NCBI GenBank assembly: GCA_008632985.1
Contig: QPGO01000139.1
Coordinates: forward strand, 186,001 to 209,248
From: Psammoneis japonica
Taxonomy: Eukaryota
Length of the DNA stretch: 23,248 bases
Direction of reading: 5' to 3'
Shown: one piece after another, positions 1 to 23,248 of the stretch
Layout of the letters: the number at the start of each line of letters is the position of its first letter
Numbering within the stretch: the first letter of the stretch is position 1
Notes under the pieces: generated by a model
The model's input: the letters and a program-made list of their open reading frames with translations, nothing else
What the model was told of the DNA's origin: nothing
Database searches by the model: none
Translations under genes and position numbers: made by a program

Positions 1-128
1 AACCATCTTGAGTTTGAGAAGCAAGCAGCTGCTGCTTGAAGCAATGCTCTGGCTTTTTTTGCTGCTCCTGTTCACTGCTTGATGTGGAGCAAGATGTTGT
101 GCTCAACAAGCCAGTGCCCAGTCATTGC

Positions 129-393
129 TGTTGGAGTTTCACAGCTTGCCAGCTGGCACACGTTTGGTCTCACTGACTCCAAACTCACTGAGCAGCTCAC
201 AAACACATTCATGTTGCTGTCCACTGCTGTTGCCATGTTGACCGGGTGCAGAAGCTAAAAAGTCAGCACAAGGCCAGCAACCCAAACTGAGTTGCAAATG
301 CAAATTCAACAAGTCATCCACAATCACCAGTGTGTCTCACACTGCAACTTTGTCTTTCTGCCTGTCCTGCAAAAACCACCTCTGGCCCTGATG
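129..393. repeat. LTR-like repeat, left copy (lacks the last 8 bp of the right copy)
   Basis: Starts TGTTGGAG and aligns colinearly with 9640-9900 (first 30 nt identical, one 4-nt indel). Preceded by ATTGC at 124-128. Confidence 0.85.
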
Positions 394-699
394 CGAGAGC
401 GACACTTGGAGACCATGCCACCCAACACCACTTTGACTGCTCTGCTTGCTCCTGTGACCCACATCATCCAACTCTGCCAACAAATGGCCTGCTGTCTGGA
501 CAATTCTTCCTCACATGCCCAACCTTGCTGCATTTCCAGCATTTGGTCTGCTTCCTCTCATTCTGCACAAAGCTTGTGCCCTCACCAGGTTTTCTTGTTG
601 GCCCTGCAGGTGCCCAAAACCTGCAATGCCCCCTCAGCTGATTGGAGCAAATGTCAACCCCACATGCAAGCTGTCAGTGTGGGTCTTTCAAGACATTGT

Positions 700-1400
700 G
701 CCAACATTTCTTGGCACCTTCCATCAGCATCGCTGCTGGCAACTTGCTCTTTTCTTTGTTCTGGGTGTCATCAGCATCCTTGCTGAACCACAACCTTTTT
801 TCTTGGTGATTTTTTCTGGGGGACAACCCTGCCATGGGATGTTTCTGCCATCTCAACAATGCTCGTGAGCTGATTCTGGTGATCTTCAAGTGCCTCCACT
901 TGAAACAAGATTGGCTGGAGAGTTTGGCGCAGCCCTGCCACTCCCCACTCTTCAAGACTCCCCCACAAGCTCCGCCGCCATTTCAATCTTGTGACAAACA
1001 GCCTTTGCACATTGTCCCGCCATTGCATCAAATGCCTTTGCCCTCCACATCTCACAGATTGCACTCTGTTTTGTGCAGCGACTGCATTGCTTGCTCCAGA
1101 TTGCCTTGTCCTTCTCTGATGTGGTGTCTCCCCGTGGATGATCTGGCTCTTCTGGCATGCTCTCCTGCCTCAGAGATGTCATGTTGCCTGCATCTGGGCC
1201 CAAACATTCTTCCGACATGCTCGCCAATCTTCCTCATGGTTTCTGTGCAACCATCTGCCTGTCATCCTGACTCAGCAATGGCTTCACACACCCGCTCCCT
1301 TAAATCTTTCTTGCTTCCGAACTCAGCTGTGTCCTTGCCTGCATTTTCCAGGACTTGTGTTGGAGCATCACCGCTCACCGACAGCCACACGTGGGGCACT
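700..1400 (-). pseudogene. Degenerate Ty1/copia-type gag remnant
   Basis: Broken minus-strand frames read ESG*QADGCTETMRKIGEHVGRMFG and AKAFDAMAGQCAKAVCHKIE. These resemble, from memory, the diatom copia Gag motifs 'Y.KT..KI.EYVGR.YG' and 'K.F..I.GQC...MK.K.E'. Boundaries approximate. Confidence 0.45.
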
Positions 1401-1483
1401 GTTGAATGCAGTGACTCCGAAAGGCGATGTGCCATGTTGGTTGTCTTTTTGTTGGGTGCTGCATTGCGCCGCACAAAAAAAAT

Positions 1484-1610
1484 GCACGCATGTCACAGTG
1501 GTGAACAAAGAGTTAAACTACATTAGCAGTTTTCTGCTCGACATTTTTGTTCTCACAGGGAAAAAAGGCGTGCATGTCGCTGTGGTAAACAAACACCTGG
1601 TAAGAGTTAA
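1484..1610. repeat. Short imperfect direct duplication, each copy followed by GAGTTAA
   Basis: gcacgcatgtcacagtggtgaacaaa (1484-1509) vs gcgtgcatgtcgctgtggtaaacaaa (1568-1593). GAGTTAA at 1510-1516 and 1604-1610. Confidence 0.7.
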
Positions 1611-1892
1611 TGGAAAATGCTGGAAGTGACATGCGTGTGCCAAACAGCCCTTCCCACACAATGCGGAGCGGTGTCTCATCCGTTTTGGAATGTTTTCGAT
1701 GAGCACCACAGATGCCATCAATGTGAGTGCCGTCATCACAATGCCGTGCATCCATCGACGCGACCTGCCATGCCGCAGTCTTTGAAGAGTGCGATTGTAA
1801 GGTCACAGTCGGTTAGAAATCATTCCACGAAGAACTCACCAGTCCGACGCAAATCGCACACCGCGAGCATTGTCTTAATTGTCCTTGCCCTC

Positions 1893-4800
1893 CTATGCAC
1901 TGACGGCAGGCCACGCGCTGTCTTCGCCATTCGCGGCATCATCATACTCATGTTCTCTGAACTGCTGAACAATGCCATCAATCTCTTTGTACCTGTTTTG
2001 ATCAGTCAGAAGCAACCGCAGAATCTTGACTTTGTCATCGTTATAGGAGGCGTCTGCATCCAAAACACTTGTGCGCGCACAAGCAAAGCTCTTGGGCCCG
2101 GCCACAAGGGTCTTCGACGGATATTTCTTGAACTCGTTGGCATAGATCACCTCGCATACGCACCAAAGCCGGCGGTAGAGGTCGACTTTTGAATTTCGCA
2201 AAACAAGGAATTCCTCCGCTTTTTTCAGCGCCTTGACAAACGGCGAATCGTCGAGTGAGACGTTCAATTGGTTTCCAACGGTGCCCTCGTCACCTTGTAA
2301 AAGGGCAAAGGAGCAAATCCAGAGATTTGGCTTCGTCGTCCTTTCGAGAAACGTTCTACGAATGGAGTCAACGAAAACACAAAACTCTTCATCCCAGGCG
2401 TGTGTAACAAAAACGTCTACCATTCGCCCCTGGGGATTCAAGTGAAGAGCGTACGATGTTCCTTTCTCATTGCAGACAGGTGTGACAATGTCTTTCACAA
2501 CATCTCTCATGGTCTTTTCGTGGTATCTGGCTCCGTACTTCTGCTTAGCCTTGTCGTGCAACGCCATTAGCTGCTTATACGCTATTGACCACATTTCAGG
2601 GCACTTTTGTAATTTTTCGTTGGTATCGGATCGGTGTGCTGTTGCAATGCTGGAGTTGATATCCCGAGAATACCCATCGCTGTCTTCCGCTTGATCTGAT
2701 TCATCATCTTCTAGGAGCCTTTCTTTCAATTTCCTTAGCGATAGTTTCGGGGGTAGACTAGAAAGCCGCAACAAACAGTCGCATGCACTTGAATCAGTGC
2801 CTTGAGCTTTCATGATATAGTAGTCTCCGTTCAAGCTTATTTCGTAGGCCGTTCCCATGCCTAACCAACAGCTTCTCTGCGATGACTTTACATTCAAGTT
2901 GATGGCAATTAGAGTGCTGCTTGTCTCCAAGTAATTCACGCGGCAAATTAGCTTATCTTCCATTGCATCGGCAAGCCTCTTTATCTCCGTAACGGATACG
3001 ATGCGGGCAACTCTTGGGTCTTCGTCTGATACGAACTTTGTCAACTCGTCTGCAGCAACGTGGGCATCCCGTCCAGTCACCTTCTTCTCAATCGTCGAAA
3101 AGAGCTGTTCAACGTAGTGTCCAACGAACTGAAACGACGAGCTTGTTGGTGTGCTTGTCAAAACCTTCTCTTTTTGCCCACCACCGTGGAGATGTAGCAC
3201 TAAGGTTACTTCATCATCGGATTGTAAATCATAGTTGGAAAACGACATCCAGTCCAAAAGCTCTGAATCGCCCTTGCACAGATGTTGATGCTCAGTGGGA
3301 ATCCGCAGTTGTCTCTCGATTTGTTTTTTCAGAGCAATAACTGGATCCAACGGTCTCAGTCGGAATCGCGTGGTCGTGCTATCCATCATTGTCCTTACTA
3401 CTATATCAATTGGGGGTAACTGTTCCGAATCTATTGCAAGATTTCTGTTTTAAACAAGACAAAGAAGGACGTACGAAACGATGAGCCCCTATCAGTCGTG
3501 CAAGCCCCGCAGAAGCTACTACACCGACAACAACGACCGTATCACATATGCTTGCACTTACACCAAGTTTAGCAAGTTGTCCAGTTCTCGTTCCTTGCCA
3601 TTCTGAATGACGCGGATGCCACCTTCCTTTATTCCACTCTCTGCCACAACAACATTGTTAGAAAGAGATTCGCCCCTACACGAAAGCTGCTGTTGATCCG
3701 TAGGAATTCCCACCAAGTCAAAAACTTCTTTTTTCACATCATGTATTGTGCTTGAATATTTTACACGATCAACCACAATGATATGGTTCGTGCCCTCCAT
3801 GACTACCACCGAGAATTCTGTTTCAGTGAATTCCGAGGTGTGTATACCTCGCATCTGTCTTCTTGTGCTATCTGACACTAAATTCTTGTCCCGATCGATG
3901 TCATCTGGCAAAAGATACTCAAAATTGCTGAGAGATTTTGTAGCTGGTGGTGGTCCAGGCTCGCAGACAGCACCCGGCAGTATCGATGCATCTCTGACTA
4001 AGAGTGGTCTCGTCGACGAAGCGCTCGATGATGGACTGGCTGAAGCAACACCGCCTACATCGGTATGACTTTTTAAGCTGTCCAACACTTGGTTCGCACG
4101 CTCAGCGCATCGATCGGGAAATCTGTTTGCGGCTAGTGTCATCAGAGTGAGCAGCTCTGACGTGCTCTTTCGAATCAGCACGGCATTGTCAGCAGAGAGC
4201 AAAAAGTTTCTCATCGCAACGCAAGCGTGTTCTTGAAGCTTCCAAGAGTCAGGGAAACGTCGCATCGCAGATATTATTGCACTTATTTCACCTTCGGTAG
4301 CAATCATCACTTCGTTGGTGTGGACGTTCACAGCTAAGCTGGATAACGCTCGACATGCTTCAACCTGCAACACCTCTGAATCGTAGTGGGACCACATTGC
4401 GAAAACAATAGCATCCACCCCTCCCGCATCCCGAATTAAGTTCTTGTTACGAGAATTTGAAGAAAGCGTGCATAAACACCCACAGGCCTGCTTTTGAACC
4501 ATTTCGTAGTTGATGTTTGCCATCATTCCGTTCACTACAAGTCCAATTCCGCCTGCGTCCGCGATGACAACTTGGTTTTGCTCCAACACGGCCAGGCTCC
4601 ACAAGGTAGTGAACGCCCTCTCGAGCACGGTCGGAGCTCCCATGAATTCCTTCATTGACGCTGTCACCGCATGGATACCCCCAACTTGAGCTATTTCTCT
4701 CTTCGCGGCCGAATTTCTCATCGCGACATTCTGCAAAACTCCAAGTCCCTTCTCTTGAAATCCTTGAGCGTCTGGGTGATACCTCATAAGGTCCACAACG

Positions 4801-7800
4801 GTCTGCACAGTACTCGTGTCAGCTATAGCTTGCTCCTCTATGTCGGATGAAAGATTCAAAAGAGCAGCGCAAGCTCCTTCAATGAGCTCAACATTGTCTC
4901 TGTTCCTTGGTGTTTTCATGGCATTTACAACCAAAATGAGTCCTCCCTGTGACGAAATCAGCATCCTGGACTCGTGGTCGACGCTTAAATGCGACAAAGC
5001 CTTACATGCATCCATTTGAATGCGGTCGTTCTCGGTGAAAACCGCCAAAGCGCTAACAAGCATATCGATTCCATCAGTCTCGGCTATACAAAGATTGACC
5101 TGGAGATTCTCAGTCGAAGAAAGAACAGCGAGAATGGAACAACCCCTTTCTTGGATACCTTCTGACGATTCGTGCTCGACCATCGTGTCAATTACTACCA
5201 CTATGCCTCCACATTGAATAACCATGCCTTCGTCGATCAACGATAAGTTGAATATCACATCCATAGCCTTCTCTTTCAACTCGATTCGATCCCGGTCGTG
5301 CTCCAGTATCATATATATTATAGCAATGACGGCGTCGACATCAGAGTTATCGAGCTGGTATGAGTGTTCTCGCATGGCCGTTGTGATGGAGACAAGTGCC
5401 CGCATTCCCTCAAATTGCAAATCTGTCTCCCCTCGGTACAGAGACATGGCGCCAACAATTGACTTGAACATCTTCTCCAACAAAGACGACGACTGCTTCT
5501 GCTGCTTGGCTACTAAAGCCCATAAAACGCCAAACGCCTCCAGCCTTAAAGACACCTCCTCAGAGCGCTGGTCGATTATTGCCGTAACAGCGTTAACTAG
5601 CACCTCACCCTTCATGGCATTGGAGCTCGGCTTGGAACCAAGCAACAGATTTCTAAGTACCTTGCAGGAAAGTTTCCGTGAGGCTTCGGATTCCAGTTTC
5701 GTCTCCATCGCATCTACTATTGCATTGACGCACTCTGGAGGTAATATCGCAGGCTTCCCGCTGTCGGCTACCGCTAGGACAGAAATAAGCTCCATTGCTC
5801 GGCATGCGGAGGGCTCCGATTCAGACTCCTGCAGGATCTCAGTGGCAGCATCAAGACAACTACATGCCACTAGAGCCTGCCTGTTCCTTTCAGACGACGT
5901 CGCAATCGCACAAAGCGCAGAACACAACCCCACCCGACCAACTGGGCCGCTGTTGAGCGCTGCATCGACGAGATCCTCCATAAGCTCAGAATCCATTGAT
6001 CTTGACGGAGATTGAATAGAAAGGTATGCAAGCGCACGGCTAGCTTCTTCGCAAACTGAAGGGTCAGGCAGGTCCAACGACAATGCCCGAATCGGAATCT
6101 CCGATGGTAGATCAGATACTTCTGTGATCTGCGCAACAGCAACGTTCGCAACGAAGGCGCAAGCTGCGGCTTGCAGCGGAGCCGAATCTAAGTGGTGGTT
6201 AGTACCGAGAATCAGCGCCTGAAAAGCATCCGGCAGGCATTCTTGTAGAACGGGCGGCACAGCAGCAGAGAAAGCCCAAAGGAGGTGACTTCCAGCTTCC
6301 ATGATCCCCCTGTTGGCCGGAAATTTCACCATTGCGCTCACCACGGCTTGGATTCCGTGGGCTTCGTTGATACATATCTTGCAATCCTTTCCGACGGCGG
6401 CCATCGTTGAAAGGAATCCACAACACGCTTCTTGCAAAGATTCGATTTCGTCGTTAGGTTCTAATACCATAATGCGTGCCGTCGCGAAGATACCCTCTGT
6501 CGCACTTTTTGTCGCGATGTTGTCATTCCTTATCCCCAGAAGCTCACATAAAAGTGACACAGTCATTTCAAACAATCCAGGAGTCGTAGACGGTGCCTTC
6601 ATCAGATCTGTACACATAACAACTCCGTCTTCATCCTTGATCTTTTTCAAAACTTTCTTTGTTGCATCACTGTCTTCCTGGTCAAGCAAACGCCATAGTA
6701 GTTTCATTGCCCACTCTTCCACAAAAGGCTCCTTTTTTACATTTTTCATCGCCTTTGTAACAGATGAGACGACTTTAGCATCGATAGCAGCAGCAATGTT
6801 GCTTCGTATCACTCCCTTCCCTTTTTCAAGATATTCAGGGTCTTCGTCTGAAAAGTGAACAAGGCTATGCATCGAACGACACGCCCACTCCAACACCACG
6901 CCAGAACTTGCATTAACGGTCAAGATCCTGGCAATGGCTTCAATTCCCCTTGCTCCAGCGATCGCCTCCATGTCCTCGGGGAAACTAGCAAGGCACGCAA
7001 GTAAGCCCAATGCCCAGGGCATATAATCAATCTCTTTCTGCATTCGGGAATTTCGAAGGGACTCGACAACGATCTGGGCGACCCTTGTTTCACTTGCCAC
7101 GGACATGCTCTCGTCGCTAACAGCTACTAATGCCCACATTGCACCGCATGCTGCAGCCATCACTCTGGCATCCGCCACGTACGTGCCCATGAGGTCTCTA
7201 ATATCATACACCGCTTGGTTCTGTTCGTCCGGCGACGGCGTTTCTTGCAAAGTTGGCCCGAAATTTCTCAGCTTGTGCAACTTGCGTCGCACCAGAATCG
7301 CATCGCCTTTTATTCTGGGGTCACGGAGATCCGCAAAGATCTCCGACGTGCTTTCTTCCGTCCTGCCGCCGGTGTAATCCTCTTCTGCAACCCTGAGCGG
7401 AGGTTGTTTCGGCTGGATATGCCGCGAAGACGTACCTGATTTAAACATTTTTGAAGATTCAGGAGCGGGTCTATGGGATGATTCTGAGGCTGAACGATGA
7501 AGAATAAGTTCTGAGGCTGATCGGCGTTGGCGACCGTGTTCGGAAGCTGGTCGAAGATGACTGTGAGAAGAATCTCCGAAGTGTCGGTTAGAAGCATCGG
7601 ACACGTGTCGGTGTGATGATTCTGGTTTGTGTCTACTGGATGGATCCTGCACGTGTCTCCTGGACGAGGACGACACGTAGTCGGAGTACCAGTTAAATGA
7701 TGAATCTGCCATGTGTCGATGGGAAGGATCTGCGATGTCTCGTGTTGATCTTGGCCGGTGGCGCCGTGCACTATCACGTGAAGTAGAGCCTCCACGTCTA

Positions 7801-8090
7801 TCATCACGCGGAAAAGCTTGCATGTATTGGGTGTGAATGTGGGCCGGTACCGTATCAGCGTTGCAGCGAATGCAAGTGCCGTTGTAAACGTGATCGTTGC
7901 TGAGCGGTTTCATCTTCAAATACTTTTTCTCATGAGTCTTGACACCGCACCGAAGACACACTCCTCTCCTCTTTGCTATACTTTCACGTTCTGCTTGGCT
8001 GAGGGCTGTTCCGTGCTTGTCGAAATACGGAATAGCGTTGCTGTTCTGGATATTGTTGAGTTCATCGTATGGATTAGGTAGACCGGACAT
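1893..8090 (-). CDS. 2026-aa multidomain protein: N-terminal CxxC motif pair, armadillo repeats, two ubiquitin-like domains, C-terminal HET/TIR-like domain
   Basis: Exons 8090-3562 and 3444-1893. A 117-bp phase-2 intron (3561-3445, GTAAGT...TTTTAAAACAG) joins the 1510-aa and 498-aa ORFs in frame (..NLV-NLAIDSEQLPPIDIVVRT-MMDS..). Motifs: CLRCGVKTH..GTCIRC; many ARM units (e.g. GGIHAVTASMKEF, VQKQACGCLCTL); Ubl1 IHDVKKEVFDLVGIPTDQQQL; Ubl2 LKKQIERQLRIPTEHQHL..LVLHLHGGG; then FVTHAW, LWICSFALLQ, SPF, RRLWCVCE. Confidence 0.88.
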
Positions 8091-8340
8091 TCTGAAGATT
8101 GAAAGCGATTCGATTCGTTAAGAAGCCAACTCTCAGGCTGTGTGCCAACCGAAGCTTAAAAGCCTGCTCTGCTTCACCAAAATCCCATCGGTTCGAACAC
8201 ACTCAAAAAGTTGGAAATCATGTGCGGATTTTGTTTGGGCTCCTCCTGTGCGTACCGTGTATCATAGGGCTAGGGTACCGGTAGCCAATTGGTATGAGTT
8301 GTTCTGACCTTCTTCCGTCGCACCTCCCGTCCCGCGCCGC

Positions 8341-8348
8341 GCGCGAAA
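8341..8348 (-). promoter_or_regulatory. Possible E2F-type site upstream of the ARM gene
   Basis: TTTCGCGC on the minus strand (fits TTTSSCGC), in a CG-rich patch about 250 bp upstream of ATG 8090. Short motif, could be chance. Confidence 0.25.
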
Positions 8349-8699
8349 TCCATGACGTTGGACGCTGTTGATCTGCTCTGTACGTTGTGCACATGTTGCA
8401 GCCTTAGAGTTGCACTGGCTAGTCTTTTTAATCAATGCACTGCTGTTGAGGATGTCACTCGCTGATGGATGGAATTGTTTCTTTGCGAATCAGTCGTCGA
8501 ACGAGAACTCCTGTCGCGAGCTCGATGACTGTTCTCGTCATCCATTTCAGTGCAACTCAAATGAGACATGGCATTTCCAGGTGTGCATGCCAAGCAACCA
8601 GTGACCCTGTCTTGCTGCACAACTGCATGGAAATTGGCAGATCAAGATTGTAGCTGGCAGATTCGTTCCGCGCACTTCTCGTTGACGTGGGTTGTGACG

Positions 8700-9480
8700 T
8701 GCGTGCGCCCCACGCTGCTGCAGGTGAACCCCGGAAAACTTCTTTGAGATCATTGAGATCAGTGCTCCAACCTGAAACAGCATCAAGAATGTCACCTCAA
8801 TGGAAGACATCAAAAACATCACCCCTCTGGCTTGGTCAGGATCTGCAAACAAGGCCAAGCTCCATTGCGTCACCAGGCTTCCCCTGTTGTTGCTCGTCAG
8901 CAGATTCCACAAAGAAGACAACCAGCGGTTTTGGCAACCTCATTGATCACAGCATTCATGCCCACCTTCAATGACTGTGACCAAGTGCATGATGGAGACA
9001 AGAGCTGCAAGAAGGCACCACTTTTCTGTGGGCTGTGTGGCTCATGAGAAGATGCCTGCTTTTGCTCAAAGCACACCACTTCAAACGAGGTGGTTGTTCT
9101 CCAACAGCTCACTGACCTCCTTGACAAGCACGTTGTTTCCACCAGTGCAAAAACCAAACCCCCAAGGTCCAGCTTCAGATGCCTCAATGCAAGGTGTCAC
9201 TTCCAGTGTTGCCAAACTCACGACCCACCTCCTGCTGTCGTCTGATCACTCTGACTGCAATGATCGACTTCAGAGCAAATCGAACAACTTCAAGAAGCTG
9301 GCTCTCAAAGCACAACAGATGATTCTGTTTGGATCTTCAGTTGATGGAGACACCAGCCCCAATGGCACTCAACAATGACATCTTGCAATGTGAGGATGGA
9401 CTGGGGCCCTTCAGAACTCCACAACCCTCTCCAACACAGCCAACAAGGCCCTCCAGAGATTGTTTTTTTTTTTTCACCCT
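8700..9480 (+). pseudogene. Degenerate transposon-like ORF remnant (possibly ORF1 of a DIRS/Ngaro-type element)
   Basis: Tyr-free, frameshifted segment containing FKKLALKAQQMILFGSSVDGDTSP, which loosely resembles diatom retroelement ORF1 sequences as I remember them. Family assignment is weak. Confidence 0.3.
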
Positions 9481-9534
9481 CGTCCAGCCGGGCAGCTTGT
9501 TTGCCACAATCCACTGACATGAGATGTGCCTTTG

Positions 9535-9596
9535 GATTCCTGTTGACTTTCCAGCCTTTGACTGTAGATCCCTGTTGACTTTCTAGCCTTTGAATG
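9535..9596. repeat. 32-bp tandem duplication
   Basis: gattcctgttgactttccagcctttgactgta followed by gatccctgttgactttctagcctttgaatg. Confidence 0.9.
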
Positions 9597-9639
9597 ACGC
9601 CACTCCTTTGAGTGTCATGCCGTCACTTTTTGGCTTCTG

Positions 9640-9908
9640 TGTTGGAGTTTCACAGCTTGCCAGCTGGCATGCATTTAGTCTCACCAACTCTGAGCTCACC
9701 AAGTGGCTCACAAACATGCTCCCATTGCTGTTAACCACCATCACCATGTCAGCCGGGTGCAGAAGCTAAAAAGTGAGCACAGGACCTGCAACCCAAACTG
9801 AGTTGCAAACACAAATTCACCATGTCATCCACCATTGTCAGTGCATCTTACACTGCAACTTTGTCTGTCTGTCCTGTGAAAACTGCCTCTGACCCCAATG
9901 TTCCAACA
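9640..9908. repeat. LTR-like repeat, right copy (269 bp, complete termini)
   Basis: TGTTGGAG...TTCCAACA, i.e. TG..CA with a 7-bp terminal inverted repeat typical of copia LTRs. Followed by ATTGC. Confidence 0.85.
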
Positions 9909-10014
9909 ATTGCATCTCAGCAGGTGCAAACAACACATTGCAGTTTTTGCATGGGGGGTGCATGCCAAGTTGGGGGGGTCTCAATTGGTGCAGTGCCACT
10001 CTTTCACAGACAAG

Positions 10015-10620
10015 AAAGGAGCCCCAGTTGTTGTGACATCAGATGTGACCCAATGTGGAGGAATTCTCCCTGATGCTTGAATGTGATGCTTGGTTGTGGC
10101 AATGGCACACAATGCAAAAAAGCTGGGTGGTGCCCCCTCTGCTGTGTGTGCTGCTTTTGCCACACAGGTGTGGAGACAAAGCAAATTTTGGAATGTGACC
10201 ACAAGGAACATGATGTGCTGGAGTCTTTGCAAGTTGTGTCCAGTGCATTGCTGCATGTGTGAAGGATGCACATCAAACTTGAGGGATTTTTCAGTGGCTG
10301 GCACTTCTTGTTGAAGAACATCTTTTTTGAGGAGCAGCACAGGGCTGTCAAAGGAGCAGCCCCCCCAGTGGTGACATCAGAAACTGTCCACCATGGTAAA
10401 ACACCCCTGTTGTTCATTCAAATGATCCAGAGATGCCAGGACATGCCAATGACAGACATGCAATGCAAAGCCAGATGCCCACAGGTGGCGCCCCATCTGC
10501 TGTGCATGATGCTGCCTTTGCCACAGGTGCAATGAAACAAATGTCCTGAATGGCCACAGCATCATTTTGAGCTTGAACTTGCACAACCACAATCCTTTTT
10601 GTCTTGGCATCATTGCAGCA
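10015..10620 (-). pseudogene. Decayed unknown ORF with two internal repeats of about 340-360 bp
   Basis: Minus-strand fragments VAKAASCTADGAPP..RGVLPWWTVSDVTTGGAAP and VAKAAHTAEGAPP..GRIPPHWVTSDVTTTGAP. Shared DNA core gtgacatcaga at 10033 and 10371. Confidence 0.5.
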
Positions 10621-11125
10621 AAAAGTCTCAGGACATGCCAGTTTGCACAGGTGTGCAGCAAGCACTGCAATGCCAAAGATTGGCAAAACTGCCAAGGGGC
10701 ATGCAACACGGCAGATTGGAAGCATTGCATGAATTTGCTGTGTGCTTGAGACCATGCTCATCATCTCCAGAGGGCTGTGCAAATTAGATGTCTTTTCTTC
10801 GCCCAGGGAAACATGGTGGAATGGTGTGCGCACTCCAAAAAAGCATTCTTTACGAAGCGAACCTAGACTTTGACAAGCGTGTCTTACAATCCAGTCTGTT
10901 TCAGGTGCTGTAGCGCATGTTTATCCGACTATTTCATACGTTGTAGCTTTGTAGCTAAGATTACCACTGTTGCACTTTCTCTCTCTCTCGATCGAAAAGT
11001 AAGGTGCGTGTGCACGCGAGAAGAAGCTAGGGCCCTGCACTACTGAGGTTCTTCACGAGGTTTTGGAGCGGAACAAAACCCTGAAATATGTTTCAGTTAC
11101 GTGCAAGTTGAACACAATCGCTATG

Positions 11126-12673
11126 CTAGCTATCTGAGTCTGCTAATAACTCTTCCACCTGATCATGTGAGACATCTTTGACACTCTTGTGGCTCCATCC
11201 GCTGTAAGGAACATCTTCCTTTCCGCTGGCCGCATGCTTCGCCCAGTTCTGAAAGTCCTTCATCCCAAACAGCTTCAACTGGACATTCTTTTCCCGCTTG
11301 ATACAGCTCTCCAACGTTTCTCCTTGGTTTGCTCCCAGCTTTAATAGACTAAACACGACACTGAGCGACAGTGGGCACTGAGCCTCCATGCGTCTTAAAA
11401 GGTCCGCCGCAACCTTGATACCCTCCAGCTCTTCCTCGTTGTCTGTTCTCGTAGATGCCACTTCTCTTAGGCCCTCCATAATACCCTCCACGGACGGTTG
11501 GCGATCAAAAATATGTGCAAATGTGGCAGCGTAATTCACCAAGTCACTCTCGCGTTCTGCCTCCCACGGAACGCTATCCACAACCAAAGACGGGTCTTTG
11601 CCCTCCAATTGTTCAAAGCCGGCAAACTTTCCAGTGCTGTCGGTCCACATGTCACGATTAGACGCGTGGTATACTGTAAAGGCATGCAAGGCATTGGCAA
11701 CGGCACGGTTTCGAAACTTGGCATTTGCATCTCCCTTGGGTGGTGCCTCACCCATCATGCGGGGCTTGTCCTTGATTATTGCTTGTTGATTCCAGGGACT
11801 AATGTCGGAGAGCGTTCGTTCCAACGCTCCCAACACTGTGTGCGACTCTACGTAATTTGTAGCCAGTCCGGTTTCCATCATGTCCGATGCATTGGCTTGA
11901 TAACCAGTCAAGGCCAAGAGTTTGCCCAATCCGCTGTAATCCGCGCAGGGCAACGCGAACTCCCAGCCAAGCCGTGGTAACATGTAGGAAAGTCCAATGG
12001 GATCCAACGACAAGCCCTTGGAGGGGTTCGTAATGGAAAAAGATGTCTGCCGAGTAGCCAAAACATAACTACCCATACAGAAAGCATACCCTCCGTCGTG
12101 AACGTGTCCGTGTGGCAACGTAATGACGGGAACTCGAGTTTCCATTTGATCGCCCCGCGTCGCAAGAGCTAATTGCTCCAGCGAGTTTAACAGAAACAAG
12201 AGTGCAGATTTATCATGACACATGCCCGGCGTATAAACGTGGATAGGATTGTATCCGCCAGCCACATGACCGCCTTTGTCTGGAGTAAACCCAAAATCAG
12301 CGAGATCCACCTGATACCTCTCTGTCTCTCGGCAGGATTCTGGAAGCACCAGAGGGTTATCCTCGTGACTATTGGATGCAATCAAGACACTGTTGATACC
12401 ATCATTCTTTGACAAGACCTTGATGCGGTACGCCAGTCCCTCTAGTTCTTCTCCCGTCAAGAATGGGGCACGCAGAAACACTCGCCTCGTACAGCCAACC
12501 TGACGAATCGCAGCCCCAGCAGAACCGAACTCCAAGCCTCGTGTGGGGATTTTCAGAGCCGAATCTGGAGCAGACGCCTTTCTGGCTTCTATTTTAGTGA
12601 TGCGGGCATTTCTAGCAGCAGTTTTGCGGGCAAAGCTGGAATAAGCCGTGGCTGCAGCCGTCGACGTTGACAT
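11126..12673 (-). CDS. 3-hydroxyisobutyryl-CoA hydrolase-like (ECH_2/crotonase family) protein, probably mitochondrial, 515 aa
   Basis: Intronless ORF with likely start MSTSTAAATAYSSFARK. Family motifs HGHVHDGGYAF, GLSYMLPRL, LLALTG..ASDMMETGLATNYV, CPLSLSVVF, TLESCIKRE, DF..W, SVKDVSHDQVE. Confidence 0.8.
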   Translation of the reverse strand: MSTSTAAATAYSSFARKTAARNARITKIEARKASAPDSALKIPTRGLEFGSAGAAIRQVGCTRRVFLRAPFLTGEELEGLAYRIKVLSKNDGINSVLIASNSHEDNPLVLPESCRETERYQVDLADFGFTPDKGGHVAGGYNPIHVYTPGMCHDKSALLFLLNSLEQLALATRGDQMETRVPVITLPHGHVHDGGYAFCMGSYVLATRQTSFSITNPSKGLSLDPIGLSYMLPRLGWEFALPCADYSGLGKLLALTGYQANASDMMETGLATNYVESHTVLGALERTLSDISPWNQQAIIKDKPRMMGEAPPKGDANAKFRNRAVANALHAFTVYHASNRDMWTDSTGKFAGFEQLEGKDPSLVVDSVPWEAERESDLVNYAATFAHIFDRQPSVEGIMEGLREVASTRTDNEEELEGIKVAADLLRRMEAQCPLSLSVVFSLLKLGANQGETLESCIKREKNVQLKLFGMKDFQNWAKHAASGKEDVPYSGWSHKSVKDVSHDQVEELLADSDS

Positions 12674-12821
12674 GGTCAAGATCAATGAATGAGGACGAGT
12701 TGTGTGATGTGTGATTGAGGCGTGAGGCTGATGACGACTTGCATCGTACTGTACAGACAGATGCTCGGCAATGTGAAAACACACACCTAATGATCGGACA
12801 TGACAACACCACCGCAATCGC

Positions 12822-12886
12822 ACGTAGAAAAGGACGTGAAAAACGTACTGACGTCCCCACGTACTTTGTCCCGTATCTTTTTACGT
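12822..12886. promoter_or_regulatory. Cluster of ACGT cores in a bidirectional promoter
   Basis: Six ACGT at 12822, 12834, 12843, 12851, 12859 and 12883, including TGACGT at 12849-12854, between divergent ATGs at 12673 and 12943. Confidence 0.5.
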
Positions 12887-12942
12887 TCAACGCCGTTCGT
12901 TGGCACAAACACTGGCGATTGTTGCTGCCGTTCATCATCACC

Positions 12943-13324
12943 ATGTTGGGTCGCGCCGCTGCTGTTCGGACTGTTGCCACGAGGGCAGCCTCCAAGAGGG
13001 CCATGTCATCGGAGCCAAAGATGCACAAGGCCAAGGACCTGTGGCCTGAGTTGGTAAAGACTCGTCCCGTCGATCCTCATCCGCATGTAAGCAGTGTTCG
13101 TATTCTTTTTCAATTAGGAAATTGATATATTTCGTATTTGCATTTTTCGTATTCCTTGTTCTCACGCATCTCATTTCTTTTCTTTTTCGACACAGCCCGT
13201 CTTTGAGCCTCCGTATAACAAGGTTGTATCAGCAGTTGCGGTTACTGTAGTTGTTGTTGCCGGGTATGGACTCATGTATGGAGGTATGCGTCATCAGCAG
13301 TACAAGCAGGGATACTGGAAGTAA
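12943..13324 (+). CDS. Small (90 aa) mitochondrial single-pass membrane protein
   Basis: Exons 12943-13086 and 13196-13324, intron GTAAGC...ACAG. Arg/Ala-rich presequence MLGRAAAVRTVATRAASKRAMSS; exon 2 reads PVFEPPYNKVVSAVAVTVVVVAGYGLMYGGMRHQQYKQGYWK*. Confidence 0.85.
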
Positions 13325-13599
13325 ACGAGCAAACCGATTGCTGTTATCCTCCGTCGCTGTAAATTTCCTCTTCTTTAGTAGATATTCAATTGAAGATACT
13401 ACTACCTTTTCGAACTTTTTGTTATTTGTTGCAAGCGCCCATTGTGTGCATGGAGCGTTTATCTTTTTTGTTTTGTGGGACCTGTGCTTAAGGTATTGCT
13501 CAGGATTGCAAAGAAAATGTTATGATGATTACAGTACGTTCGATGATTAGACAAAATTGATTAACATTTTCTCCGTCAGGTTTGCTTGTGAACACACGT

Positions 13600-16500
13600 T
13601 TAAGAAGAAGTGGCTTCACAGAACTTCCTTGCGTTCTGGAACATCTGTAACCAAGGACCAGCCGCAAGGTCCTTCCATTCCGGTGGAGTCCACGGCCACT
13701 GCCAGGTCGTAAAGACACGCTCCGGATGAGGCATCATGGCCAAATGCCGTCCATCCTTGGAACAAAGAGCGGCAATACCGTCGGGACTGCCATTGGGATT
13801 GAAGGGATACTCCTCCGTCACTTCGTTTGTATCATTGACGTATCGCAAGGGTACTTGGTTTTCCTTGCGCACGGAATCGTAGACAGACTCGTCTGGAAAG
13901 TGGAAGCGGCCTTCACCGTGTGCCACCCAAATACCAAGAGACGAACCCTCCATCCCCTAAAGGTACGACCAAGCAAGCAACTCATGAGAAACCAAGCAGA
14001 AACGAATATAATATATCGAAAACACAACGGAACTTACCGAGAACATAATGGCAGGGCTCTCCTGAATCTGAACACTGGAGAAGCGGCTTTCGAACTTGCC
14101 ACTGTCATTCTCGAGCAATCTAGGCTGCTTGTCCTCGGGTAGACCTGCACTATCCGGGATCCATCCGAGCAGCGCCATGAGCTGGCATCCATTGCATACC
14201 CCCAAACTAAAGGTATCCGACCTCTGCCGGAAGGCTTCGAATTGCTTGTACACATTCTCGTTGAATTTGATCACTCCAGCCCATCCCTTGCCACTGTCAA
14301 GAACATCGGCAAACGAGAAGCCTCCAACAAAGACGATACCACGGAAGATATCCAGGGTGACCTTGCCACTGACAAGATCACTGACTGCTACATCCCACGC
14401 CTCAAAACCGGCAGACAAAAAGGCAGAGATCATTTCTCGGTCTCCATTGCTGCCTTCTTGACGAATCACGGCAACCTTGTACTTGTCTTGCTGCTTCATG
14501 ACGGCTTCCTCGGTTGGCGCGGGGGTGTATGTCAATTTCCACTGCGGTGCTTGGCGAGACTTGAGCCCCGCTTCTTCTTGTGCCACGCAAACCGGATTTC
14601 TCTGGCGCTTTTCAAGGTGAAAGCTGGTTGCCTCCCAAACATCGCGAAGAACAGTCATTTTGTCATTAATGCTTGGCGCACCGTCACCCACAGCAATCTT
14701 GATAAAGTCTCCAGCGCTGACGCTTCCAATCTCTTCGCAGGGAACACCGGCAGCAGTGTACTTGGCAACGACAGAAGCAACATTAGAACCCGCAACTTCA
14801 AGAACCAATCCAGCTTCCTCGTTGAAGAGAGTACCGACATATCCGACTCCCGCCGAGTCTGGCACCTTGACGTCAATGGAACAGTTTCCGGCAAACGCCA
14901 TTTCCATCAAAGTCACTGCGAGTCCACCATCGGATCGATCGTGTCCGGCAAGAATGGTACGCTCGTCAATCAACTCTTGCGTCACGATAAAAGCACTCTT
15001 GAGTACCGCAAAGTCTTCGATATCGGGGCTGTCGTTTCCAATCTGACTGTACACCTGCGCAAGCGACGATCCTCCGAGACGTGCCTTGCCCTTGCACAAG
15101 TCGACAAAGAGTAGCTTGGAGTCACCGGGACACTTGAGGTCTGGAGTGACAGTCTTGGTAATGTCTGGACACGTCACATAGCACGTCATGGTGAGTTCAC
15201 CGGGAGCCTTGACAACCTCTTCACCACAACGCGCCGCCATGGAGAGTGAGTCCTTGCCTCCGTCAATACCACATCCAAGCGCCAGGAATGAATCACGCAG
15301 TGCCTGACACGCATCGTACATTTTGGCTCCCTCCCCGGGCAGCTTGGCGGCATACATCCAGTTGCCACTGGCCTTGATATCTTCAATTTTCGAAATCTTG
15401 GCCCATACGAGATTTGTCATGGACTCGGCAACCGTCATGCGGGCCATTGCCGCAGAATCAATGAGACCCTTGATGGGCTGTTCGCCACAAGCGACGGCCG
15501 TTCCCGTAATGCCAAAGTGTGTATGAGCCGTGACACCGAGATTGGCAAGGGGAGTTGGAGAGGACCGACGCATGGCTGCTGAGCCACAAGACCGTCACGG
15601 AGCGATCAACCTGACAAGACGACAAGTGTAGAACAAGAGGTAAGTCAAGATATGGTAAAGCAACACACTTCTATCCGACAAGGTTCTTTTTTCTCACCTT
15701 GTGCACAAGAAAGCGCTTGGACCCGACCGACAAGAGTCGAAGCACACGGTCCACCGCATCCGACACGGTGGTTCCTTCGGGTAGAACAAGCGGTTTCAAG
15801 TCCATGGTCTGATGGTCATCCACAAAGGTCTTTTGAGGCATTTTACCAAGAACAAGTTCCAGGGGCAGGTCCACCGGAGTGCTCCCATCCTCAGAATCGT
15901 GCACCACCACCTTTCCATCTCCCGTCACGGCGCCCAAGATGCGAATGGGACAATTCTCACGCTCGGCAATCTCTTTGAATACCGCTTCGTCGGACGGACG
16001 AATGAGAAGCGCATTGTTTTCCTGGTATTCAGCTCCCCAAATTTCCAGTACTGACAAGGTGTTGTCACCAAGATAGACCTTGAAATAGTTTTAAGTAGGA
16101 ACGAGTTGAAGTTGTTGTTTAGAATCGGATACGTATCCTCGAGCATGCACCACAACAACAAACTGCAACACAAAAAACAAACAACTCACCTTTCGGATAT
16201 CATACGACGCCCCCGCTGGTTCGACAATTTCCTTCAACACGTTACCGTTTCCACCGGCACCCTGATCGTGTACGGAAACAATTGGATTCTTATCTCCCAA
16301 ATCACAACACGCCCGCATGAGACGGTTCATGCGGTTTTCCATTTCCGCATCACCCGCTGCACGGCATCAAAGTCCAAATCGGCATTTTCCGAACTCTGTA
16401 CACGAGACGACGCGGCCCCACCACCGATACCAATACGATACGCCGGTCCACCCACCTTGACCACCAACATGTCCTTTTCGGGTTCCCCCTTGGTGGTGTG

Positions 16501-17898
16501 TCGTCCATCCAATTGTCCAACACCGGCTGAAAACATAATGGGTTTGACCCATTCAAAGCGTTCCCCATTTTCCAATCGCAACCCAAACGACCGTGTAAAT
16601 CCATGAATGACGGGTTCACCGTATTTGTTTCCATAATCCGACGCTCCGTCACTGGCCTTGATTTCAATATCCAACGGCGACGCCAAATTGGACGGGTACA
16701 CAAACGAATCGTCTTCCCACGGCAAATCGTAGGATGGAATGTGGAGATTGCCGACACAATACGAGGACACTCCCGCCACGGGATAGGCCCCACGGCCCGT
16801 CGCCATGACATCACGAAGCCGTCCACCCGTACCCGTTTCGGCACCGGGAAAGGGAGCGACGCCACTGGGAAAATTGTGTGTTTCCGCCGTCAAAATGGGA
16901 TGCAACAATTGCTTTTCTACTTGAACGGGACCGGCTTGATTCACACGAGCTGGACGCAAGGCGTCACATTCGTAGCCGTAAATAGAGGAGGAATTGTCAT
17001 GAAAGGCAATAACAGAATTGTTGGGCACGTCCTTGGGCAAGGTCGCCTTGACCATTTCAAAGAGCGTCAGTGGTTTCTCCTCGCCGTCAATGACCATTTT
17101 GCCACCGAAAAACCAATGACGAGAATGCTCCGAATTGGATTGGCCCATGTCAAAGCATTCCACATCGGTCGGATCGCGGCCTAGCTTTTCCTGTAAACAA
17201 AGAGAGACAGAATAGCAGTTTTGAGCTTTTTCTCTTCTCAGAAATCATATCAACACATACATATTCATTTTCCTTACCTTGAATAGATTGGTATAATAAT
17301 CCAAATCAAAGTCATCAAATCCCAATCCCCGCTCGGCATTGATCTTTTCCAAGGCCGCTCGTCCCTCTGTCATGATGGGTACCGTCACAACGGGTTCTCG
17401 GTGTGCTCCCGAATCAAAGGTTTGGAGAGGCTCGGTGTATTCCTGCTGTGTCATTTTGTCGTGCAGCAACAACTTGATTTGTTGGAGCGCGTCTTGAGAT
17501 AATGGATTTACTAAATCAAATTGATATCGCAAGGACCGTTCCAATCTCGATACAGGCAAGTGACACGCCTTGCAAATCCCCACCGCGTTGGAGGAAAAAG
17601 CAGACGTAAACGTCATGCGTGGTCCAAACTCCATCACTAGACTATCGTTGTTGGAGAGTGCACTCTGTTCCAACAAGAGTCCATCACGATCAAAGGTTTC
17701 TGCCAAGAGCCATTCCAATTGTTGTGTTTGATCTTGCGTCAATTCCTTTTGAAGCTGGATATTAAAACACGTTTCCGTGGCAATCGCTTGAATGAGAGAC
17801 GCGTCCGCCTCGAGTCCAACCGACGCAAGTGTTTCCTTGACGGAAGGCAAGAGCGAATGTGATGGTTCGGTTTTGCGATAATAGTGAATAATAGACAT
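13600..17898 (-). CDS. PFAS: Phosphoribosylformylglycinamidine synthase (large-type PurL/FGAM synthase), about 1311 aa after correcting three 1-nt deletions
   Basis: Exons 17898-17278, 17190-16190, 16078-15698, 15610-14038 and 13956-13600, with GT-AG introns of 87, 111, 87 and 81 bp. Motifs QSNSEHSRHWFF, ETHNFP, GAETGTGGRLRD, HDQGAGG, EYQE, GGKDSLSM, HDRSDGGL, and the glutaminase GVCNGCQ...MPHPER. Confidence 0.96.
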
Positions 17899-18210
17899 GA
17901 TGTTGTATATGGGTGTTGTTGTTAGAATGAGAGTTGGAATTGCGAAGTTGTGTTATGTTGGTGTTGCTTGTGTTGCTTTTTCGTTTGGATGGACTACCGT
18001 GATGTTTTCGTAGAATTCTACGTGAGTTGTACTACCAGATACCGACAGTACGTCCGTGACCCGCTCCAGCCAGCCAGAGATGCGATCTTTCTTTCTCTGG
18101 CCGTCGTCCGAAAAAGATACCATACGATCTATGCGATATGCGATGGACGACGATGACAACACAAGCTGACAACGCAATCTGTTCACAGTTCATCAACAGC
18201 AGCAGCAACC

Positions 18211-18403
18211 ATGTCGTCGGAAGAGCTCAAGACACCACTACTACTCCTACTACCCCACCTTCTTCTGCTGTTGCTGAGAAGAAACGTCCGCTTGGTGACA
18301 CCACCACCACCATGTCGTCGGAAGAGCAACAAGACACTACTACTCCTACTGCTGCTACTACCCCGTCTTCTTCTGTTGCTGAGAAGAAACGTCCGCTGGG
18401 TGA
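18211..18403 (+). repeat. Tandem duplication (101-bp spacing) of the DEK start region
   Basis: atgtcgtcggaagagc...tgttgctgagaagaaacgtccgct(t/g)ggtga occurs from 18211 and again from 18312. Confidence 0.9.
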
Positions 18404-19278
18404 GTACGACAAGGATCCCATCATTCAAGGCAGAGGCAAACGCGTTCGTAAGTCCGCCGAGTCCTTTAAACCAGAAGCCTACGACAAGGCTCCCGTCGAG
18501 CTTGTCTATCAGGGACAGGGCACGCGTCTGGGGGATATCGAGTCGACTGCCAATCATGTCGATTCGGTACTCAAGCCGCACGAACTGCTCACGGTGCATC
18601 GCTTTTTATACGGAAGGCGTGCCAAGGTTTCCAACAAGGAAATGAAAAGTGACATTTTGAACTTTAGTGGGTATCTCAAACCAACGTCGGAAGAAGATGC
18701 GGAACGCTTTAATCATGATGTGGAGGTGTGTTGTAGTTGTTGTATTGTTGTTGTGTTGCTGTATTGATTTTCATCACGTAGACTTACTCTAATTCATACT
18801 CTCTCTCTCTCTCTCTTTCTATTCGTTTTTCTCAATTCAGGCCAAAATGACGGCTCGTGCCAACAAGCACAAGCTTGCCGAAATCAAGGCGCTCTGCGAT
18901 GCACTCCAGGTGGACCGCCGTTCCAGCAACAATGACAAGTCGCTCAAAACCAAGGAAGACTTTTGCGATTGTCTCTTGGAATTCTTGGCGGAACCCAAGG
19001 AGGAACTCACCAAGGGCAATACCAAAAAGAAAACGAAAAGCAAAAAGACGAGTGCTTCTGCCAAGAATAATGACGACGACGACAATGACATTGTCTTGGA
19101 GTATGGCAAAATGCCCAACGACAAGGCCTTGCGTAAATGGGTCAAGGCATATGTCACGTGTTGGAATCTCGACAAGGCCACGACCAAACACGCCATGGAA
19201 GTAGCGAGCGACAAGTTTGGTGTCGACTTGTCCGAGAAAAAGAGTGTCATCAAGGAAATGCTAAAGGAAGAAATGTAA
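18312..19278 (+). CDS. DEK: DEK chromatin protein, 283 aa (longer if the upstream duplicated ATG is used)
   Basis: Exons 18312-18725 and 18841-19278 (GTGTGT...TTCAG). GQGTRLGDI..LLTVHRFLYG..ILNFSG; SAP-like LAEIKALCDALQV..LLEFLAEP; DEK_C PNDKALRKWV..ATTKHAMEVASDKFGVDLSEKKSVIK. Confidence 0.88.
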
Positions 19279-19411
19279 TGAATATGAGTGTAGTAATATT
19301 TTACAAAGAAAATTACAATGGGGAAGCTGTACTCTGTTTCTATTTTTGTGTTCTACACCATGCTTTACTACTTGATATGATTCTCTCTACTACAAACTAC
19401 AACTCATTCTC

Positions 19412-19963
19412 TCAACCAAACAATCCCCAATTGTGAACTTGCAGCGACGACACAATGTGTGTAAAGACGTCATTCCACTCTTGTTGCTGATTTGTTGGTT
19501 GTGTGTTTGGTACCGAAAGGGTAATGAGCAAATCGGTCGACACTGAATCGAGTCGAATGACACACAGCGCGGTGGCAATGGTTTCGTTGCGAATGGTTTG
19601 CATTCCCGATCCGAATCGTGCCACTGCTCTCTTGCCTTGCAAAGATGCATGTAGGGGTGCAGCAATTCCATCATTGTTGTTTTGAAATTGTGTATGCGTC
19701 GATCCGTTCGTTTCCGCCAAATCCATAAAGTAAAATCGTGCCAAATCGTCCGAAGAGTGTTGTTGCAAAATCTCCACCACGAGTGCGGCTTCAAATAGGT
19801 TGGAATTGGGAATGACATTTTGAAAGACTTCTTGATGATCGGGAACTTGACGAACCGTACTGACATCTCTCCATGTGGATGGTATATCACATGACATGCT
19901 ACCGCCAAACAAGGGGTGTGCTGTAGACCAAGACAAGGTTGTTGTTGGTGTTGGTGTTGTCAT
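19412..19963 (-). CDS. MOG1: Ran guanine nucleotide release factor (Mog1p family), 183 aa
   Basis: Motifs PLFGGSMSCDIP, DVSTVRQVPDHQEVF, LVVEILQ, TDLLITLSVP and C-terminal SLQVHNWGLFG. Confidence 0.9.
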   Translation of the reverse strand: MTTPTPTTTLSWSTAHPLFGGSMSCDIPSTWRDVSTVRQVPDHQEVFQNVIPNSNLFEAALVVEILQQHSSDDLARFYFMDLAETNGSTHTQFQNNNDGIAAPLHASLQGKRAVARFGSGMQTIRNETIATALCVIRLDSVSTDLLITLSVPNTQPTNQQQEWNDVFTHIVSSLQVHNWGLFG

Positions 19964-20219
19964 GGTGTTGTGTTGTGTTGTGGGGCTGCTGGTGCTAAAC
20001 ACGAGAATTGGATGAAAAAACGAAAAAAGCTTTGAAAAAAGAAAAAACCAAGNAAAGGCATTTTCAAAAAAAAAGAAAAAGAGGAAACGCGCCAGAAAAT
20101 CTGTCGTACAAACTGTACCACGCCAAAACGCATGTACAATCTACGAACCGTCTGGTATTCTGCAAATGCCGATGGCATGTCATCACTCATCACTTTTTTT
20201 TCTGTCGTCGTAATCCACC

Positions 20220-20887
20220 ATGACGGTCGTTCATGCGCTTCCCGATTTACCTCTTGTCTGCTTGAAAACGGCAGACTTTACCAAGACGACAGCCACTGCG
20301 TTTCAAGGCAAAAATACCGTGATTGGTATGTCCTTATACGAGAGAGATTGAGTCATGTTGTTGTTTTGATGCCATCACGACGCATCTATGCNNNNNNNNN
20401 NNNNNNNNNNNNNNNNNNNNNNNNNNNNNNNNNNNNNNNNNNNNNNNNNNNNNNNNNNNNNNNNNNNNNNNNNNNNNNNNNNNNNNNNNNNNNNNNNNNN
20501 NNNNNNNNNNNNNNGGACGTTCATTTTGTTTCCATTTGTTGTGATTCACTCGACGGAGCTCGTGAAATTCTGGAATCTCCGAAAGACGAACCCAAATGGA
20601 ATGCACTGTCACACTTTTACATGGACCATGCATCGAAAGAACAAGCCAAACAATACTTTGGTTTCAAGTCGGTACCCTTTTACGTTGTCGTCCATGCCGA
20701 TGGGAACATTGTACAGCACGGCAACAAGGTGGATTGGAACGATATTCCTGGTGTAGAAGATGCAAAAGAGAATCAAACCGCAACAACCAAGACAAAGCAA
20801 CAACAACAAGTAGTCGTTGAAGATCCGCAGCAACAACAAGAACCCGTCATTGCAGAACGGGTCTTTACCATGGATGAGGATTTCTAG
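20220..20887 (+). CDS. Thioredoxin-fold (redoxin/TlpA-like) protein, interrupted by the assembly gap
   Basis: Exon 1 20220-20325 (MTVVHALPDLPL...FQGKNTVI) then a GTATGT donor. After the gap: DVHFVSICCD..AKQYFGFKSVPFYVVVHADGNIV..FTMDEDF*. The expected active-site motif would lie within the Ns and cannot be seen. Confidence 0.7.
20392..20514. other. Assembly gap (123 N)
   Basis: Run of N. Confidence 1.
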
Positions 20888-21104
20888 AGAGAGAGGCGGT
20901 AGTAAGAACTCTATTATGTATTGAAAGGCGGCTAGTAGTTATTTCAACCTCGTTACAACGGTAGTAGTACTATATTCCAGCACAAACATTGCCATCAAAA
21001 GTAGCGTTGGTTTCTTGTATCCATACCGCTCGGCGAAGCTGGATCATTGCAGTCGCTACATGCATCAGCAAGATAACCTTGTACATACTGGTAGGTATAT
21101 TCAA

Positions 21105-22358
21105 TCACACCATTCTCGTGTATTGCTGAGGATTTTCATGAACGTCCGAATTGTCTTGTGGCTTTTCCACAGTATGACTCTTGTTGTTGTCAGGCACAAC
21201 AACATCCACTTGACTTTCCAATGAGGCTGGCGGTGCCGTTTTGTTTTGGAGGTATTGTCGCAGTGGCGTATCCACACGCTTATACCACAGATACGAAAAC
21301 CCATACAAAACAAAAAAGGCCGGTACAAAGTAAAAGGGTCTCAAGTAAAGGTATCCACGTTTCCAATATCCATCTTGTAGACGCATGGCAATGGCAAAGA
21401 GTGGCCATCTCCAAAGATAGACTTGAAAGGCAAAATCACCCATCGTCGACAGGCGGGAAGTGCAAAGAACCGAGCCGTATAAACACATGTCCACGTCACA
21501 ACTTGATCCAAACACCAAACAATCCAAATAGTGGCATGGTGGCATAGACCAAGAGACAATCGTAGGCTGTCAAGTCGTGATGAATAGGAACGGCCAATAT
21601 CAATAAAAACACAACGGGAAAGACGCCATCGGCCAACCGTGCTGCCAATTTGGACGAATGCCTCGTACAAAGAGTTCCGCCAAGGCGCACCCAGCACAAA
21701 TTCAGCCAGACGGAGTGGTGGGAAGGTGTAGAAAAAAGAGCCATTGTTGTGATGTATCTAGCGAACCATTCTTGAATAGCAGCGTGATGGAAATTGGAAG
21801 TACGGCAATCAGTGGTGTTGCCATACAATACCACTTGATGTGTGAGTCTCGTATTTTGAGCAATTGTATTTGTAAAAAAGGAAATGCCAACCAATGTGCC
21901 GCCATGGTGGATAACGTCCATCCCGGTGTGTTTCCAAAATACGCAAAGGGCGTAATCCAACATTGCAACAGCGTCGTCACGAGCGGAACTCCAATCAGCC
22001 ATTGTCTCCACGAAGTATAGTGTTGTCCCAAAGCTCGAATCACGAGTGCCACCACGGTGGAAGCATAATAACACGCCAAAATGGAACCAAATCGTGATTT
22101 AAAGTAATTGCGTGTCGTTTTTTGATTGCCAAAATCCCGTGATCCATAGGCGTATTGCGAACAATAACCACTCAACACAAAGAAAAACGTCACGGCCACA
22201 TAACGTCGCATACAAAAACGTTGATAGACCGTTCCTTCTTCGTCTAATTGTGCATTATAATTGTGAGCAAAGACCAACCAAAAGGCTACAATAAAACGAA
22301 AACCGTCCAGTGCGGGTAAGCGGGGTTTTGTAGTGTGTTGTTGTACTTGCGGCGTCAT
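21105..22358 (-). CDS. Acyltransferase family 3 (OafA-like) membrane protein with about four apparent frameshifts
   Basis: RLPALDGFRF..VFAH, AVTFFFVLSGY, FKSRFGSI, LLQCW, NTPGWTLS. Continues across frames as YTFPPLRLAEFVLG / ALAELF / DGVFPVVFLLILAVP / LSTMGDFAFQVYLWRWP..YKRVDTPLR. Shifts near 21735, 21686, 21632 and 21517. Confidence 0.8.
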
Positions 22359-22679
22359 GGTTGATTTTCTGGGAGTGTCGCATATGGTGGATTGGCGAGA
22401 GATGAATGAGGCAATTGCCCTTTATGAATTATTCGGGACAGAGGACTGATGATAAAATTTCGATACAAGTTACTGTATGCATGGATACATTGATAATTCG
22501 AAACCGTTGGAAACTTCCGCCAGCGCCGCTTGAAGCTCGCTCGCTCACTTTTCGCGTTGGCTTGCTGGTGTGTGTGCTCGCCAACCATGGCGGCCACATT
22601 GGGGCCTTGATTGCACCAACGGGTAAAGCGTTTTACCGATTGGCAGATCAATACAGCATAACTTTACAATAACAACATC

Positions 22680-23248
22680 ATGCCTTGGACATGCCGAGAA
22701 ATGGCCTTGGCCGCAACCACCGCAATCGTTCTTGTCGCAACTCCCTTTCTGCTCCCAAGACGAATATCAATACACCCATTTCGGTCGCCATGATTGGTAA
22801 CAGCATGATATATTACAATGACTTGCCTCGTTTGTTGGAAGCCATTTCCAATGGCAAGATTACTCAAAATTCGTGTCTGCACGGAGACGCCACACTGACG
22901 TCTCTGCTATTCACGGGCAACGGAATGGCTTACAAATTCAACACGAACCATTCCAAAGTGGCAACGTGGAAGGCTTCCAAATACAACAAGACTATATATG
23001 ATTATGGAGCGTGTACCGTAAAGCAATTACTGTTTGGAACTGACGAGGAACTTGAGGAATTTGTCAACAATGGATACAATGATGATGATGATGATGCATA
23101 CGACGATGACTCCATCATTACATATGTGGACGACGGATCCAATCCATGCATGCAAGATCCCACGTACAATACCTATCTCCAGAACAGTATTCCAAAAAAC
23201 ACAACAAACCACCCAGTGGGACTTTGTCTTGTTGAATGACAACACCCG
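22680..23248 (+). CDS. SGNH-hydrolase-like protein, 5' part, continues beyond the window
   Basis: Block I-like VAMIGNSMIYYNDLPRLL. A hydrophobic N-terminus (MALAATTAIVLVATPFLL) and the downstream QWDFVLLNDNT are each in another frame, implying 1-nt indels near 22756 and 23210. Confidence 0.65.

Follow-up and report, generated by a model that had tools for sequence, protein, structure and literature searches.

The stretch of DNA analysed here, referred to below as the window, comprises 23,248 nucleotides of a diatom-like genome (Psammoneis japonica). Within the analysis, the diatom assignment is based on one named hit (Cylindrotheca fusiformis, 79% identity) and on an intron-poor gene structure; a protein-atlas search with the purine enzyme gave bacterial clusters only. 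Two domains depleted in the dinucleotides TA and CG are bounded by an expressed gene that lies outside the mobile element found in the first of them. The features needed for the analysis are the following.

1-1513, no strand: TA/CG-depleted domain A, truncated by the window start
129-388, no strand: high-copy repeat, copy 1, directly 3′ of the gag remnant and 79% identical to 9640-9895
494-1330, minus strand: remnant of a gag gene from a Ty1/Copia-type LTR retrotransposon, split by frameshifts into three reading frames
494-544, minus strand: zinc knuckle (CCHC) in the gag remnant (Pfam zf-CCHC, E 7.5e-4)
1474-1593, no strand: short duplicate across the border of domain A, with units 1474-1506 (inside) and 1561-1593 (outside)
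1527-8187, minus strand: flanking expressed gene with armadillo repeats and ubiquitin-like domains (Pfam)
8540-10784, no strand: TA/CG-depleted domain B, whose TA-poor state starts after 8429
9527-9590, no strand: tandem 32-nt duplicate in domain B; two TA in the second unit are TG and CA in the first
9640-9895, no strand: high-copy repeat, copy 2, inside domain B

In domain A, positions 1-1500 hold only two TA dinucleotides (at 256 and 1301), against 88 expected from base composition (observed/expected ratio, o/e, 0.02) and 55 predicted by the TA density that the window shows outside both poor domains (Poisson P 2e-21). CG occurs 24 times (o/e 0.26) where the window background predicts 86.5 (P 2e-15), and TG (o/e 1.98) and CA (o/e 1.75) are abundant. 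Our recount agrees with the initial annotation on the two TA, the approximately 24 CG and the abundance of TG/CA, and it reproduces the 18 TA counted there in 2521-2820. The run of 1045 bases between the two TA sites (256-1301) is the longest TA-free run in the window; outside both domains the maximum is about 200-230 bases. The domain had been drawn to position 1790, but its TA-free state ends at 1513. The border is sharp, since 213 bases without TA are followed by TA at 1514, 1519 and 1524, and then at 1586, 1601 and 1608. The short duplicate that straddles this border (27 of 33 aligned bases identical) offers a direct comparison: at three sites where the outer unit reads CG the inner unit reads CA or TG, and at one site where the outer unit reads TA the inner unit reads TG.

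Domain B carries the same signature. It contains 8 TA where 82 are expected (P 1e-25) and 26 CG where 129 are expected. The initial annotation was right to place a depleted domain at the start of the window, but it overlooked this larger one at about 8430/8540-10784. The losses of TA and CG differ in extent within the domains and are thus partly separable. In 8651-9565 a single TA is left of 56 expected, with 21 CG against 57; in 9754-10489 one CG is left of 44 expected. The CG o/e is 0.03-0.26 in domain B and approximately 0.03-0.3 across the depleted domains. Neither Pfam families (six frames, stops as X) nor the gag profile nor pol matched domain B, and its stop-to-stop open reading frames have a non-coding appearance. 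For domain B, the case for TA loss is built on composition, on mass balance and on the comparison of two small duplicates inside it.

The missing dinucleotides are balanced by those in excess. The surplus of TG+CA and the deficit of TA+CG amount to 157 and 156 in domain A, and to 241 and 245 in domain B. The loss is specific for the dinucleotide: in 1-1500 the o/e is 1.37 for AA, 0.83 for AT and 1.08 for TT, at a G+C content of 0.50-0.51. The retention of AA, AT and TT leads us to reject both GC-biased gene conversion and a general pressure from AT to GC. It is also strand-symmetric, with 176 TG and 163 CA in domain A and 252 TG and 269 CA in domain B. Finally, the loss is confined to the two domains. 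TA o/e is about 0.5-0.8 in the flanking genes, 0.35-0.81 in presumed non-coding stretches elsewhere and 0.50 in the window background.

Expression of the flanking gene is documented by a spliced contig of run X2 that joins 1527-3444 to 3562-3905. This run looks like cDNA because the contig skips a GT..AG intron (3445-3561). The same run has no cover over 1-1468 or 8442-11000, which speaks neither for nor against silence of the domains.

Sequence comparison leaves no doubt that domain A derives from the gag of a Copia-type retrotransposon. A tblastn search with protein P0121 returned four collinear segments in frames -2, -3, -1 and -2, covering residues 4-307 at a combined E of 1e-41. A profile built from 14 gag relatives matches 482-1321 and no other place in the window. 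In a six-frame Pfam scan of domain A (stops as X) the zinc knuckle alone was detected; its match at 494-544 scores 19.9 bits, slightly below the cut-off of 20.8, and aligns with the knuckle of P0121. Across the whole gag alignment there are four Cys-majority columns, and the window copy has kept Cys at all four. Two distant relatives of the remnant (L003 and L012) each combine zf-CCHC and RVT_2 in a single gag-pol ORF. This kinship of the knuckle-bearing remnant with ORFs that contain the Copia-type RVT_2 domain is its point of likeness to the Ty1/Copia-type (CoDi-like) LTR retrotransposons of diatoms. No pol match was found in the window, as tblastn with the longest ORFs of 11 related loci returned the gag region only, and no LTR pair was found in the window. 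The element extends past the start of the window, so its pol may be located beyond that point.

The gag relatives were recovered by a full HMMER scan, while a word-based search with the read-through gag frame gave none. The metagenome scan yielded at least 58 loci, with DNA relatives at 20-37% protein identity, and among the matches listed there were no near-identical JGI cluster mates of P0121. The closest intact relative was compared as protein. At this distance a base-by-base polarised spectrum is impossible, and polarity was read instead from aligned codons. A change from Tyr to His or Cys is also expected under any transition-biased decay, so that the argument concerns its completeness relative to other residues.

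The direction of the TA loss is visible at the Tyr codons (TAY). The 14 intact relatives define 16 aligned Tyr-majority columns, and the window copy has Tyr at none of them. It reads Cys (TGY) at six, Trp (TGG) at two, His (CAY) at four, Gln (CAG) at one, Phe at two and Leu at one. Codons that start with TG or CA thus occupy 13 of the 16 Tyr columns (8 TG and 5 CA on the sense strand), compared to 31 of 236 among the remaining columns (Fisher 1e-8). Retention of the majority residue is 0/16 at Tyr columns versus 78/150 for all other residues (P 2e-5). Lys-majority columns keep 13/23, and columns of Cys, Trp, His and Gln, residues encoded by codons that have TG or CA at their start anyway, keep 10/11. 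Three of the six Arg-majority columns now read TGT or CAG. The intact relatives are not themselves TA-poor, and the proposed conversion thus survives the refuting test that the initial annotation had set for it: gag DNA of the related metagenome loci has a TA o/e of 0.54-0.85 in 15 of 15 cases, and Tyr is kept, with 9-18 Tyr at 18 Tyr-majority columns and 11-21 Tyr in the whole proteins.

A second comparison is provided by the repeat common to both domains. Over 261 aligned bases, the copies agree at 42 TG or CA sites and disagree at 17, where one has TG and its counterpart CA. Such a disagreement can only arise from an ancestral TA or CG, so the 17 sites show that each copy resolved them independently, after duplication. 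By this reckoning the 261 bases once held about 34 TA+CG sites, more than CG by itself could supply. Relic pairs, in which one copy has kept the older state, are TA/TG (one), TA/CA (one) and CG/CA (one) between the repeat copies, and both CG/CA and CG/TG pairs are present among the compared duplicates. One TA (256 / 9767) is conserved in both copies. Conversion has reached about 90% of the inferred TA+CG sites, against a divergence of approximately 6-7% at other sites, and a rough estimate from this pair places the TpA rate about 30-fold or more above background. Rfam and tRNA scans gave no RNA gene; the 260-bp high-copy segment is thus not recognisable as a SINE or tRNA derivative.

Copy number varies strongly within the domains. 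The summed depth of X1 contigs over domain A exceeds that of the genes beside it 10-23 times, and in the bin 9543-9909 it reaches 3780, compared to about 58 beside it; domain A and 9543-9909 are overlain by many similar contigs. At 80% likeness, contig depth falls to the single-copy level over 8442-9175 and 9910-11000 in domain B. Because parts of domain B are at this depth, repetition may not be required for the signature. The initial annotation had proposed a repeat-targeted conversion of TpA to TpG/CpA. The conversion on both strands is supported by the Tyr codons, but 'repeat-targeted' or 'RIP-like' would claim more than the data carry, as large parts of domain B are at single-copy depth.

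We consider it likely that a process converting TpA to TpG/CpA in place has acted in both domains. Both would be relics of mobile or foreign DNA lying between expressed genes of a diatom-like genome. After insertion, two context-specific processes would have mutated the relics in place, both ending in TpG/CpA. The first would be the usual erosion of CpG by C to T changes on one strand or the other, with methylation presumed. The second would be a TpA-specific A:T to G:C transition that turns TpA into TpG or, when it falls on the other strand, into CpA; it may run at tens of times the background rate or more and be limited to these domains. As candidate chemistry, adenine at 5′-TpA-3′ in DNA could be deaminated to hypoxanthine, which is read as G. 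We put forward adenine deamination as the route only tentatively, at rather less than even confidence; base modification or biased repair are further candidate routes.

The two processes can be told apart. Decay of methylated CpG explains one half of the signature, the change of CG to TG/CA, with the CG depletion, the Arg columns and the CG-derived relic pairs. As the whole signature it fails, since the 53-86 TA lost in domain A are left unexplained. Decay of CpG cannot remove TpA, which calls for a separate TpA process alongside. The same point had been made at the outset for 5-methylcytosine deamination, and it is sustained by 860-1500, where TA has dropped to 1 of 35 expected while 19 of 43 CG are retained.

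Among the alternatives, an untargeted effect of age fares best, although we regard it as improbable. Here, TpA to TpG/CpA would be the strongest neutral mutation, old transposon relics would have reached equilibrium and other DNA would be held by selection. The low TA o/e of the window background points to some genome-wide loss or avoidance of TA, and the parts of domain B at single-copy contig depth fit as well. However, the near-complete conversion of TA+CG sites in the repeat contrasts with the modest divergence of its other sites. A genome-wide rate of this size should also have emptied introns, but 3445-3561 keeps 8 TA in 117 nt, and presumed non-coding stretches elsewhere are far from the o/e of 0.02 seen in domain A. 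The sharp borders, as at 1513/1514, are likewise at odds with age alone.

Editing before integration is less likely still. The RNA or cDNA of a retrotransposon would be hyper-edited by an ADAR-like or other deaminase and then inserted. Domain A is indeed a retroelement, the copies differ from each other, and ADAR has a 5′ U preference (10.64898/2026.01.13.699255). ADAR and APOBEC editing of retroelements also yields deaminase-made transition clusters in mobile elements, but it acts on RNA or single-stranded cDNA, with strand bias and looser context, whereas the changes here are symmetric and strictly at TpA. If the packaged sense RNA or a single cDNA strand had been edited, asymmetry between strands would follow; the Tyr codons became TG eight times and CA five times, and TG and CA are balanced in both domains. 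AA shows no depletion, unlike what a loose 5′ preference would leave. In addition, a joint of the repeat family (a skip from 1460 to 1561) extends past 1513 into TA-bearing DNA; since it crosses the border, it hints that the mutated zone is smaller than the whole element. In Bigelowiella natans, discussed below, a comparable change arises in integrated DNA (10.64898/2026.01.13.699255).

It is very unlikely that TA was never present, be it through a foreign signature or through selection against TA or against TAA/TAG stops. Domain B, with no identified ancestor, and the TA conserved in both repeat copies would be compatible with such a native composition. For domain A this origin is already contradicted: none of the 16 Tyr codons is kept while the relatives have normal TA, and the gag is frameshifted and non-functional. 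The 17 TG/CA discordances represent change after duplication. An assembly or sequencing artefact is barely credible: although the window has N gaps (20053; 20392-20514) and all runs that cover it derive from a single sample, perhaps the one used for the assembly, separately assembled X1 contigs (records 1, 6, 7 and 8) agree with both domains with 0-3 differences, and no known library chemistry strips TA and CG together yet leaves adjacent genes normal.

The preferred reading, in-place conversion of TpA, can be set against known systems. Fungal RIP converts C to T, mostly at CpA, and thereby creates TpA. It is similar in that in-place, dinucleotide-context transitions on both strands ruin transposons and leave a compositional scar. 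RIP itself is rejected, as it runs in the opposite direction: TA stands at an o/e of 0.02 here, with CA at 1.75 and TG at 1.98. The initial annotation had recognised this opposition, with TpA destroyed and CpA/TpG created.

It had also stated that no characterised mechanism was known, which a 2026 preprint on the alga Bigelowiella natans has made outdated. The accessible text of that preprint describes mutation-accumulation lines with 231 mutations in two integrated viral regions, of which 230 were changes from A to G or from T to C. These 230 all fell at TpA, and the rate was about 1000 times that of the background (Mettrop et al., bioRxiv 10.64898/2026.01.13.699255). It further reports that TpA-poor coding sequences of this alga are enriched for reverse transcriptase and DDE domains, and it proposes an ADAT2-like deaminase as candidate enzyme (10.64898/2026.01.13.699255). 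As far as this text goes, the likeness is considerable. In both cases TpA gives TpG and CpA symmetrically on the strands, in islands of foreign or mobile DNA beside normal genes; a lasting scar of scarce TpA and abundant CpA+TpG remains, and single-copy DNA can be a target.

There are also differences. B. natans is a chlorarachniophyte (Rhizaria), whereas the window is diatom-like (Stramenopila). According to the accessible part of the preprint, its mutations were seen arising in culture, while ours are deduced from one window and from protein relatives; its substrate was integrated NCLDV and virophage DNA, compared to a Copia-type retrotransposon and relics here. The same text gives a TA o/e of 0.45 for the NCLDV region, against the near-complete erosion (0.02) in domain A, and describes no counterpart to the strong CpG loss that accompanies TpA loss here.

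The kind of signature is therefore already known from B. natans; what is new is that it occurs in a diatom-like genome, with a retrotransposon as its substrate. To our knowledge, a destructive mutational process specific for TpA had no precedent before that preprint. Our literature search found no report of TpA hypermutation in diatoms, and the accessible text of Maumus et al. 2009 (PMC2806351) on diatom LTR retrotransposons makes no mention of RIP, dinucleotides, deamination or hypermutation, nor does that of a second paper on diatom transposable elements. By analogy with the proposal made for B. natans, we infer that the domains may record a hypermutation targeted at silenced DNA in the manner of a defence.

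That a diatom-like genome bears this scar as well suggests that the TpA process is not peculiar to one alga. In this second case it is nearly complete, lies on a retrotransposon and stands side by side with CpG decay. It might even be that diatoms carry an active, domain-targeted DNA editing defence that erases TpA (A:T to G:C) from silenced transposons and other foreign DNA, beside cytosine methylation, by the same pathway as B. natans, which we hold to be doubtful at present. If so, TpA editing would be an old genome-defence system widespread in SAR, and its enzyme could be found by comparing both lineages. A second lineage becomes available for comparative enzyme searches in any case, and diatoms are genetically tractable. 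Low TpA with a matching excess of TpG+CpA may further serve as a simple marker for silenced foreign DNA. Lastly, the conversion of TA to TG/CA never makes an in-frame stop and turns Tyr into Cys or His, and relics can consequently keep long spurious ORFs and evade homology-based annotation of transposable elements.

Two domains of the window are strongly depleted in TpA and CpG. Domain A, cut by the window start, has only two TA dinucleotides in 1–1500 (at 256 and 1301), where 55 are expected from the window background of 710 TA in the 19,380 bases outside both domains (Poisson 2e-21). CG occurs 24 times against 86.5 expected from the same background (2e-15), and TG and CA reach 1.98 and 1.75 times expectation. 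The initial annotation had reported the two TA, about 24 CG, plentiful TG/CA and 18 TA in the comparison stretch 2521–2820, all of which were reproduced on recount; the TA-poor domain it had drawn to 1790, however, stops at 1513. Domain B (~8430/8540–10784) is larger and carries the same signature, with 8 TA against 82 expected (1e-25) and 26 CG against 129. Outside the domains, the observed/expected (o/e) ratios are 0.50 for TA and 0.92 for CG.

With the read-through frame of domain A's minus strand as query, a full HMMER scan recovered P0121, a protein of 343 residues, and its relatives. On the minus strand, P0121 matches 1330 to 494 in four collinear segments (combined E 1e-41) which change among three reading frames and end in a CCHC zinc knuckle. 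The family comprises intact proteins of ~310–390 residues from Logan, ENA and JGI data. In two more distant metagenome contigs (L003, L012), the same gag opens gag-pol ORFs with the Copia-type reverse-transcriptase domain RVT_2; their length of more than 1,350 residues is a lower bound, as they are still open where the retrieved sequence stops. The family alignment, the frame switches and the RVT_2 gag-pol relatives identify domain A, by homology, as the frameshifted remnant of a gag gene from a Ty1/Copia-type retrotransposon; any pol still present would lie outside the window, past its start. In one public sequencing run (X1), summed contig depth, which is not a copy number, is 10–23 times that of neighbouring genes on 1–1468 and ~65 times on 9543–9909. 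This pile-up, together with the 351 of 708 contigs aligned to the window that are less than 90% alike, indicates many diverged family relatives in that sample.

The direction of change was examined at Tyr codons, which are TAY only and yield Cys (TA to TG) or His (TA to CA) by one change each. Fourteen intact family members were aligned (P0121, P0132–P0142, P0126 and P0144). Excluded were P0145 and P0146 (near-identical cluster mates), P0143 (weak match), P0129 (63-residue fragment), and P0122–P0125, P0127, P0128, P0130 and P0131, whose best listed matches fall in the knuckle region. Window codons were mapped via the P0121 segments (258 codons, 2 overlaps removed). Tyr is the majority residue in 18 columns, 16 of them covered by the window copy.

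Window codons at the 16 covered Tyr-majority columns
Cys (TGY): 6
Trp (TGG): 2
His (CAY): 4
Gln (CAG): 1
Phe: 2
Leu: 1
Tyr: 0

Codons beginning with TG or CA thus stand in 13 of 16 Tyr-majority columns, against 31 of 236 in the remaining columns (Fisher 1e-8). Tyr columns retain their majority residue in 0 of 16 cases, those of other residues in 78 of 150 (P 2e-5). Retention is nearly complete for amino acids already encoded by TG- or CA-initial codons (Cys 4/4, Trp 2/2, His 1/1, Gln 3/4). Intact family members keep Tyr at 9–18 of the 18 columns, with Phe as the commonest replacement. The CpG half of the signature is seen at Arg-majority columns, 3 of 6 of which read TGT or CAG in the window copy. 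Equal TA poverty of intact copies, a possibility raised in the initial annotation, was not found: among the matches listed, related gag DNA has a TA o/e of 0.54–0.85 in 15 of the 15 loci analysed (L001–L012, L014–L016), a further 43 matched loci with short or partial matches only lying outside this analysis. In one intact-ORF relative from JGI (P0135), 5 of the 18 columns hold Cys (3) or His (2), and both residues are elevated overall (Cys 10, His 9); this composition may reflect the same TA erosion, at an early point, in a different organism.

Conversion of TA to TG or CA adds no in-frame stop, and long spurious ORFs result in domain A. Three ORFs of 163–230 codons, opposite the gag strand, exist only because TA-free DNA excludes TAA and TAG:

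292–786, plus strand, spurious ORF
834–1526, plus strand, spurious ORF
1138–1629, plus strand, spurious ORF

By the same conversion, translations of the domain become rich in Cys, His, Trp and Gln. Such ORFs would mislead gene callers.

Duplicated copies changed independently of each other. A segment common to both domains (129–388 in A, 9640–9895 in B) is 79% identical, with 53 mismatches in 261 aligned bases, 34 of which form 17 adjacent TG-versus-CA pairs. A direct change from TG to CA would take two substitutions at once; TA or CG, one step from either, is the parsimonious ancestor. Under equal odds of a TG or CA outcome per copy, the 17 discordant sites imply ~34 ancestral TA+CG sites, or ~39 including relics, per 261 bases, a density near that of unmutated DNA and roughly double the maximum from CG alone. 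The relic sites between the copies comprise one TA/TG, one TA/CA and one CG/CA, in which the intermediates are directly visible. A duplicate straddling the edge of domain A has TG/CA in its inner unit (1474–1506) where its outer unit (1561–1593) has TA/CG, and in a 32-nt tandem pair (9527–9590) two TA kept in one unit are TG and CA in the other. Since ~90% of the inferred TA+CG sites were converted per copy, against ~6–7% divergence elsewhere (the residual 14–16 mismatches), the per-base rate at these sites would, as a rough estimate, be ~30 times background or more.

Within the shared repeat, three blocks of 22–30 bases are perfectly conserved against 21% divergence overall, and one TA is retained in both copies (256 and 9767) in an identical 22-base block. 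These blocks suggest that part of the repeat is under constraint or has undergone gene conversion.

The excess of TG+CA matches the deficit of TA+CG in domain A (157 vs 156) and in domain B (241 vs 245). Plus-strand counts of TG and CA are close to equal (176 vs 163 in A, 252 vs 269 in B), and those at the sense-strand Tyr codons are comparable (8 TG vs 5 CA). Both strands were therefore affected alike, which argues against editing of packaged RNA or of one cDNA strand as the source of the signature. A genome-wide neutral bias towards TA loss is likewise disfavoured, as flanking genes are normal for TA and the GT..AG intron 3445–3561 carries 8 TA in 117 nt. Since AA, AT and TT are undepleted and G+C is unchanged, neither biased gene conversion nor a general pressure from AT to GC is the cause.

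Two processes are at work, since the stretches that lost TA and those that lost CG overlap only in part. TA falls to 1 of 35 expected in 860–1500 and 1 of 56 in 8651–9565, where CG stands at 19 of 43 and 21 of 57; in 9754–10489, CG is reduced to 1 of 44. Upstream of the armadillo-repeat gene, where domain B is TA-free, a short CG-rich patch (8660–8735, 10 CG in ~75 bases) has lost TpA and been spared CpG loss. A single contig joint from 1460 to 1561 hints that the repeat family runs past 1513 into TA-bearing DNA and that the mutated zone may follow something other than element ends.

As read from the sequence, TpA became TpG or CpA in place; both strands were hit, each copy changed independently, and the changes lie in bounded domains of mobile-element origin (domain A being the gag relic), alongside CpG decay. 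The initial annotation, whose observation is confirmed and extended to domain B, had proposed a process turning TpA into TpG/CpA on either strand; this core of its interpretation is supported by the Tyr columns, the repeat-copy discordances and the mass balance. The repeat targeting that it also proposed is a putative trigger.

A signature of this kind was described in 2026 in one unrelated alga, the chlorarachniophyte Bigelowiella natans. In mutation-accumulation lines of this species (Mettrop et al., bioRxiv 10.64898/2026.01.13.699255), two integrated viral regions received 231 of the 302 new nuclear mutations; with a single exception these were changes of A to G or T to C, each of them at TpA, and the rate was ~1000 times background, in some lines only. 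Other TpA-poor, CpA- and TpG-rich B. natans sequences were enriched in reverse-transcriptase and DDE domains, and an ADAT2-like adenine deaminase acting on DNA is the authors' proposal only (10.64898/2026.01.13.699255). Common to both systems is the TpA-specific A:T to G:C signature; new here are the diatom-like genome and the Copia-type retrotransposon substrate, and TA erosion is nearly complete and coupled with CpG loss. Our literature search, including a term scan of the available text of diatom transposable-element papers, found no account of TpA hypermutation in diatoms.

We infer that silenced DNA is the target of a hypermutation process like that of B. natans. More tentatively, adenine could be deaminated at 5′-TpA-3′ to hypoxanthine, which would be read as G. 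TpA is palindromic, so A to G is indistinguishable from T to C by sequence. Possible alternative chemistries are adenine modification, or thymine oxidation at TpA to 5-hydroxymethyluracil with subsequent mispairing or faulty repair.

The window is eukaryotic DNA with its genes on the minus strand:

1527–8187, minus strand, armadillo-repeat and ubiquitin-like gene
minus strand, enoyl-CoA hydratase-like gene
minus strand, gene for the purine enzyme FGAR amidotransferase

A 538-residue fragment of the FGAR amidotransferase has 72–86% identity to many marine proteins and 79% to a protein labelled Cylindrotheca fusiformis, a pennate diatom. The window genes have few introns and long exons; Bigelowiella natans genes are intron-rich, and that species is an unlikely source. 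On the protein matches and gene structure, the source is taken to be diatom-like, as the initial annotation had assumed. A contig from a second run of the same sample (X2) joins 3562–3905 to 1527–3444 (minus strand) and skips the 117-nt GT..AG interval 3445–3561, which holds the stop codon of ORF 3558–8090. Probably, then, a single gene of ~2000 residues with two ubiquitin-like domains underlies both the 1510-aa armadillo/ubiquitin ORF and the 498-aa ubiquitin-domain ORF. Run X2 is listed as 'DNA?', yet behaves like cDNA.

In both runs, 7338–7862 exists in two versions, one equal to the window and the other with 53 changed letters and 45 gap letters in ~520 bases. The sole contig covering 4297–5801 has 21–25 differences from the window plus 15-nt and 3-nt insertions. 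These variants are strongly diverged alleles, haplotypes or strains of the armadillo-repeat gene. Assembly gaps comprise one N at 20053 and 123 N at 20392–20514. ORF 18138–18767, without a match in a Pfam search, contains a 65-nt direct repeat (18234–18403, spacing 105 nt, 85% identical) that looks like a repeated peptide module.

Follow-up and report, generated by a model that had tools for sequence, protein, structure and literature searches.

The window (the whole 23,248-nucleotide stretch of DNA that was analysed) contains an LTR element whose two halves are separated by an insert of about 8 kb; the locus is flanked by PPR-type and HIBCH-like genes. The insert is a patchwork made of the terminal part of a miniature DNA transposon of the TTAA type, a chimeric gene, and a piece of Ngaro-like sequence in antisense orientation. 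The following features were distinguished:

124–128, no strand: left copy of the target-site duplication, ATTGC (read directly; the family also has 5-bp duplications)
129–393, minus: 3' LTR (inner 8 bp, purine tract, and ~50 bp more missing)
394–1392, minus: decayed gag region (CCHC knuckle near 500–545; matches the family interior; TA observed/expected 0.02)
1393–1517, no strand: last 125 bp and TTAA of a TTAA-flanked 2.2-kb miniature inverted-repeat element
1561–1617, no strand: another copy of this transposon end, damaged and lying in the 3' untranslated region of the gene
1893–2621, minus: C-terminal TIR-fold domain (stop codon 1893–1895; structure model)
2622–3444, minus: second ubiquitin-like (Ubl) domain, ending in ...HGGG, and 180-aa region (Pfam ubiquitin, E 1e-7)
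3445–3561, minus: GT-AG intron of 117 nt (skipped in one X2 contig, present in X1)
3562–3870, minus: first Ubl domain (Pfam ubiquitin, E 8e-6)
3871–4070, minus: 200-bp in-frame piece of an exon of the C58 gene (94.5% identical)
4071–8187, minus: copy of an ARM-repeat gene from contig C24 (94.7% identical)
8188–8351, minus: probable promoter stretch, CpG-rich, judged from its place upstream of the ATG
8352–9438, plus: Ngaro-like retroelement fragment, on the strand opposite to the LTR element
9441–9639, minus: leader of the LTR element (~60–75 bp lost at the junction)
9640–9908, minus: complete 5' LTR, TG...CA (family comparison)
9909–9913, no strand: right copy of the target-site duplication, ATTGC (the same in contig C288)

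The split LTR element and its family

ATTGC stands at 124–128 before TGTTGGAG (129), and TTCCAACA ends at 9908 and is followed by ATTGC; the preliminary description, which had reported this duplication together with a same-orientation repeat pair, a gag-like remnant, and the absence of pol, was correct on all four points. The repeats (129–393 and 9640–9900) are direct, with TG...CA termini, and 208 of 261 aligned bases are identical, the differences being 46 transitions and 7 transversions. Their outer ends are intact; the inner end of the left LTR is deleted, and in comparison with sister copies about 55 bp, including the purine-rich tract beside it, are gone. A CCHC knuckle was found in the natural frame of 401–1390 on the minus strand (Pfam zf-CCHC, E 4e-4, at the family cut-off). 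The strand of gag and the purine-rich tract of the sister copies suggest that the left LTR is the 3' and the right LTR the 5' one.

Ty1/copia (CoDi) elements are recognized by an integrase preceding RT-RNase H, by RT phylogeny, and by a tRNA primer-binding site. No pol family was detected by Pfam in the frames scanned, and pol was present neither in the window copy nor in the typical family copies examined. The copia affiliation implied in the preliminary description would be at most a candidate one. The idea that 9909–9921 might be a decayed tRNA-Met primer-binding site fails, since the internal side of the element lies to the left of 9640 and right flanks vary among copies, which places this stretch outside the element. 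The start of the leader is complementary to part of the element's own LTR (10–15 of 16 bases in 10 of 11 copies).

A census of the family yielded 40 scored LTR places from 224 candidates, with 14 two-LTR copies. Ten of these 14 span 1724–1978 bp, the interior of typical copies being about 1.3–1.4 kb, and exact 5-bp duplications were found in 7 of the 14. The window halves, 401–1392 and 9441–9639, are complementary and resume 57–78 bp apart in 10 of the 16 family copies listed; with the matching duplication and the family comparison, this bears out the earlier view of a single LTR-bounded unit. By sequence comparison, the element that hosts the insert belongs to an LTR family that has gag only and whose copies usually measure 1.7–2.0 kb. 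Nested DNA opens other family copies too: one (L078) contains 5.9 kb of decayed DNA, and another (L079) holds an Ngaro terminal repeat whose position coincides, to the base, with the left junction in the window. A mobile subfamily carrying this Ngaro piece was sought and not found.

In the accessible text of PMC13570524, TR-GAG (gag-only non-autonomous LTR retrotransposons) are described as having TG...CA LTRs, a target-site duplication of 4–6 bp, and gag, with no pol. The window element resembles them in its TG...CA LTRs, 5-bp duplication, gag remnant, lack of room for pol, and many copies; it differs in the diatom-like host, in the TpA/CpG erosion by which all examined copies are decayed, and in being split by 8 kb.

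That two truncated insertions of the same family independently flank a resident gene, with 5-mers matching by chance, is extremely improbable. The family is abundant and the LTRs are merely 80% identical, as such an origin would allow; however, about 80% is the norm in the family (range of 70–86%), and 34 of the 53 differences between the window LTRs are TG/CA swaps, because of which LTR identity is unusable as a clock. A chance match of two random 5-mers of such decayed DNA has p of about 0.002, and combined with the same strand and complementary breakpoints the value is, as a rough estimate, about 1e-4.

A genome search placed the gene unit at one locus plus its second contig, C288, which starts at 6890 and repeats the window from there onward at 99.4%. 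In the ARM frame of contig C288, 1 bp is deleted at each of two places, at one of which short-read contigs side with the window. A misjoining of different loci during assembly is very improbable. The junctions at 1393 and 4070 were absent among the bridging contigs listed, C288 begins only at 6890, and 1-bp indels occur in the assembly; but X1 contigs bridge 3871, 8188/8352, and 9441, C288 agrees, and a misjoin would not yield complementary halves, a matching duplication, and an open frame of 2026 codons. An X1 joint of 1261 to 9444 was considered as an empty allele and rejected: one of its sides is just 22 letters long, and we take it for a sister copy. The DNA of the two outer flanks is decayed and unique: each flank, searched alone in the genome, returned only itself or the second contig, and a protein-level search and comparison with fetched loci revealed no host repeat in the right flank. 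No relative turned up when metagenomes were scanned with the neighbouring HIBCH-like gene.

Parts, probable expression, and preservation of the chimeric gene

The preliminary description had placed an intact gene of cellular type between the LTRs. The frame is indeed open (6081 nt when spliced), but the gene is a chimera and is 5% diverged from its ARM donor; by alignment with its donors, it is a 2026-codon assembly of several sources and not a cellular gene moved whole. The ARM copy begins 97 bp upstream of the ATG (8090) and ends two codons short of the stop of the parent, which is located on another contig between genes that we take, from their sequences, to be SUN-type and FKBP-type. None of 83 ARM homologs carries TIR, Ubl, or C58 parts, and their median C-terminal tail is 0; in this comparison, the ARM-only protein is the ancestral form. 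The ARM and C58 pieces are in sense orientation and preserve the frame, and their breakpoints fall in transcribed DNA; the copied stretches contain no intron, and zero bases are shared at their joint.

The stretch 8188–8351 had no match elsewhere in the genome and did not align to the upstream DNA of the ARM parent. No close donor of the first Ubl domain was found in the genome, and searches with the 180-aa region (model pLDDT 33) gave no homologs. Of the 57 fourfold sites compared between the Ubl-Ubl-TIR unit and its nearest paralog, 38 differ; as no donor was found in the assembly, the unit may have been a local one.

The retained sense-strand intron, noted earlier, is a spliceable GT-AG intron: one X2 contig skips it, and an X2 contig extends to 1527. 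From run X2, labelled DNA by guess and without cover over the transposon parts, we infer that the fusion is transcribed and spliced. Between the ARM copy and its parent, dS was 0.085 and dN/dS 0.28 (0.16 after codon 260), and by this codon measure the chimeric gene shows purifying selection (dN/dS 0.16–0.28). The CG and TA content of the gene is normal, as had been described (observed/expected of about 1.0 and 0.55, respectively, against TA of 0.02–0.2 in the element), and relative to the ARM parent 12 of 136 TA sites were lost and 12 gained, with no directional loss. Purifying selection probably keeps the fusion, which would therefore have been spared TpA/CpG erosion. The protection gradient around the gene spans a few hundred bases. 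The locus shows a gene escaping repeat-directed hypermutation inside a hypermutation target.

The earlier preference for arrival of the gene as DNA, with later protection by transcription and selection, is supported by the retained intron, dN/dS below 0.3, and the lack of directional TA loss. Calling the element old requires a qualifier, as transposon DNA adjacent to the gene retains CpGs lost in sister copies. Transversion distances are alike for the LTR pair (7/261) and for the fourfold sites of the ARM copy and parent (16/615), at 2.7% and 2.6%, respectively; because of this similarity and the adjacent CpGs, the insertion and the gene events may be close in time.

Probable assembly of the gene inside the element

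Both ends of the insert fall within other transposons. At 1393, the transposon end meets the gag leader over ~3 shared bases (raw length). Five full copies of this piggyBac-like miniature element were found, with TTAA on both sides in two, on one side in two, and variants in one. At the right junction (9441), the shared stretch is about 6–8 bases (raw length), and 60–75 bp of the element are replaced. The Ngaro-like fragment comprises the first repeat without its first 160 bp, the start of ORF1, and one internal jump, and is 65–77% identical to a C65 element with A1...B1 A2 B2 repeats. A motif scan of the decayed frames for the tyrosine recombinase and RT of Ngaro-like elements gave nothing clear. 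Ngaro retrotransposons have A1-ORFs-B1A2B2 split direct repeats according to the available text of PMC8547959; the likeness lies in the 6.5-kb C65 relative with such repeats and in an isolated A-B repeat in another LTR-family copy, and the difference in that the window holds only a ~1.1-kb fragment with unrecognizable recombinase and RT domains. A Pack-type DNA transposon enclosing the gene was rejected: no inverted repeat longer than 19 bp is present in 1300–9700, and both transposon ends point the same way on one side of the gene.

We consider it probable, at roughly two chances in three, that rearrangements at the DNA level assembled the gene inside the split gag-only element. By the family comparison, the first event would have been the insertion of a non-autonomous LTR element, about 1.9 kb long and with gag only, which produced the ATTGC duplication. 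Its leader would then have been opened at the DNA level and would have received the Ngaro-like element as well as a block with the miniature DNA transposon at its end; deletions between short shared stretches, seen at the junctions and placed in a presumed order, would have trimmed all three elements. An older Ubl-Ubl-unknown-TIR unit with the intron would have gained, in frame in front of it, 200 bp of the C58 gene and nearly the whole C24 ARM gene, both identified as donors by their matches, probably through break repair or illegitimate recombination. Because the split element holds a fusion from several donors, this would be a new gene built in a transposon pile rather than retrotransposon cargo, the LTRs serving as a bystander frame and not as a vehicle. 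The insert is unlike an mRNA in its intron on the sense strand of the element, promoter-side DNA, DNA past the end of the transcript contig, and antisense Ngaro piece.

Several observations stand against assembly at the DNA level. The shared stretches at both outer junctions and the 60–75 bp replaced are as in template switching, whose signature in the accessible text of PMC5131818 is short shared junction stretches with part of the element replaced; the pieces from the ARM and C58 genes run in the sense direction and keep the frame, with breaks in transcribed DNA; the transversion clocks (2.7% vs. 2.6%) fail to place the gene after the element; the fold scores discussed below are middling (Z below 8, Foldseek E 1.5e-3); and the ARM frame of C288 lacks 1 bp at two places.

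The same junctions would also fit capture at the RNA level, in which reverse transcriptase switched templates among element, host, and transposon RNAs and the whole unit, Bs1-like and multi-donor, integrated at once. The gene lies on the sense strand of the element, the interior is partly replaced, several donors are joined in frame, and transversion ages are equal; the gene would have arrived early, on this argument, because the neighbouring transposon DNA kept its CpGs. Such capture is nevertheless unlikely: the spliceable intron is retained, an antisense Ngaro piece, a DNA-transposon end, and promoter-side DNA lie inside the unit, the ARM/C58 joint has no shared bases, no second copy exists, and at least 5 switches are required. 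LTR-mediated retroposition of the Bs1 type, in the portions available of PMC5131818 and PMC13317346, resembles the window in the in-frame multi-gene host sequence between LTR-element halves, the partly replaced interior, and the outer junctions with their short shared sequences. The window differs in keeping an intron, flanking non-transcribed DNA, and a probable promoter of its own, in holding other transposon pieces, one of them antisense, and in having no secondary copies, which are not required in every case.

Little probability is given to a local rearrangement, in which a resident Ubl-TIR gene and flanking transposon pieces were cut and rejoined into a neighbouring LTR element, with ARM/C58 joined before or after. 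The Ubl-TIR unit is old and without a donor copy in the assembly, the insert ends inside other transposons, and the outer flanks are unique decayed DNA; the domain paralogs, however, are dispersed over many contigs.

The case is a warning that finding a gene flanked by LTRs and a duplication does not suffice for calling capture. The locus is a case of gene birth in which donors, breakpoints, intron, and surrounding transposons are all still legible. Among the titles listed in the literature searches, which covered few subscription papers, there was no account of the same gene, family, or event, and no comparable case was found for this lineage.

The TIR-fold domain and its family

The C-terminal domain (model pLDDT 96) is predicted to have the TIR alpha/beta fold. 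All Foldseek matches listed were TIR-domain structures (best E 1.5e-3). The SARM1 TIR domain aligned with the model at Z 7.8, a middling score (rmsd 3.7, 120 residues aligned); a second structural match had Z 7.6 (rmsd 4.2, 136 aligned), and nucleoside deoxyribosyltransferases had Z 6.4. The catalytic glutamate of TIR domains is located on the helix following the third strand. Residue E157, invariant in 104 of 104 family members, lies in the model on helix 152–163 after strand 137–141. No Pfam family matched the window domain at E up to 1, HET (PF06985) and TIR models were not among the best 25 of 82 Pfam families listed for the 104 members, and the family, with 1222 representatives at E 0.001, had no sequence match to solved structures.

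From the fold and the conserved glutamate by themselves, NAD+-using TIR activity is most likely. The protein would then most likely be a sensor plus effector, in which ARM holds or senses and the TIR fold acts, SARM1-like, as an NAD+-using enzyme upon clustering.

SARM1 has the layout ARM-SAM-SAM-TIR; its regulation is treated in PMC9153377. The chimera resembles it in the N-terminal ARM repeats, a tandem pair of small domains, and a C-terminal domain with the TIR fold and a conserved glutamate; it differs in having Ubl and not SAM domains and in its recent assembly, so that this is a resemblance of layout, the ARM parts included, and not membership. With fungal NLR HET/TIR effectors and algal TIR proteins (PMC4986451 and PMC12489294, in the sections available), the common trait is a reshuffled TIR-like effector with a conserved glutamate, the partners being kinase, ankyrin, NACHT-WD40, LRR, and ARM. 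The window domain differs by an extra 65-residue helical N-terminal part and by the lack of a HET/TIR Pfam model among the families listed.

A wider reading is tentative and, in our estimate, rather doubtful: diatoms might join a so far undescribed NADase domain of the TIR fold to host-gene copies by shuffling in transposon nests, which would give an immune-type repertoire of sensor-TIR proteins. The locus would be a recent, traceable birth that converged on an ARM...TIR layout resembling that of SARM1, and retroelements would have been active through template switching or an Ngaro recombinase. A Pfam-less TIR-fold family swapping partners beside transposon DNA offers a testable handle on algal immunity. 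At least 12 further TIR-fold loci are dispersed over many contigs of this genome, and the paralogs have shuffled partners. Among 13 paralog loci, 11 have decayed transposon DNA within 1.5 kb; the same holds for 3 of 25 control ORF ends. Most of the paralog tree lacks resolution, and the copy in the window groups with that of C109 at only 93/70.

LTR element framing the insert

The window (C139:186001–209248) belongs to a 91-Mb assembly. The element termini and both ATTGC copies lie where the preliminary description placed them. The unit contains the following features:

129–393, left LTR
394–1392, gag, minus-strand frame
1393–1517, last 125 bp of a TTAA miniature element, left end of the insert (5 full copies compared)
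3871–4070, minus strand, chimeric gene, piece matching an exon on contig C58
4071–8187, minus strand, chimeric gene, ARM copy matching contig C24
8352–9438, Ngaro-like fragment, orientation opposite to the LTR element
9441–9639, leader
9640–9908, right LTR

The right LTR gave 40 scored places among 224 candidates in the assembly, and 20 stretches around scored places were fetched as a family sample. Two LTRs were present in 14 of these 20, spanning 1724–1978 bp in ten copies and 2180–2320 bp in two; the other two spanned 7.9–9.2 kb because of nested decayed DNA. LTR-pair identity was 80% in the window versus 70–86% across family copies. The claimed 5-bp target-site duplication is borne out by the family, with exact 5-bp duplications in 7 of the 14 two-LTR copies.

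The typical family interior corresponded to window 401–1390 followed by 9441–9639. Among the 16 family copies printed (19 examined), these parts were 57–78 bp apart in ten and 102–309 bp apart in three; three had no right part. The gag-like remnant reported earlier is indeed gag, marked by a CCHC knuckle in its natural minus-strand frame. Since family interiors join the two halves of the window element and the knuckle marks gag, sequence comparison identifies a 1.9-kb gag-only element split by the insert. Two independent LTR insertions sharing a 5-mer by chance (p 0.002) would have a probability of about 1e-4, the remainder of this figure being our own arithmetic; the halves complement each other as in family copies, and this explanation is the least credible of all. 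The left LTR is missing its inner end, and the purine-rich tract beside it is gone as well. Both are needed for mobility; therefore, the LTR-bounded unit is now immobile. It fits the gag-only non-autonomous elements described in PMC13570524. Copia membership would have to be read from pol, which this copy lacks; duplications and recombined elements were described for diatom CoDi families by Maumus et al. (PMC2806351).

The leader start beside the 5' LTR (9614–9639) was complementary to 9760–9785 inside the LTR at 15 of 16 bases, and 10–15 of 16 bases matched at the same place in 10/11 family copies, as would be expected for self-priming. Each flank (window 1–123 with C139:185200–186000; 9914–10800) was formed by unique DNA stripped of TA and CG, about 900 bp long, which may derive from eroded host sequence or from an old repeat. 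The right flank also contained a direct repeat of 42 bp, at 10126 and 10484.

Chimeric gene

The ARM part was 94.7% identical to the C24 gene, whose stop codon lies two codons past the breakpoint, and the adjoining piece was 94.5% identical to the C58 exon. No close donor was found in the genome for the two ubiquitin-like domains, for the unassigned region, or for the final 230 residues. With the 117-nt intron removed, 2026 codons were free of stops. The ARM gene occupied two loci: C24 and the window locus with its second contig, C288. The ARM-only form is ancestral, because none of 83 homologs (named ones from Fragilaria, Cylindrotheca, and Nitzschia) had the TIR, ubiquitin-like, or C58 additions, the median tail beyond the ARM end was 0, and 63/83 shared the N-terminal cysteine module. 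The named homologs also suggest that the host is a diatom. This module matched 2 of 152 relatives; it resembles modules preceding three TIR-fold paralogs (L066, L067, L068). The second ubiquitin-like domain terminates in a glycine run (3170–3200), where, speculatively, deubiquitinase cleavage might release the TIR-fold part.

One contig of sequencing run X2 spanned 1527–3444 and 3562–3905, omitting exactly the 117-nt GT-AG intron, and extended 35 letters over the C58 joint; contigs of run X1 retained the intron. Another X2 contig, over 7338–7862, was identical to the window version, and loose X2 ends ran on into both donors. X2 appears to be RNA, though labelled DNA by guess; all runs represent one sample. 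Among the contigs listed, none bridged 4070 or 1393. Mis-assembly of the locus is highly improbable.

Against the C24 parent, dS was 0.085 and dN/dS 0.28 over 1331 codons, or 0.16 over the 1080 codons beyond the variable N-terminus; by our reasoning, about 0.5 or more would be expected of a copy evolving neutrally alongside a parent under constraint. C288 had two 1-bp deletions within the ARM frame. They are likely errors, because similar indels occur in the PFAS gene and both runs agree with the window at 7474, one of the deletion sites; a broken allele is less favoured. The PFAS frame (15005–16352) was interrupted in the window by 1-bp indels not found in C288, which are probable assembly errors.

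Predicted TIR-fold domain

A profile search gave no Pfam match for the last domain, which had 1222 representatives at E 0.001 and near, unnamed eukaryotic protein-atlas clusters (score 0.96). Its predicted model, built from 104 sequences, reached pLDDT 96. Foldseek returned TIR structures throughout the matches listed (best E 1.5e-3), and a wide structure search gave, at middling scores, the TIR domains of SARM1 (Z 7.8, rmsd 3.7, 120 aligned) and RPP1 (Z 7.6, rmsd 4.2, 136 aligned). H74, Q109, R151, W153, and E157 were invariant.

Judged from their sequences, paralogs in this genome carry kinase, ankyrin, NACHT-WD40, or ARM regions as fusion partners; relatives elsewhere had LRR, COR, RCC1, and other partners. 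Decayed DNA lay within 1.5 kb of 11/13 TIR-fold loci (window counted; one duplicate locus and ubiquitin-only hits dropped) versus 3/25 control ORF ends (Fisher p 2e-5), the controls coming from 20 fixed-position stretches with full flanks required, a possible bias. TIR-related HET domains are present in stramenopiles (PMC4986451), coccolithophore TIR genes respond to virus (PMC12489294), and the TIR of SARM1 is restrained by ARM domains (PMC9153377); by these parallels the domain may be an effector. The part of a diatom genome paper checked (PMC12803021) had no mention of TIR.

Origin and age of the unit

The source element of 1393–1517 was 2.13–2.19 kb long, flanked by TTAA and bounded by terminal inverted repeats. 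Fragment 8352–9438 matched a C65 element at 65–77%, whose repeat order, A1...B1 A2 B2, is the Ngaro layout (PMC8547959). Neither outer junction of the insert was a natural transposon end; the stretches shared there were about 3 and 6–8 bases. In L079 (C43:355700–356150), a family copy with an intact duplication, an isolated Ngaro terminal repeat replaced about 250 bp of leader, beginning at the very base where the left junction of the window lies, a single case spotted post hoc.

Under RNA-level capture by template switching, part of the element's interior should be replaced, bases should be shared at the junctions, the gene should lie in sense orientation, several donors should contribute, and introns should be lost (PMC5131818, PMC13317346). 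The first four are seen here, but the intron has been kept, and capture does not explain why the insert holds an antisense Ngaro piece, a DNA-transposon end, and the promoter, making this route unlikely; local rearrangement of a resident gene is slightly less probable still. We favour, at roughly two in three, assembly at the DNA level, in which the gene would have been put together within the split retroelement. The feature is real, but less sweeping than capture of a gene by an LTR element, and there is more to it than an "intact gene in an old element": in our judgement, it is a young, selected, multi-donor chimera with a predicted TIR-fold effector inside a split retroelement. The kind of process is already known; the variant and the lineage are new.

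Transposon DNA of the window was stripped of TA and CG, and TG/CA swaps made up 34/53 LTR-pair differences. TpA-specific hypermutation of integrated viral DNA was described in Bigelowiella (10.64898/2026.01.13.699255). The ARM copy had lost 12 of 136 TA and gained 12, as expected of a gene spared this erosion. The gene-adjacent Ngaro repeat retained 10 CG, of which three sister copies show 6–8 as TG/CA. In the gag leader, 6 CG were retained, and 4–5 of these were altered in 6/8 family copies; therefore, the gene arrived before its neighbours had fully eroded. Transversions (7/261 in the LTR pair, 16/615 in the ARM duplication) suggest equal ages, with wide error.

In 20 control stretches (L133–L152), 147 of 500 400-bp bins were TA/CG-stripped (about 29% of the sample). 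L032 (C139:171243–172058) was a repeat-containing frame, presumably of helicase-associated type, that had lost part of its TA although the DNA around it was normal. L100–L104 represented a young family of 2.2-kb miniature elements flanked by TTAA, whose copies are up to 99.6% identical and retain CG and TA.

Follow-up and report, generated by a model that had tools for sequence, protein, structure and literature searches.

A possible gene fusion in a diatom joins an ARM-repeat protein, two ubiquitin-like domains and a TIR-like domain of a large algal family

The window analysed here, a stretch of 23,248 nucleotides, carries on its minus strand two open reading frames which, once a proposed 117-nt intron is spliced out, would encode a 2026-aa protein. 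From its N-terminus, this predicted protein has two CxxC motifs, a region of ARM repeats, then a linker, a first ubiquitin-like domain (Ubl1) and a second one (Ubl2) ending in LHLHGGG, followed by an orphan spacer and, last, the C-terminal domain. We place an evenly balanced confidence in the reading of this locus as one two-exon diatom gene, which would have arisen when a conserved ARM gene lost its stop and came to read into a downstream gene for the two Ubls, the spacer and the TIR-like domain. Judging from sequence comparison, the ARM part has its ortholog in a protein found across diatoms; the C-terminal domain is, in its predicted model, a TIR-superfamily fold.

The open reading frame listing of the window gives ORF1 at 8090..3558 (1510 codons) and ORF2 at 3389..1893 (498 codons), both on the minus strand, as are all the domains and motifs of this protein described below. 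The in-frame intron that the first-pass annotation had proposed between them is consistent with its signals (GTAAGT...ACAG) and with open frames on both sides, and the features listed there (CxxC, ARM, linker, Ubl1, Ubl2, spacer and C-terminal motifs) are all present where it had located them. Exon 1 (3562..8090) is an unbroken frame from the ATG at 8090, comprising codons 1-1509 and two bases of codon 1510; the intron (3445..3561) runs from GTAAGT to AAAACAG and has the stop TAA of ORF1 (3560..3558) inside it; exon 2 (1893..3444) supplies 516 codons and a stop. Among the five GT sites examined, GGT/GTAAGT was the only donor of GTAAGT consensus, and six alternative in-frame GT/AG pairs would remove parts of Ubl1 or Ubl2. 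A comparable intron is found in the neighbouring purL gene of the same window (17277..17191, GTAAGG...TTTACAG, 87 nt), and frame 0 had the best codon-usage score in all five segments tested. Retention of the intron would instead yield two or three separate products, with an ARM-linker-Ubl1 protein ending at the TAA at 3560..3558 and ORF2 starting at its own ATG at 3389. The existence of this ATG is in favour of such an arrangement, as is the fact that the joined ARM-Ubl-TIR architecture was seen in no relative (114 ARM relatives; 297 proteins). It is however opposed by the consensus donor overlapping the stop and by the exon-2 frame, which opens at 3449, only 5 nt upstream of a pyrimidine-rich acceptor. 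Furthermore, the first strand of Ubl2 (IDIVVRT) is encoded in frame after the acceptor but ahead of the first ATG of ORF2, so that a start at 3389 would lose it, which counts against separate translation of ORF2. Adding this upstream strand indeed widened the Pfam ubiquitin match of Ubl2 from profile positions 6-71 (E 6.7e-6) to positions 1-71 (E 2.8e-7, 30.6 bits). We regard separate products as fairly improbable.

The ARM-protein-like body (residues 1-1340; 4071..8090) was delimited by Pfam matches and by full-length alignments with relatives. Its ARM repeats span some 1050 aa, from about residue 290 to residue 1340, with Pfam matches to ARM_LRRK2 (E 1.4e-20), Arm (E 1.1e-12) and also ARM_ARMC5. 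Ahead of them, a motif search located a CxxC...CxxC pair (residues 45-76; 7863..7958), with motifs at residues 45-48 and 73-76. This pair is conserved in relatives, at least two CxxC being present in the first 200 aa of 60 of the 85 ARM relatives checked. A total of 115 relatives of the ARM part were found, with a best identity of 78% over residues 1000-1340. The similarity to the diatom-wide ARM protein, which reaches 76-78% identity over these same residues, is collinear with residues 1-1340 and full-length, CxxC pair included, and the N-terminus aligns with the ARM orthologs from residue ~5. The kinetoplastid relatives of the ARM part bear the name 'LRRK2 ARM repeat domain-containing protein'.

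The alignment ends at residues 1333-1344 in 95 of 114 ARM relatives, and 88 of the 114 terminate at most 4 aa from codon 1340; P0157 and P0166 stop at the position of codon 1340, and ORFs that come from transcriptomes and are labelled complete (P0180, P0215) are among those stopping near it. For 49 relatives, the alignment starts at or before residue 30, ends at residues 1333-1344 and is followed within 4 aa by the relative's own stop. None of the 114 ARM relatives has a Ubl extension past residue ~1344; the ARM-Ubl-TIR fusion is therefore lineage-specific, and it looks recent. On the basis of this comparison, the window copy is the only one of the ARM protein that continues beyond the usual stop: the diatom-wide protein normally ends at about residue 1340 with no effector attached, whereas the window copy reads on. 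This bears on the earlier proposal of a sensor-effector protein, in which the role of the ARM part as a sensor is weakened because its ortholog works without an effector. The ARM part may rather be a passenger or a regulator than an evolved sensor.

At the position of the orthologs' stop, codon 1340 (4071..4073) is AAA (Lys), one base away from TAA, and an open, Ser/Pro-rich linker of 85 codons follows (residues 1341-1425; 3816..4070). With such a small difference, there might still be two genes, one for the ARM protein and one for Ubl-Ubl-spacer-TIR-like. AAA would then be an error at one base, or else a stop loss without function that is very recent or confined to the strain, and the second gene would start at Met1413 (3854..3852), a possible internal start in the linker. 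The clustering of the relatives' stops around codon 1340 agrees with this, and so do the position of Met1413 just ahead of Ubl1 and the coding signal of the linker, which is the weakest of the segments (GC3 0.39, codon log-odds 0.008). Two observations argue the other way. The linker is open in the right frame only, where it has no stop while the remaining two frames contain 3 and 4, for which the chance was estimated at ~0.01, (61/64)^73 x 1/3; and the 219 nt available are very short for a 3' UTR, a promoter and a 5' UTR together. We consider this separation of the two genes unlikely. The 297 proteins compared included none similar to the linker, to either Ubl or to the spacer, and metagenome scans with linker plus Ubl1 and with the exon-2 protein returned no relatives.

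Both Ubls score above the gathering cut-off of Pfam ubiquitin (PF00240, 25.4 bits). Ubl1 (3591..3815), which is without a diglycine tail, reached E 1.1e-7 and 32.0 bits when scanned alone, and in the PDB it matched residues 16-62 of ubiquitin as well as the Ubl at the N-terminus of ISG15 (E 3e-5). Ubl2 (3177..3410), with the tail LVLHLHGGG, aligned along its whole length to ubiquitin residues 2/3-76, with an identity of ~32% (25/77 positions, counted manually from the alignment). HMMER alignments to ubiquitin and polyubiquitin placed the first two Gly of its GGG (3177..3185), the candidate processing site, on G75-G76, in agreement with the ubiquitin-like diglycine end previously ascribed to this domain, and the alignment continued past the GG as at a polyubiquitin junction. 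Deubiquitinases use Arg72 and Arg74 of ubiquitin for recognition, and Ubl2 has His at both of these positions (LHLHGG vs LRLRGG). A ubiquitin fold followed by GG and by further protein is also the arrangement of polyubiquitin, ubiquitin-ribosomal fusions, SDE2 and the ISG15 precursor, and the tandem of Ubl1 and Ubl2 resembles the di-Ubl of ISG15. By contrast with processed ubiquitin fusions, the window Ubls sit mid-chain in a 2026-aa protein, the tail is not LRLRGG, cleavage at the GG is predicted, and no orthologs were found in which the site could be conserved. In SDE2, as reported in the accounts cited here, the UBL is cut at its GG by a deubiquitinase (PMC13572447; PMC5131917). By analogy with SDE2 and with ubiquitin-fusion genes, the Ubl2 diglycine is probably a site of deubiquitinase processing, at which the spacer and TIR-like domain, together ~428 aa, would be cut away from the ARM-diUbl part.

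The first-pass annotation had also described the C-terminal domain as TIR-related, and its predicted fold agrees with this, while its profile alignment is suggestive of it. The AlphaFold model (pLDDT 91, pTM 0.85) adopts a flavodoxin-like alpha/beta TIR fold over most of the domain, with a TIR-fold core at residues 94-264 of the 270-aa model (1914..2426), in line with structure matches and with alignment to TIR_2. When this C-terminal end was submitted to Foldseek, TIR chains were returned: every match listed was a TIR-containing chain, with a best E of 1.4e-3 and a probability of 1.00. TIR domains headed three structure searches, and the TIRs of SARM1 and TIR-1 were among the best matches. 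From sequence profiles, hhalign of the family alignment against 19 bacterial TIR_2 domains gave a probability of 57%, E 1e-4 and a score of 35.6 over 84 columns, as compared with a probability of 0.3% and E 0.18 for the reversed control. The aligned stretch runs from betaA to alphaC, and the Glu of the domain falls on the Glu of the TIR_2 WxxxE; this Glu, at the start of alphaC, is the one that acts in catalysis in TIR NADases. In the family alignment, the conserved domain covers ~220 aa (1947..2603) and consists of an N-terminal helical cap and a TIR-like core. The motifs FVTHAW, LWICSFALLQ and YRRLWCVCE are present and contain the H, Q and R/W/E that are invariant in the family, including the His of FVTHAW on strand betaA (2400..2402) and the Glu of RxWxxxE (Glu413 of ORF2; 2151..2153). 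This Glu was invariant in 40/40 aligned family sequences, and the motif R.W...E was found in 172 of 182 family members.

The domain nevertheless differs from TIR domains such as those of SARM1, of the plant TNL proteins RPP1 and RUN1 and of bacterial TIR_2, since it has no Pfam TIR match (hmmscan of the window protein, E<=1), a ~60-aa N-terminal helical cap and invariant motifs of its own (FVTHAW, LWICxFALxQ and SPF). Resemblance to the fungal-type HET domain had been proposed as well. The HET consensus comprises three conserved blocks, and the family-invariant blocks FVTHAW, LWICxFALxQ and RxWCxCE occur in the order of that consensus, with which alone they were compared. This block order may speak for the resemblance; Pfam HET (PF06985) speaks against it, having matched neither the window protein nor, in their Pfam annotation, any of 54 profile hits. 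Similarly, of the 35 Pfam families that 40 relatives gave at E<=10, the 25 listed include neither TIR nor HET. As PF06985 detects neither the domain nor its relatives, the domain is, by the Pfam test, not a member of HET. PF06985 also gave no match in 404 prokaryote genomes (3 + 401; a set of small-genome bacteria). HET and the window domain nonetheless share several traits. Both are terminal, HET being the terminal death-effector domain of NLR-like proteins. As far as the HET analysis of Dyrka 2014 describes it, the remote similarity of HET to TIR is ~100 aa long and fades after alphaC, which is also as far as that of the window domain extends, and the PdTIR structure 3h16 is a weak hit for HET, as it is here. 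The same study mentions separate proteins with Pfam-annotated HET in diatoms and haptophytes (Dyrka 2014).

The relatives of this domain form a large algal group, unannotated in Pfam, of terminal domains of receptor-like proteins. In an exhaustive search (E<=1e-3), at least 1143 representative sequence clusters matched, over the ~220-aa C-terminal domain only. The counts do not draw on a word-indexed search with ORF2, which gave one relative against these 1143. The nearest atlas clusters were mostly diatom, haptophyte and green-algal. A scan of viral contigs with the family alignment gave no match, and neither did a scan of prokaryote contigs with a single protein, a method that catches close relatives only. 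Among 112 family members scanned, LRR was found in 18 and Roc/COR in 7, CHAT+STAND, WD40, Ank, RCC1 and lectins each occurred in single members, and no Ubl domain was detected. The TIR-like domain was terminal in 89/89 multidomain members, and in a crude hydropathy scan, 18 of 103 members had a hydrophobic stretch (19-aa window) ahead of the domain, 13 of these stretches being no more than 55 aa away.

Its relatives form the ends of receptor-like proteins with LRR, Roc-COR, STAND, WD40 or transmembrane parts. A role as an effector or in signalling fits the domain, and this part of the earlier sensor-effector proposal is supported. By analogy with TIR and HET effectors, the TIR-like domain is probably an output module, consuming NAD+ or signalling on self-association. 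It might alternatively have no part in immunity or cell death and be a non-enzymatic adaptor or a nucleoside/nucleotide enzyme sharing its fold class, for example of the deoxyribosyltransferase type. We think this improbable enough, since TIR domains topped the three structure searches and the WxxxE Glu aligned with that of TIR_2, and since LRR, Roc-COR, STAND+CHAT and lectin-plus-TM partners belong to receptor or conflict systems, not to metabolism. Innate immunity and regulated cell death have hardly been explored in marine microalgae, diatoms among them. With its TIR fold, its invariant Glu and its invisibility to Pfam, the family resembles a missing component of the algal receptor repertoire. 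In its account of the field, a 2025 study presents TIR-based antiviral systems as previously undescribed in microalgae (PMC12489294). No description of the family or of the architecture was found in the literature within the search scope, outside which most subscription journals lay.

The first-pass annotation had not recognised this architecture from described proteins. SARM1 and its C. elegans counterpart TIR-1 have the architecture ARM-SAM-SAM-TIR and thus, like the window protein, carry an N-terminal ARM part and a C-terminal TIR in one chain. The architecture thus has a partial precedent. Instead of the SAM domains, the window protein has two Ubls and the orphan spacer, and no Pfam SAM family was found in either ORF; its ARM part of ~1050 aa, unlike that of SARM1, has as its ortholog a diatom protein that stands alone.

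From a mechanistic point of view, the fused protein might work in two SARM1-like ways. The fusion may be real but never cut, the Ubls being integral to it (docking, proteasome or ubiquitin-binding partners, spacing) and the ARM part restraining the TIR-like domain as in SARM1. Uncleaved internal Ubls are common, many such domains never being cleaved, and this, together with His for Arg in the Ubl2 tail and with the SARM1 and TIR-1 TIRs ranking among the best structural matches, favours an uncut protein. However, internal Ubls that stay uncleaved are usually without the LxLxGG tail, which Ubl2 has retained despite its low identity to ubiquitin, and the ARM part is orthologous to a protein that works without TIR in other diatoms. 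An uncut, ARM-restrained fusion is thus possible, if somewhat unlikely. Alternatively, the protein could be a SARM1-like ARM-TIR switch in which a deubiquitinase cut after the Ubl2 GG frees and activates the TIR-like effector, a combination that we hold to be very unlikely. If true, it would tie the activation of TIR to processing of the ubiquitin type and would offer a handle on a large, unannotated family of TIR/HET-like algal receptors. A ubiquitin-type GG placed ahead of an effector would make this fusion, apparently a single-lineage event, a possible natural experiment on effector restraint.

Between the candidate cut and the TIR-like domain lies the orphan spacer of ~190 aa (2604..3176), which had no match in Pfam, the PDB, the representative library or the atlas. 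N-myristoylation of the new N-terminus that a cut after GG would create was considered and dropped, as the residues do not match the motif for this modification. In the model of the exon-2 protein, Ubl2 and the spacer were predicted with a pLDDT of 29-58 per 10-residue block.

With high confidence, the C-terminal domain of the predicted protein belongs to the TIR superfamily, as the module shared by a family of receptors or effectors. An exhaustive search of the representative library returned 1143 clusters at E<=1e-3 (117 at E<=1e-30), and family matches, among those listed, were confined to residues 263-481 of the second open reading frame (ORF2). Across a 40-sequence alignment, the His of FVTHAW, the Gln of ALLQ, the Phe of SPF, the Arg, Trp and Glu of RxWxxxE and a Gly were invariant. 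AlphaFold, supplied with this alignment, predicted a helical cap and then an alpha/beta core (pLDDT 91, pTM 0.85). Structure searches with this model were mutually consistent, the Foldseek matches listed being TIR-containing chains only (best E 1.4e-3, probability 1.00, none below 1e-3; query-normalised TM 0.21-0.34). At the sequence level, Pfam detected no family for the domain and a PDB profile search only weakly touched the bacterial TIR 3h16 (E 1.2); the family profile was therefore compared with that of 19 TIR_2 domains cut from bacterial genomes. Across an 84-column alignment reaching from betaA to alphaC, hhalign gave a probability of 57% (E 1e-4), versus 0.3% (E 0.18) for the reversed control, and the invariant Glu fell on the Glu of the TIR W...E motif. 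We give about an even chance that the domain works as a Glu-dependent effector of defence or cell death, either by consuming NAD(P)+ or by signalling.

The first-pass annotation had called this domain HET/TIR-like; its TIR half is borne out by the predicted fold and the Foldseek matches, whereas the Pfam HET model did not detect the family. HET is itself described as remotely similar to TIR, with PdTIR and TcpB as best hits and a similarity fading after alphaC (Dyrka et al., 2014, available text), and the algal family appears to share such remote similarity, here from betaA to alphaC. Among the sequences aligned in that paper are proteins of diatoms and haptophytes to which Pfam does assign HET. 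Since these are already annotated and the HET model misses the family, the latter is, by this Pfam test, a separate, unnamed family of TIR/HET kind.

The nearest atlas clusters were unnamed and mainly diatom, haptophyte and green-algal, some members coming from MMETSP transcriptomes; no relatives were found on viral contigs, nor on prokaryote contigs in a search that finds close relatives only. In a Pfam scan of 112 longer members, LRRs occurred in 18, Roc and/or COR in seven, CHAT plus STAND NTPase in one and a Ubl in none, other partners being WD40, ankyrin, RCC1, C2, PAN, chitin-binding, ricin-lectin, ephrin-receptor-like, kinase, YEATS and DUF6824. Of 182 stored members, 93 are domain-only or fragments; in the others the domain always sits at an end, the N-terminus in 29 and the C-terminus in 60. 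A crude hydropathy scan of 103 members picked out 18 in which a strongly hydrophobic 19-aa window precedes the domain; in 13 of these 18 it lies within 55 aa, a placement like that in ectodomain-TM-TIR receptors; the sequences suggest Toll-like single-pass receptors in algae. Stored relatives P0100, P0085, P0126, P0112, P0107 and others bear such a segment at most ~55 aa upstream, and other members carry lectin, PAN or chitin-binding domains. In another relative, P0020 (1025 aa), the TIR-like domain (28-249) is followed by a CHAT protease domain and then a STAND NTPase; this predicted layout, in a microbial eukaryote, is NLR-like and caspase-related.

Both ubiquitin-like domains announced in the first-pass annotation were recovered by the Pfam ubiquitin model (Ubl1, scanned alone, E 1.1e-7; Ubl2, E 2.8e-7). 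In the PDB, Ubl1, which lacks a diglycine, matched the stretch 16-62 of ubiquitin as well as the first Ubl of ISG15 (E 3e-5). Ubl2 aligned to ubiquitin from residue 2/3 to 76 and, polyubiquitin-like, beyond the junction; the ubiquitin-type GG tail proposed earlier was thus confirmed, LVLHLHGG lying on LVLRLRGG. Given this tail and identity at 25 of 77 positions (counted from the alignment), Ubl2 is a diverged Ubl with its tail retained. Deubiquitinases cleave SDE2 at its GG (PMC13572447; PMC5131917), and USP1 cleaves itself after the diglycine of an internal UBL (PMC5131917); by analogy, a cut after the GG of Ubl2 is possible, if rather doubtful. Its tail has His in place of both Arg of ubiquitin, and there were no orthologs for checking conservation. 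The spacer that follows (~190 aa after GGG) had no match in Pfam, the PDB or the atlas, none of the 150 matches listed from the 1.84-billion-protein representative library extended upstream of query residue 135, and its model had block-mean pLDDT of 29-58.

The window is eukaryotic DNA, with introns in its genes. On the minus strand, a 1510-codon ORF1 (8090..3558) precedes the 498-codon ORF2 (3389..1893). ORF1 ends in ...TTG GT|GTAAGT, its TAA stop falling within GTAAGT, and a candidate acceptor, CTTGTTTAAAACAG|A, lies 117 nt downstream of this donor (proposed intron 3561..3445), the exon-2 frame being open from 3449, 5 nt ahead of the acceptor. Among five GT sites examined, only GGT|GTAAGT carried the GTAAGT consensus, and each of six alternative in-frame GT/AG pairs would cost Ubl1 or Ubl2 some of its sequence. 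The stretch that follows the acceptor, upstream of the first ATG in ORF2, codes for the initial strand of Ubl2: adding it extended the Pfam ubiquitin match from profile positions 6-71 (E 6.7e-6) to 1-71 at the E-value reported for Ubl2, and made the ubiquitin alignment end-to-end. The candidate intron is similar in style to a purL intron at 17277..17191 (GTAAGG...TTTACAG, 87 nt). We infer, with good support, that splicing joins ORF1 to ORF2; the predicted product has 1510 + 516 = 2026 residues, and this whole chain rather probably comes from one spliced mRNA.

The ARM protein was nearest to proteins of the diatoms Fragilaria crotonensis, Nitzschia, Cylindrotheca, Thalassiosira and Epithemia. 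Query residues 1000-1510 retrieved 115 relatives, the diatom ones at up to 78% identity and all covering only 64-68% of the query. In a full-length BLAST (114 relatives), 95 alignments ended at residues 1333-1344, and in 88 of these 95 the relative's own C-terminus lay no more than 4 aa away; of these 88, 49 also aligned from residue 30 or earlier. The same end point was found in P0180 and P0215, transcriptome-derived ORFs marked complete, and the termini of P0157 and P0166 lay exactly opposite ...QVLDSL(K) of the window. The ARM part, to which the N-terminal CxxC pair belongs, is thus a protein conserved among diatoms, whose usual stop comes earlier. At the orthologs' stop the window has AAA, one base from TAA, followed by an open 85-codon Ser/Pro-rich linker that leads into Ubl1, with no in-frame stop versus 3 and 4 in the other two frames; frame 0 scored highest for codon usage in each of five tested segments, the linker being weakest (GC3 0.39). 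The ARM-Ubl join was absent from every other sampled diatom, and metagenome scans gave no relative of the linker, Ubls or spacer. With the relatives stopping near residue 1340, the AAA codon and the open linker, the join is therefore real in the DNA, yet lineage-specific. The ARM family (~1300 aa; window 4071-8090, minus strand; relatives P0155-P0269) is diatom-wide with a conserved N-terminal CxxC...CxxC, and distant kinetoplastid relatives bear the name 'LRRK2 ARM repeat domain-containing protein'.

In the simplest history, a conserved ARM gene would have lain upstream of a ubiquitin-fusion-type gene (di-Ubl, spacer, TIR-like), and a TAA-to-AAA change would have joined the two. Processing at the GG would still set the effector free, so that the fusion would cost little; without processing, the chain would resemble SARM1, which combines ARM and TIR in one chain. 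The whole had been proposed to be a sensor-effector protein; since other diatoms have this ARM protein working by itself, the ARM part has more probably been carried along as a passenger, or newly enlisted as a regulator, than evolved as a sensor.

The first-pass annotation did not recognise the architecture from described proteins; our literature search, from which subscription journals were mostly absent, found no description of the TIR-like family or of an ARM-Ubl-Ubl-TIR-like protein. The available text of a 2025 haptophyte paper relies on Pfam models to define TIR genes and states that no TIR-based antiviral systems had previously been described in microalgae (PMC12489294); its supplements may list genes of the present family.

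The neighbouring genes, all on the minus strand, encode ordinary housekeeping proteins: an enoyl-CoA hydratase (ECH_2, one ORF, 11126-12823), an FGAR amidotransferase (purL, 13957-17898, intron-split into at least three ORF pieces, the C-terminal one sharing 44-61% identity with bacterial PurL across ~500 aa), a Ran-binding Mog1 homolog (one ORF, 19412-20002) and an Acyl_transf_3 protein (one ORF, 21702-22358). Mog1, ECH_2 and Acyl_transf_3 give no sign of a defence island. An unannotated 251-codon ORF without a Pfam match (20132..20887, plus strand) overlaps a low-GC stretch at 20001-21000 (GC 0.37 versus 0.44-0.54 in the rest of the window).
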